From IMG/VR virus record IMGVR_UViG_2706794677_000013: a DNA stretch of 48,811 bases. One strand, 5' to 3'. This stretch comes from a virus (lineage: Duplodnaviria > Heunggongvirae > Uroviricota > Caudoviricetes). This document shows positions 1-48,811 of the stretch, piece after piece (position 1 is the first letter of the stretch; every line of letters starts with the position of its first letter). The position numbers were made by a program, and so were the translations under genes. The notes below the pieces were generated by a model that searched no databases, was not told the origin of the DNA, and was given only the letters and a program-made list of their open reading frames with translations.

Positions 1-1236
1 CTACGATAACCGCGCATTCAACATGGCTACCTGTTCGTCGTTCATGTCATCAATCCACATACCGTAAATTTCATACACCATCTGCGCAGTTTCATGCCCC
101 ATCTGGCTGGCTATAAACGCCGGGTTCGCTCCTGCCGTCAACAGCCAGCAGGCAAAAGTATGCCGCGTATGGTACGGATTACGGCGGCGAATACCAGCAC
201 GTTTTACTGCTGCATTCCATCTCGCACCCAAACTGCTTACCGAGTAATAAGGTTTCTGTTTTCCGTTACACACTCTGGGCATGAAAACAAAATGCAGTTT
301 TTGCTTTTCGGTTCTGCCGTACTCCCGATGATAAAAAGTGATTTCGCTTTTGCGATGATGCCCGGTCAGTTTGTATTGCTCCTTCAGTGCTTCAAGAGCA
401 GGCTGCAGTAGTGTTACCGTCCGGATCCCCGCATTTGTTTTTGGGGGACCGAACATATCCAGTATCGTCAGGTTTCTTCTGACATTCACAACTCCCTTCT
501 CGAAATCCACATCCTCCCACGCCAGAGCAGCCAGTTCCCCGTGACGAAGCCCGGAGTATACGGCAAATTTCCACAAGTTCTGGCTCTGTCCTTTTTCACT
601 TTCCATTAATGCATTGAATTCTGTTTTAGATAACGGGTCAGGCTTTATTCTGTTTCTCTGTAATTTCTTTACTCCTTCAAATGGTTTGGTTGATATAAAT
701 CCCGACTGATACGCAAAACGTAACAACGAACAGAGCAGGGCGATATAGTTATCAACTGTGCGCACGGTTCTTCCTTTTTTGTTGGATCTTGGATTATCCA
801 GGTAAAGCGTTTCTCCATGCAGCAGTTCATTCCGGTAGTTTAAGATATCGCTATAACGAATATGCGATATCGGAGTACTCTCACAAATTATTATCCTGAG
901 TGTTTTTAATTGTGATTTCGTTTTCTTCATTGTGTTTGTTGTTAACTCTGTTTCTTTAATTTTTGTCCAGATATCACAAAGCTCCCCGAACGTTTTTATG
1001 ACCCTCGTTGTCACCATTTTTGCCCCAGTGCTGGACTGGGGAAAACGTCTTAAATACTCAAACTCACCGGAATTGATTTCATGAACTATCAACGCTCTTA
1101 AATTCCCGGCTTTTTTAATGTTACTGTTAGTAACCTCCCAGCCTTTCAATGTTTCCCGACATCGTTTTCCTCGAAACATGAACCAGATGCGAATGTATTT
1201 ACCTCGAATCTCGACACCTGTTGGTAATTTAGACAT
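1..1236 (-). CDS. intR: Phage tyrosine integrase (Rac IntR-like), 411 aa, complete; stop codon at window positions 1..3
   Basis: Full-length minus-strand ORF; translation recognised as Rac-type integrase with C-terminal R..HxxR..Y-type region (RHTFACW, Y near C-terminus); sits at the prophage end next to an excisionase-like ORF. Confidence 0.88.
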   Translation of the reverse strand: MSKLPTGVEIRGKYIRIWFMFRGKRCRETLKGWEVTNSNIKKAGNLRALIVHEINSGEFEYLRRFPQSSTGAKMVTTRVIKTFGELCDIWTKIKETELTTNTMKKTKSQLKTLRIIICESTPISHIRYSDILNYRNELLHGETLYLDNPRSNKKGRTVRTVDNYIALLCSLLRFAYQSGFISTKPFEGVKKLQRNRIKPDPLSKTEFNALMESEKGQSQNLWKFAVYSGLRHGELAALAWEDVDFEKGVVNVRRNLTILDMFGPPKTNAGIRTVTLLQPALEALKEQYKLTGHHRKSEITFYHREYGRTEKQKLHFVFMPRVCNGKQKPYYSVSSLGARWNAAVKRAGIRRRNPYHTRHTFACWLLTAGANPAFIASQMGHETAQMVYEIYGMWIDDMNDEQVAMLNARLS

Positions 1237-1237
1237 A

Positions 1238-1453
1238 TCATGAGTCTTTGATAAACTGATTTATCTTTGGATAGTTATACCAGATAATCCCTCGCTTACT
1301 GTCTGGCTTCCCTAAAGGAGATACTCGTTTGAAGTGGAAGCCTTCCACCCAACAGTTCTGGCGGTATGCTTCAATTTGTCTGGCCCCCAGACCAGTGCGA
1401 AGCATCAGGCCGTATTCAACCATCCACTCTTCATTAAAGATTACTTGTGCCAT
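1238..1453 (-). CDS. Excisionase-like small protein (Rac XisR/YdaQ-like); start taken at [10 protein letters not shown], alternative upstream start at 1477
   Basis: Small ORF immediately upstream of the integrase on the same strand; sequence recalled as Rac excisionase-like protein. Confidence 0.55.
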
Positions 1454-1655
1454 CGCATCACCTCTGGCAGGCGCCAATGTTAGACTTAAATTGACGCCCG
1501 ATGTTGATTATTAATAATCAGCTATGAAGTTTTAATTTGAATACAATGCAATTCACGAGGACTGAAGTTTCTCGCAATTAAAATTTATCAGTTTTACTTT
1601 CTGCTCTCTGGAAACGCCTGCTTCTTTTTTACCTGAGAGCATTTTTTCGCATTCT

Positions 1656-1911
1656 NNNNNNNNNNNNNNNNNNNNNNNNNNNNNNNNNNNNNNNNNNNNN
1701 NNNNNNNNNNNNNNNNNNNNNNNNNNNNNNNNNNNNNNNNNNNNNNNNNNNNNNNNNNNNNNNNNNNNNNNNNNNNNNNNNNNNNNNNNNNNNNNNNNNN
1801 NNNNNNNNNNNNNNNNNNNNNNNNNNNNNNNNNNNNNNNNNNNNNNNNNNNNNNNNNNNNNNNNNNNNNNNNNNNNNNNNNNNNNNNNNNNNNNNNNNNN
1901 NNNNNNNNNNN
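1656..1911. other. Run of 256 N (assembly gap or masked sequence) interrupting a minus-strand small ORF between xis and recT
   Basis: Literal n characters in sequence. Confidence 1.
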
Positions 1912-1985
1912 TAACATTGTCATATCTCATAATTTTTCTCATAAAAATATTTCAAGTTGGCGGTGCATTACACCGCCAGGCTGAA

Positions 1986-2795
1986 TTATTCCTCTGAATT
2001 ATCGATTACACTGTATTCCCCGGTTAATACAGAGGAATCTGCAGGATCGATTGTCAGTGGTTCCTTTTCATCCATTGATACTGCACGCTGGATCTCAATT
2101 GATACGGGCAGATATTTGAACAGGCGACGAATAGCCGTTTTCTTTGCCATTTCTTCCCAGTGAGTTACCCACGGCCCGTTATTACCAGCTTTACTCTGGC
2201 TGCGCACCAGCTCAATCTGTTTGCGCGTCATAACTTCAAACTGAGTACCTCCGTCTTTCAGTCTTGCGACAGCATAGACGTGGGTAACAGGGGCATCTTC
2301 GTTTTCTCCTGGGCGGTGTATTAACTTTTCATCAAGGCCAAATTCGAAATTAAACTCGTCACCTTCACGGACAACACGGGCTGACAGGCTGGCGATTTGA
2401 CCTGAACGGCGAGCCAGATCAATCATGCCGCGATAGCCAATGATTAGCTGAACGTTTTTTTTACCGCTCTTTTCGTTTTTATTACCAAAAGGCAGTAAAT
2501 ATGCATGACCGAGGGCGCTACCGGGCTCAAGTCCGAGCTGTGAACACTGTACGATTGCACTGACAAAACTCATAGTGTCACAGTTTCCTAACGCCGGAAC
2601 TTTACGAATTTCTGTGGTGGCGATACGGATCATACGTTCAGCCGTCATATGGCGTGGAAGAGCTGCTGCCAGTTGCTCTTTCATTGATGGCTGGTTAATA
2701 AAACTAATCACGTCGTTATTTTTAATTGCTGCTGGTGCACGGTTTCCCTGAGTTTTTTGCAGATCGGCTTTTGCGATTGGTGGTTGCTTAGTCAT
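1986..2795 (-). CDS. recT: RecT single-strand annealing recombinase, 269 aa (start at MTKQPP)
   Basis: Translation matches RecT as I recall it; directly downstream of and overlapping recE. Confidence 0.9.
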
Positions 2796-5388
2796 TTGCA
2801 TATTCCTTAGCCCAGCGGGGCAGTGATAACGTCTTAATAGCTGGCCATTCATCGGTATTGAGGCAGTCAGCCAGGGTTCGCAGATTGCGGTGATATTCCA
2901 GCTGACCTGCCAGTTTTGCTTCTTCGCCCATCATGAAAATTTCAACCGGATAACGTCCGCATTCAATAGTTGTGCTGGCAACCAGAAAAACGAAAGTTGG
3001 CTGCACTCCAAACTGTGCTTCATAACCGTCACTGTAGAATGCATCCTGAACGTGATAGCGGTAGTCGTAATAAGCGGTTTTGAATCGTTGAATATCCGCC
3101 GTAGTTTTCACGTCCATGATCCAGTGAAATTCAGGGATAATTTTGTCCGGACGGCACCGACACAAAATTGCTGTTTCAGGATCTTCCCAGTAAATTGATG
3201 ATTCAGCGTGTCCGGCGCTTTCAACAAGCCATTGCCCCAGCGGCAAAGCCATAACGCTCTGATACATGAGTTCAATTTTCCGGCCTTCTTCGGCAGTGAT
3301 AACCGTTTTTCCTGTGCTTGCGCATTCCCTCAGAAACGCTTTCTCTTCTTCTTTTCCGGAGTTTGTCCGGCGGTTAAATTCAGGTGCTACGATAAAGCGG
3401 TTACTGAATTCTTCCGGCTCAAGTACCCGGCAGTGGAAAGCGGTTCCTAAATCGAGCGTTTTTGTCTTTGTGGTGTCCACGGGGGCATTTTTACGCCACA
3501 AATACAGTGCCGGAGTATCAGCAATGTCATCGAGCTGAGACTTACTGACACCGGGACCCGCGTGGTAATTCTCATTCGAAATTCCGTAATAAATACCTGG
3601 CTCTATGTCTTCTACGATTACGGGATCTGCGACTTCGCCAGTTTCATCACTGCAATCGCGATGCGGATCGCTGCCAGCATTCTCATTGTGCGGATGTTCA
3701 GCGCCTTCCATTTCCTCCGGATCATTTTCCTTAGCTTCAACCTGACTCTCTTCATCGAATGTTTCCTGGTATGTTGCGTCGCCCATCACCGCACCACAGT
3801 CAGGGCAGTTATCCCCGCCAGTCTGGCCGCAGGCATTGCAGGCTATTTCCGGTTCCTGTTGCACTACTGGCTCAGGTTGATTCATATCCGGGCTGGTTTT
3901 TTCCGTTTCTGGCTGGTTCTGGTACACACAATCGCGAGTCTGGATCCCCTTTACCCATTTCGGATCGTTCGGGTCGCTAATTCCGTCAACAAATTCACCA
4001 CGTGATGCAGCAAGCAATTTATCGGCATCGACAGGATTTTTTGATGGAATGTTTTTCCGGGCTTCATGGAGTTCTGCCCGCAGTTCCTGATATTTCGCAT
4101 CAACAGAATTTACCTGTGACTGAGCATCCAGCGGCTGCGTGTCCTGATGATGTTCAGTTGCGTCCGGTTCCATTGTTTCAGCCTCTCCCTGTTCAACTGC
4201 CGTTGTTCCAGATGGTTGCGGTTTTTCTTCATCATCCTGTTTTCCTTCTTCTGTTACTCGCTGCGGCATCGGGGCAGAGGAGCGACCGCAGGCAATATCC
4301 ACGATTTCCGGATCAGGGTTGGCATGATCGGTTTCAGTCAGTACTTTGTTCAGATATTCAGTGACGTGCGCGGGGATGACCTCGATCCCAATTGGTGCTT
4401 CTTTTACGGACGCAACCACGATGGCGCGGGAATAATCCAGCCCGCCAGGCATGGTGATGAATTTGTCGCGGAAAACAGAAAAGGGCGGTTTATTTTCAGC
4501 GATAATTTCCTCAATGCGTTTAGCGTGTGCCGGATGAAGGTTATAGATGTCCAGATCCATTGAACGGGCCAGTACGCCAGTGGCTACGTCCCGCGCCAGT
4601 GACGTCAGATCGTGTACGAAACCTTCGCCGCGATCGGTGAGGTTTCCGCCGCCAGCATTAGCACCGGAAGCCGTGCGAGTGATGTGTGAAACACGATTAC
4701 CCTTCATCCACTCTTTTGTCAGCAGTCCTCGATCGGTGTAGTCAGCGTTCAGGTATGCTTCGAAAAAAGCAGTTATCAGTCCCAGGTTTGAATTACCAGG
4801 ATTAGGGAAAACTTTGTCAGTGTCACGAACCAGTTTGTGGAGTTCGCGAATTTCCAGCGGGTCGAGCAGGCTGGTTTTGTGGGAAACAGCCAGGGCAGTA
4901 ACAGCCGGTAGTTCTTCAGCCCGAGCAATGTGTAATGCCTGGAGTCCGTCGCGTGAAACGTGCGTTACCGGTTTTTCGCTGCCGTGTTGAGCAAGCCAAC
5001 GAATGGGCAGTTCCTGGCCAGAAATTGGGAGTAGCATATTCTCCTCAATCTCAGTCATGTCTTCGCCGTTGACGTTGGTATTGCCTTGATAGTGAGCGTT
5101 GTCTGGTGCTGCTCCCGGTTTTAGTTCCCATGTCATGGAGTCTTTGCTGAGTTGATAGCGTTCACTCCAGGTAAAATCGATCTCACCTTCAGCGGGCAGG
5201 TCATTAACGACAGGAAAATTCGTGGCAACAGCTTTAAAATAGCTGCTCAGTTTTTTACCTGACTTAACGATCAGGTAGTCCAGAGTGGCACAGGTCGATT
5301 CAAAATCGTTGCTTGCCCACAGGACGACGTCAGGTTCACCGGATGATTTTTTCGCTTTCCGTAACAGGAAGAGTGGTTTTGTGCTCAT
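2788..5388 (-). CDS. recE: RecE exonuclease VIII, 866 aa
   Basis: 866-aa ORF with acidic/Cys-rich central region and C-terminal nuclease domain, immediately upstream of recT on the same strand (recET operon arrangement). Confidence 0.88.
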
Positions 5389-5489
5389 TGTTTTTTAACC
5401 TCAACTCAGATTAAAATTCGTTTTGTTCAGTGAATGATCTTGCCGGATACACACTGTTCATAGCCTGCGCCATACGCAGGCTATTTCTT

Positions 5490-5765
5490 TCAGATTTCAC
5501 CTTTTAATTTCATTGCAATTAGAGTTGCCAGAAATTCGGCTTTTTTTTCTGCGGGCAGATTCTTTCCGATATGCACCAGGCACATTTTTTTGACACCTTC
5601 ATCAAGTGTTTTTACGTTGCCTGATGGACCATCGATATCAACCACAGTGAATGGGGTTTCTTTATTTTCTGTTTTAATTACGTAGCCAATGCGCTTTCCT
5701 TCCAGATTCACCTCGTGAACAATGTCATCGGTAGTTACAACAGTGGCTTCATAATTGGTAATCAT
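5490..5765 (-). CDS. racC: RacC-like small protein, 91 aa (start at MITNYEA)
   Basis: Position upstream of recE and sequence recollection. Confidence 0.7.
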   Translation of the reverse strand: MITNYEATVVTTDDIVHEVNLEGKRIGYVIKTENKETPFTVVDIDGPSGNVKTLDEGVKKMCLVHIGKNLPAEKKAEFLATLIAMKLKGEI

Positions 5766-5839
5766 GTTTTTCTCCTTAATTAAGGTTGAGCGAATACCTG
5801 CCATTTCTGGCATAAATTCAGTTTCGAATAGTCAATTAA

Positions 5840-6010
5840 TTAAAGTTCATGTGCCATCTGGTCTTTTTCGGCACAAGCTTCACTGCAATATTTTCTCGGT
5901 TCGTCTTTTGATAAAATCCCGTGCATGAAGTGAAGCATTCTTTCAATAGCTTTGCTTTCTTCAACGTCTTTTTTGCAAAGGTGGTAAGCACATTTTATTT
6001 TCTTAGTCAT
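5840..6010 (-). CDS. ydaE: YdaE-like 56-aa Cys-rich (zinc-binding-type) protein
   Basis: Hand translation of the reverse complement gives [56 protein letters not shown]; its ATG overlaps the kilR stop (ATGA); below the 60-aa cutoff of the ORF track. Confidence 0.6.
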   Translation of the reverse strand: MTKKIKCAYHLCKKDVEESKAIERMLHFMHGILSKDEPRKYCSEACAEKDQMAHEL

Positions 6011-6231
6011 CACCATGACTCCGCCTTTACAGGTAAACCATCACGACCGAGGAAGACTTTAATCATGCGGTCAGTAATGCATGTTTTTGTGGTCAGGTTA
6101 CGAATATATAGTTTTCGCTTTTTAATATTGTTTGCCGAGGCAATATATGTCCGGCCTTCATGAAGAACATAATCGCCAGGAGTCACACACTGACGTGGTA
6201 TTTCATCAGTTCCGAAGTGATGTGCAATCAT
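6010..6231 (-). CDS. kilR: KilR-like cell-division inhibitor, 73 aa (start at MIAHHF)
   Basis: Sequence recollection of Rac KilR; location between sieB and racC. Confidence 0.8.
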
Positions 6232-6672
6232 AATTATCTCCATTTTTACAAATGAACTTTGTTGATGCGGTGCCTGGTGCCTCCAGGTGACTGCAACCAG
6301 TTAACAATTACAGTCGGCTTTCCCACCCAAACCAATAAGGACTAACATGACTTTTAACTGTGCCACGTGCGCTTAGCCGCATTCACCGCATCACAAAATT
6401 CACTTTAAAAAGGGCGGACATCAGCCGAACTTCAAGAAAAAAACTGATGCCGCCAGGACTACACACAGCAATGTCGTTATTTACAACCGGAGGCGCACTC
6501 CCACCATTTAAATTTAACAGACAAGACCGACTCTTTATGGATATCGGAAATGCGCCTTCGTGTTGTGCCCGGTTTTATTTCACCACCTCCGGGCTTCGGT
6601 GGTCTCGGCTATACCCCTACAGCGAGAGCTTGTGTTAACATTTCAATACCCTTACAGTTGAGAGTTATTGAT

Positions 6673-7161
6673 ATGTTGGATGTATTTACTCCATTGTTGA
6701 AACTTTTTGCTAACGAGCCACTCGAAATACTTATGTATACGATTATCATTTTTGGTCTCACTCTCTGGCTGATACCGAAAGAGTTTACTGTCGCATTCAA
6801 TGCTTATACTGAAATACCTTGGCTCTTTCAGATTATCGTTTTTGCCTTTTCTTTCGTGGTCGCCATTTCCTTCTCAAGATTGCGAGCACATATTCAAAAG
6901 CATTATTCATTACTACCAGAGCAACGAGTATTGCTTCGTTTATCTGAGAAAGAAATCGCTGTATTTAAAGATTTCCTTAAAACAGGAAATCTTATTATCA
7001 CTTCTCCTTGCCGTAACCCGGTTATGAAAAAATTAGAACGGAAGGGCATCATTCAACATCAGAGTGATAGCGCAAACTGTTCTTATTATCTCGTCACCGA
7101 AAAATACTCCCATTTTATGAAGTTATTCTGGAACAGCAGGAGTAGACGTTTTAATCGTTAG
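6673..7161 (+). CDS. sieB: SieB-like superinfection exclusion protein, 162 aa (start at MLDVFTP), membrane protein
   Basis: Hydrophobic N-terminal half; sequence recollection of SieB; ATG verified by frame from the ORF track. Confidence 0.8.
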   Translation: MLDVFTPLLKLFANEPLEILMYTIIIFGLTLWLIPKEFTVAFNAYTEIPWLFQIIVFAFSFVVAISFSRLRAHIQKHYSLLPEQRVLLRLSEKEIAVFKDFLKTGNLIITSPCRNPVMKKLERKGIIQHQSDSANCSYYLVTEKYSHFMKLFWNSRSRRFNR

Positions 7162-7323
7162 CTTACTGTGTGCTTCTCCAACCATCGGCGCGCACCAGTT
7201 TCGGTTTTAAATGTTTTGCTTTTGGTATACGTCATGGCAGTGAACGTTCCATCCTGGTTGGGGAACACGCCGCACACCAGGGATTCGTTGTTGCCGAGGT
7301 CGATTTTTTGCATTTTGCGAATC

Positions 7324-7458
7324 TCACATCTTGTTGCTGTGTATAGCGACTTCTGCCTGCCAGAGATCCCAGTCGTTGCTGCGTAAAGCCTGCACAGCCT
7401 GGTTGTAAGTGATACCGCAACAATCCATCAAATACTGAACTACTTCGTAATGCACCAT
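7324..7458 (-). CDS. Small YdaF-like ORF (start at MVHYEV)
   Basis: Short minus-strand ORF in the region between sieB and racR; weak recollection only. Confidence 0.3.
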   Translation of the reverse strand: MVHYEVVQYLMDCCGITYNQAVQALRSNDWDLWQAEVAIHSNKM

Positions 7459-7748
7459 CTTATCTCTCCCCTTAACGCCGGGTGGCGGAACTGAAACCTG
7501 CTGCACTGCAAAATCTGAACCCTGCCGTCATGTTCATACGCCTCGGGCTGGCTACTTAACCCCTGACCACTGCCTGGTAACTCGAAGTATTGCCCTGCGT
7601 TCTGTGGGGCGGGGTGGGTTGGTAGGTATATAATGTACTTTGTGTTCATTGATGTAAAGTACTATAAGTACATTTTGTGTGTAAAAAAATGAGATGGGAT
7701 AAAGTGAAGCACAAACCCGGAGGGGGACGCTACCGGATTTATGCTGGT

Positions 7749-8186
7749 TTAAGAGGCTTTTTGTTTTTTCTTTCGTGCTAGCTCTTCGTAAATTGCATTG
7801 TACTTCTGTTTTTTCTCCTCAAGAGTTTTTAAAAGTTCATCTGTCTCACTGTCAGGGAGCTCGTCCAGAAGGTCAATGATGATTTTTTGTCTTGGATTTA
7901 ACTCCTGATAGAAACGTACCTGTCCACTTTCTTCTGTATCCTCTCCCAAAAGATAGGTTGGTGTTGTTCCAATGAGTGTTGCTAATTCCCTTAATTTCTC
8001 TCGGCGAGGAATTGTTTCGCCATTAAACCATTTGCTAACCGCTTTTGGTGTTAATTTCATTCGACGGGCAATTTCTGCCTGCCTTCCATGTTGTTCATAA
8101 CCAGCGTTTTCACAGGCTAGCGCAAGCCTACTGGCGAACTCTTTACGCGCTTTATCTTCATGAACCATAAGTTCAATGATATTCAC
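7749..8186 (-). CDS. racR: RacR-like prophage repressor, HTH (Xre-type) N-terminal domain
   Basis: HTH-like segment (QAEIARRMKLTPKAVSKWFNGE); divergent from the ydaS-ydaT operon. Confidence 0.7.
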   Translation of the reverse strand: MNIIELMVHEDKARKEFASRLALACENAGYEQHGRQAEIARRMKLTPKAVSKWFNGETIPRREKLRELATLIGTTPTYLLGEDTEESGQVRFYQELNPRQKIIIDLLDELPDSETDELLKTLEEKKQKYNAIYEELARKKKQKAS

Positions 8187-8247
8187 TCTTGAATGTACTG
8201 TCAGTTCTGTTATAGCATGTACTCAAAGTTCACATTGTGAGGGTGAT
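8187..8247. promoter_or_regulatory. Divergent promoter/operator region between racR (leftward) and ydaS (rightward)
   Basis: 61-bp AT-rich intergenic region between divergently oriented regulator genes; no operator sequences verified. Confidence 0.4.
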
Positions 8248-8502
8248 ATGAACCAGAAAACACTTGAAGATGTAATCAAAACTGTTCGCGTTTCTGTTGT
8301 GGCCGACGTTTGTGGTGTCAGCCAAAGAGCAATCTACAAATGGATGGATAACGGAAAATTGCCTCGCACAGAATATACCGGCGAAACAAATTACGCTGAA
8401 AAAATCGCTCATGCATCAAACGGATTATTTTCTGCTGATGTAATTTTAACTATTGGCAGAAATAAAACTACTACGAAAAAGCTGATGGGAGTTGATTCAT
8501 GA
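8248..8502 (+). CDS. ydaS: YdaS-like Cro-type HTH protein (start at MNQKTLED)
   Basis: Small HTH protein (VCGVSQRAIYKWMDNGKLP) first in the rightward operon; ATG at 8248 preceded by gtgaggg. Confidence 0.7.
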   Translation: MNQKTLEDVIKTVRVSVVADVCGVSQRAIYKWMDNGKLPRTEYTGETNYAEKIAHASNGLFSADVILTIGRNKTTTKKLMGVDS

Positions 8503-8921
8503 AAATCAAGCATGAGCACATCGAGTCAGTGTTGTTAGCCCTGGCAGCCGAAAAAGGGCAGGCATGGGTAGCCAATGCCATTACTGAAGAATATCTGCGC
8601 CAGGGGGGCGGCGAATTGCCCCTGGTACCAGGCAAGGACTGGAATAATCAGCAGAATATCTATCACCGTTGGTTGAAAGGTGAAACGAAAACGCAAAGAG
8701 AAAAAATTCAGAAGCTGATCCCAGCAATTCTGGCAATCCTTCCGCGCGAGCTGCGTCACCGACTCTGCATCTTCGATACCCTGGAACGCCGTGCATTACT
8801 GGCGGCGCAGGAAGCGTTAAGTACGGCAATTGATGCGCATGATGATGCAGTCCAAGCCGTTTACCGGAAAGCGCATTTCAGCGGCGGCGGGTCTTCCGAC
8901 GATTCTGTCATTGTTCATTAA
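8499..8921 (+). CDS. ydaT: YdaT-like protein, 140 aa
   Basis: ORF overlapping the ydaS stop by 4 nt; sequence recollection. Confidence 0.65.
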   Translation: MKIKHEHIESVLLALAAEKGQAWVANAITEEYLRQGGGELPLVPGKDWNNQQNIYHRWLKGETKTQREKIQKLIPAILAILPRELRHRLCIFDTLERRALLAAQEALSTAIDAHDDAVQAVYRKAHFSGGGSSDDSVIVH

Positions 8922-8933
8922 GCAAAAGTTTCC

Positions 8934-9791
8934 ATGCTGTTTGTGCTTATTCTAAGCCACCGGGCAGCATCATACGGGGCAATTATGGCCGCATTACCAT
9001 ACATGCAACTGTACATAGCTGATTACCTGGCTGACACCATGCATTTGTCAGCAGAGGAGCATGGTGCGTATTTGTTGCTGATGTTCAATTACTGGCAAAC
9101 AGGAAAGCCAATACCTAAAAACAGGCTGGCAAAAATTGCCCGTCTGACTAACGAGCGATGGGCTGATGTTGAACCATCCTTGCAGGAGTTTTTTTGCGAT
9201 AACGGCGAGGAATGGGTGCATCTTCGGATTGAGGAAGATCTGGCATCAGTCAGGGAAAAATTAACCAAAAAATCAGCCGCAGGAAAAGCATCTGTTCAGG
9301 CCAGAAGAAGCAGAAAGGAAGCAGATGTTCAAACAAAACAAGAGAGAAATTTAACAGGTGTTCAAACAGATGTTGAAGTGGTGTTTGAACATGATGTCAA
9401 CACAAAGGCAACTAATAAAGATACAGATAAAGATCTAAAAACAGATCCCCCCCTAAATCCCCCCCGGGGGAATCGAGGTGTCAAAAAGTTTGACCCTCTG
9501 GATATTGCTTTGCCGAACTGGATTTCTGTCTCGCTTTGGCGTGAGTGGGTTGAATTTCGCCAGGCATTGCGAAAACCGATTCGAACGGAGCAGGGCGCTA
9601 ACGGGGCGATACGGGAGCTGGAAAAATTCCGCCAGCAGGGTTTTTCACCTGAGCAGGTGATTCGACACAGCATCGCCAATGAATACCAGGGCTTGTTCGC
9701 GCCGAAAGGTGTTCGACCTGAGACGTTACTCCGACAGGTTAACACCGTCTCGTTACCGGATAGTGCGATCCCGCCAGGCTTCAGGGGGTAA
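8934..9791 (+). CDS. ydaU: YdaU-like phage replication protein (DUF1376-type), 285 aa
   Basis: Sequence recollection; followed 6 nt later by a DnaC-like ATPase gene (replication module arrangement). Confidence 0.7.
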   Translation: MLFVLILSHRAASYGAIMAALPYMQLYIADYLADTMHLSAEEHGAYLLLMFNYWQTGKPIPKNRLAKIARLTNERWADVEPSLQEFFCDNGEEWVHLRIEEDLASVREKLTKKSAAGKASVQARRSRKEADVQTKQERNLTGVQTDVEVVFEHDVNTKATNKDTDKDLKTDPPLNPPRGNRGVKKFDPLDIALPNWISVSLWREWVEFRQALRKPIRTEQGANGAIRELEKFRQQGFSPEQVIRHSIANEYQGLFAPKGVRPETLLRQVNTVSLPDSAIPPGFRG

Positions 9792-9797
9792 CTGACC

Positions 9798-10224
9798 ATG
9801 AAAAATATTGCGACAGGCGACGTTCTTGAACGTATCCGCAGACTGGCCCCGTCACATGTAACCGCGCCATTCAAGACGGTAGCGGAGTGGCGCGAGTGGC
9901 AACTTTCCGAAGGCCAGAAACGTTGTGAGGAGATCAACCGTCAGAATCGTCAGTTGCGGGTGGAAAAAATTCTGAATCGCTCTGGCATCCAGCCATTGCA
10001 CCGCAAATGCTCGTTTTCGAATTACCAGGTGCAGAACGAAGCGCAGCGATACGCGTTGAGTCAGGCGAAATCCATCGCTGATGAACTGATGACCGGGTGT
10101 ACAAATTTTGCGTTCAGCGGAAAACCTGGTACCGGGAAGAACCACTTAGCGGCAGCTATCGGGAATCGCCTGCTGAAAGACGGTCAGACAGTGATTGTGG
10201 TTACCGTGGCTGATGTTATGAGCG
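9798..10224 (+). CDS. ydaV: YdaV-like DnaC/IstB-family helicase loader, 5' part only (runs into N gap)
   Basis: Walker A motif GKPGTGKNHLAAAIG; ORF truncated by N run at 10225. Confidence 0.75.
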
Positions 10225-10474
10225 NNNNNNNNNNNNNNNNNNNNNNNNNNNNNNNNNNNNNNNNNNNNNNNNNNNNNNNNNNNNNNNNNNNNNNNNNNNN
10301 NNNNNNNNNNNNNNNNNNNNNNNNNNNNNNNNNNNNNNNNNNNNNNNNNNNNNNNNNNNNNNNNNNNNNNNNNNNNNNNNNNNNNNNNNNNNNNNNNNNN
10401 NNNNNNNNNNNNNNNNNNNNNNNNNNNNNNNNNNNNNNNNNNNNNNNNNNNNNNNNNNNNNNNNNNNNNNNNNN
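10225..10474. other. Run of 250 N
   Basis: Literal n characters. Confidence 1.
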
Positions 10475-10694
10475 GCGTTAATTCAGGTTGGATGGCTGGT
10501 CGAAAATGACGGAGGGCTTTCTCTACCTAACTTTGAACGTCATAACGGAAAAAGCTCTAAAAAAAACGGGCGGTTACAAACGAGCGAGTAACAAAAATAC
10601 GCGAACTGAAACGAAAAGGTAACGCTGCCAGCGTTACACAAACGGATCAAAAAGCGTTACCAGAGGAAGAGGAAGAGGAAGATCTAAATACTGA

Positions 10695-11030
10695 TCTCCC
10701 CCTCGCCAAAAACGAGCGTCTAAAAAATTCGAGCCGGAGGCTATTGAGCTGCCCGATTGGTTGCCGGAAACACTCTGGCATGAGTGGGTCCGGTTCAGAC
10801 AGGCATTGCGAAAACCGATTCGAACGGAGCAGGGCGCTAACGGGGCGATACGGGAACTGGAAAAATTCCGTCAGCAGGGTTTTACACCTGAGCAGGTGAT
10901 TCGACACAGCATCGCCAATGAATACCAGGGCCTGTTCGCGCCGAAAGGTGTTCGGCCTGAGACGTTGCTCCGACAGGTTAACACCGTCTCGTTGCCGGAC
11001 AGTGCGATCCCGCCAGGCTTCAGGGGGTAA
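10695..11030 (+). pseudogene. Second, diverged copy of the YdaU-like C-terminal region (fragment; in-frame TGA immediately upstream at 10692..10694)
   Basis: Translation ...KKFEPEAIELPDWLPETLWHEWVRFRQALRKPIRTEQGANGAIRELEKFRQQGFTPEQVIRH... is near-identical to the C-terminus of the 8934..9791 protein. Confidence 0.5.
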
Positions 11031-11036
11031 CGGACC

Positions 11037-11325
11037 ATGAAAAATATTGCGACAGGCGGCGTTCTGGAACGCATCCGCCGACTGACCCCGCCACATGTAA
11101 CCGCCCCATTCAGAACGGTAGCGGAGTGGCGCGAGTGGCAACTTGCTGAAGGCCAGAAACGTAGCGAGGAGATCAACCGCCTGAATCGCCAGTTGCGGGT
11201 GGAAAAAATTCTGAATCGCTCAGGCATCCAGCCGTTGCACCGTAAATGCTCGTTTGCGAATTACCAGGTGCAGAACGACGGCCAGCGATACGCGTTAAGC
11301 CAGGCGAAATCCATCGCCGATGAAC
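11037..11325 (+). CDS. Second copy of YdaV-like DnaC-family gene, 5' part only (runs into N gap)
   Basis: MKNIATGGVLERIRRL... about 90 percent identical at protein level to the start of the 9798 gene; truncated by N run. Confidence 0.6.
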
Positions 11326-11575
11326 NNNNNNNNNNNNNNNNNNNNNNNNNNNNNNNNNNNNNNNNNNNNNNNNNNNNNNNNNNNNNNNNNNNNNNNNNNN
11401 NNNNNNNNNNNNNNNNNNNNNNNNNNNNNNNNNNNNNNNNNNNNNNNNNNNNNNNNNNNNNNNNNNNNNNNNNNNNNNNNNNNNNNNNNNNNNNNNNNNN
11501 NNNNNNNNNNNNNNNNNNNNNNNNNNNNNNNNNNNNNNNNNNNNNNNNNNNNNNNNNNNNNNNNNNNNNNNNNNN
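11326..11575. other. Run of 250 N
   Basis: Literal n characters. Confidence 1.
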
Positions 11576-11591
11576 AGTTTCAGGAGGATTT

Positions 11592-12014
11592 ATGGCGAAA
11601 CCTTTTACTCCCGAACAGCGGGAAGAACTGAAGACGCGAATTGTGGAACTCGTGCATCAGGACGGTCGGGTCACGATTCGGCAGTTGTCAGATGAAACAG
11701 GTATCAGTCGTGCGTCTGTCGGTCGCTTATGCATAGAACTGGTCGCAAGTGGTGATGTATATAATTCTGGCTACGGCTTATTCCCGTCTGAACAGGCTCG
11801 CAAGGACTGGCAAAGCGCCCGCAAAAAACTCTCGAGAGTAAAGGTGAGGAAACCGGTTGTTGTTGATCCGGACCTTATCTGGTCATTACCTGACGGAGAA
11901 ATACGCCGCTACGACAGGCGCCTGAATATAATCTGTCGCGAGTGCCGGAAGAGCGAAGCTATGCAGCGTGTACTGGCTTTCTATCAGGGTAATTTTCAGG
12001 AGGCGATACTGTGA
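11592..12014 (+). CDS. Hypothetical nin-region protein, 140 aa, C-terminal CRECRK motif (paralog A of 15721..16137)
   Basis: ATG at 11592 preceded by caggagg; the ORF track merges it with upstream sequence only because the N run happens to keep frame. Confidence 0.6.
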   Translation: MAKPFTPEQREELKTRIVELVHQDGRVTIRQLSDETGISRASVGRLCIELVASGDVYNSGYGLFPSEQARKDWQSARKKLSRVKVRKPVVVDPDLIWSLPDGEIRRYDRRLNIICRECRKSEAMQRVLAFYQGNFQEAIL

Positions 12015-12071
12015 ATGAAATTAGCTATCAGGCTTCAATTACCGCTGGCATTCGCATCAAAGGAGAGGAGC

Positions 12072-12428
12072 ATGGAAATAAAACCAGAAGATGAGTTAAG
12101 CAATATCGTTTTATTTCCGGTAAAAGAGGATGACCCTCGTAATCAGGTTAATTTTCTTTATGAGCCATCGGAAAGACCATATTGCCATCACGCCTCTGTA
12201 CGGGTTGACGAAAAAGAGCGTCAGGTCCGCTGTAAAATCTGCGGTGCGGTTGTGGAGCCGTTTGACTGGATGCTCTCTGTGGCAAAAAGAGAAACCAGAC
12301 TGGCAGATGATGTAAGGCTATTGCGCCAGGAGGAACAGGAAAGGCGGAGAAATATAGAAAAGCTGATACAGATTGAGCGTAACGCGAAAGCGCGGATACG
12401 CAGGGCGACAAAATCCAGAACTGAATAA
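12072..12428 (+). CDS. Hypothetical protein with CxxC-type Cys pairs and basic coiled-coil C-terminus (start at MEIKPEDE)
   Basis: ATG preceded by aaggagagg; Cys pairs CHH...CKIC. Confidence 0.5.
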   Translation: MEIKPEDELSNIVLFPVKEDDPRNQVNFLYEPSERPYCHHASVRVDEKERQVRCKICGAVVEPFDWMLSVAKRETRLADDVRLLRQEEQERRRNIEKLIQIERNAKARIRRATKSRTE

Positions 12429-12575
12429 TTAAATTTAGCACTGTTAAAAATTTAATCCTTAACCGGAGGGATTTCTGCACCCTCAAATCATCAGGAGACC
12501 ACCCGAAAGGGCGGGGAGCAGTCACACATCTGTTTCCGATAGCCCCGTTCTAATGCTACACTCTTTGATATTTTT

Positions 12576-13262
12576 ATGACCCCAATAAACATATTTATGA
12601 CAGTTGCTGATTTCAAACGGCCCAAATTGGAGCTCCCAAACGGGGCAAACAAACTACTACTGCACTCTTGCTGTGCTCCATGTTCCGGTGAGGTGATGGA
12701 GGCGCTTCAGGCCTCGGGAATCGACTACACCATCTTTTTCTACAACCCGAACATTCATCCTCAGAAAGAGTATTTAATTCGTAAGGATGAGAATATTCGC
12801 TTTGCTGAACAACACGGCGTGCCGTTTATTGATGCTGATTACGACACAGACAACTGGTTTGAACGAGCCAAAGGAATGGAATGGGAGCCCGAACGAGGGA
12901 TCCGTTGCACCATGTGTTTTGACATGCGTTTTGAGCGGACAGCGCTGTACGCCGCTGAAAATGGTTTCAGTGTGATCAGCAGTTCACTGGGCATTTCACG
13001 CTGGAAAAATATGCAGCAGGTTAACGACTGTGGGCGGCGAGCCGTCGCGCATTATCCGGGCATGGTGTACTGGGATTATAACTGGCGCAAGCAGGGCGGC
13101 TCGTCCCGTATGATTGAAATCAGCAAGCGCGAAAAATTCTATCAGCAGGAATATTGTGGCTGTGTGTATTCTCTGCGCGATACCAATCTACACCGCAAAT
13201 CTCAGGGACGCCCTCTTATCAAAATTGGTCAACTCCACTACGGTAAAGAAGAGAAGGAGTGA
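12576..13262 (+). CDS. queH: QueH-like protein (DUF208, epoxyqueuosine reductase family), 228 aa
   Basis: N-terminal [10 protein letters not shown] motif plus later CTMC and EYCGC motifs, which I recognise as the QueH/DUF208 signature. Confidence 0.6.
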
Positions 13263-13489
13263 TTTTATGGGGCACCTTTCTGATTGATTTCATATTGGCG
13301 AGGTAAGTAGAATGACTGCGGGTGCTTGAGGCTATCTGCTTCAGGCATGAACACCAAAAGGCAGATAGAGAAAAGCCCCAGTTAACATTACGCGTCCGGC
13401 AAGACGCTTAACATTAATCTGAGGCCAATTTCATGCTTTGCACATGTAGGTTAGCCTCTTACATGCCGAAAGGCAAGGAGAAGCAGGCT

Positions 13490-13645
13490 ATGAAGCAGCA
13501 AAAGGCGATGTTAATCGCCCTGATCGTCATCTGTTTAACCGTCATAGTGACGGCACTGGTAACGAGGAAAGACCTCTGTGAGGTACGAATCCGAACCGGC
13601 CAGACGGAGGTCGCTGTCTTCGTAGACTACGAATCCAGGAAGTAA
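13490..13645 (+). CDS. hok: Hok/Gef-family membrane toxin, 51 aa (HokD/RelF-like); the longer in-frame ORF from 13433 may be a mok-like leader
   Basis: MKQQKAMLIALIVICLTVIVTALVTRKDLCEVRIRTGQTEVAVF... is a textbook Hok-family sequence; structured leader with stem ctatctgc/gcagatag upstream. Confidence 0.85.
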   Translation: MKQQKAMLIALIVICLTVIVTALVTRKDLCEVRIRTGQTEVAVFVDYESRK

Positions 13646-13721
13646 GAGTGACCGGGCGGGGAGCTGATCCCATCCCCGCCCACCTCTGATGTGTCAGGCA
13701 TCCTCAACGCACCCGCACTTA

Positions 13722-13765
13722 ACCCGCCCATCGCTGTGATCTCTCAGCGTTTCGGCGGGTTTTTT
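13722..13765 (+). terminator. Hairpin plus T-run downstream of hok (intrinsic terminator / hok mRNA 3' fold)
   Basis: cccgcc...ggcggg stem followed by tttttt. Confidence 0.5.
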
Positions 13766-13894
13766 GTTGTTTATTTCCGGTGAATTTGATTCGCGCACCT
13801 TCGCAGATAGAATCGACTCACTTAAGTAGCGCGCAGGGAGAAGAGGGATGGACCCCGAACAGGGGAGAGCTATTTATCTGGAAGGATTCTGAAG

Positions 13895-14182
13895 ATGAAA
13901 ATCGAAGAATTGCGTGAAATTTTTAGTGAAAATGGCCTCTATGCTGTGCGCGTTGAGAATGGAGCGATTGTCAGCCATTGCCGCATTAGATGTTTGCAAT
14001 CTCAACAAAGGAAGAGCGGTGCTGTGTTATTTTATTTTTGTAATGGACTTCTGACGGACGGTTTTATTTTGCGTGAGGACGAATTTGTCACATCATTACG
14101 GGTTTTGAAAGAGATTGGTTTTAAGGCTGGTTTTCTGCTTTTGCTGAAGAATAAACTCATCTACAATCTTGAGCAGGATTGA
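13895..14182 (+). CDS. Hypothetical protein, 95 aa
   Basis: ORF with RBS-like ggaagga upstream; no recognisable family. Confidence 0.4.
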   Translation: MKIEELREIFSENGLYAVRVENGAIVSHCRIRCLQSQQRKSGAVLFYFCNGLLTDGFILREDEFVTSLRVLKEIGFKAGFLLLLKNKLIYNLEQD

Positions 14183-14220
14183 ACTCCTGCTGTGTAACAC
14201 CGTGCCACCGGAGAAAGCCG

Positions 14221-14469
14221 ATGGCACATATACAACTGGTCAAACAAACCTCTTCCGGATTACTTCTCCCGGCGACGCCGGAGAGTTGCGATTTTCTGCA
14301 TCAAATCAAAATAGGTGAGTGGATACACGCAGACTTTAAGCGTGTGTGTAACTACGCATTCCACAAGCGTTTTTTCAAACTCCTGCAACTGGGTTTCGAT
14401 TACTGGACTCCGGTCGGTGGGGCGATCACGCCTCGCGAACGAAAACTGGTGTCCGGTTTCGTTGATTAC
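14221..14469 (+). CDS. DUF1367-like nin-region protein, N-terminal part only (runs into N gap); near-identical to the start of 20088..20687
   Basis: MAHIQLVKQTSSGLLLPATPESCDFLHQIKIGEWIHADFKRV... duplicated at 20088. Confidence 0.55.
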
Positions 14470-14719
14470 NNNNNNNNNNNNNNNNNNNNNNNNNNNNNNN
14501 NNNNNNNNNNNNNNNNNNNNNNNNNNNNNNNNNNNNNNNNNNNNNNNNNNNNNNNNNNNNNNNNNNNNNNNNNNNNNNNNNNNNNNNNNNNNNNNNNNNN
14601 NNNNNNNNNNNNNNNNNNNNNNNNNNNNNNNNNNNNNNNNNNNNNNNNNNNNNNNNNNNNNNNNNNNNNNNNNNNNNNNNNNNNNNNNNNNNNNNNNNNN
14701 NNNNNNNNNNNNNNNNNNN
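14470..14719. other. Run of 250 N
   Basis: Literal n characters. Confidence 1.
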
Positions 14720-14921
14720 GGTGGTGCTGCACCAGATTGTTGATCGCCGGACAGCGTCGATGCGCAGCGTGGGGATGCTGACAAACCTGAACTATGAGGC
14801 CATGAAAACATTGCTCGGCGAGCGGATTATGGATCGCATGACCATGAACGGCGGGCGATGGGTGAATTTTAACTGGGAGAGCTGGCGTCCGAATGTCGTC
14901 CAGCCAGGAATTGAGAAGTAA
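14720..14921 (+). CDS. C-terminal fragment of an unidentified protein whose start lies in the N run (not the C-terminus of the DUF1367-like protein)
   Basis: Open frame from the gap edge to a stop at 14919..14921; differs from the C-terminus of the 20088 protein. Confidence 0.3.
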
Positions 14922-14943
14922 TTTTTACCGGGAGGAAATTTTT

Positions 14944-15705
14944 ATGGAGACTGTTTTTGACGCACTGAAAGCAATGGGAAAAGCCACATCCATAGAACTT
15001 GCTGCGCGACTTGATATCAGTCGTGAAGAAGTGCTGAACGAACTATGGGAACTGAAAAAAGCTGGTTTCGTTGATAAAAGCGCGTACACCTGGCGTGTGG
15101 CTGATAACAACGTTCAGCAGGAACAGCCAATGCAGGCAGAACTGCCGGAAGAAACCACCACGGCAACTGTAGTGAAAATCTCAGAGTGCGATTTAACCGC
15201 GACGATTGAACAACGCGGACCACAAACGGCGGATGAACTGGCTACGCTGTTCGGTACAACATCCCGCAAAGTTGCTTCAACGCTGGCAATGGCAATCAGC
15301 AAAGGACGCCTGATTCGCGTAAACCAGAACAGTAAATTTCGTTACTGCATGCCGGGCGATAATTTACCAGCAGAGCCGAAAGCTGCATCGGTAGCGGAAA
15401 CTGATGGTAAAGCCTTTCCTCAGCCAGCCGGTGTTGCGTTACCAGTACAGGAAGCGGCAACACAGGAAGATATTAAAACAGAAACTGTGGCGGACATTGT
15501 GCAGTCGCTGCCATCGTTTACTGAAACGCAAGCGGATGACCTAGTTTTACCATCGCTGCATATGGCAAACCGCGAACTGCGTCGGGCGAAAAATCATGTC
15601 CAGAAGTGGGAGCGAGTCTGCGCCGCGCTGCGGGAGCTGAACAAGCACCGGGATATTGTCCGACAGATTGTCGATTCCTCCAGTCGTATTGTGTCGGAAA
15701 AGTGA
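14944..15705 (+). CDS. Hypothetical protein with two winged-helix-like segments, 253 aa (start at METVFDAL)
   Basis: ATG at 14944 preceded by gggagg; two HTH-like stretches ([26 protein letters not shown] and [29 protein letters not shown]). Confidence 0.5.
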
Positions 15706-15720
15706 TTGCCGGAGGCGCTT

Positions 15721-16137
15721 ATGGCAAAAGTTTTTACACAGGAAGAGCGTGAAAAAATTAAGGAGCAGGTTGTTGAGTTGGTACGCCAGAGTGGGCGCGA
15801 GACGTTAAGGCAACTGGAGGCCAAGACAGGTGCGACAAGATATCTGATGAGCATTCTTGCCAGAGAGTTGGTTGCCAGTGGCGATGTATACAACTCTGGC
15901 TATGGGTTATTCCCGTCTGAACAGGCTCGTAAGGATTGGAAAAACGCCCGCAAAAAACTATCCAGGGCAAAGGTGAAAAAAACGGTTGTGGTTGATCCTG
16001 ACCTTATCTGGTCATTACCAGACGGAGAAATACGCCGCTATGACAGGCGTCAGAACATAATCTGTCGCGAGTGCCGGAAGAGTGAAGTTATGAAACGTGT
16101 ACTGGCATTTTATCAAGGAAATCTTCGGTATTTATAG
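15721..16137 (+). CDS. Hypothetical nin-region protein (paralog B of 11592..12014), 138 aa
   Basis: ATG at 15721 preceded by ggagg; C-terminal two thirds about 80 percent identical to paralog A, including the CRECRKSE motif. Confidence 0.6.
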   Translation: MAKVFTQEEREKIKEQVVELVRQSGRETLRQLEAKTGATRYLMSILARELVASGDVYNSGYGLFPSEQARKDWKNARKKLSRAKVKKTVVVDPDLIWSLPDGEIRRYDRRQNIICRECRKSEVMKRVLAFYQGNLRYL

Positions 16138-16275
16138 ACGTTACTAGATCAAAGAGCATTAGTTCATATGTAAATTGACATTTTTCTGGCACAGGGGAGA
16201 GCTAGCGTGGTTGTCCGCTTTGTGCCAATAGCGGACATTGCTGGCTCATGGTATGTTAGTTTAAGGAGGCAGGTT

Positions 16276-17298
16276 ATGCCCTGTATTTCGCTGTGGTATA
16301 ATAGTTGCGCAATTGATACAAGGGAGCGTTACATCGTGAAAATTGTTTTCGAGGTTAATGGAAAGAAAGTTCCACTAAAATCTTTAAAATACATAAGCAA
16401 AAAAGATCAACTCGAAGTAATGAAAAACTGGTTCTTTGAAAACTTTGAAGATCCGGCAAATGCTTGTCCGTATGAAAGTAGAGAAGGTGGCTATGCTTAC
16501 ATATATGGCGGGCCGTATGATGCGAGCGAAGAACTACAATCCATCTTCGGTCAATATGTTAAATCTGAGTATATTGAGGAATTAGTAGATGAATTACAAA
16601 CACAATGTTTTGACTGGTCTGGAAACTCAAATAATATAGATGATTGGTACGATGATGATATCTACGACGCTGTAACGTCTTCCGGTAATCCGTATTTAAA
16701 ATTCATTGATAATATCGATAAAATAAAAAAACTTGCAAAAGATAAAACTGAACAACAGCAAAAAAACCACTTGCTTAGTTTGCTCTACACGAATGTTATT
16801 ACAGCTTTGGAAACGCTTTATGTTGAGCTATTCATTAATTCTATAGAGAAAGATGATGTCTACATAGCCAATTGTATAGAAAAAGGTAAGACTGAATTTA
16901 AAGTAAGCAAAGATATTGCTGCGTTGCCTTTCAAGGGTGAACCCATCGAGAAAATTAGGGGAGAGCTAATCAGGTCAATCAAGGAACACTTGATCAGTGC
17001 AAGCTGGCATAGCACTAAAAAGGTAATCGACCGCTATGAAGCTACATTCGATATAAAAGTACAAAAAGACTGTCCGATAGAAGCTATTGAATTGGCAACC
17101 CTCAATCGAAATCACTTAGTGCATCGTGGTGGAAAGGATAAAGAAGGGAACCTCGTAGTGATTACAGACCAGGATCTTGAAACGCTGATTGAAAATGCAT
17201 CGAACCTGGCAATTATGCTCTACAACAGTTTAAATGTAGCAACGAATAAAACCACCATTTTGCAACCAGATGACAAACCGTTCATTCATGAATTTTAA
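16276..17298 (+). CDS. Unknown protein A of an AT-rich two-gene cassette, 340 aa; possible HEPN-like R-x4-H motif (RNHLVH) near the C-terminus
   Basis: Long ORF; ATG at 16276 preceded by a strong RBS (ttaaggagg); markedly AT-rich codon usage compared with flanking phage genes. Confidence 0.65.
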   Translation: MPCISLWYNSCAIDTRERYIVKIVFEVNGKKVPLKSLKYISKKDQLEVMKNWFFENFEDPANACPYESREGGYAYIYGGPYDASEELQSIFGQYVKSEYIEELVDELQTQCFDWSGNSNNIDDWYDDDIYDAVTSSGNPYLKFIDNIDKIKKLAKDKTEQQQKNHLLSLLYTNVITALETLYVELFINSIEKDDVYIANCIEKGKTEFKVSKDIAALPFKGEPIEKIRGELIRSIKEHLISASWHSTKKVIDRYEATFDIKVQKDCPIEAIELATLNRNHLVHRGGKDKEGNLVVITDQDLETLIENASNLAIMLYNSLNVATNKTTILQPDDKPFIHEF

Positions 17299-17313
17299 TA
17301 GCGCAGGTCATAC

Positions 17314-18315
17314 ATGGATATTCGCACACGAAAGACAAAATTTTTAGAGTCGTTAGATTCAACTGAAGTGATACGCAAAGCAGTAAGTCTCGCTATAGAT
17401 TGCATTATTGATAATCATAATAGTAATGAAGATACCCCCTTAGTTATTACCAGCTATGATGATCTCTGTAGAATCCAGGTGCTAAATTATGTACAGGAGT
17501 TTTGCGAAGCTGCATTCCCTGATATGGATGAATATTACTTTAGTCCTAACATACTTCGCATCAACGGCAAGACTAGTGAAGAAGCTTGTATTAACTTAAT
17601 TAAACTCTTAAGAAGTACAAAAGGCATGCTATTCTGGTCCGATGCCCCATCGTGGTTCGCTAGCCTCCCCGACGGATTATTCCATGTTGTTAACATTGAT
17701 CAAAAAATCGTTACTCGCGGCCTTAATAAGAAAAACTCTAAGCCGACAATAATCAATAAAGATTACAGTGTAGATACACTACTATCAGAGCTATTTTTGA
17801 ATGGCGCACACATGGAGCAACCCAACGTACACAACGTTTCTGAGGGAAACATGAAGTTCTATGATGAATGCCATGCTGGATTAATCAGACCAATACCCGC
17901 TCCAATAGGCGCGTCATACGATGAAGAGATCACAATTAATTCTCCAGATTGGCAAAAGCTCGCGTGTGTAGCTTTACGCCGCTATCAGTCGAAGGAATGT
18001 CATGACGGAATGCAATGGGATACAACCGATCATGGTTGGACTGATGTAATCGCGTATCCATTCGTCGAAGAAATACAATCAATGGATAATAGTGGTTATC
18101 GACAATGTTTAGTTGGGCTGGTCACAATAAACAATTCAAATGCAAATTCTCCGTACCTATCTACCGTTTGGATACATCCATTTTATCGCAGGAGAGGGTT
18201 ATTAAGTAAGTTATGGCCAAAATTACAAGAGTTATATGGAAGTAACTTCGAAATTGAGCGACCTAATGAAAATATGAAAGCATTTCTGAAAAGTGCGAAA
18301 CACGCAGATTACTAA
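17314..18315 (+). CDS. Unknown protein B of the AT-rich cassette, 333 aa; C-terminal GNAT-acetyltransferase-like motif (VWIHPFYRRRGLLSKLWPKLQELYG)
   Basis: ORF starts 15 nt after gene A stop (operon-like); AT-rich; motif resemblance by eye only. Confidence 0.65.
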   Translation: MDIRTRKTKFLESLDSTEVIRKAVSLAIDCIIDNHNSNEDTPLVITSYDDLCRIQVLNYVQEFCEAAFPDMDEYYFSPNILRINGKTSEEACINLIKLLRSTKGMLFWSDAPSWFASLPDGLFHVVNIDQKIVTRGLNKKNSKPTIINKDYSVDTLLSELFLNGAHMEQPNVHNVSEGNMKFYDECHAGLIRPIPAPIGASYDEEITINSPDWQKLACVALRRYQSKECHDGMQWDTTDHGWTDVIAYPFVEEIQSMDNSGYRQCLVGLVTINNSNANSPYLSTVWIHPFYRRRGLLSKLWPKLQELYGSNFEIERPNENMKAFLKSAKHADY

Positions 18316-18935
18316 TTTATGAATCAGTCTGTGGAGTTAGGGTTGGTGTGAACAAGTAGGGTAAGAGCCTCAACGTGATGCTATGCCGACCTGCTCCCTG
18401 AGAATTCACACAGAAGGCTGCTAGCAATGTCTGCAGATCGCTCAAAGCGGACTAAAATGTTGGCTTGTTTCTGACTTAGAGCATTTAAGGAAGTGCTGGT
18501 GGTGACTGGTTGTTGTGTTCCATTTCTACAGAATAAAATCACAGAAACTATACCCAATAGTTGTATTGAATCACTGACGAGACAGCCTCATATTTATCAG
18601 GACTGGTGTGCGTCTAATACAGGGGGTTGTCGTGCTGGTTCTCAAATGTGCGCTGGCTATTGCGGCTGTAATGGCAATTTATTGTCTTGCTGTTGTTCTT
18701 ATGGAGCGGCTTTCTGATTGATTACATACTGGCTAGAAAAAAGGTGTTACCTTGGTTTATCTTTGTCCGGCAAGGTGCGCTCATTAATCTTAAGTAAATT
18801 TATTGCTCAAGTATTCAGATTACTTCTTATGGTTGAAGTCTCCTGTCAATGTAGAACCAATATATTTACAAAAATGAGACCCGTCGGGGATAGCCCTGCC
18901 GGGTCTGACTGTTAAAGCATTTTTAATATGATCAT

Positions 18936-19274
18936 CTATTTTTTGGTGCTATAGACTTTTTCGCCCGAAAAGTCTGGAGCGACCCAAAAGTTAATATTAA
19001 ACTGAGCATCATCGCTTAGTTCAACACGGTGCCAGTATTGTGGTGGGCTTGTTGCAAAAGCGCCAGCATTAATGACTACTTTTATCTCCGGTTCAGTAGC
19101 ATTCTCATCAGTAAAACCATAATATGTTACAGTGCCTTCCATTACGCACAACTGCCCAAAAACACCTGCTGCTGTATTATGATGTGTTAATAACGCTGAA
19201 GGTACGTTCTCTTTTGTGAAGAACGGAGTTGAGCGTTTGATTACCCAATCTTTAGGAATTCTCTTGTGTGTCAT
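18936..19274 (-). CDS. Small cupin/DUF1971-like protein (start at MTHKRIPKDW), convergent with the AT-rich cassette
   Basis: Minus-strand ORF; weak recollection of a DUF1971-type family (HHNTAAGVFGQL, PPQYWHRVE). Confidence 0.4.
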   Translation of the reverse strand: MTHKRIPKDWVIKRSTPFFTKENVPSALLTHHNTAAGVFGQLCVMEGTVTYYGFTDENATEPEIKVVINAGAFATSPPQYWHRVELSDDAQFNINFWVAPDFSGEKVYSTKK

Positions 19275-20087
19275 AACCACCTCCTCCAAAACATGCATTA
19301 AAAATGCATCTTTTGGAGGGTTATGTCAAGCTGTTATGAAACACATAATTGATATGTTGATTAGAGGAGAAGATAGAATAAATATGGTTGTTTTTCGTAT
19401 AACTATTTGTTTTACTTTTAGTTTATGCATTCTGTGTGTTAGGAATAAGTTATTAAAGTTTAATCAAAAAATCTCGATGTAGTCCACATAGATTACTGTT
19501 ACTGAACCTTATTGTGTGTATTAGTTGTGTTCTGAAATTTCAGCTTAATTATTTATGATGTATTTTTTAACGATAAATATTTTCCCAGGATACCTTTACT
19601 GTGTATATAAATAAATTATATACGCATAAATAATGTAAAGGCGTCCTTTTAGATATATCTTATCAAATGTTAATGACTTGAGTGGGAAATATGATTCCAG
19701 CAACTTATCATGTGGCTACTTTATAAAAATAATGCCCATATAAAACAACAAGCGAAAAGGATTACGGATAAAAAAGGAGCGAGATGTGCGAACTTGTTAT
19801 TTTCCATGTTTAACCACCTTAAATAATTGATGATGACGGGATGATTGCATCTGTAATGCTTTTATTGAAATGTTATGATAAAAAAGAACTTTTGCATAAC
19901 ATTAAAATGTAATTTATCTAATCGTTTTTAATAATAAGTGTCGTATTTCTATCCTTGTACCAGCTATTTGATATGTAGTGTTTGTTCATGCTATGTGGGG
20001 CTTTACACCATAGCCAGTTTATTTATACTTTATTCGTCAGCCTGAACAACTGGCATCTGCTGCGCTGCGCCATCGAGAGATTGAGAA

Positions 20088-20687
20088 ATGGCGCATATAC
20101 AACTGGTCAAACAAACCTCTTCTGGTTTACTTCTCCCGGCGACGCCGGAGAGTTGCGATTTTCTGCATCAAATCAAAATAGGTGAGTGGATACACGCAGA
20201 CTTTAAGCGTGTGCGTAACTACGCATTCCACAAGCGTTTTTTCAAACTCCTGCAACTGGGATTCGATTACTGGACTCCGGTCGGTGGGGCGATCACGCCT
20301 CGCGAACGAGAACTGCTGTCTGGTTTCGTTGATTACCTGTGCGAATCAGTTGGTCGGGAACACACGCCAGCCCTGAGTGATGCCGCAGAGCAATACCTTA
20401 ACACCGTTGCGACTCGTAGAACCCGGGATACGGCGTTGCTAAAGTCGTTTGAGGCTTTCCGCGAGTGGGTAACCATTCAGGCCGGATTTTACACCGAGCA
20501 TATTTATCCGGACGGTAGCCGTGGGCGTCGGGCAAAATCCATCGCTTTTGCGAATATGGACGAAGTCGAGTTTCAGCAGGTTTATAAATCTGTACTGAAT
20601 GTGCTGTGGAACTGGATTCTGTTCCGTAAATTCTCCTCTCAGGAGGAAGTTGAAAATGTGGCCGCACAACTACTGGAGTTTGCGTAA
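20088..20687 (+). CDS. DUF1367-like nin-region protein, 199 aa, complete copy
   Basis: Complete ORF directly upstream of the DUF1364-like and Q-like genes. Confidence 0.6.
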   Translation: MAHIQLVKQTSSGLLLPATPESCDFLHQIKIGEWIHADFKRVRNYAFHKRFFKLLQLGFDYWTPVGGAITPRERELLSGFVDYLCESVGREHTPALSDAAEQYLNTVATRRTRDTALLKSFEAFREWVTIQAGFYTEHIYPDGSRGRRAKSIAFANMDEVEFQQVYKSVLNVLWNWILFRKFSSQEEVENVAAQLLEFA

Positions 20688-20977
20688 TGGTGAATTTACG
20701 TAAAGCGGCTAAAGGCCAGATGTGCCAGATCAGAATCCCTGGCTACTGCAATCACAATCCCGAAACCTCTGTGCTGGCGCATTACAGGCTGGCGGGGACG
20801 TGCGGAACAGCGACAAAACCACATGATATGCAGGCGGCGATAGCCTGTAGCTCATGCCACGATCTAATCGACGGGCGGGTAAAAACCAGCGATTACACCA
20901 AAGAAGAATTGCGCCTGATGCATGCTGAAGGGGTTTTTCGCACACAAGAAATCTGGAGAAAGAAAGGTCATTTATGA
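20687..20977 (+). CDS. DUF1364-like (YbcO-like) Cys-rich nin-region protein, 96 aa
   Basis: Cys pairs CQIRIPGYC and CSSCHDLIDGR; overlapping start/stop with neighbours. Confidence 0.5.
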   Translation: MVNLRKAAKGQMCQIRIPGYCNHNPETSVLAHYRLAGTCGTATKPHDMQAAIACSSCHDLIDGRVKTSDYTKEELRLMHAEGVFRTQEIWRKKGHL

Positions 20978-21516
20978 TTTACCCAACGAATACAGGAAAA
21001 AGCGGAGAACACCTTCGCCTCACCACGCTGGAAAGTGTCTGGATTCAGGGAAAACTACGTATGTGGGGGCGCTGGTCGTATATTGGCGGTGGCAGGTCAG
21101 GGAATATGTTCAATCAGTTGTTGGCATCCAAAAAACTGACGAAAACAGCCATTAATGAAGCCCTGCGCAGAATGAAAAAAGCGGGAATAGAGAAAGCTGA
21201 GCTGGAAGCGTTTTTGCGAGAGATGATCAACGGCAAGCAAAAGAGCTGGCTGGCGCATTGTACTGATGCAGAGGCGTTATGTATTGATCGAGTCATAAGT
21301 GAGGTGCTGGCAGAGCATCCAGGATTGATTTGCATTCTCCGGCAACGCTATGAAGGGCGGGGGATGACTAAGCGCAAAATGGCTGAATTGCTAAATGATG
21401 CACACCCAGAGTGGTGTTTTAGCACATGCGAAAAACGGATTGCTAATTGGTTAGCTGTTGCTGAGTATGCCCTATATATTCCCATGCGTGAATCATTTGC
21501 TGAGAAAATGGCTTGA
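20974..21516 (+). CDS. Late-gene regulator in the Q position (antiterminator Q-like), 180 aa
   Basis: Last gene before a strong intrinsic terminator and the lysis region; C-terminus has a sigma region-4-like/HTH character (RQRYEGRGMTKRKMAELLN); assignment is mainly positional. Confidence 0.55.
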   Translation: MIYPTNTGKSGEHLRLTTLESVWIQGKLRMWGRWSYIGGGRSGNMFNQLLASKKLTKTAINEALRRMKKAGIEKAELEAFLREMINGKQKSWLAHCTDAEALCIDRVISEVLAEHPGLICILRQRYEGRGMTKRKMAELLNDAHPEWCFSTCEKRIANWLAVAEYALYIPMRESFAEKMA

Positions 21517-21596
21517 TTTCTTACGTATAAACTGCTTCAATTTTGCTATGCTTCGCAAAGCTGTATCGCGAGGCGGATTGCAGACATGGACATCGT

Positions 21597-21624
21597 AAAA
21601 AAACCGCTTAATGCGGTTTTTTTA
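21597..21624 (+). terminator. Intrinsic terminator (tR'-like) downstream of the Q-like gene
   Basis: aaaaaaaccgc ttaat gcggttttttt: GC stem, 5-nt loop, 7-T run. Confidence 0.75.
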
Positions 21625-22560
21625 CGTCAGGAAAGCAGGGGAGAATGCTGCTAGTTGGGCAACTGGTCTTTCTGCTCCAAATTATAACAGAGACCAGTTA
21701 TAGTTTCGGTGCTGTGTTTTTTTTACAATATTGTGATAACACATTGCTGGCGGGAGTTTTGATATTTCTTGGCAGGGGCTGATGATGCGTTATCCTGATG
21801 TCGTCAACTCATATAAAATGAGATGAGAGATCATTGCAGGGTGGTTTGTAATTCGCTGTTTAGCGGGACAATATGTTGTCTGATACAAGACACCCGACGC
21901 CTCAGATTACTATAATAAAGACGAAGCATCCTTTGTATTGACCAACCGCCTGTTTAGGCGGTTCTTTTTGGGCTGGTTTATTGTATGCCAAATGATTATT
22001 AAAAAGGTTGTGTTAATAACAAGATCCGAAATAATATGCCTGCATATTTTTATCTTGCTTATATTCTGCATATTGTGCATAGCAGGCTCATCCCTGCAAT
22101 CAAAACTGTATGATGAGTATTTTTTGTTTTCCTTTTTTCCAGTCATCTGATGATGACCTGCTTCTTTTTAATCCGGATCGACATCAGTTTTTTAAGATAA
22201 TTCCTGCGAGTTATATGCATAAATGCCACAAACTCCGCATTTTATGTGGTTGGGAGTTGCCGGGCGCGCAGTGAGTTTGCTAAGAAAACTCCTGCATGGT
22301 GAATCCCCCTGTGCGGTGGGGTGATACCATTAACCTTTTCTGTCGCCGACAGGTATCACGAACATTTTGTTCACCGGGAGGCACCCGGCACCATGCACTT
22401 CAATAGATTCTCTCCACATTATGGATATTCTTTCAGAATATCCCACGCAGACTTTGTGTAAATGTTAACAAATGTGCGTTTTATTTGATCTGATTCGCTG
22501 TTTGAGCGTCCAAAACAACGGTATATATAATCCTTTACTATATGACATATGTGAGGAAAA

Positions 22561-22989
22561 ATGGGTTTTCGTAGCGCATCAATTCTTACGTTGATTATTA
22601 GTGGGATTATTATCGGGTGCACTGATGCTGTATCGACAAATTATCATGACCGTACATCATATTACTCCGATAAAGCAATAGAGACACAGTATGTGAGTTC
22701 ATCTGAACGTACTTCTGATGTTAGTGAGGATATCCGTCTGTATGCCCATCAAATCAAGAGCGCCATCGAAAAACAGTTCGGGGATGCGAGTAAGTATTCA
22801 GGAAAAGAGTGTACACTGAGAATGCATATGGCCCCGAATGGCCTTCTACTGGAGGTTAAAAGAGAAAGTGGAGACCTCGATTTATGTCGTGAAGCGATGA
22901 ATGCGATAAAGAATGCTGATATACCTGCCCCCCCTTCGCCGGAAGTATATAAAGTATTTCAAAATGGGGTGCTGGATTTTAAACCCTGA
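22561..22989 (+). CDS. Lipoprotein with TolA domain-III-like C-terminus, 142 aa
   Basis: Signal peptide with lipobox IIGC; C-terminal 85 aa (YAHQIKSAIEKQFGDASKYSGKECTLRMHMAPNGLLLEVK...PEVYKVFQNGVLDFKP) closely resembles the E. coli TolA C-terminal domain as I recall it. Confidence 0.7.
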   Translation: MGFRSASILTLIISGIIIGCTDAVSTNYHDRTSYYSDKAIETQYVSSSERTSDVSEDIRLYAHQIKSAIEKQFGDASKYSGKECTLRMHMAPNGLLLEVKRESGDLDLCREAMNAIKNADIPAPPSPEVYKVFQNGVLDFKP

Positions 22990-23139
22990 TATTTATTGTT
23001 TTGTAATAAACGGTTTCGGCTTAGGTTTGTTCTGACACAGCTACGGCACTGAGCTAAATTTAGCGGATAGTCAGCTCTGAGCCAGTGGCGGACGTAACAA
23101 CTACTATTGCTGAGATTTTAATGGATTGAGGAGCAAGAA

Positions 23140-23535
23140 GTGGGATTAAAGAAAATCGTTATGTTGACTTTTTGGGTCGGTTTTGTTGCGGGATGCACAC
23201 CTTTACACCCTTCAGATTGCCACAAAACTACTGCTACAGGTAGTTGCAGTTCAGGACGCTGGGATGATCAGGATGAATGGGGGGCGCAAGCGCGGGGAAT
23301 CAGAGCTGCAATTAATGCCAAACTTGATGAGCCGCATAACTGGAAAGGGAAAAAATGCAGGTTGCATATGGAATTCTCTCAGGATGGCACGGCGTTAAAA
23401 ATATCTACCAGTAACGGTGATAAAGCCTATTGCGAAGCGATAAAGTCCGCAGCTCATAAAGCCAAATTTCCGGCCTTCAACAATCCGGAAGTCTACAGAG
23501 ATTTTCAGAAATCTGGCTTTGACATGCGAGGTTAG
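23140..23535 (+). CDS. Second lipoprotein, diverged TolA domain-III-like paralog, 131 aa
   Basis: Lipobox VAGC; shares the C..L.M....G.LL / C.EA...A....P.....PEVY..FQ pattern with the preceding gene. Confidence 0.6.
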   Translation: MGLKKIVMLTFWVGFVAGCTPLHPSDCHKTTATGSCSSGRWDDQDEWGAQARGIRAAINAKLDEPHNWKGKKCRLHMEFSQDGTALKISTSNGDKAYCEAIKSAAHKAKFPAFNNPEVYRDFQKSGFDMRG

Positions 23536-23786
23536 CTCTTCAATTACTATATCTCATTCATAGCAAACTGACAGATTTGATGATGTTCTATATACGAAAC
23601 CTGTGATGTCAAGTCTGAGCTAATACAAATAAACATAATATCAGAGAAATACATTTTATTAGCTCGCTACGGCGAGCTTTTTATATTGCATCGTCTCCAG
23701 CATATATATCAATTAAGGCTCTGATTGATGTGTCTGAAAGCCTACACATAATAACTATGCCATCCGTTCCGTGCGGAGGTGAGGCT

Positions 23787-24002
23787 ATGAAATCCATGGA
23801 CAAAATTTCAACAGGCATTGCCTACGGCACCTCCGCAGGCAGTGCTGGCTACTGGTTTTTACAGTTGCTCGATAGAGTAACTCCGTCACAGTGGGCTGCA
23901 ATCGGTGTGCTGGGTAGTCTGGTATTTGGCCTGCTGACGTACCTGACAAACCTTTATTTCAAGATTAAAGAAGATAAGCGCAAGGCTGCGAGAGGTGAAT
24001 AA
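23787..24002 (+). CDS. Phage-21-type holin (S21 pinholin-like), 71 aa; dual starts MKSMDK
   Basis: [23 protein letters not shown]...[13 protein letters not shown] recalled as S21-like; two transmembrane segments; immediately precedes the endolysin (TAATG overlap). Confidence 0.8.
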
Positions 24003-24490
24003 TGCCTCCATCATTACGAAAAGTCGTTGCTGCTGCTATTGGTGGCGGAGCAATTGCTATAGCATCAGTGTTAATCACTGGCCCAAGTGGTAACGATGGT
24101 CTGGAAGGTGTCAGCTACATACCATACAAAGATATTGTTGGTGTATGGACTGTATGTCACGGGCATACAGGAAAAGACATCATGCTCGGTAAAACGTATA
24201 CCGAAGCAGAATGCAAAGCCCTCCTGAATAAAGACCTTGCCACTGTCGCCAGACAAATTAACCCGTACATCAAAGTCGATATACCGGAAACAACGCGCGG
24301 CGCTCTTTACTCATTCGTTTACAACGTGGGTGCTGGCAATTTCAGAACATCGACGCTTCTTCGCAAAATAAACCAGGGCGATATCAAAGGCGCATGTGAT
24401 CAGCTACGTCGCTGGACATATGCTGGCGGTAAGCAATGGAAAGGNCGTCGTGAGATTGAGCGTGAAATCTGTTTGTGGGGTCAGCAATGA
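24002..24490 (+). CDS. SAR endolysin (phage-21 R-type lysozyme), 162 aa; contains one N at 24445
   Basis: N-terminal Gly/Ala-rich signal-anchor-release segment ([20 protein letters not shown]) followed by a lysozyme-like domain. Confidence 0.8.
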
Positions 24491-24932
24491 ACAGAGTAAC
24501 CGCGATTATCTCCGCTCTGGTTATCTGCATCATCGTCTGCCTGTCATGGGCTGTTAATCATTACCGTGATAACGCCATTACCTACAAAGCCCAGCGCGAC
24601 AAAAATGCCAGAGAACTGAAGCTGGCGAACGCGGCAATTACTGACATGCAGATGCGTCAGCGTGATGTTGCTGCGCTCGATGCAAAATACACGAAGGAGT
24701 TAGCTGATGCGAAAGCTGAAAATGATGCTCTGCGTGATGATGTTGCCGCTGGTCGTCGTCGGTTGCACATCAAAGCAGTCTGTCAGTCAGTGCGTGAAGC
24801 CACCACCGCCTCCGGCGTGGATAATGCAGCCTCCCCCCGACTGGCAGACACCGCTGAACGGGATTATTTCACCCTCCGGGAACGACTGGTAATGATGCAG
24901 GCCCAACTTGAAGGTGCTCAGCAATACATAAC
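24487..24932 (+). CDS. Rz i-spanin, 3' end lost in N run
   Basis: N-terminal transmembrane segment then coiled-coil; ATGA overlap with the endolysin stop; embedded Rz1. Confidence 0.75.
24707..24892 (+). CDS. Rz1 o-spanin lipoprotein embedded in Rz (+1 frame), 61 aa
   Basis: Lipobox VVGC followed by a proline-rich segment ([15 protein letters not shown]), entirely inside Rz. Confidence 0.75.
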
Positions 24933-25199
24933 NNNNNNNNNNNNNNNNNNNNNNNNNNNNNNNNNNNNNNNNNNNNNNNNNNNNNNNNNNNNNNNNNNNN
25001 NNNNNNNNNNNNNNNNNNNNNNNNNNNNNNNNNNNNNNNNNNNNNNNNNNNNNNNNNNNNNNNNNNNNNNNNNNNNNNNNNNNNNNNNNNNNNNNNNNNN
25101 NNNNNNNNNNNNNNNNNNNNNNNNNNNNNNNNNNNNNNNNNNNNNNNNNNNNNNNNNNNNNNNNNNNNNNNNNNNNNNNNNNNNNNNNNNNNNNNNNNN
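24933..25199. other. Run of 267 N covering the Rz 3' end and the trkG 5' end
   Basis: Literal n characters. Confidence 1.
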
Positions 25200-26560
25200 T
25201 TTATAAAGAAAAAAGCCTGTTCGTTTTCTTTATAACTTTCGTTATATTTTTTTGCATTGGTGGCGGAGCGTGGTATACAACTAAGAAATCTGGCATTCAA
25301 TTACGTACCCGTGATGGGTTTATTATAATTGTAATGTTTTGGATTTTGTTTTCTGTTATTAGTGCATTCCCTTTATGGATTGACTCAGAACTTAATTTAA
25401 CGTTCATTGATGCTCTGTTTGAAGGGGTTTCTGGAATAACAACAACAGGAGCAACTGTAATTGATGATGTTAGTTCATTACCTCGGGCATATTTGTACTA
25501 TCGGTCACAGTTAAATTTTATAGGTGGTTTAGGAGTTATTGTTCTGGCGGTTGCAGTATTGCCATTATTGGGTATTGGTGGTGCAAAGCTTTATCAGTCA
25601 GAAATGCCGGGGCCATTTAAGGATGACAAACTCACTCCCCGCCTGGCCGATACGTCACGGACACTGTGGATAACTTATTCTTTATTAGGTATTGCTTGTA
25701 TTGTCTGTTATAGACTTGCAGGAATGCCTTTGTTTGATGCTATTTGTCACGGGATTTCCACAGTTTCGCTTGGTGGTTTCTCAACTCATAGCGAGAGTAT
25801 CGGATATTTTAATAACTATTTGGTTGAGCTGGTGGCTGGTTCTTTTTCCCTGCTATCGGCTTTCAACTTCACTCTTTGGTATATTGTTATTAGCAGAAAA
25901 ACGATAAAACCTTTAATCAGAGATATTGAACTTCGTTTCTTTCTGTTAATAGCCTTAGGGGTGATCATTGTTACCTCTTTCCAGGTCTGGCATATAGGTA
26001 TGTATGACTTGCATGGAAGTTTTATTCATTCGTTTTTTCTTGCCAGCTCCATGCTCACTGATAATGGTTTAGCTACGCAGGATTATGCAAACTGGCCCAC
26101 GCACACGATAGTGTTTTTGCTGTTGTCAAGTTTCTTTGGGGGATGTATAGGTTCAACCTGTGGTGGAATTAAGTCACTTCGATTTCTTATACTTTTCAAA
26201 CAAAGCAAACACGAGATAAATCAGCTTTCTCATCCCAGAGCGTTGTTGAGTGTAAATGTAGGAGGGAAGATAGTTACAGATCGTGTAATGAGGTCTGTAT
26301 GGAGTTTCTTTTTTCTTTATACTCTCTTCACGGTGTTTTTTATACTGGTGTTAAATGGTATGGGATATGATTTTCTTACATCATTTGCAACAGTGGCTGC
26401 ATGTATTAATAATATGGGATTAGGTTTTGGGGCTACTGCATCGTCATTCGGAGTGCTTAATGACATTGCAAAATATTTAATGTGCATAGCTATGATTCTT
26501 GGTCGCCTTGAAATTTATCCTGTTATTATATTGTTTTCAGGTTTTTTTTGGCGCTCCTAA
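25200..26560 (+). CDS. trkG: TrkG/TrkH-family potassium uptake membrane protein, 5' roughly 30 codons lost in N run
   Basis: Polytopic membrane protein; open frame from the gap edge; sequence recalled as Rac TrkG; AT-rich. Confidence 0.8.
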
Positions 26561-26697
26561 TATATGGCTGATTTATAATTGTGAGTTTAATATTATGTTG
26601 ACTCACTCATTGATCCAATACCTAACTTTACCAGCAACACCTCCGCCCCCAGTAGCACTGGCTGCTGGGGTGCGTTTTATTCATAAAGCAAGGCTGT

Positions 26698-27486
26698 ATG
26701 AGCGAGAAATTAAAGATAGTCTATCGCCCATTACAAGAATTGTCACCGTATGCGCACAACGCCAGGACGCACAGTACTGAGCAGGTGGCACAACTGGTAG
26801 AAAGTATTAAGCAATTCGGCTGGACTAATCCGGTGCTGATTGACGAAAAGGGCGAAATTATTGCGGGTCACGGTCGTGTTATGGCGGCTGAAATGCTCAA
26901 AATGGATTCTGTTCCGGTCATTGTTCTGTCTGGCCTGACGGATGAGCAGAAAAAGGCGTACCGCCTGGCAGATAATCGCCTGCCGATGAATGCTGGCTGG
27001 GATGAAGATCTGTTGCGGATGGAGCTGTCGGACCTAATCAATGCTGATTTTGATGTCTCCCTGACAGGCTTCATCCCGGCAGAAATTGATGAACTGTTGA
27101 CGGATGTTTTGCCCGGTACAGGAAATGAGGAGGAGCCGTATACGACGAAAATTGATACGCCTGTTTATGAGCCGTCAGGCGGTAAACCGGATATCAGTGA
27201 ACTGTACGACGATACGAAAACTCAGGAGCTGATCAGCCGGATACGTTCGGCGTCCCTTGATCCTGATATTGAGAAATTCCTCCTGTGTGCAGCAGAACGT
27301 CACACGGTGTTTAATTTCAGCAGAATTGCGGACTATTACGCTCATGCCCCCGCTGAAATTCAGTGCCTTTTCGAGGAGTCGGCGCTGGTGATCATTGATT
27401 ATCAGCAGGCTATTGAAAATGGATTTGTCCGAATGACGCAGCGCATGGTGGAGATCATGCATGGCGGGGAGGAGGAATATGCGTGA
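26698..27486 (+). CDS. ParB N-terminal-domain (ParB-like nuclease) protein, 262 aa
   Basis: ParB-like N-terminal segment (PVLIDEKGEIIAGHGRVMAA). Confidence 0.6.
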   Translation: MSEKLKIVYRPLQELSPYAHNARTHSTEQVAQLVESIKQFGWTNPVLIDEKGEIIAGHGRVMAAEMLKMDSVPVIVLSGLTDEQKKAYRLADNRLPMNAGWDEDLLRMELSDLINADFDVSLTGFIPAEIDELLTDVLPGTGNEEEPYTTKIDTPVYEPSGGKPDISELYDDTKTQELISRIRSASLDPDIEKFLLCAAERHTVFNFSRIADYYAHAPAEIQCLFEESALVIIDYQQAIENGFVRMTQRMVEIMHGGEEEYA

Positions 27487-28411
27487 TGATTTTTGCGCCT
27501 TTATTCTGACTCACGGGCGACCGGACAAAGTTCTGACTTACCGGACGTTGCGTCGTGCTGGCTATACCGGGAAAATTTTTATCGTTGTTGATGATGAAGA
27601 TAAGACACGGCATCAGTACATGGCTGAATTTGGTGAACAGGTGCTGGTATTTTCCAAAGCCGATATTGCTAGTCGTTTTGACGAAGCCGATAATTTTAGT
27701 GACCGCCGCTCAATTTTTTACGCCCGTAATGCCTGTTTCGACCAGGCAAAACTGGTCGGGTGTAAATACTTCATTCAGCTCGATGATGATTATCACGAGT
27801 TCCAGTTTCGGGTGGATCGCAACTATGACCAGGCCTATTTCCCGATAAGGAAACTGGATGAGATCCTTTCTGAAATGCTTGCGTACTACGAATCAATACC
27901 TGCTCTTTCCATCGCTATGTCGCAGGGCGGGGATTTTCTTGGTGACAATGGCGGCCATGCTTCGTGGGTGAAACGCAAGGCAATGAACAGCTTTATCTGT
28001 TCGGTTGATCGACCGTTCTCATTCATGGGGCGCATTAACGAGGATGTGAATACGTACACGAATCTCGGTCGCTGTGGTGAATTGTTTATGACGATCGGTG
28101 CTGTCCAGTTAGGGCAGAAACAGACGCAGAAAAACAGCGGCGGAATGACCGAGCTGTATCTGGATTCCGGAACCTACGTTAAAAGTTTTTACTCCGTCAT
28201 GTATGCGCCGTCGTGCGTAAAAATCTCACTTATGGGTGCCAGTCATAAACGCATTCACCATCAGGTCACCTGGAACAACGCTGCAGTAAAAATCCTTCAC
28301 GAAAAATACAGGAAGAAGACACCCTGCATATCAATGGGGGTGACAAATGATTCCGTATTCGAAAGTCGAGTCTCTGGCAGCGTGCCGGATGACTGCACAA
28401 CAAATCGCTGA
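27461..28411 (+). CDS. Hypothetical protein with GT-A glycosyltransferase-like motifs, about 310 aa (start 27461 or 27479)
   Basis: N-terminal FILTHGRPDKVLTYRTLRRAGYTGKIFIVVDDED and later QLDDDY resemble the GT-A N-terminal and DxD motifs; by-eye only. Confidence 0.45.
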   Translation: MAGRRNMRDDFCAFILTHGRPDKVLTYRTLRRAGYTGKIFIVVDDEDKTRHQYMAEFGEQVLVFSKADIASRFDEADNFSDRRSIFYARNACFDQAKLVGCKYFIQLDDDYHEFQFRVDRNYDQAYFPIRKLDEILSEMLAYYESIPALSIAMSQGGDFLGDNGGHASWVKRKAMNSFICSVDRPFSFMGRINEDVNTYTNLGRCGELFMTIGAVQLGQKQTQKNSGGMTELYLDSGTYVKSFYSVMYAPSCVKISLMGASHKRIHHQVTWNNAAVKILHEKYRKKTPCISMGVTNDSVFESRVSGSVPDDCTTNR

Positions 28412-28598
28412 CGTTCTGGATGTTGATCTGAACCGACTGAAAGAAAATCGGGAAGCAATGACAGATTTTTATGCGGCCATCCGTAAGGGCAGAGCGAAAG
28501 GTGAAGCCGAGTTACGAGCGGCATTGTTTAAGCTTGCCAGAAAAGGGGATGCCTTTGCTCTGCGCGAACTACTCAGGGTGGATAAAAATCAGGACTAA
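28347..28598 (+). CDS. Small hypothetical protein, 83 aa, upstream of the terminase small subunit
   Basis: ORF overlapping the 3' end of the previous gene; start uncertain. Confidence 0.35.
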   Translation: MIPYSKVESLAACRMTAQQIADVLDVDLNRLKENREAMTDFYAAIRKGRAKGEAELRAALFKLARKGDAFALRELLRVDKNQD

Positions 28599-28601
28599 CT
28601 G

Positions 28602-29696
28602 ATGAGCAGACCGGACTGGGGGGCGTTGCAGCAGGAGTATATTGCTGAATACACCCGCTCCGGTATATCTCCGGTGGCATGGTGTGAAGCAAGGGGACTG
28701 AATTACGCAACAGCCCGTCGTTACATCAAAAAAACTCCGAAAAATGCGCAGACAGAAATGTGCAAAACTGCGCAAAAAAGTGCGCAGAAAAAATCTGCGC
28801 AGACTGCACAAAAGCGGAACGAAAAATCTCAGGAAAAAAAGCCAGTATTCGATGCGGGCCTGAATGAGGGCGACGCGGAGGAATTTTCGTTCTGTCCCGA
28901 TGAATTCGGCATTTCTGACCAGCAGGCTAAGTTTGCGATGCTTGTTGCTCAGGGTAAAAAGCCGACAGAGGCGTACCGACTAGCCGGTTATGAGGGGCAA
29001 GGTGCGACAGCTAACAGCAACGCCAGTCGTATGCTTAGAAATGCCAGGGTTTTTCGCGCTATCAGCTACTTCCGCAATCAGTACCAGAAACGCTATACCG
29101 CAGACCTGGATTTACTAGTGAGTCAGTTGATGGCTATTGTCCTGGCCGACCCCAATCAGCTTGCACAATTTCGCCGTGTTAACTGCCGTTATTGCTGGGG
29201 CGAGAATCATCTCTACCAGTGGCGCGATATAGCAGAATTCGACAAGGCAGCGGCGCAGGCTTCCAGAGATGGCAAACCCGAACCGGAATATGGAGGCCTC
29301 GGCTTTGTTGATAACGCCATACCCAATCCGGACTGCCCGAAGTGCTGCGGTGAGGGAACGGGACAGCTTTATATGGCTGATACCACTCTGCTTGATGGGG
29401 ATGCGCGGCAATTATATGCAGGGGCAAAATTCGGAAAATTCGGCGTTGAGATCCTGCTGGAGGATAAGGCTGCCGCCCGGCGTGAATTGTTGCGTTTGTT
29501 TTCTGCTGGCGGGGCTTTATGTGCAGATAAGCGGCTACGGGAACTGGAAATTGAACGGCGCAGAATGGAAAACCAGAAGCTGCGCAAAGAGATCGAAACG
29601 GTGGAAGATAATGAACATCCCCAGCCTGTGGCGATCAATATTAATGTGGTTGATGCCAGAGTAAGGAGTGATGAAGATGATCTCTCCGACGCTTAA
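28602..29696 (+). CDS. Terminase small subunit
   Basis: N-terminal HTH-like region (ARGLNYATARRYIKK); immediately upstream of the large terminase. Confidence 0.7.
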   Translation: MSRPDWGALQQEYIAEYTRSGISPVAWCEARGLNYATARRYIKKTPKNAQTEMCKTAQKSAQKKSAQTAQKRNEKSQEKKPVFDAGLNEGDAEEFSFCPDEFGISDQQAKFAMLVAQGKKPTEAYRLAGYEGQGATANSNASRMLRNARVFRAISYFRNQYQKRYTADLDLLVSQLMAIVLADPNQLAQFRRVNCRYCWGENHLYQWRDIAEFDKAAAQASRDGKPEPEYGGLGFVDNAIPNPDCPKCCGEGTGQLYMADTTLLDGDARQLYAGAKFGKFGVEILLEDKAAARRELLRLFSAGGALCADKRLRELEIERRRMENQKLRKEIETVEDNEHPQPVAININVVDARVRSDEDDLSDA

Positions 29697-30978
29697 TGTG
29701 CCTCAGGCGCGATTTCTTTCAATGCCCCATAAATTTAAAGCCTATATTGCTGGTTTTGGCTCGGGCAAAACATGGGTTGGGTGTGGCGGCATATGCAAGG
29801 GGATTTGGGAGCATCCAGGTATAAATCAGGGATATTTTGCGCCAACGTATCCCCAAATTCGCGATATTTTTTACCCTACAGTGGAAGAAGTTGCTGCTGA
29901 CTGGGGATTGAACGTAAAAATTAATGAGGGAAATAAAGAGGTTCACTTTTATTACGGACGCCAGTATCGGGGAACCACTATCTGCAGATCGATGGAGAAG
30001 CCACAAACGATCGTCGGTTTCAAAATTGGTAATGCGTTGGTGGATGAACTGGACATTTTGCCGAAGGAAAAAGCCAGAACGGCGTGGCGCAAGATAATTG
30101 CACGTATGCGTTATAAGATTGATGGACTTCGCAACGGTATTGACGTTACAACCACGCCGGAAGGATTCAAATTTGTCTACGAGCAGTTTGTTAAAGCCGT
30201 GCGTGAAAAAACAGAGCTGGCCTCACTGTATGGTCTGGTGCAGGCATCTACTTTCGATAATGAAAAGAACCTGCCAGCAGATTACATTCCTTCGCTTCTT
30301 GAATCATACCCTCCAGAGCTGATTAAAGCCTATCTTCGAGGACAGTTTACTAACCTGACAAGTGGTACTGTTTACCATCAGTTTGACCGGAAACTGAATA
30401 ATTGCGAAGAAGTGGAGCAGCCAGGGGAGCCGATTTATATTGGGATGGATTTTAACGTTGGAAAGATGGCGGGAATCGTCCATGTGCTGCGTTTGGGGCT
30501 TCCATGTGCGGTAACTGAAATCATCAATGCCTACGATACGCCGGATATGATCCGCATCATTAAAGAACGCTTCTGGCTGTATGATGGGAATGATTACCGG
30601 AAAGTGAGGGAAATTTATATTTATCCAGATGCTTCCGGGGATTCCAGAAAATCAAGTAACGCAAGTACGACGGATATAGCCCAGCTTAAGCAGGCTGGTT
30701 TTAACGTTGTGGTGAACAGCTCGAACCCGCCAGTAAAAGATCGCGTTAACTCAATGAATGCAATGTTCTGCAATGCCAATGGTGAGCGTCGCTATAAAGT
30801 TAATGTGAAGCGTTGCCCGTTATATGCCGAATCTCTGGAGCAACAGGTCTGGGATGAGAAGGGGGAGCCTGATAAAAAATCTGGCAATGATCACCCGAAT
30901 GATGCCGGAGGTTATTTCATCGTTAAGCAATTCCCTATTGTCAAACCGACCGGAAGAGTCACATCACTTCGGATTTAA
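29668..30978 (+). CDS. Terminase large subunit
   Basis: Walker A-like GFGSGKTWVG near the N-terminus; size and position. Confidence 0.8.
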   Translation: MMKMISPTLNVPQARFLSMPHKFKAYIAGFGSGKTWVGCGGICKGIWEHPGINQGYFAPTYPQIRDIFYPTVEEVAADWGLNVKINEGNKEVHFYYGRQYRGTTICRSMEKPQTIVGFKIGNALVDELDILPKEKARTAWRKIIARMRYKIDGLRNGIDVTTTPEGFKFVYEQFVKAVREKTELASLYGLVQASTFDNEKNLPADYIPSLLESYPPELIKAYLRGQFTNLTSGTVYHQFDRKLNNCEEVEQPGEPIYIGMDFNVGKMAGIVHVLRLGLPCAVTEIINAYDTPDMIRIIKERFWLYDGNDYRKVREIYIYPDASGDSRKSSNASTTDIAQLKQAGFNVVVNSSNPPVKDRVNSMNAMFCNANGERRYKVNVKRCPLYAESLEQQVWDEKGEPDKKSGNDHPNDAGGYFIVKQFPIVKPTGRVTSLRI

Positions 30979-30980
30979 TT

Positions 30981-32387
30981 ATGGCTGATATATCAACACC
31001 CAACCTCGACTATAACGATATGCTGGAGGCGTGGGATATTAACGACGCACTGATGGGCGGTACGCTTGAAATGCGCAGGCAGGGGGAAAATTATCTCCCA
31101 AAATGGCCTAACGAAGATGAAGACGCTTATAAAAAACGCCTGTCTGTGGCTACGCTACTTCCTGTGTATGAAGAAAGCATCAAGCAAAATATTGGGCGCA
31201 TATTTGCAGAGCCGACAGTATTGAGTGAGGAAACGCCGGCAAAAATCAGGGAATATGCAGAAAATATCGACATGGAGGGGAGCCGACTGGATGTGTGGGC
31301 GCAGCAATTTTTCAGCCTCGCATTTCAGTATGGTGTGGCACATGCGCTGGTGGACTATCCACGAACGGATATGAAAGAGATTCGGACAAAAGCCGATGAA
31401 AACGCGACCGGTGGTCGTCCGTACGTTACGATGCTGAATCCACGCCAGGTTATTGGATGGAAATCGAAAGTTGAAAAAGGGAAAGTTGTTCTCACTGATT
31501 TGCGTATAAAAGAGGTCATCATTATTGATGGTGATGATTTCGGGCAGAAGAAGGTGGAGCAGATCCGCCATATTATGCCCCGTCGAGTTGAAATTTATCG
31601 ACGTAGCGAAGGCACTAATGGCGAATCTGTCTGGACGCTTCATGAGTCATGGAATACCAGCCGTGATGATATTCCTCTGGTAACACTGTACACGAAGAAA
31701 ACAGGATTTATGCGTGGTACACCGCCATTGCTTAATCTTGGCTTGCTGAATATCAAGCACTGGCAAAGCCAGAGCGAGCAGGACAATATTCTTCATGTTG
31801 CCCGCGTTCCATTGCTGGTGGCCTACGGGCTGGACAGGAATGAAGAACTGACGGTTGGTGCATCCACCGCTACGATTTTTGAGGACAGAACAAAAAATGG
31901 CCTCGAATATGTTGAACATAGTGGCGCAGCGATAGAATCTGGCGAAACATCACTTGAGAAGCTGGAAAATCAGATGCGTCATGCCGGCGCTAAACTTCTG
32001 CGTGCTGAAAATACATCCACCAAATCTGTTGATCAGACTAATGAAGAGCGAATGCAGGAAAACTCGCCGCTTTATACAATGGCGAACTCCCTCGAAGATG
32101 CCCTCGATAATATTCTCCAGATAATGGCGGAATGGATCGGAGAGAGTTGCGGTGGCAATGTGGATGTGCGCACTGAACTGGATGTATCTGCCCAGGTGTT
32201 TGACTCATCCTCCGCGCTGGCTGTTCAGTCATTGCGTCAGGGCGGTGATATACGTCAGATTGATGCGGTTCGGGTGTTGCAGGCGTTGAAATTTATCGAT
32301 CAGGATTCCCGTCCAGAGGAAGTGATCGATGAATTAAAAAATCAGAGTGTAATGCTGATGGAAATCAATGATGCAAACCGTGAATGA
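30981..32387 (+). CDS. Portal protein, 468 aa
   Basis: Size and position directly after the large terminase. Confidence 0.65.
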   Translation: MADISTPNLDYNDMLEAWDINDALMGGTLEMRRQGENYLPKWPNEDEDAYKKRLSVATLLPVYEESIKQNIGRIFAEPTVLSEETPAKIREYAENIDMEGSRLDVWAQQFFSLAFQYGVAHALVDYPRTDMKEIRTKADENATGGRPYVTMLNPRQVIGWKSKVEKGKVVLTDLRIKEVIIIDGDDFGQKKVEQIRHIMPRRVEIYRRSEGTNGESVWTLHESWNTSRDDIPLVTLYTKKTGFMRGTPPLLNLGLLNIKHWQSQSEQDNILHVARVPLLVAYGLDRNEELTVGASTATIFEDRTKNGLEYVEHSGAAIESGETSLEKLENQMRHAGAKLLRAENTSTKSVDQTNEERMQENSPLYTMANSLEDALDNILQIMAEWIGESCGGNVDVRTELDVSAQVFDSSSALAVQSLRQGGDIRQIDAVRVLQALKFIDQDSRPEEVIDELKNQSVMLMEINDANRE

Positions 32388-33483
32388 ACGGCTGCGTGAT
32401 GAATCAATTGCTCATGCAGTCTGGATATCCCGCTATAGCACTGGCGTGGCTGCCAGAATGGTGAAAATACTGAATGACAGCGATGCGGAACTTACTGCTC
32501 GCCTGCTGATAGCACTGGACAGCCTCGATCCAGGTAGTTTTACCGTTAAGCGCCTGGAGTCACTTCTGGCGAGCGTCAGAGAGGTTAACCGCACTGCTAT
32601 TAACAGCATGTTTACCAGTCTCTCCGGAGAGCTGAACGAGCTGGCAATTTATGAGGCTGGTTATCAGTTAAGTCTGTTTGATTCTATGCTACCTGATTTT
32701 GTTGCTGATGTTCACCCTCTGGTTGGTATCTCTCCTGATGCACTTTATGCCGCTGCAATGGCGCGACCATTCCAGGGACGACTGCTCAGTGAGTGGGCCT
32801 CAGATCTTGAGGCGGATCGGCTCAGACGCATAACAAATACAGTGCGTCAGGGTTTTTTGCTGGGGGATACCAATGAGCAGATCGCAAGAAAAATTCGGGG
32901 ACATGTCAGTAAGGGATTTCAGGATGGTGCATTGCAGATGAGCCGGGCTAATGCGGCCAGCATTGCAAAAACAGCGGTTGGACATCTTGCTGCTACTGCC
33001 CGTGAGAGTTTTGCCAGCGCGAATAATGATTTGATTAAGGGTAAGCAATGGTTATCAACGCTTGATAATCGTACTACGCCACAATGTCGAATCAGGGATC
33101 GCCTCAAATATACGCTGAATAATAAACCTGTAGGTCACAGCGTGCCTTATTTGCAGGGGCCGGGAAAAATTCATTTCTGCTGCCGCTCAACGGAAACGTT
33201 CATTCTGAAATCAGCGAAGGAACTGGGTATTGATGTTCGCGATATTTCCCCGGCTGAGCGGGCCAGCATGGATGGCGTGGTGGCCGGAGATACAACCTAC
33301 AGGGAATGGTTTTTGCGTCAGCCTTACACCAGACAAAAACAGATTGTGGGGGAAAGCCGAGCAAAGCTGATTCGGGATGGTGGTATGTCGCCAGATGAAT
33401 TTTACACCGATAAAGGCGAATGGCTGACGCTGAAGCAGCTCCGTGAGCGTGATGCACAGGTATTCAGAAAAGCAGGGATTTAA
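32368..33483 (+). CDS. Head morphogenesis / minor capsid protein (SPP1 gp7 / Mu F-like)
   Basis: Position after the portal; overlapping start; family assignment by recollection. Confidence 0.55.
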   Translation: MMQTVNERLRDESIAHAVWISRYSTGVAARMVKILNDSDAELTARLLIALDSLDPGSFTVKRLESLLASVREVNRTAINSMFTSLSGELNELAIYEAGYQLSLFDSMLPDFVADVHPLVGISPDALYAAAMARPFQGRLLSEWASDLEADRLRRITNTVRQGFLLGDTNEQIARKIRGHVSKGFQDGALQMSRANAASIAKTAVGHLAATARESFASANNDLIKGKQWLSTLDNRTTPQCRIRDRLKYTLNNKPVGHSVPYLQGPGKIHFCCRSTETFILKSAKELGIDVRDISPAERASMDGVVAGDTTYREWFLRQPYTRQKQIVGESRAKLIRDGGMSPDEFYTDKGEWLTLKQLRERDAQVFRKAGI

Positions 33484-33502
33484 ATAAATCATTTATTACA
33501 AC

Positions 33503-33527
33503 AGGCTACCTTCGGGTGGCCTTTTTT
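33503..33527 (+). terminator. Hairpin plus T-run after the head morphogenesis gene
   Basis: aggctacc ttcg ggtggcct followed by ttttttatt. Confidence 0.45.
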
Positions 33528-33587
33528 ATTGCTGCGATCCGGATGGTGAGCAGCGTAACTGTCGGAAGACTTAAACCAGGTACTAAT

Positions 33588-34352
33588 ATGAAACTGAAAA
33601 CGGTCGAGATTAACGGAAAACAATACGCAGAAATTGATACTGCTGGCCTGCCAGTTTATGTGCACGACGATGGTAAAGAAATTGGCTTCGATGCACCGCT
33701 GGCGACAAAAAAAATTACAGAGCTTAATGGCGAGGCAAAAAATCATCGCCTGGCTAAAGAAGCTGCAGAGGAAAAACTGGCTAAGTTTGCCGCTATCGAA
33801 GACCCGAAGAAGGCGATCGAGGCACTGGAAATGCTGTCAAAAATCGACCAGAAAAAGCTGCTCGATGCGGGACAGGTTGACCAGGTTAAGGCAGAAATTA
33901 CGAAAAATTTTCAGCAGCAATTAGATGAAGAAAAGCAACGCTCTCAGATGCTGGAGAAGCAGCTTTACGATTCTATGATTGGCGGTAGTTTTGCGGGTTC
34001 AAAATATATTGCCGATAAAATTGCGATCCCGGCAGATTTATTACAAGCCCGCTTCGGGCAGGCATTCAAAGTGGAAGAAGGGAGGATCGTTGCTTATGAC
34101 GCTTCCGGCAACAAAATTTATTCCCGCGCGAAGCCTGGCGAACTGGCGCAGTTTGATGAGGCGCTGGAGTTCCTTGTCGAAAATTACCCTCAGAAAGACT
34201 ACATCCTGAAAGCCAGTGGCAACAATGGCGGCGGCTCCCGTCCGACACAGCATGATATTGGTCAGAAAACGATGAAACGCTCTGCTTTTGATGCACTGGA
34301 TGTTGCAGGTAAGCAAAACGCATTGAAAGACGGTATCACAATCGTTGATTAA
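33588..34352 (+). CDS. Scaffolding-type protein (start at MKLKTVEINGKQ), charged helical sequence
   Basis: Position immediately upstream of the major capsid gene; highly charged, coiled-coil-like composition. Confidence 0.5.
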   Translation: MKLKTVEINGKQYAEIDTAGLPVYVHDDGKEIGFDAPLATKKITELNGEAKNHRLAKEAAEEKLAKFAAIEDPKKAIEALEMLSKIDQKKLLDAGQVDQVKAEITKNFQQQLDEEKQRSQMLEKQLYDSMIGGSFAGSKYIADKIAIPADLLQARFGQAFKVEEGRIVAYDASGNKIYSRAKPGELAQFDEALEFLVENYPQKDYILKASGNNGGGSRPTQHDIGQKTMKRSAFDALDVAGKQNALKDGITIVD

Positions 34353-34450
34353 CACATTTGTCAGCTTCCGGATGGGAGCTGGTGTCAGGGCTGGATAGCT
34401 CATTACTCCATCTATTCACAATTACGCAAATTTTTAAGGAATATTTAATT

Positions 34451-35590
34451 ATGGCTGGAAATACCCTGACCGGGTTGATCCCGACTATTTATACCGCCCT
34501 GGATGTTGTATCCCGTGAGCAGGTAGGTTTTATCCCTGCGGTAGCAAAAAACGCAAAAGCTGACGCCGCAGCAAAAGATCAGACGGTAACCGCGCCAGTT
34601 GCGCCTGAGGCGAAAACCGAAGATATCGTACCGGGGCCGTCAGCTCCGAATACCGGTGATCAAAATATTGGCACTGTTGATGTAAAAATTACTAAATCCA
34701 AAATGGCACCGGTTAAATGGAATGGTGAAGAACAACTGGCTCTTGGCCCTTCAGGGACTTACAACACCATTCTGGCTGATCAGTTCAAGCAGGCTTTTCG
34801 CGCCCTTGCAAACGAGGTTGAGGCTGATCTTGGTGCGTTGTATTTCGGTGCTTCCCGCGCCGTGGGAACCGCAGGGACAACGCCGTTTGGTGTTAAAGAT
34901 GATCTTTCTGATGCTGCTCTGGCTCGTCAGGTTCTGGAGGATAACGGCGCACCGACAACCGATCTGCAGATGGTGCTTGGCTCCACTGCCATTGCTAATT
35001 TGCGCGGAAAACAGTCTGTATTGTTTAAAGTGAATGAATCCGGCACTGAACAGCTACTGCGTGAGGGCGTGTTGGGGCGTCTGGAGGGATTCAATATTCA
35101 CAGTTCGGCAGGTGTGAAACGAGCGCCAAAGGTTGCTGCAACTGGTTATCTCGTGAATGGAGAGAAAAAAGAAGGCGATGTTCTTATTTCCATTGATACT
35201 GGTTCGGGGAGTATTTCTGCAGGTCAGATTGTTACGTTCGCTGGTGATCCGAATCAGTATGTTGTGGCAGCAGCGACCAGCAATCTGATTACTCTTGCAG
35301 CGCCCGGACTGCGTCAGGATCTGGCCGATGATACTGCCATCACAGTTGTTGGGGCCTTTACTGCAAATATGGCGTTTGATCGCAACGCGTTTCTGCTGGC
35401 ATCCCGTACTCCGGCAATGCCGGAAGGTGGCGATAATGCTGATGATGTAATGAATGTTACGGACCCGATTTCAGGGATTACGTTCCAGATTGCACTGTAT
35501 CGTCAGTATCGCCAGGTGCGCTATGAAGTTGGACTGGCATGGGGTGTTTCATCAGTGAAGCCGGCACATGGTTGTCTGATTCTTGGTTAA
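34451..35590 (+). CDS. Major capsid protein (start at MAGNTLTG), 379 aa
   Basis: ATG at 34451 preceded by taagga; size, position and a strong hairpin terminator immediately downstream. Confidence 0.7.
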   Translation: MAGNTLTGLIPTIYTALDVVSREQVGFIPAVAKNAKADAAAKDQTVTAPVAPEAKTEDIVPGPSAPNTGDQNIGTVDVKITKSKMAPVKWNGEEQLALGPSGTYNTILADQFKQAFRALANEVEADLGALYFGASRAVGTAGTTPFGVKDDLSDAALARQVLEDNGAPTTDLQMVLGSTAIANLRGKQSVLFKVNESGTEQLLREGVLGRLEGFNIHSSAGVKRAPKVAATGYLVNGEKKEGDVLISIDTGSGSISAGQIVTFAGDPNQYVVAAATSNLITLAAPGLRQDLADDTAITVVGAFTANMAFDRNAFLLASRTPAMPEGGDNADDVMNVTDPISGITFQIALYRQYRQVRYEVGLAWGVSSVKPAHGCLILG

Positions 35591-35600
35591 ACATTCAAAC

Positions 35601-35620
35601 GGGGCTTCGGCCCCATTTTT
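35601..35620 (+). terminator. Hairpin (ggggc ttcg gcccc) plus T-rich tract after the capsid gene
   Basis: Perfect 5-bp GC stem with ttcg loop followed by atttttaat. Confidence 0.55.
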
Positions 35621-35632
35621 AATGGGGGGCAT

Positions 35633-35809
35633 ATGGCCGGATTAACTAAAGAGCAAAGAGCACAGCGTGAAGCCGCACAAAAAACGCAAATTGAGTTAGT
35701 GGTTATGGTGACCGATTATCAGATGTTTCCCGGCGCACCAACTATCGCTAATGTTCATCCTGATGAAGTTGACAACTGGAAGGCTATGGGCTGGAAAACT
35801 CAGGAGTAA
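35633..35809 (+). CDS. Small 58-aa protein between the capsid and connector genes
   Basis: Hand-translated ORF MAGLTKEQRAQREAAQKTQIELVVMVTDYQMFPGAPTIANVHPDEVDNWKAMGWKTQE; below the ORF-track cutoff. Confidence 0.4.
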   Translation: MAGLTKEQRAQREAAQKTQIELVVMVTDYQMFPGAPTIANVHPDEVDNWKAMGWKTQE

Positions 35810-35812
35810 CAC

Positions 35813-36208
35813 ATGATCACTTACGTGACCTGTGATGACGTTGATAATGCGTTTGGGAACGCCTGGACGAGTGAGAACGCTAAAAATAAAGCTGTTTTAA
35901 TGGCTAATGCCTGGCTTAATGGCTTCAACCTGAAAATTAACCCATCCCGTATTCCGGAAGAGGTAAAACTTGCGGGAGCATATGCAGCCAGAATTGCCTC
36001 ATTCGGTAAGTTGTTTCAGCAGAAAAATGATTCTGGCGTTGTTATCAGTAAAGCCGTGTCGGCTGACGGGGTCAGTGTATCGAAATCATTTTCTGAGTTG
36101 CCAGCAAACAGCACTGCATTGCTTGAACCCGATTTACAGCTTGCGATAGCACTGCTGAAACCGTACGGACTTAGTCGCTCACAAGTCAGGGTTGTGAGGG
36201 GGGGATAA
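35813..36208 (+). CDS. Head-tail connector / head completion protein
   Basis: One of four tightly packed about 130-aa genes between the capsid and the major tail protein. Confidence 0.5.
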   Translation: MITYVTCDDVDNAFGNAWTSENAKNKAVLMANAWLNGFNLKINPSRIPEEVKLAGAYAARIASFGKLFQQKNDSGVVISKAVSADGVSVSKSFSELPANSTALLEPDLQLAIALLKPYGLSRSQVRVVRGG

Positions 36209-36591
36209 TGGGGCTTCGTGAAGAGATTCAGTCAGAGGTTGCCGCTGCTTTTGATGAGGATTTAGCGGACGCCGTGAGTGATTTTTCTGGTTCTTACGTT
36301 ACGCACCGGCACTGGGATCCTGTGACGGAAACTGGCGGCGAATCAACCGCAATCTATACCGGGCGAGGCGTGTTGACACGTTATAAGCTGGGCAGAATTG
36401 ATGGGATTAATATTTTGCATGGTGACCTTAAATTAACCGCTCTGGTATGCGAGGTTACGGATAAACCAGCTGTCGACCATATTATTGAGATTTATGATCC
36501 TGTATCAAGGCAGTTACAACGATACGAGGTAATTACAGCAAGTGTAGATCCTTCCGCATCAGTTTACTCTATCCAGTTAAGGAGAGCGTAA
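36208..36591 (+). CDS. Head-tail joining protein
   Basis: ATGA-type overlap with the previous gene; position. Confidence 0.5.
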   Translation: MGLREEIQSEVAAAFDEDLADAVSDFSGSYVTHRHWDPVTETGGESTAIYTGRGVLTRYKLGRIDGINILHGDLKLTALVCEVTDKPAVDHIIEIYDPVSRQLQRYEVITASVDPSASVYSIQLRRA

Positions 36592-36972
36592 ATGGCAAAG
36601 GCATGGGATATAGAACCGTCAATATTTGCCGGGATGATTGAGGAAGATGTAGGGCTGAAGATTCGCTACATCGCTATGCAGATTCTTACTGCTATTGATA
36701 TTGCTGCTCCGGTTGATACCGGACGTTTCAGAAATAACAACCTGGTGTCGTTACAGCATCCCGATTTTGGTATATCTGATAACGTGGATCCGAACGGTAC
36801 GATTGCTGTTCAGCGTGGGATCGGGGTTATTTCGAAAGCTGCAAATTACGGGGTTATTTATATCCAGAATAACCTTCCTTATGCAGAGGCTCTTGAAAAC
36901 GGTCATTCACAACAAGCGCCAACTGGCGTGTATGCCAACGCTTTTCATGGTGTTTTACAGGCTTACAAATGA
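36592..36972 (+). CDS. Head-tail joining / tail completion protein
   Basis: Position; contiguous with neighbours. Confidence 0.5.
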   Translation: MAKAWDIEPSIFAGMIEEDVGLKIRYIAMQILTAIDIAAPVDTGRFRNNNLVSLQHPDFGISDNVDPNGTIAVQRGIGVISKAANYGVIYIQNNLPYAEALENGHSQQAPTGVYANAFHGVLQAYK

Positions 36973-37361
36973 AGTTTACTGAAATCAGAAATACGGTTAT
37001 TTCCAGAATGACGGCACAGACGATTATTGATGGAAAAGACGTATTGTATCCGAACGGGCCAACGTTCGATCCTTCCGGTAAGTTAATCTGGGCGCGGTTA
37101 AGTAATATTCCCGGGCAGGCTGGAGTTAATGAAATTGGCGCGGGGCCGGTTGTTTATCGCACGGGGATAATCATTATTCAGTTATTTGTCCCCGCAGGTT
37201 CTGGTTCAAAACTCATTACTGAGACAGCCGATAAATTGCGGGAACTGTTTGAGTTTCAGGATGACGATCGTCTCAGTTACCAGGCTGTTTCCTCAATAGC
37301 CGTTGGCGAAAAGAATGGCTGGTTCCAGCTTAATCTTCAAATTCCATATCGCGCGCTCTAG
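36969..37361 (+). CDS. Tail completion / tail terminator-like protein
   Basis: 4-nt overlap with the previous gene; position before the major tail gene. Confidence 0.5.
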   Translation: MKFTEIRNTVISRMTAQTIIDGKDVLYPNGPTFDPSGKLIWARLSNIPGQAGVNEIGAGPVVYRTGIIIIQLFVPAGSGSKLITETADKLRELFEFQDDDRLSYQAVSSIAVGEKNGWFQLNLQIPYRAL

Positions 37362-37387
37362 CGCAATTAATGACATAGGAGGCTCCT

Positions 37388-38350
37388 GTGAGTTCAGGTG
37401 CAAAGGTTATCTCGGCATTTATCCGGGAGACGGTTGCAGGCACTACGCCAGCAAGTGGTGACTGGAGTTTATTAAAACGCACAAGCTGGGGAGTAAAACC
37501 CACCCAGAATAAAGGCGAAAATAATGAGATTGGTGGCTCCCGGATGGCTCAGGGGGCGACGCCTGGCACTGTGGATGTCGGCGGTGATGTTGGTACCAAA
37601 TTTCGCTGGGGTCAACATGATGATTTTCTTGCATCCTGTTTCGGCGCGGAATGGTCAGGCGATTCTCTGACAATGGGGAATGAGCGAATAACATTTTCTC
37701 TGGCGACCTATGCGTCCGATGTCGGAATTGCCTCTGTCGTCAGAGGAGCGCAGGTTGGCTCATGGAAAATGCAGATCCCTAACGACGGCGATATTACAGC
37801 GACCGTAACCTTTGCCGGACTGGACTGGGAATCAAAGGCCGATGATACGAATTTTATCAAAGGCGAACCTGTGGATAGTGCAGGAAAGCTACGTTATTCG
37901 TTTAAGGAGGTTTCAGCAGTAAGCCTGAATGGTGTTGCCGGAGGTAACGGTTTTTGTATCGACAGTTTTGATATTCAGTTCGATAACAAACTCCAGACAC
38001 AGCGTTGTATCGGGACTGGCTCGCCTTATGCAGGAGCAAATATTCCGACTACTTTTACACCGTCCGGTACGGTGACGCTTTCATGGTCTAAAGCCGCGTG
38101 GGAAATCTGGAGTAAAACACTGACTGGAGAAACAGTTCCGTTCAGCTTCACGCTTTCGAATGGAGAGGGGGCATACACTTTCAGTTTCCCGAAGGTTCAG
38201 GTGTCAGGTGAATGGCCTGATGGGGGTAATAGCGACATTATCCAGGTTCAATTGAGCATTACCGCAGCAGATGAAGCACCTACGATAACCAGAAAAAAAA
38301 ATTCCCCGGCTGCCGTGATCGCAAAAGCCAGTGCTGAGGCGATTAGTTGA
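37388..38350 (+). CDS. Major tail (tube) protein, 320 aa, likely GTG start
   Basis: GTG at 37388 preceded by taggagg; position upstream of the chaperone and tape-measure genes. Confidence 0.65.
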   Translation: MSSGAKVISAFIRETVAGTTPASGDWSLLKRTSWGVKPTQNKGENNEIGGSRMAQGATPGTVDVGGDVGTKFRWGQHDDFLASCFGAEWSGDSLTMGNERITFSLATYASDVGIASVVRGAQVGSWKMQIPNDGDITATVTFAGLDWESKADDTNFIKGEPVDSAGKLRYSFKEVSAVSLNGVAGGNGFCIDSFDIQFDNKLQTQRCIGTGSPYAGANIPTTFTPSGTVTLSWSKAAWEIWSKTLTGETVPFSFTLSNGEGAYTFSFPKVQVSGEWPDGGNSDIIQVQLSITAADEAPTITRKKNSPAAVIAKASAEAIS

Positions 38351-38398
38351 TTTTCCGTTATTCCTCCTGTGGTACTGCCCTACAGGGGGACGCATTGA

Positions 38399-38860
38399 AT
38401 GAGGTTATGGATGTTTATTCTTAATCAGAAAATTATCATTGGTGGAGAACGCTGGTTTACGCCAATGAAGGACTTAAAACCTGTAGACGGGTTAAAACTG
38501 TTGGTGGCAAGCAGCGATAACGATCAGTATCGCTCCCGTAATGCATTAATCCGTCGCCACATTGAGAAAATGGATGCCAGTTTGCACGTCGGAACGAAGG
38601 AGTTTGATATTTCAAAGGTTTCCGAGGTGGATTCTGTTGATGATTTACTCATTGATAATGCCGCTCGTTATCTGCTGAAAGACTGGAAAGGGGTTGGTGA
38701 ACTGGTTAATGGTGTTGAGGTTGCACTGGAATATACGGCAGAACGAGGGATCGCGCTGCTTAAGCAGAATCCAGAGTTGTACTGGCAGATCCTTGCAGAA
38801 GCAGCCAGCATCGCCCAGGGTAAAGAGCAGCAGAAGCAGGATACGATAAAAAAGCCATAG
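38399..38860 (+). CDS. Tail assembly chaperone (lambda G-like)
   Basis: Position directly upstream of the tape measure; ends just after a slippery A AAA AAG site. Confidence 0.7.
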   Translation: MRLWMFILNQKIIIGGERWFTPMKDLKPVDGLKLLVASSDNDQYRSRNALIRRHIEKMDASLHVGTKEFDISKVSEVDSVDDLLIDNAARYLLKDWKGVGELVNGVEVALEYTAERGIALLKQNPELYWQILAEAASIAQGKEQQKQDTIKKP

Positions 38861-39168
38861 CTGCCCAGCGGTGGTTATCGGAGTTCGGGGGAGAAAGGGG
38901 GGAAAAGGCAAGATGGAAGCGAGAAAAACTCAGGTTGCCACCGATACCGGAACCAGAAATAGACCCGGTGCTTAAGGAGTTGTTGTACGCCTATTCGGTA
39001 ATATCCCGTGCCCGACGTTATGCTGGAATGGCTGGGGTGCCTTTGCCTTTATCTCTGACAGAGATAAATGAATATTTAGCCACTCATCCGGTATTGATTG
39101 AGCGCGATGAATTTGAAGCAGTGATCTTTGCACTGGATGACCAGTATTTTCAGGAGCAGTGTGTGTAG
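38399..39168 (+). CDS. Tail assembly chaperone frameshift product (lambda GT-like) made by -1 frameshifting at A AAA AAG (38848..38854)
   Basis: The -1 frame is open from the slip site through to 39168 and continues the 38935..39168 ORF; frame arithmetic checked by hand. Confidence 0.6.
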
Positions 39169-39289
39169 TTGTTAATTACGTACACTCTGTTACAGAGATG
39201 TGATGGTGTCTTTAATTAAATCGATGATGCTCCTGGAGAAAAGCATTGCGTGGCCTCGTAATCGCTATATCTACTATTATGTCGCCTGA

Positions 39290-39316
39290 AACCCACTTCG
39301 CGGTGGGTTTTTTGTT
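39290..39316 (+). terminator. Hairpin (aacccac ttcgcg gtgggtt) plus T-run just upstream of the tape measure gene
   Basis: 7-bp stem followed by tttttgttg; may act as an attenuator. Confidence 0.4.
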
Positions 39317-39333
39317 GTCAGGAGTTTTAATAA

Positions 39334-42300
39334 ATGGCAGAGCAAACCTCGCGTCTCGCAATAATTATTGATAGCACTGGAGCGAAAAATAATGCTGACA
39401 ATCTGACCTCCTCATTAGTCAAAATGACGCAGGCTGGGGAAACTGCTGCAAATAGCGCAGGGAAAGTGACTAAGGCAACAGAAGATGAGAAGAACGCGCT
39501 CGCAAAATTAAAAGCAGCTATTGATCCAGTTGGTGCCGCAATTGATACTGTCGGTCGACGCTATTCTGAATTAAAGAAATTTTTCGATAAAGGGCTTATT
39601 GATAAAGAAGAATATGAATTTCTTGTCCGTAAACTTAATGAAACCACAGAGGAATTGAGCGGGGTTGCGCAAGCGCAGAGAGAAGCCGAGAAGGCCGGAA
39701 AACTTGCTGCCGCCCAGCAGGAAGCGCAGGCTCAGGCCTTTCAAAGAATGCTGGACAAGATCGACCCTCTGGCTGCGGCGCTAAGAAATCTTGAACAACA
39801 GCATGATGAACTTAATGCTGCGTTTGCATCCGGGAAAATAAATGGTTCTCAGTTTGAGAATTATAGCCGAAAAATACAGGAAACACGGCGAGAGCTTACC
39901 GGAGAGGCTCAGGCAGAGCGAGAAGCAGCAAAAGCGCATGATGAACAGGTTGTTGCTTTGCAACGTCTGATTGCTCAACTTGATCCTGTCGGAACTGCTT
40001 TTAATCGTCTGGTAGAACAACAGAAACAGCTCAATGAAGCAAAAGCTAAGGGGATGCTTTCTCCTGAAATGTATGAGGAGCTTTCTGGAAAACTTCGTGC
40101 TATGCGGAGTGAGCTTGAGGTTACTCAATCACAATTAAGCAAAACCGGAATGTCGGCAAAACAAACGGCTTTTGCTATGCGCATGTTGCCTGTACAAATG
40201 ACGGATATTGTTGTTGGGTTGTCCACTGGTCAGTCGCCATTTATGGTGTTAATGCAGCAGGGCGGCCAGCTAAAAGATATGTTCGGTGGGATTGGCCCGG
40301 CGATCAAAGGTGTAGGTTCTTATGTGCTGGGATTAATTAATCCTTTTACCCTGGCCGCAGCAGCCGTTGGGGTCTTAGGACTGGCTTACTATAAAGGCTC
40401 TCAGGAGCAGGACGAATTTAATAAATCTCTTATTCTTACCGGAAATCAGTTGGGGACAACCAGCGGGCAATTGGGCGATATAGCTCAACGTGCCGGGAAT
40501 GCGGCTGATTCGACAACTGGTGCTGCGGCGGCAGTATTAAATCAGCTTGTGCGTTCGGGAAAGGTAGCGAGCAGTTCGCTGGAGCAAGTGACGACAGCGA
40601 TAGTAAAAACGAGCGAAGTAACAGGAATATCAACCGAACAACTGGTTAATGACTTCAATGAAATTGCAAAGGATCCTGTCAGTGCCATATCAAAACTTAA
40701 TGATCAGTACCATTTTCTGACACTTGCGACTTATAACCAGATTAAGGCGCTACAGGATGAAGGGAACCAGCAGGAGGCCGCCCGCATTGCGACAGAAGAA
40801 TACTCATCCTCAATGATCCAGCGCACCAACCAGATTAAAGAAAATCTTGGTTATCTTGAGACTGCATGGAAAGCTGTCGCAGACTCCGCAAAATGGGCAT
40901 GGGATTCCATGCTGGATATTGGCCGTGAGGCCTCCCTTGATCAAAAAATCTCAGATGTTCTCCGTCAAATTGATGAAATAGAAAAAAATACCCGACCCGG
41001 AGTTTTCGGGTTAGGTGGCATTGGAGATGGCGGAGCTCAAAATAAAAGGCTGGCACGATTAAAGCAGCAATTGGGCGTACTTCAAGCAGAAAAAATTGCT
41101 CAGGACGTACTAAATTCATCAATAAACGATTACAACAAGCGACAACAGGAAGGAATTGAACTCAGACAGAGAGCAGATGCCTTTTCAAAACAATATCAGA
41201 CCCGGGAGCAGCAGAGAGCTAGTGAACTTGCAAAACTGGAAAAGCTAAAGAATCAGTATTCAAAGGAAGAATATAATAATCTTATCGCTCAAATAAATGA
41301 GCGTTATAAAGATCCAAAGCAACCAAAGGCGAAAGGTTATTCTGATGATGCAGCCCAACGAATGATTGATCATCTGAATCAACAGAATGCGTTACTAAGT
41401 TCACAAGCTGAGTTGACCGTTAAATTAAGTTCCTCTGAACAGGAACTGGTTAAGTGGCGTCAGCGGATTGCCGACCTAGAGTCACGACCATCATCGAAAT
41501 TAACCCAGGATCAGAAATCGCTTCTCTTACACCGGGAAGAAATAACCACGTTGATGGAGAAAAATGTTGCGATTGAAAAAAATAACAGGCTAATCAAGGA
41601 ATCCGCCGAAATAACAGCATGGCGTGATTCATTGCAGGCTTCGATTGATAATCGTCAGCAGGGGTATGATATTCAGATTGCTGGTTATGGGGTTGGCGAT
41701 AAAAATCAGCAACGCCAGCAGGAATTACTGCGGATTGAACATGGATATAACAATCAGCGTCTGCAACTTGAACGTGACTATGCAGATAAATCCCGTGGAA
41801 TGTCAGATCATGTTTTTCAAGAGAAAATGCAGGCTCTGAATGATGCTCTGGAACGGGAAAAAGAAATTGTCAGACAGAAAAACGAGCAGCTCGATATTCA
41901 GGCAGGAGACTGGGTTAGTGGTGCCTCCCAGGGATTCAATAACTGGCTGGATGACACTAAGGATATCAGTGAGCAGATAAAATCAACCACGACTCAGATG
42001 TTTGATGGGATGACCGATGCGCTGGGTGATTTTGTCACGACAGGCAAGGCAAATTTTCGTTCTTTCGCTACTTCCGTGATTTCGGATCTTAGTCGAATAG
42101 CATTAAAGGCTTCAATTACTGGGATTTTCGACAGCATTAGTAACAGTTCTTCTGGGGGGATTTTAGGAACTATCGGGAGTGCTATTAGTAAATTTATTCC
42201 GAATGCAAAGGGCGGTGTTTATGAGTCTCCGTCATTGAGCACGTATTCGAACGGTATTTATGATTCCCCGCAATTTTTTGCTTTTGCAAAAGGGGCTGGT

Positions 42301-42567
42301 GTTTTTGGTGAGGCTGGACCGGAAGCCATTATGCCATTAACACGAACTTCCGATGGTTCTCTTGGTGTCAGAGCTATTAATAGTAAAAGTGGTAATGGAG
42401 GCGGAGATATTACCTATGCCCCTGTATACCAAATCACTATTCAAAATGACGGCCAGAATGGAGAGATTGGCCCTCAGGCAATAAAAGCACTTATGGGGAT
42501 GGTTGATCAGCGGGTGCAGGGCAATCTGTTAAATATGCGACGTGATGGGGGAATGTTAAGTGGCTAA
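39334..42567 (+). CDS. Tail tape measure protein, 1077 aa
   Basis: Very long, coiled-coil-rich N-terminal half, Gly-rich C-terminal part; position. Confidence 0.85.
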
Positions 42568-42898
42568 TACGGAAGAATTTCACTGGTTACCAGAGGATGG
42601 AATGAAAACAGAAAATAAACCATCGATAAAAACTGTAAGATTTGGTGATGGTTATGAGCAACGAAGTCCAAATGGACTTAATCATTCTCTGCGCGTTTTC
42701 ACCTGTGATTTCAAAGTTGAGGCGAATGAACGTGATTCATTTGAAAAATTTTTAGCCCGGCATGAAGGCTATAAATCTTTTTTTTGGCGCCCGCCGGGTA
42801 TTAACAGAAAAATCAGAGTGGTGTGTCGAACGTGGTCAGCGACAGAACATATCACCTATACCGATTTTTCGTGTCAGTTTGACGAAGTGGTGATCTGA
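42560..42898 (+). CDS. Minor tail protein, lambda M-like
   Basis: [16 protein letters not shown] and ...FDEVV match my recollection of lambda gpM. Confidence 0.8.
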
Positions 42899-43596
42899 TG
42901 CAGGACATACAACAGGAAACGCTGAATGAATGCATTCGTGCGGAGCAGTCGGCCAGCGTGGTGCTCTGGGAAATCGACCTGACCGAGGTAGGCGGGGATC
43001 GCTACTTTTTCTGCAATGAGCAGAACGAGAAAGGAGAGTCTGTCACCTGGCAGAGTCGGCAGTATCAGGCCTATCCCATTCAGGGGAGTGGATTTGAGAT
43101 GAACGGCAAAGGTGCCAGTGCAAGGCCAACGCTGAAAGTCTCTAATCTGCACGGCATGGTCACCGGGATGGCGGAAGACCTGCAGAGTCTGGTCGGCGGA
43201 ACGGTGGTCAGGCGTAAGGTTTACGCCCGTTTTCTGGATGCGGTGAACTTCGTCAACGGAAACAGTGACGCCGATCCGGAGCAGGAGGTGATCAGCCGCT
43301 GGCGTATTGAGCAGTGCAGCGAACTGAGCGCGGTCAGTGCCTCCTTTGTACTGTCCACGCCGACGGAAACGGACGGCGCTGTTTTTCCGGGGCGCATCAT
43401 GCTTGCTAATACCTGCACCTGGACCTATCGCGGTGATGAGTGCGGTTATCACGGTCCGGCTGTCGCGGATGAATATGACCAGCCAACGTCCGATATCACG
43501 AAGGATAAATGCAGCAAATGCCTGAGCGGTTGTAAGTTCCGCAATAACGTCGGCAACTTTGGCGGCTTCCTTTCCATTAACAAACTTTCGCAGTAA
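42898..43596 (+). CDS. Minor tail protein, lambda L-like, 232 aa
   Basis: Size and Cys-rich C-terminus (CSKCLSGCKF) as in lambda gpL. Confidence 0.8.
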   Translation: MQDIQQETLNECIRAEQSASVVLWEIDLTEVGGDRYFFCNEQNEKGESVTWQSRQYQAYPIQGSGFEMNGKGASARPTLKVSNLHGMVTGMAEDLQSLVGGTVVRRKVYARFLDAVNFVNGNSDADPEQEVISRWRIEQCSELSAVSASFVLSTPTETDGAVFPGRIMLANTCTWTYRGDECGYHGPAVADEYDQPTSDITKDKCSKCLSGCKFRNNVGNFGGFLSINKLSQ

Positions 43597-43601
43597 ATCC
43601 C

Positions 43602-44344
43602 ATGACACAGACAGAATCAGCGATTCTGGCGCACGCCCGGCGATGTGCGCCAGCGGAGTCGTGCGGCTTCGTGGTGAGAACACCGGAGGGGGAAAGATAT
43701 TTTCCCTGCGTGAATATTTCCGGTGAGCCGGAGGAGTATTTCCGGATGGCTCCGGAGGACTGGCTGCAGGCAGAGATGCAGGGTGAGATTGTGGCGCTGG
43801 TCCACAGCCACCCCGGTGGTCTGCCCTGGCTGAGTGAGGCCGACCGGCGGCTGCAGGTGCAGAGTGATTTGTCGTGGTGGCTGGTCTGCCGCGGGGCGAT
43901 TCACAAGTTCCGCTGTGTGCCGCATCTCACCGGGCGGCGCTTTGAGCACGGGGTGACGGNNNNNNNNNNNNNNNNNNNNNNNNNNNNNNNCTGGCGGGAA
44001 TTGAGATGCCAGATTTTCATCGTGAGGACGACTGGTGGCGTAATGGTCAGAATCTCTATCTGGATAATCTGGAGGCTACAGGGCTGTATCAGGTGCCGTT
44101 GTCAACGGCGCAGCCGGGCGATGTGCTGCTGTGCTGTTTTGGTTCATCGGTGCCGAATCATGCCGCCATTTACTGTGGTGACGGCGAGCTGCTGCACCAT
44201 ATTCCTGAACAACTGAGCAAACGAGAGAGGTATACCGACAAATGGCAGCGACGCACACACTCCCTCTGGCGTCACCGGGCATGGCACGCATCTGCCTTTA
44301 CGGGGATTTGCAGCGATTTGGCCGCCGCATCGACCTTCGTGTGA
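43602..44344 (+). CDS. Tail assembly protein, lambda K-like (JAB/MPN + NlpC/P60), interrupted by a 31-N run; exact end uncertain
   Basis: HSHPGG JAB-type motif in the first half; C-terminal half with a Cys/His catalytic-like region; frame changes across the N run. Confidence 0.7.
43960..43990. other. Run of 31 N inside the K-like gene
   Basis: Literal n characters. Confidence 1.
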
Positions 44345-44889
44345 AAACGGGGGCCGAAGCCATCCGGGCACTGGCCACACAGCTCCCGGCATTTCGTCAG
44401 AAACTGAGCGACGGCTGGTATCAGGTGCGCATTGCCGGGCGTGATGCAGGCGAAAATGAATTATCTGCCCGTCTTAATGAACCGCTGGCAAATGGTGCCG
44501 TGATCCACATCGTTCCGCGTCTGGCGGGTGCCAAAAGTGGCGGTGTGTTTCAGGCGGTGCTGGGTGCGGCGCTGATTGCGGTGGCATGGTGGAACCCTGT
44601 GGGCTGGCTGGGGGCCGCGGCTGTATCGGGTATGTATGCAGCAGGGGCCAGTATGATCCTGGGTGGTGTGGCGCAGATGCTGGCACCGAAAGCCAGGACG
44701 CCCACGGCAGCCAGTACAGATAACGGCAAACAGAACACGTATTTCTCGTCACTGGATAACATGGTTGCCCAGGGTAATGTTCTGCCTGTTCTGTACGGGG
44801 AAATGCGCGTGGGGTCACGTGTGGTTTCTCAGGAGATCAGCACGGCAGACGAAGGGGATGGTGGTCAGGTTGTGGTGATTGGTCGCTGA
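44242..44889 (+). CDS. Tail assembly protein, lambda I-like, 215 aa
   Basis: MAATHTLPLASPGMARICLYGDLQRFG... and C-terminus matching lambda gpI as recalled. Confidence 0.8.
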   Translation: MAATHTLPLASPGMARICLYGDLQRFGRRIDLRVKTGAEAIRALATQLPAFRQKLSDGWYQVRIAGRDAGENELSARLNEPLANGAVIHIVPRLAGAKSGGVFQAVLGAALIAVAWWNPVGWLGAAAVSGMYAAGASMILGGVAQMLAPKARTPTAASTDNGKQNTYFSSLDNMVAQGNVLPVLYGEMRVGSRVVSQEISTADEGDGGQVVVIGR

Positions 44890-44949
44890 TGCAAAATGTT
44901 TTATGAGAAACCGCCTGCGGGCGGTTTTGTCGTTTATGGAGCGTGAGGA

Positions 44950-47900
44950 ATGGGTAAAGGCAGCAGTAAGGGGCATACCCCGCGCGAAGCGAAGGACAAC
45001 CTGAAGTCCACGCAGCTGCTGAGTGTGATCGATGCCATCAGTGAAGGGCCGGTTGAAGGTCCGGTGGATGGATTAAAAAGCGTGCTGCTGAACAGTACGC
45101 CGGTGCTGGACAATGAGGGGAATACCAACATCTCCGGCGTCACGGTGGTGTTCCGGGCAGGTGAGCAGGAGCAGTCACCGCCGGAGGGGTTTGAATCCTC
45201 CGGCTCCGAGACGGTGCTGGGTACGGAAGTGAAATATGACACGCCGATCACCCGGACCATCACGTCGGCAAACATCGACCGTCTGCGCTTTACCTTCGGT
45301 GTACAGGCACTGGTGGAAACCACCTCAAAGGGAGACAGGAATCCGTCGGAAGTCCGCCTGCTGGTTCAGATACAGCGTAACGGTGGCTGGGTGACGGAAA
45401 AAGACATCACCATTAAGGGCAAAACCACCTCGCAGTATCTGGTCTCGGTGGTGGTGGATAACCTGCCTCCGCGCCCGTTCAGTATCCGGATGCGCAGGAT
45501 GACACCGGACAGCACCACAGACCAGCTGCAGAACAAAACGCTCTGGTCGTCATACACCGAAATCATCGATGTGAAACAGTGCTACCCGAACACTGCACTG
45601 GTCGGCGTACAGGTGGACTCGGAGCAGTTCGGCAGCCAGCAGGTGAGTCGTAATTATCATCTTCGCGGGCGCATTCTGCAGGTGCCGTCGAACTATAACC
45701 CGCAGACGCGACAATACAGCGGTATCTGGGACGGAACGTTAAAACCAGCATACAGCAACAACATGGCCTGGTGTCTGTGGGATATGCTGACCCACCCGCG
45801 CTACGGCATGGGGAAACGTCTTGGTGCGGCGGATGTGGACAAATGGGCGCTGTATGTCATCGGCCAGTACTGCGACCAGTCAGTGCCGGACGGCTTTGGC
45901 GGCACGGAGCCGCGCATCACCTGTAATGCGTACCTGACCACACAGCGCAAGGCGTGGGATGTGCTCAGTGATTTCTGCTCGGCGATGCGCTGTATGCCGG
46001 TATGGAACGGGCAGACGCTGACGTTCGTGCAGGACCGACCGTCGGATAAGGTGTGGACCTATAACCGCAGTAATGTGGTGATGCCGGATGATGGCGCGCC
46101 GTTCCGCTACAGCTTCAGCGCCCTGAAAGACCGCCATAATGCCGTTGAGGTGAACTGGATTGACCCGGATAACGGCTGGGAGACGGCGACAGAGCTTGTG
46201 GAGGATACGCAGGCCATTGCCCGTTACGGTCGTAACGTCACGAAGATGGATGCTTTTGGCTGTACCAGCCGGGGGCAGGCACACCGCGCCGGGCTGTGGC
46301 TGATTAAAACAGAACTGCTGGAAACGCAGACCGTGGACTTCAGCGTGGGCGCAGAAGGGCTTCGCCATGTGCCGGGCGATGTCATTGAAATCTGTGATGA
46401 TGACTATGCGGGTATCAGCATCGGCGGGCGCGTGCTGGCGGTAAACAGCCAGACCCGGACGCTGACGCTCGACCGTGAAATCACGCTGCCATCCTCCGGT
46501 ACCATGCTGATAAGCCTGGTTGACGGAAGTGGCAATCCGGTCAGCGTGGAGGTTCAGTCCGTCACCGACGGCGTGAAGGTGAAAGTGAGCCGTGTTCCTG
46601 ACGGCGTTGCTGAATACAGCGTGTGGGGGCTGAAGCTGCCGACGTTGCGCCAGCGCCTGTTCCGCTGTGTGAGTATCCGTGAGAACGATGACGGCACGTA
46701 TGCCATCACTGCCGTGCAGCATGTACCGGAAAAAGAAGCCATCGTGGATAACGGGGCGCACTTTGACGGCGACCAGAGCGGCACGGTGAATGGTGTCACG
46801 CCGCCAGCGGTGCAGCACCTGACTGCCGAAGTCACCGCAGACAGCGGGGAATATCAGGTGCTGGCGCGCTGGGACACGCCGAAGGTGGTGAAGGGGGTGA
46901 GCTTTATGCTTCGCCTGACCGTGGCAGCGGATGACGGCAGTGAGCGGCTGGTCAGCACGGCCCGGACGACGGAAACCACATACCGCTTCACGCAACTGGC
47001 GCTGGGACGGTACACGCTGACAGTCCGGGCGGTAAATGCCTGGGGACAGCAGGGCGATCCGGCGTCGGTATCGTTCAGGATTGCCGCACCGGTAGCACCG
47101 TCGCGGATTGAGCTGACGCCGGGCTATTTTCAGATAACTGCCACGCCGCATCTTGCGGTTTATGATCCGACGGTACAGTTTGAGTTCTGGTTCTCGGAAA
47201 CGCGGATTACCGATATCAGGCAGGTTGAAACCACAGCCCGCTACCTTGGCGCGGGGCTGTACTGGATAGCCGCCAGTATCAATATCAAACCGGGCCATGA
47301 TTATTACTTTTATATCCGCAGTGTGAACACCGTTGGCAAATCGGCATTCGTGGAGGCCGTCGGTCGGGCGAGCGATGATGCGGAAGGTTACCTGGATTTT
47401 TTCAAAGGCAAGATAACCGAATCCCATCTCGGTAAAGAGCTGCTGGAAAAAGTTGATCTGACGGAGGATAACGCCAGCAGACTGGATGAGTTTTCGAAAG
47501 AGTGGAAGGACGCTAACGATAAATGGAATGCGATGTGGGGCGTCAAAATTGAGCAGACCAAAGACGGCAAACATTATGTCGCGGGTATTGGCCTCAGCAT
47601 GGAGGACACGGAGGAAGGCAAGCTGAGCCAGTTTCTGGTTGCCGCCAATCGTATCGCGTTTATTGACCCGGCAAACGGGAATGAAACGCCGATGTTTGTG
47701 GCGCAGGGCAACCAGATATTCATGAACGACGTGTTCCTGAAGCGCCTGACAGCCCCCGCCATTACCAGCGGTGGCAGTCCTCCGGTATTTTCCCTGACAT
47801 CAGACGGAAAGCTGACCGCTAAAAATGCGGATATCAGTGGTAGTGTGAATGCGAACTCAGGAACGCTCAACAATGTCACGATTAACCAGAACTGTACGAT

Positions 47901-48363
47901 TAAGGGCATGCTGGAGGCGACCCAGGTCAGAGGGGATTTCGTTAAAGCTGTATCAAAAGCCTTCCCGAAAAAAGTCGGTACGTGGGGTAACACGGAAACA
48001 CCAGACGGTACGGTTACAGTCACCATCAGCGATGATCATAACTTTGACCGCCAGATTATTATTCCGCCCATTATTTTTAACGGTATAGCGTATGACGATC
48101 CGGGGAGCGGAAATAACCCGGGAGGCACGCGATACACGGGTTATGGTTTTGAAGTTCGCAAAAACGGCGTATTAATCGCATCCAGAGAAACTAAAGGGGC
48201 CATTCCCGGTAGTTACAGTGCAGTTATTGATATGCCTAGTGGTGGTGGTAGCGTCACTCTGGAGTTTAAGATTTTCCAGAAAGGCAATCAGGGGGCAGGC
48301 AATATCACCGACTGTACGGTGATTGTGACCAAAAAAGCGGCTTCCGGCATCAGTATTCGTTGA
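44950..48363 (+). CDS. J: Host specificity / central tail fibre protein, lambda J-like, 1137 aa
   Basis: Size, position after I, and sequence recollection of lambda gpJ. Confidence 0.88.
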
Positions 48364-48385
48364 AATATTTATAACCCCAATAAAT

Positions 48386-48409
48386 GGCGTCAGGAATGAC
48401 GCCTTTTTT
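48386..48409 (+). terminator. Intrinsic terminator after J
   Basis: ggcgtca ggaa tgacgcc hairpin followed by tttttta. Confidence 0.6.
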
Positions 48410-48433
48410 ATTGCAGAAAAGCGAGAGGTAATT

Positions 48434-48811
48434 ATGCGTAAAGTTTGTGCCGCCATTTTGTCCGCAGCCATTTGTCTGGCCGTATCCGGTGCGCCTGCAT
48501 GGGCGTCTGAACATCAGTCCACGCTGAGCGCGGGGTATCTTCATGCCCGGACCAACGTTCCCGGCAGTGATGATCTGAACGGGATTAACGTGAAATACCG
48601 TTATGAGTTTACGGATACGCTGGGGCTGGTGACGTCATTCAGCTATGCAGGAGACAAGAATCGCCAGCTGACCCGTTACAGCGATACCCGCTGGCATGAA
48701 GATTCCGTGCGTAACCGCTGGTTCAGCGTGATGGCGGGGCCGTCTGTGCGCGTGAATGAATGGTTCAGCGCGTATGCGATGGCGGGTGTGGCTTACAGCC
48801 GTGTGTCGACT
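48434..48811 (+). CDS. lom: Lom-family outer membrane protein, 3' end beyond the window
   Basis: Signal peptide MRKVCAAILSAAICLAVSGAPAWA followed by beta-barrel-like sequence; ATG preceded by gagagg. Confidence 0.8.
   Translation, partial: MRKVCAAILSAAICLAVSGAPAWASEHQSTLSAGYLHARTNVPGSDDLNGINVKYRYEFTDTLGLVTSFSYAGDKNRQLTRYSDTRWHEDSVRNRWFSVMAGPSVRVNEWFSAYAMAGVAYSRVST

What the first reader, a model, noticed from the sequence alone, without database searches (positions are those of the whole stretch)
26698..28411. ParB-like nuclease-domain protein followed by a glycosyltransferase-like protein between lysis and packaging genes
The 262-aa protein has a ParB N-terminal-type domain, and the overlapping downstream 316-aa ORF shows GT-A-like motifs (hydrophobic strand ending in VVDDED, later QLDDDY). 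In K-12 Rac this position holds only short remnants, so these look like the intact forms. A ParB-like DNA-binding/nuclease protein paired with a putative glycosyltransferase next to the terminase genes could be a DNA modification or anti-restriction module, but that is inference from motif resemblance only.
Basis: inference. Interest (0 to 1): 0.6.

Follow-up and report, generated by a model that had tools for sequence, protein, structure and literature searches.

The report
Phage glycosyltransferase with ParB-like partner
Two overlapping late genes of an E. coli Rac-like prophage encode a TAGT-family glycosyltransferase and a ParB-like protein whose small, unannotated C-terminal domain always accompanies that enzyme in phages of bacteria and archaea; it is most likely a DNA sugar-modification module that lacks the usual base-hydroxylating enzyme, so what it glycosylates is unknown.

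Summary
Both ORFs are real. 26698-27486 encodes a 262-aa ParB/Srx-fold protein. The second gene most likely starts at 27479 (310 aa), overlapping the first gene's stop by 8 nt.

The second protein is not just "GT-A-like". It is a full-length member of Pfam PF20691 (TET-Associated Glycosyltransferase, E 4e-34), the family of the T2/T6 beta-glucosyl-HMC-alpha-glucosyltransferase.

- **The conserved unit:** the GT's invariable partner is the C-terminal ~110-aa helical domain of the first protein plus a Y-[ST]-x-K-x3-P-x-Y linker motif, not its ParB domain. That domain has no Pfam family.
- **Linkage:** it is complete in both directions (84/84, 70/70 and 79/79 loci), across more than 12 phyla and an archaeal virus.
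- **Two contexts:** ParB-fused partners sit directly before terminase genes. Stand-alone partners sit in phage replication modules next to beta-clamp genes.
- **Neighbours:** these encode NDP-sugar synthesis, extra GTs and sugar-tailoring enzymes. No hydroxylase (5mYOX/TET-JBP or thymidylate-synthase-like) was detected.

Best reading: a late-expressed, two-component DNA glycosylation module of unknown acceptor chemistry. The family assignment is already known. The obligate partner domain and the hydroxylase-free organisation were not described in the literature I could search.

The parts
26647..26680 (+). Terminator-like hairpin (CCCCAG...CTGGGG followed by a T-run) that closes the trkG moron just upstream of the pair. 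No convincing promoter lies between it and the ParB-like gene.
26698..27486 (+). Partner gene (PGAP 'ynaK', 262 aa, pI 4.5): N-terminal ParB/Srx-fold domain, disordered acidic linker, helical C-terminal domain.
26698..27102 (+). ParB/Srx N-domain (residues 1-135). Box II reads AGHGR instead of GERR. It is the same module as the N-terminus of ParB-DNA-methyltransferase fusions.
   Evidence: Pfam PF02195; phrog_498 E 6e-51; PADLOC MTase_II E 1.5e-38; alignment to Noc/ParB; Foldseek hits to Noc, PadC, ParB and Srx
27139..27174 (+). Conserved linear motif YTTKIDTPVYEP (consensus Y-[ST]-x-K-x3-P-x-Y) in the predicted-disordered linker. Both Tyr and the Pro are invariant from E. coli prophages to archaeal and jumbo-phage homologs.
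27190..27462 (+). Helical C-terminal domain (residues 165-255), the invariable partner of the GT. It has no Pfam family. Invariant R-H, E, D and G positions.
27468..27472 (+). GGAGG Shine-Dalgarno for the GT, lying inside the end of the partner gene (translational coupling).
27479..28411 (+). TAGT-family GT-A glycosyltransferase (310 aa; PGAP 'GREB1-related protein'). Motifs: G13-R14, DDED 27590-27601, DDDY 27782-27793, NEDV 28037-28048.
   Evidence: Pfam PF20691 E 4e-34; phrog_842 E 8e-104; invariant motifs; model and fold searches; coordinates
28389..28598 (+). Small ORF (69 aa from the PGAP start; the 83-aa ORF starts at 28347) that overlaps the GT's end. It matches the middle of a TerS PHROG and recurs after the GT in 8 of 28 non-redundant loci. 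Probably part of the packaging module rather than of the GT system.
28602..32387 (+). Packaging genes that follow without gaps: TerS 28602-29696, TerL 29668-30978, portal 30981-32387. They show that the pair belongs to the late/packaging operon.

Best explanation
The two genes encode a two-component, late-expressed phage glycosyltransferase system.

- **Catalytic subunit:** a TAGT-family GT-A enzyme with a nucleotide-sugar donor (shown by homology and motifs).
- **Partner:** the upstream gene. Its C-terminal helical domain and preceding Tyr-rich linker motif bind, activate or complete the enzyme (inferred from complete bidirectional linkage and translational coupling).
- **N-terminal ParB/Srx domain:** an accessory NTP-binding, DNA-associating module of the kind fused to phage DNA methyltransferases and used by ParB-dependent thymine dioxygenases. 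It directs the enzyme to phage DNA around the time of packaging (inferred). In lytic phages that carry their own replisome this domain is absent, and the pair sits beside the beta-clamp gene, which suggests replisome coupling instead (inferred).
- **Substrate:** most likely phage genomic DNA, glycosylated after replication to evade host restriction or other DNA-targeting defence (inferred, not shown).
- **Acceptor:** unknown. No base-hydroxylating enzyme accompanies the module.
For: 1. **Family.** Pfam TAGT full length, 118.8 bits. PHROG 842. The invariant R14...D102-D103-D104...E188-D189 matches the R...DDD...ED(Y/F) active-site signature of phage GT-A DNA glycosyltransferases (bioRxiv 10.1101/2023.12.21.572611). 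GT-A fold hits only. Characterised TAGTs act on DNA (PMC13216743).
2. **Obligate pairing.** The C-domain gene lies next to the GT in 84/84 viral loci and in 70/70 informative intact genome or phage loci from one genome per species. The reverse holds in 79/79 loci fetched by the C-domain alone. Linkage persists at 27% GT identity. Stop and start overlap by 4-40 nt.
3. **The ParB domain is optional.** Among partners not cut by a contig end, 46 have a ParB-N hit, 8 are stand-alone C-domain proteins and 9 have divergent N-domains. Stand-alone ~135-aa proteins dominate the top hits among >=5038 matches.
4. **DNA-related context.**
   - The ParB-fused form is immediately 5' of TerS/TerL in E. coli, Serratia, Lactobacillus (ORF1-ORF2 right after cos in phage c5), Porphyromonas and Nocardia phages. 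In the archaeal virus HHTV-2 the pair lies upstream of TerL, separated from it by about eight small ORFs.
   - The stand-alone form sits inside replication modules (DnaB, primase, PolA, beta clamp, dUTPase, RecA, clamp loader).
   - T4 alpha-GT co-purifies with the gp45 clamp (PMC13216743).
5. **The ParB N-domain is the module fused to DNA methyltransferases**. The architecture of a nucleotide-binding domain plus a C-terminal domain without an HTH matches the ParBs that activate phage T-dioxygenases on dsDNA (PMC13229309).
6. **Neighbours and fusions are glycan-building enzymes.** These include extra TAGTs, a cytidylyltransferase-like gene, NDP-sugar nucleotidyltransferase plus epimerase, and a SAM-MTase-like domain fused either to the GT or to the partner, as well as a sulfotransferase.
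7. **Late-operon position.** There is no promoter of its own.
Against: - No 5mYOX/TET-JBP, thymidylate-synthase-like hydroxymethylase or other acceptor-generating enzyme was found in the window, in any precomputed Pfam neighbourhood, among conserved neighbour families, or among genes abutting the pair. Every characterised DNA-directed member of this family needs a hydroxyl acceptor (5hmC, 5hmU or a sugar on them).
- The partner is strongly acidic (pI 4.5) and lacks any recognisable DNA-binding domain. The GT is only near-neutral.
- GREB1 shows that the TAGT fold can glycosylate proteins (PMC7968844).
- The C-terminal halves of both models are low confidence, so no interface or active-site geometry could be examined.
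- No experimental datum on the DNA of any phage carrying the pair was found.
Confidence: 0.5

Rival explanations
1. Protein glycosylation. The GT glycosylates its own partner, with the invariant Tyr/Thr of the disordered YTxKxxxPxY motif as acceptor (glycogenin-like or toxin-like), or another phage protein such as terminase or a virion component. The glycoprotein, not DNA, would be the functional product.
For: - The linear motif in a predicted-disordered linker has two invariant tyrosines.
- Enzyme-partner linkage is 100% in both directions.
- The TAGT-domain protein GREB1 O-GlcNAcylates a protein (PMC7968844).
- Fold hits include protein- or peptide-directed GT-A enzymes: ColGalT1, SunS/ThuS, glycogenin.
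- The absence of any base-hydroxylating enzyme is then no problem.
Against: - The partner's N-domain is a DNA-methyltransferase-type ParB module.
- The stand-alone form sits inside replisome gene clusters next to the beta clamp.
- Characterised phage TAGTs act on DNA.
- The motif could equally be a docking peptide.
Confidence: 0.2
2. Conventional hydroxymethyl-pyrimidine glycosylation. The GT acts on 5hmC, 5hmU or glucosyl-5hmC made by an enzyme encoded elsewhere (unlinked phage gene, host, or a co-infecting T-even-type phage). In this reading the module is an ordinary TAGT that has lost its local partners.
For: - All characterised DNA TAGTs use such acceptors.
- 5mYOX neighbourhoods often contain GTs, ParBs and terminases (PMC13229309).
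- Two C5-cytosine methylases were seen among neighbours of relatives.
- The replication-module relatives were read only within +/-7-8 kb of the pair.
Against: - No such enzyme appears in the Pfam-scanned ORFs of the window or in the PGAP annotation of a closely related prophage (L001, which differs from the window in the early region). E. coli makes no hm-pyrimidines (established knowledge).
- None was found in ~31-38 kb complete genomes where the pair is present, but only the annotated regions around the pair were read.
- No third gene family recurs with the pair in 28 non-redundant loci.
- This GT subfamily is too distant from the T2/T6 enzymes to be found by tblastn at E 1e-5.
Confidence: 0.08
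3. Cell-envelope or lysogenic-conversion glycosyltransferase (TarP/Gtr-like) that alters surface glycans to exclude other phages. The ParB-like gene would be an unrelated neighbour.
For: PDB structural neighbours of phage GT-A DNA glycosyltransferases include the prophage teichoic-acid GT TarP (bioRxiv 10.1101/2023.12.21.572611). The prophage carries other morons such as trkG.
Against: - Neither protein has a hydrophobic segment (maximum Kyte-Doolittle 19-residue means 1.08 and 1.25).
- The genes are embedded in the late operon with overlapping reading frames rather than forming a moron with its own signals.
- The same pair occurs in viruses of Gram-negative, Gram-positive, candidate-phyla-radiation and archaeal hosts with unrelated envelopes.
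- The pairing is obligate.
Confidence: 0.04
4. The ParB-like protein is a partition or packaging nuclease working with the terminase, and the GT association is incidental.
For: Legacy annotation as 'ParB-like nuclease' or 'partitioning protein'. Position next to the terminase.
Against: - No ParA, parS or HTH. Box II is degenerate (GHGR).
- The ParB domain is absent from many partners, while the C-domain and GT remain linked.
- Stand-alone forms are not near terminases.
Confidence: 0.03

Closest known systems
T2/T6 beta-glucosyl-HMC-alpha-glucosyltransferase (founding TAGT, Pfam PF20691)
   Same: Same Pfam family, passing the gathering score over the whole profile. GT-A fold with DxD-type motifs. 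Phage-encoded. PHROG 842 carries this name.
   Different: - The T-even enzyme adds a second glucose to alpha-glucosyl-5hmC and depends on the dCMP hydroxymethylase/alpha-GT pathway. None of that is present here.
- No partner protein is described for it in the papers read.
- Sequence similarity is too low for tblastn at E 1e-5.
5mYOX(TET/JBP)-associated GT-A DNA glycosyltransferases of phages, and trypanosome JGT
   Same: R...DDD...ED active-site signature. Post-replicative DNA hypermodification clusters that often include extra GTs, epimerases, ParB-like proteins and terminases.
   Different: Those enzymes sit next to a C5-methyltransferase/5mYOX or a thymidylate-synthase homolog that makes the hydroxymethyl acceptor. 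Here no such gene is linked in about 200 loci. The last motif residue is V rather than Y/F.
ParB-dependent phage thymine dioxygenases (5mYOX176/ParB176; PMC13229309)
   Same: A ParB-fold protein with a nucleotide-binding domain plus a C-terminal domain and no HTH, encoded next to a DNA-modifying enzyme it is needed for. Same PDB structural neighbours: MxParB 7bnk/7bnr, Noc 7nfu, PadC 6ryk, pNOB8 5k5d.
   Different: The client enzyme is a glycosyltransferase, not a dioxygenase. The conserved, indispensable part here is the C-domain, and the ParB domain can be missing. I could not test homology of the two C-terminal domains because no sequences were available.
ParB-N6/N4 DNA methyltransferase fusions of phages (phrog_498; PADLOC MTase_II)
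   Same: The N-terminal ~140 residues are the same module (E 6e-51 and 1.5e-38). Similar position near packaging genes.
   Different: The catalytic partner is a separate, translationally coupled GT reached through an adaptor domain, rather than a fused methyltransferase.
T4 alpha-glucosyltransferase-gp45 clamp coupling
   Same: A DNA glycosyltransferase linked to the replisome clamp. Stand-alone C-domain/TAGT pairs lie next to beta-clamp genes.
   Different: T4 alpha-GT has a GT-B fold and binds the clamp directly. Any clamp interaction here is only inferred from gene order.
GREB1 (animal TAGT-domain protein; source of the PGAP name 'GREB1-related')
   Same: Shares the TAGT domain.
   Different: GREB1 is a large eukaryotic protein that O-GlcNAcylates ER-alpha. 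It has no ParB-like partner.

Membership tests
TAGT, TET-Associated Glycosyltransferase (Pfam PF20691) | Profile match above the curated gathering score over the whole domain | tested here: met
   118.8 bits vs 27.5, profile positions 4-205 of 205. All 120 listed homologs carry PF20691. BFVD top fold hits are TAGT-domain proteins, E 3e-19.
TAGT, TET-Associated Glycosyltransferase (Pfam PF20691) | GT-A (nucleotide-diphospho-sugar transferase) fold | tested here: met
   AF2 residues 1-150 have pLDDT 85-97. Foldseek PDB hits are only GT-A or NDP-sugar enzymes (ColGalT1, SpsA, SunS, glycogenin, GnT-I). The C-terminal half of the model is unreliable.
TAGT, TET-Associated Glycosyltransferase (Pfam PF20691) | Active-site signature R...DDD...ED(Y/F) of phage GT-A DNA glycosyltransferases | tested here: met
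   R14, D102-D103-D104 and E188-D189 are invariant in 31 homologs. The last position is V190 rather than Y/F (motif taken).
TAGT, TET-Associated Glycosyltransferase (Pfam PF20691) | Genomic association with a TET/JBP dioxygenase or another hm-pyrimidine-generating enzyme (the origin of the family name) | tested here: not met
   None in the Pfam-scanned ORFs of the window or in the PGAP annotation of a related prophage, in Pfam-annotated neighbourhoods, as a recurrent neighbour family, or abutting the pair. The wider census was truncated at 25 of 90 families and a second batch of 101 neighbour clusters was not scanned, so a rare singleton cannot be excluded.
TAGT, TET-Associated Glycosyltransferase (Pfam PF20691) | Transfer of a sugar to a DNA base or base-linked sugar | not testable with these tools
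   Needs biochemistry or LC-MS.
Chromosome/plasmid-partition ParB (ParABS) | ParB N-terminal CTPase-fold domain | tested here: met
   PF02195 at 29.3 vs 26.3 bits. Foldseek matches Noc, ParB, PadC and Srx with probability 1.0.
Chromosome/plasmid-partition ParB (ParABS) | Box II GERR arginine patch with the catalytic glutamate | tested here: inconclusive
   The motif reads G57-H58-G59-R60. One Arg and N93 (Box III) are invariant, but the Glu is replaced by His. NTP binding is plausible; hydrolysis is doubtful.
Chromosome/plasmid-partition ParB (ParABS) | HTH DNA-binding domain, ParA partner, parS | tested here: not met
   No HTH or dimerisation Pfam domain. TIGR00180 scores far below cut-off (38 vs 58). 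No ParA in the prophage annotation. pI 4.5.
ParB-type activators of phage 5mYOX thymine dioxygenases (PMC13229309) | Architecture of nucleotide-binding domain + linker + C-terminal domain without an HTH, encoded beside the client DNA-modifying enzyme | tested here: met
   Searches compared.
ParB-type activators of phage 5mYOX thymine dioxygenases (PMC13229309) | Cognate 5mYOX next to the ParB gene | tested here: not met
   The adjacent gene is a TAGT GT in every locus examined.
ParB-type activators of phage 5mYOX thymine dioxygenases (PMC13229309) | Sequence homology of the C-terminal domain to ParB176-type CTDs | not tested
   No sequences were available in the held supplements.
Seroconverting / teichoic-acid glycosyltransferases (Gtr, TarP-like) | Membrane association or an envelope-glycan gene partner; moron-type expression in the lysogen | tested here: not met
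   No hydrophobic segment. Late-operon position with overlapping frames and no promoter of its own. Present in hosts with unrelated envelopes.

The most novel reading that the evidence does not exclude
The module glycosylates canonical, unhydroxylated DNA directly. That would be a new kind of DNA modification, for example N- or O-glycosylation of a standard base, or of DNA ends. A GT-A enzyme would carry it out, with acceptor recognition supplied by a previously unannotated ~110-aa partner domain. That domain would be tethered to DNA either by a fused ParB-type module (packaging-linked temperate phages) or through the replisome clamp (lytic phages). If so, a widespread phage DNA modification, present in prophages of about 16% of complete E. 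coli genomes, has been overlooked.
Probability: 0.2. Interest if true: 0.9.

Novelty: new variant of a known kind. Interest (0 to 1): 0.6.

Why it matters
Recent work flags "solitary" TAGTs as an open problem: 288 of 753 GT-encoding phages have one (PMC13216743). About 65% of mined phage GT contigs lack any base-modification partner (bioRxiv 10.1101/2023.12.21.572611).

This analysis gives that problem a concrete handle. For one large TAGT subfamily the enzyme is never alone. It always comes with a small unannotated domain, often fused to a ParB module, and never with a detectable hydroxylase. That defines a minimal two-gene system, native to E. coli, that can be cloned and tested directly by LC-MS of DNA and by protein mass spectrometry.

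- If DNA is the target, the acceptor chemistry must differ from every known phage DNA glycosylation.
- If DNA is not the target, the result sets a limit on inferring DNA hypermodification from TAGT annotation.
- It would also extend the newly recognised role of ParB-fold proteins as cofactors of DNA-modifying enzymes from dioxygenases to glycosyltransferases.

Tried and rejected
- **ParB-GT fusions as Rosetta-stone evidence.** The long representatives are GT-GT, GT-methyltransferase and GT-sulfotransferase fusions, not ParB fusions. The only ParB/GT chimeras look like frameshift or contig artefacts.
- **Defence-system reading.** PADLOC has no model for the GT. The only hit for the partner is the ParB module of a Type II methyltransferase.
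- **QueH as a functional partner** (queuosine glycosylation idea). Rejected because QueH is absent from the closely related prophage that carries an identical copy of the pair (L001) and was not seen in any related neighbourhood examined.
- **Iyer et al. 2013**, which defined TAGT, is not held, so I could not check what it says about ParB-TAGT pairs.
- **Supplements of the 5mYOX/ParB papers** hold no sequences, so I could not build a local dioxygenase profile or compare C-terminal domains.
- **Pfam census of neighbour clusters.** Only the first batch of 145 of 246 clusters was scanned, and the output showed only 25 of 90 matched families, so it gives a weak negative for TET_JBP. I relied instead on gene-family recurrence, precomputed Pfam neighbourhoods and the genes abutting the pair.
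- **Solved structures.** Profile search of the GT family against PDB sequences found nothing.
- **Literature** on DNA modification in HHTV-2 or the Lactobacillus phages turned up nothing.
Full report
**1. The observation**

The window is a Rac-like lambdoid prophage of E. coli. It carries recET, kilR, sieB and ydaT-V, the lysis genes essD/rrrD/rzpD, a trkG moron, and then packaging, head and tail genes.

ORF 26698-27486 (+) encodes 262 aa. An overlapping ORF at 27461-28411 (+) encodes 316 aa, and the VVDDED and QLDDDY motifs are there as described. The second gene more likely starts at the ATG at 27479. That start has a GGAGG Shine-Dalgarno at 27468-27472 and overlaps the upstream TGA by 8 nt, which gives 310 aa. 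PGAP chooses the same start.

A 2051-bp query spanning the pair (window 26600-28650) is at least 80% covered in 867 of 5426 complete E. coli genomes and in 10 phage records.

**2. What the two proteins are**

*The GT (protein 2).*
- It matches Pfam PF20691, "TET-Associated Glycosyltransferase" (TAGT), over the whole profile (118.8 bits, cut-off 27.5).
- It matches PHROG 842, "beta-glucosyl-HMC-alpha-glucosyltransferase" (E 8e-104). PGAP calls it "GREB1-related protein".
- In 31 homologs at 59-82% identity, G13-R14, D38/D41, D102-D103-D104-Y105, N187-E188-D189-V190 and many other polar residues are invariant. This fits the R...DDD...ED(Y/F) signature reported for phage GT-A DNA glycosyltransferases and JGT.
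- The AF2 model is confident only for residues 1-150. That part matches only GT-A or NDP-sugar enzymes in the PDB, and TAGT-domain proteins in BFVD.
- No solved structure is detectable by sequence.

*The partner (protein 1).*
- It passes Pfam ParB_N narrowly and PHROG 620 strongly.
- Its model matches Noc, ParB, PadC and sulfiredoxin.
- Box II reads GHGR instead of GERR. There is no HTH, and the protein is acidic (pI 4.5).
- Residues ~10-144 are the same module found at the N-terminus of phage ParB-DNA-methyltransferase fusions (phrog_498 E 6e-51; PADLOC MTase_II E 1.5e-38).
- There is no evidence for a nuclease.

**3. The unit that is actually conserved**

I split the partner into an N-terminal ParB part (residues 1-135) and a C-terminal part (residues 145-255) and searched related loci with each.

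- In 84 of 84 IMG/VR loci retrieved through the GT, a gene carrying the C-terminal part accompanies the GT. In 83 of these it lies directly upstream with overlapping stop and start.
- In an independent scan of one genome per species, plus four isolated phages, 70 of 70 informative loci with an intact GT have it. These span Proteobacteria, Bacteroidota, Firmicutes, Chlorobi, Desulfobacterota, Acidobacteriota, Actinobacteria, Spirochaetes, Kiritimatiellae, candidate-phyla-radiation MAGs and a Methanosphaera MAG.
- In the reverse direction, 79 of 79 loci retrieved with only the C-domain have the GT immediately downstream.
- Linkage persists at 27% GT identity in a Porphyromonas phage.
- The ParB part is dispensable. 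Among partners not cut by a contig end, 46 have a detectable ParB-N, 8 are stand-alone ~135-aa C-domain proteins (including Vibrio jumbo phages), and 9 have divergent ParB-like N-domains.
- In the large protein database the stand-alone form dominates the best hits, among >=5038 matches, none with a Pfam annotation.
- The C-domain has no Pfam family. All that appears is a weak sub-threshold resemblance to PF23887, repeated in three divergent sequences.
- The C-domain is preceded by a linear motif, Y-[ST]-x-K-x3-P-x-Y (YTTKIDTPVYEP, 27139-27174), in a predicted-disordered linker. Both tyrosines are invariant from E. coli to archaeal sequences.

**4. Context**

*ParB-fused partners sit at the head of the packaging module, whatever the terminase type.*
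- In 28 non-redundant viral loci, the only family always present with the GT is the partner. Downstream come at least five unrelated terminase families.
- Examples:
  - Serratia prophage: lysis genes, then ParB-TAGT-x-TerS.
  - A lambda-GpA-type phage.
  - Lactobacillus phage c5, where the pair is ORF1-ORF2 directly after the cos site.
  - Phage phi jlb1: ParB-GT-TerS-TerL-portal.
  - Nocardia NTR1: Orf1-Orf2-TerL.
  - A Porphyromonas phage.
  - The haloarchaeal virus HHTV-2, where the overlapping pair lies upstream of TerL, separated from it by about eight small ORFs.
- In the window, a terminator-like hairpin closes trkG at 26647-26680, and no promoter-like site precedes the pair. The frames from 26698 to the portal gene overlap or abut, so the pair belongs to the late operon.

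*Stand-alone partners sit in phage replication modules.*
- The typical order is DnaB, primase, PolA, HD, beta clamp, [C-domain, TAGT, cytidylyltransferase-like], dUTPase, RecA, clamp loader. Sometimes there are two TAGTs.
- A beta clamp directly abuts the pair in L115, L117, L138 and L149.
- T4 alpha-GT is known to co-purify with the gp45 clamp.

*Other neighbours and fusions are glycan-building enzymes.*
- Tandem TAGTs (L133, L142, L246, L249).
- A SAM-methyltransferase-like domain fused to the GT (P0248, P0252, L083, L133) or to the partner (L114), or encoded alongside (L138).
- A sulfotransferase fusion (P0290).
- In a Virgibacillus plasmid-prophage, a sugar-1-phosphate nucleotidyltransferase plus an NDP-sugar epimerase immediately upstream of the partner.

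**5. What is missing**

Every characterised DNA-directed relative needs a hydroxyl acceptor made by a 5mYOX/TET-JBP enzyme or a thymidylate-synthase-type hydroxymethylase. I found none:
- not in the Pfam-scanned ORFs of the window or in the PGAP annotation of a related prophage;
- not in any Pfam-annotated neighbourhood;
- not as a recurrent neighbour;
- not abutting the pair.

A wider Pfam census covered the first 145 of 246 neighbour clusters. It showed phage housekeeping functions, two C5-methylases and one epimerase. It displayed only 25 of 90 matched families, and the remaining 101 clusters were not scanned, so this is a weak negative for rare singletons.

**6. Interpretation**

The best-supported reading is a two-component glycosyltransferase. 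The TAGT enzyme works with an obligate partner domain, and the ParB module, or possibly the replisome clamp, provides coupling to DNA.

- *Shown:* family membership, GT-A fold and motifs, obligate linkage, the two genomic contexts, and the absence of a linked hydroxylase.
- *Inferred:* physical interaction between the two proteins, DNA as the substrate, the anti-restriction purpose, and clamp or packaging coupling.
- *Precedents:* ParB-fold proteins that lack an HTH are required by a subclass of phage thymine dioxygenases on dsDNA (PMC13229309). ParB modules are fused to DNA methyltransferases (PMC12704722). T4 alpha-GT binds gp45 (PMC13216743).

The main rival is protein glycosylation, with the invariant Tyr/Thr motif of the partner as acceptor. 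It accounts for the missing hydroxylase and has the GREB1 precedent, but it fits the replisome and methyltransferase-module context less well. The envelope-glycan and partition/nuclease readings are poorly supported (no transmembrane segment, late-operon position, hosts with unrelated envelopes, dispensable ParB domain).

**7. Novelty**

*Already known.* The family assignment is known (Pfam, PGAP). The literature has noted in aggregate that GT-A contigs often neighbour ParB-like genes and terminases, and that many TAGTs are "solitary".

*Not found in the searchable literature:*
- the obligate, unannotated partner domain;
- the finding that this domain, rather than ParB, is what is linked to the GT;
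- the split between packaging-linked and replication-linked forms;
- the consistent absence of a hydroxylase.

Iyer et al. 2013 could not be read. It may already mention ParB-TAGT neighbourhoods; I recall that it discusses ParB in such operons, but that is memory only.

I therefore class this as a new variant of a known kind. It is of moderate-to-good interest because it turns an acknowledged open question into a two-gene experiment in E. coli.

Noticed in passing
window 12576-13262 (+): A full-length QueH (epoxyqueuosine reductase, PF02677, E 2e-65) is encoded in the early/replication region of the prophage. E. coli's own enzyme is QueG (from memory). The gene is absent from the closely related prophage of strain EC2 (L001).
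   Followed up: partly
window 16207-17298 and 17314-18315 (+): Two adjacent ~350-aa ORFs with only weak hits (HEPN/RES N-terminal domain, E 2e-4; GNAT acetyltransferase, E 9e-4) and no PADLOC match. They may be an accessory or defence-type gene pair.
   Followed up: partly
window 1656-1911, 10225-10474, 11326-11575, 14470-14719, 24933-25199, 43960-43990: Six runs of N (31-267 bases) mask parts of the window. The run at 24933-25199 lies between the Rz-like lysis gene and trkG. None touches the finding.
   Followed up: yes
L001 20099-20887 (NZ_CP058571.1), equivalent to window 26698-27486: PGAP annotates ynaK in strain EC2 as a pseudogene 'missing C-terminus' (258 bp), although the 262-aa ORF is intact and identical to the window. 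This looks like an annotation artefact, perhaps from the truncated K-12 YnaK model.
   Followed up: partly
L243-L245, L248-L250 (metagenomic phage contigs): A small cytidylyltransferase-like gene (PF01467, 136-247 aa) follows the C-domain/TAGT pair in several replication-module contexts. This suggests an unusual activated donor (CDP- or ADP-linked) rather than a common UDP-sugar.
   Followed up: no
L083 9001-10719; L133 3581-5275; L114 189-1739; L138 122-964; P0248, P0252: A recurrent class-I SAM-methyltransferase-like domain (motifs VDxGCG ... ASEYFEHF ... IANxFN) is fused to the GT in some loci, fused to the partner protein in another, and free-standing in a third. This fits a single complex.
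   Followed up: partly
window 28347-28598 (+) (PGAP start 28389): A small ORF overlapping the GT's 3' end matches only the middle of a terminase-small-subunit PHROG (phrog_309, positions 145-218). It recurs directly after the GT in 8 of 28 non-redundant loci, ahead of the annotated TerS.
   Followed up: partly
window 25334-26560 (+): The trkG potassium-transporter moron sits between the lysis cassette and the late packaging genes, closed by a terminator-like hairpin at 26647-26680. GC content there is ~0.38-0.40, against ~0.48-0.50 for the flanking phage genes.
   Followed up: partly

Follow-up and report, generated by a model that had tools for sequence, protein, structure and literature searches.

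The site described here lies between the tail tube gene and the tape measure gene of a tailed phage, in a stretch of 48,811 nucleotides that is called the window below. The gene order is tube, G, T, tape measure, M, L and a K-like gene, with homologues of the lambda minor tail proteins M and L encoded after the tape measure protein (Table 1). G denotes the ORF read in the zero frame and T the extension that is open behind it in the -1 frame; the ORF listed separately at 38935..39168 is the 3' part of T. In identical E. coli DNA, the gene upstream of G is labeled "phage tail tube protein" by PGAP. A second ATG, at 38399, lies upstream of the one given for G in Table 1. As G homologues align from Met 38411, and some of them have an in-frame stop in the equivalent of 38399-38410, these alignments suggest that G probably starts at ATG 38411 and that ATG 38399 is not used. 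The predicted fusion protein GT would then combine 38411-38854 (148 aa) with 38854-39165 (104 aa) to give 252 aa and 28.7 kDa. Further downstream, a terminator-like hairpin followed by a T-run is seen directly 5' of the tape measure ribosome-binding site in most of the lineages whose gap sequence was read.

Table 1. Features of the chaperone locus, with positions counted from the first nucleotide of the window
Feature	Coordinates	Strand	Basis and remarks
Tail tube (major tail) protein gene	37388..38350	+	PF18906 Phage_tube_2, E 9.4e-32; phrog_290; directly 5' of the chaperone gene
G, tail assembly chaperone ORF, zero frame	38411..38860	+	149 aa, 16.9 kDa; phrog_313, E 4e-46
Stretch open in both the zero and -1 frames	38824..38857	+	34 nt; bounded by TAA 38821-38823 and the stop at 38858
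Slippery heptamer A_AAA_AAG	38848..38854	+	X_XXY_YYZ phase; P-site AAA, A-site AAG; read from sequence
T, -1-frame extension	38854..39168	+	104 codons and stop TAG 39166-39168; would be read after the shift only
Tape measure protein gene	39334..42567	+	Pfam TMP_2, E 3.9e-81; Tape_meas_lam_C, E 3.9e-26; phrog_24

The geometry of the two frames is read directly from the DNA. In the frame of the chaperone ORF, positions 38840-38860 are GAT ACG ATA AAA AAG CCA TAG, and the heptamer thus spans the codons ATA AAA AAG in the phase of a canonical slippery site. A single codon, CCA, separates it from the zero-frame stop TAG at 38858-38860, and the ORF with its stop included ends 6 nt past the heptamer. 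The -1 frame has its nearest 5' stop at TAA 38821-38823 and is open from there, through the heptamer, to the TAG at which T ends; no stop occurs at 38824-39165, and the frame is that of the ORF listed at 38935..39168. The initial annotation had described the place and phase of the heptamer, the distance to the end of the ORF and the open -1 frame in the same way, and on each of these it was correct. It gave the feature as 38840-39168, of which the right end coincides with the stop of the -1 frame and the left coordinate has no biological meaning.

As both frames are open only at 38824-38857, a productive -1 shift is confined to this overlap, and within its 34 nt no canonical slippery heptamer was found besides A_AAA_AAG. 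The motif as such is not rare: AAAAAAG occurs 14 times on the + strand and 24 times on both strands of the 48.8-kb window (shuffles, 15.3 +/- 4.0). By rough arithmetic, the chance of finding it in phase within the overlap, where there are some 10 in-phase positions, is about 0.003. A chance origin of the heptamer is made untenable by its conservation among relatives.

Loci for this comparison were taken from species-representative genomes, viral contigs and named phages and amounted to about 110 distinct ones from Escherichia, Citrobacter, Klebsiella, Raoultella, Serratia, Pantoea and others. At the homologous position, all 110 distinct loci carry one of three heptamers: A_AAA_AAG (101), G_GGA_AAG (8) or G_GGG_AAG (1). 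The E. coli/Citrobacter group together with other Enterobacterales contributes 45 distinct loci, of which 42 have A_AAA_AAG, two (Raoultella and Serratia) have G_GGA_AAG and one (Pectobacterium, L015) has G_GGG_AAG; the remaining 65 distinct loci belong to a Klebsiella-type clade and divide into 59 with A_AAA_AAG and 6 with G_GGA_AAG. A Pantoea locus (L017) outside the 45-locus tally has G_GGA_AAG too. The stop codon of G is found at +3, +21, +75 or +105 nt from the heptamer; in every case the -1 frame runs on into T. The length of T is 104 aa in the window and mostly 104-116 aa in other loci, with shorter forms in a few; among the 45 loci of the first set, T measures 104-114 aa except in three where it is shorter. 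The exchange of A_AAA_AAG for G_GGA_AAG alters the zero-frame residue from K to G, which suggests that slipperiness, and not the protein, is what selection has kept.

More distant relatives retain an AAG Lys codon preceded by A at the same place, with the -1 frame running into a recognizable T. Erwinia phage Gungnir39 has C_GCA_AAG followed by TAA, with no gap between the site and the stop codon; in Pseudomonas syringae phages, which are 27% identical, the homologous place reads G_GAA_AAG. The noncanonical heptamers (G_GGG_AAG, C_GCA_AAG-TAA and G_GAA_AAG) suggest either that the rules for such a site are looser than the canonical model or that some copies are impaired. A scan of viral contigs with one distant homologue (P0119) as the query returned zero relatives.

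An independent view of the same site is given by the coding frame under selection, which we followed as mean pairwise divergence by codon position in a gap-free alignment of 15 diverse lineages. From -90 to -1 relative to the heptamer, divergence peaks at the third position of the zero frame (0.51 vs 0.20 and 0.12). From +7 to +87 the peak lies at the third position of the -1 frame (0.49 vs 0.23 and 0.19), and it stays there from +88 to +174 (0.57 vs 0.23 and 0.14). The third-position peak therefore changes phase, and the coding frame under purifying selection steps back one base at the heptamer.

The beginning of T is also where a reading of G and T as two separate genes can be judged. In the output of ORF callers and of PGAP, 38935..39168 or a shorter frame appears as a separate "hypothetical protein," and T might accordingly be supposed to be translated from a start of its own, TTG 38935 or GTG 38968, with the heptamer incidental. 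However, T is kept from residue 1 across 17 lineages as A[IL]EAQxWLxEFGGExGEKAxWxREKLxLPPxPEPEID, and the 27 codons that precede TTG 38935 are conserved as -1-frame protein, with the third-position divergence of that frame. Initiation at 38935 could not reach these codons, which would be reached only by a shift from G. The candidate starts are themselves poorly kept: among the 15 lineages, 7 lack ATG, GTG and TTG altogether in the first 40 codons of T, and only 4 have TTG 38935. In the bases before 38935 (gaaaaactcagg), an AGG abuts the start, and there is no spaced Shine-Dalgarno sequence. Gene callers, moreover, place the start of T differently from genome to genome, reporting relatives of 60 to 138 aa with varying N termini and 27-97% query coverage. 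We therefore consider it highly improbable that T is a gene in its own right.

A different way of joining the two frames would act on the transcript. The heptamer contains six consecutive A residues, and RNA polymerase might drop one A of this run to produce a subpopulation of mRNA in which G and T are in frame; homopolymer runs are known to be able to cause such slippage (PMC1088944). Selection against slippage-prone runs is evident in many bacteria at about nine A or T (PMC1088944), as compared with the six A residues found here. In addition, the relatives with G_GGA_AAG, G_GAA_AAG or C_GCA_AAG have no run longer than four and yet show the same two-frame arrangement. Transcriptional slippage cannot apply to those with G_GGA_AAG, and as the explanation for the locus it has only a very slim chance. 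It could also be argued that nothing is programmed here, the heptamer being a chance occurrence in a tolerated error site or in a decaying or indel-broken gene, with a frameshift product that has no function. Many E. coli genes do hold A_AAA_AAG without known purpose, the element is a prophage that is defective in K-12, and some database entries (P0001 and P0002) are single-ORF fusions. Decay would nevertheless be hard to reconcile with a split arrangement and a heptamer at the same codon in 1074 of 5426 E. coli genomes and in about 110 distinct sequences from several genera, with a heptamer that alternates between two canonical forms, or with purifying selection on T in the -1 frame. On these grounds, a functionless site is hardly credible.

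The reading that we favor is a programmed -1 ribosomal frameshift by which two tail assembly chaperones, G and GT, would be made from one mRNA, and we put its probability at roughly 0.9. A programmed shift joining G to T had been proposed in the initial annotation, and as far as comparison of sequences can support it, it is supported by the position and phase of the heptamer, its conservation, the switch of coding frame and the lack of a start belonging to T. Most ribosomes would stay in the zero frame through G and terminate at TAG 38858, releasing the 149-aa G protein. In a small fraction, with AAA (38849-51) in the P site and AAG (38852-54) in the A site, both tRNA-Lys would slip back by one base. 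Translation by these ribosomes would continue from GCC (38854), with the TAG no longer in frame, and the 104 residues added would bring the product to the 252 aa of GT. By analogy with lambda, the G part, common to both proteins, may form a coat on the tape measure protein, and the rarer GT may bring in the tube protein through its T part and so start polymerization of the tail tube; neither G nor GT would be expected to end up in the virion.

The initial annotation had also suggested looking for a downstream stimulatory structure. Segments of 113, 46 and 66 nt of the window and of 60 nt of four relatives were folded, and RNAalifold was run on 15 lineages; in none of these (window, relatives or 15-lineage consensus) was there a structure that is conserved or stabler than shuffles. 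The 113 nt 3' of the heptamer fold no better than shuffled sequences (z = 0.16). The sole local hairpin found in the window follows the heptamer with a spacer of 0, has z = 0.20 against shuffles and is unconserved, and the RNAalifold consensus amounts to -3.3 kcal/mol and six scattered pairs. No stem-loop or pseudoknot of the dnaX type was found 5-9 nt past the heptamer. Upstream, an SD-like AGGA is present at 38838-38841, 6 nt 5' of the heptamer, but its spacing differs from that of the dnaX-type element, which lies about 10 nt before the heptamer, and it is unconserved, being missing in three lineages (L014, L015 and L016).

The heptamer thus appears to act alone. A bare heptamer with no stimulators would be consistent with shifting at a low rate, a few per cent, and with G being far more abundant than GT. 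The summary of Gurvich 2003 given in PMC10861913 puts -1 frameshifting at A_AAA_AAG in E. coli genes, each in its own context, at more than 1%, and lambda needs a G:GT ratio of about 30:1 (PMC5009743). When these two figures are combined, the bare heptamer would give about the right ratio of G to GT.

The assignment of G and T as chaperones draws on protein families and on predicted folds. The match of G to phrog_313, annotated "tail assembly chaperone," covers profile positions 13-149 of 258, and T matches the same profile at positions 173-246 (E 0.0097) in addition to phrog_1189 (E 1.4e-36). G and T therefore align to successive, nonoverlapping parts of one 258-position chaperone profile. 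In the Pfam scan (E <= 0.01), G has no family; relatives of G carry the precomputed Pfam tag PF27119. The only Pfam match of T in the window is PF23812 Phage_TAC_18 at 20.7 bits, under the cutoff of 27; of 16 relatives of T, 7 match it, with a best E of 9.4e-6. NCBIfam yielded no family for G, T or four head and tail genes that lie upstream. The locus can be placed beside the chaperones of other siphophages represented by PHROG 313 and PF23812, to which G is related through a strong match to phrog_313 and T through a weak match to the C-terminal part of that profile.

Profile searches of PDB sequences with G and T gave nothing at E <= 1. AlphaFold models were obtained with pLDDT 76 for G and 79 for T, and the best Foldseek match of the G model in the PDB has an E of 0.29, which is meaningless. 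Against BFVD, the G model gives weak matches to annotated phage tail or tape measure chaperones (best E 1e-3, TM 0.4-0.54). The long annotated chaperones of phages CcrColossus (268 aa), Loki (262 aa), Sansa (310 aa) and Seurat (268 aa) are weakly matched by both models, by that of G in the N-terminal part and by that of T in the C-terminal part. As neither sequence similarity to lambda gpG nor a relative of solved structure was detected for G, the proposed role in tail assembly rests on gene position, the PHROG annotation and these weak fold matches.

The closest known system is the G/GT pair of tail assembly chaperones of lambda (Levin, Hendrix & Casjens 1993; Xu, Hendrix & Duda 2004, 2013, 2014; PMC5009743). 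When the locus is set against the definition of Xu et al. 2004, we find two ORFs between the tube and tape measure genes, the second of which lies in the -1 frame and overlaps the 3' end of the first, and a canonical heptamer in phase within the overlap. Both the site and the two-frame arrangement are kept in diverged relatives, and T is under coding selection from the shift site onward with no initiation signal of its own. [quoted passage not shown] To our knowledge, the lambda frameshift requires no RNA structure. The heptamer of lambda itself, G_GGA_AAG, stands at the same codon in some relatives, whereas the window has A_AAA_AAG, and the products would measure 149 and 252 aa here, compared with 140 and 279 aa in lambda.

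The description "lambda-like" in the initial annotation therefore holds for the arrangement and the presumed role and does not extend to the sequence family: neither G nor T matches the Pfam families of lambda gpG and gpT (Phage_TAC_2 and Phage_tail_T), which makes the locus analogous to lambda G/T and not a member of that family. A similar distinction applies to the comparison with dnaX of E. coli, which encodes tau and gamma. The heptamer A_AAA_AAG is indeed the same, as the initial annotation stated, and the translation apparatus of the host is shared, but the wider likeness fails, since no dnaX-type stimulators were found. In dnaX, shifting reaches about 50% with the help of an SD-like element, 10 nt upstream of the heptamer, and of a strong stem-loop on the 3' side. 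The single tRNA-Lys of E. coli pairs better with AAA than with AAG. The outcome differs as well: the -1 frame of dnaX stops almost immediately and gives a shorter protein, while the -1 frame here adds 104 residues. In mechanism, the G/GT frameshift is of the textbook kind already known, and the locus is an ordinary example of it.

Two further ideas go beyond the textbook mechanism, and we regard both as unlikely. One is that slippage in some members of the family involves a single tRNA or is assisted by the stop codon. The A-site Lys slip, A_AAG, may be the sole element that is strictly kept, while the P-site codon drifts among AAA, GGA, GCA and GAA; the Pectobacterium locus, with G_GGG_AAG, does not keep A_AAG and speaks against such a reading. 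The other concerns the hairpin before the tape measure gene as an attenuator. Together with the frameshift, the hairpin and T-run could set the stoichiometry of chaperone to tape measure protein, or they could be the leftover border of inserted accessory genes.

When the site is placed in its genomic context, it is found to belong to a Rac-type prophage of E. coli. Over 991 bases around the site, the DNA matches Salmonella phage SPF_0923 at 100% identity and nine induced E. coli prophages at 98%; among 5426 complete E. coli genomes, 1074 carry this 991-base locus. The Rac prophage of E. coli K-12 is 100% identical over query positions 160-991, a range that covers the heptamer, T and the first part of the tape measure gene. 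In K-12, this DNA comprises the 3' part of the truncated ydaY (b1366), then an unannotated stretch and then the beginning of the truncated tape measure gene, ynaA/tmpR. G of the window is the intact form of K-12 Rac YdaY and receives the name "protein YdaY" from PGAP. Whereas the tail module of the window is intact, the G gene of K-12 Rac has lost its 5' end (119 aa) and its tape measure gene is truncated, from which it follows that the K-12 module cannot function.

Existing annotation reflects little of this arrangement. None of the five annotated records of the locus that we inspected carries a frameshift mark, G goes under "protein YdaY" or "hypothetical protein," T is either absent from annotated records or called from differing starts, and the product names among the listed database matches are "YdaY," "hypothetical protein" or "putative tail assembly chaperone" only. 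Two single-ORF fusions were considered as unsplit forms of the gene and rejected. One (P0001) results from a deletion that jumps into the -1 frame 5' of the heptamer, and the other (P0002) runs through the +1 frame and has homopolymer-type errors in a read assembly. A search of full-text literature for ydaY or Rac linked to frameshifting found nothing relevant. Gurvich and colleagues reportedly named ydaY in 2003 as a candidate for utilized A_AAA_AAG frameshifting.

No recoding event of tailed phages is better known than the G/GT frameshift, of which the locus presented here is a clean example with a canonical heptamer. Its practical value lies in annotation, as the gene pair is very common in E. 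coli prophages and is missed by public annotations. If a family rule joined the two frames at the heptamer and named the products tail assembly chaperone G and GT, thousands of records would be corrected and YdaY would gain a functional name. In addition, the heptamer variants that occur in the family at one fixed codon form a natural series, with which slippery sequences could be compared within a single context.

Three kinds of relative carry a non-canonical heptamer where the window has A_AAA_AAG: a Pectobacterium prophage, the Erwinia phage Gungnir39, and two Pseudomonas syringae phages (loci L015, L099, and L101/L102). In every one of them, the conserved -1-frame extension (T) of the tail assembly chaperone (G) is intact. 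These sites may either be impaired or work through single-tRNA or stop-assisted slippage.

The same region persists in the defective Rac prophage of E. coli K-12 MG1655 (L003), where positions 3993-4832 are the counterpart of window 38509-39340, with 100% identity across the heptamer, the entire T frame, the small ORF and hairpin that follow it, and the tape measure start. The 5' end of G (ydaY) has been lost there, ynaA is truncated, and the T frame has no annotation in MG1655. Natural rearrangement variants are also found among database proteins related to window 38411-39168 (P0001, P0041, P0014, and P0019). In P0001 (240 aa, NCBI, E. coli), a deletion joins G with T at a point 5' of the heptamer, and in the other variants the C-terminal part of G is joined to ParB-like (YnaK-type) or other N termini, fusions that resemble the deletion junction of the K-12 Rac prophage.

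Two candidate in-frame ATG codons for G lie within window 38399-38413. Alignments with homologues begin at the second (38411), and in several relatives a stop codon separates it from the first, so the 153-aa version in the ORF list is probably four codons too long. Elsewhere in the window, Rfam profiles match a sok antitoxin RNA, which belongs to a hok/sok-type toxin-antitoxin locus, and an sRNA STnc100. Seven runs of N account for 1,305 bases in total, and the last falls inside the K-like tail gene (start 43602), whose ORF translation shows X residues and then a frame change because this run interrupts it.

Coordinates of features in the window and of homologous shift sites in relatives
Feature	Location	Strand	Details
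sok antitoxin RNA	window 13320-13495	+	Rfam, 117 bits, above gathering score
sRNA STnc100	window 22264-22450	+	Rfam, 86.6 bits, above gathering score
N runs	window 1656-1911, 10225-10474, 11326-11575, 14470-14719, 24445, 24933-25199, 43960-43990
T-tape measure gap	window 39169-39333		165 nt
Small ORF	window 39200/39203..39289		28/29 codons, MMVSLIKSMMLLEKSIAWPRNRYIYYYVA; 5' of terminator-like hairpin
Terminator-like hairpin and T-run	window 39288-39311	+	10 pairs
G_GGG_AAG	L015 2920-2926		Pectobacterium prophage
C_GCA_AAG	L099 2286-2292		Erwinia phage Gungnir39; stop TAA immediately 3'
G_GAA_AAG	L101/L102 2187-2193		Pseudomonas syringae phages

Of the seven lineages in which the gap after T was read, most have a GC-rich hairpin and then a T-run immediately upstream of the tape measure ribosome-binding site; besides the window, this observation draws on the stretch just 5' of the tape measure start in the related loci L014, L017 (Pantoea), L018, L078, L088, and L099. 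As an alternative reading, this hairpin could possibly be an attenuator. The length of the gap ranges across relatives from 29 nt to 1.8 kb, and in a Klebsiella phage it holds additional ORFs, one of them a "membrane protein." The gap looks like an insertion hot spot for accessory genes.
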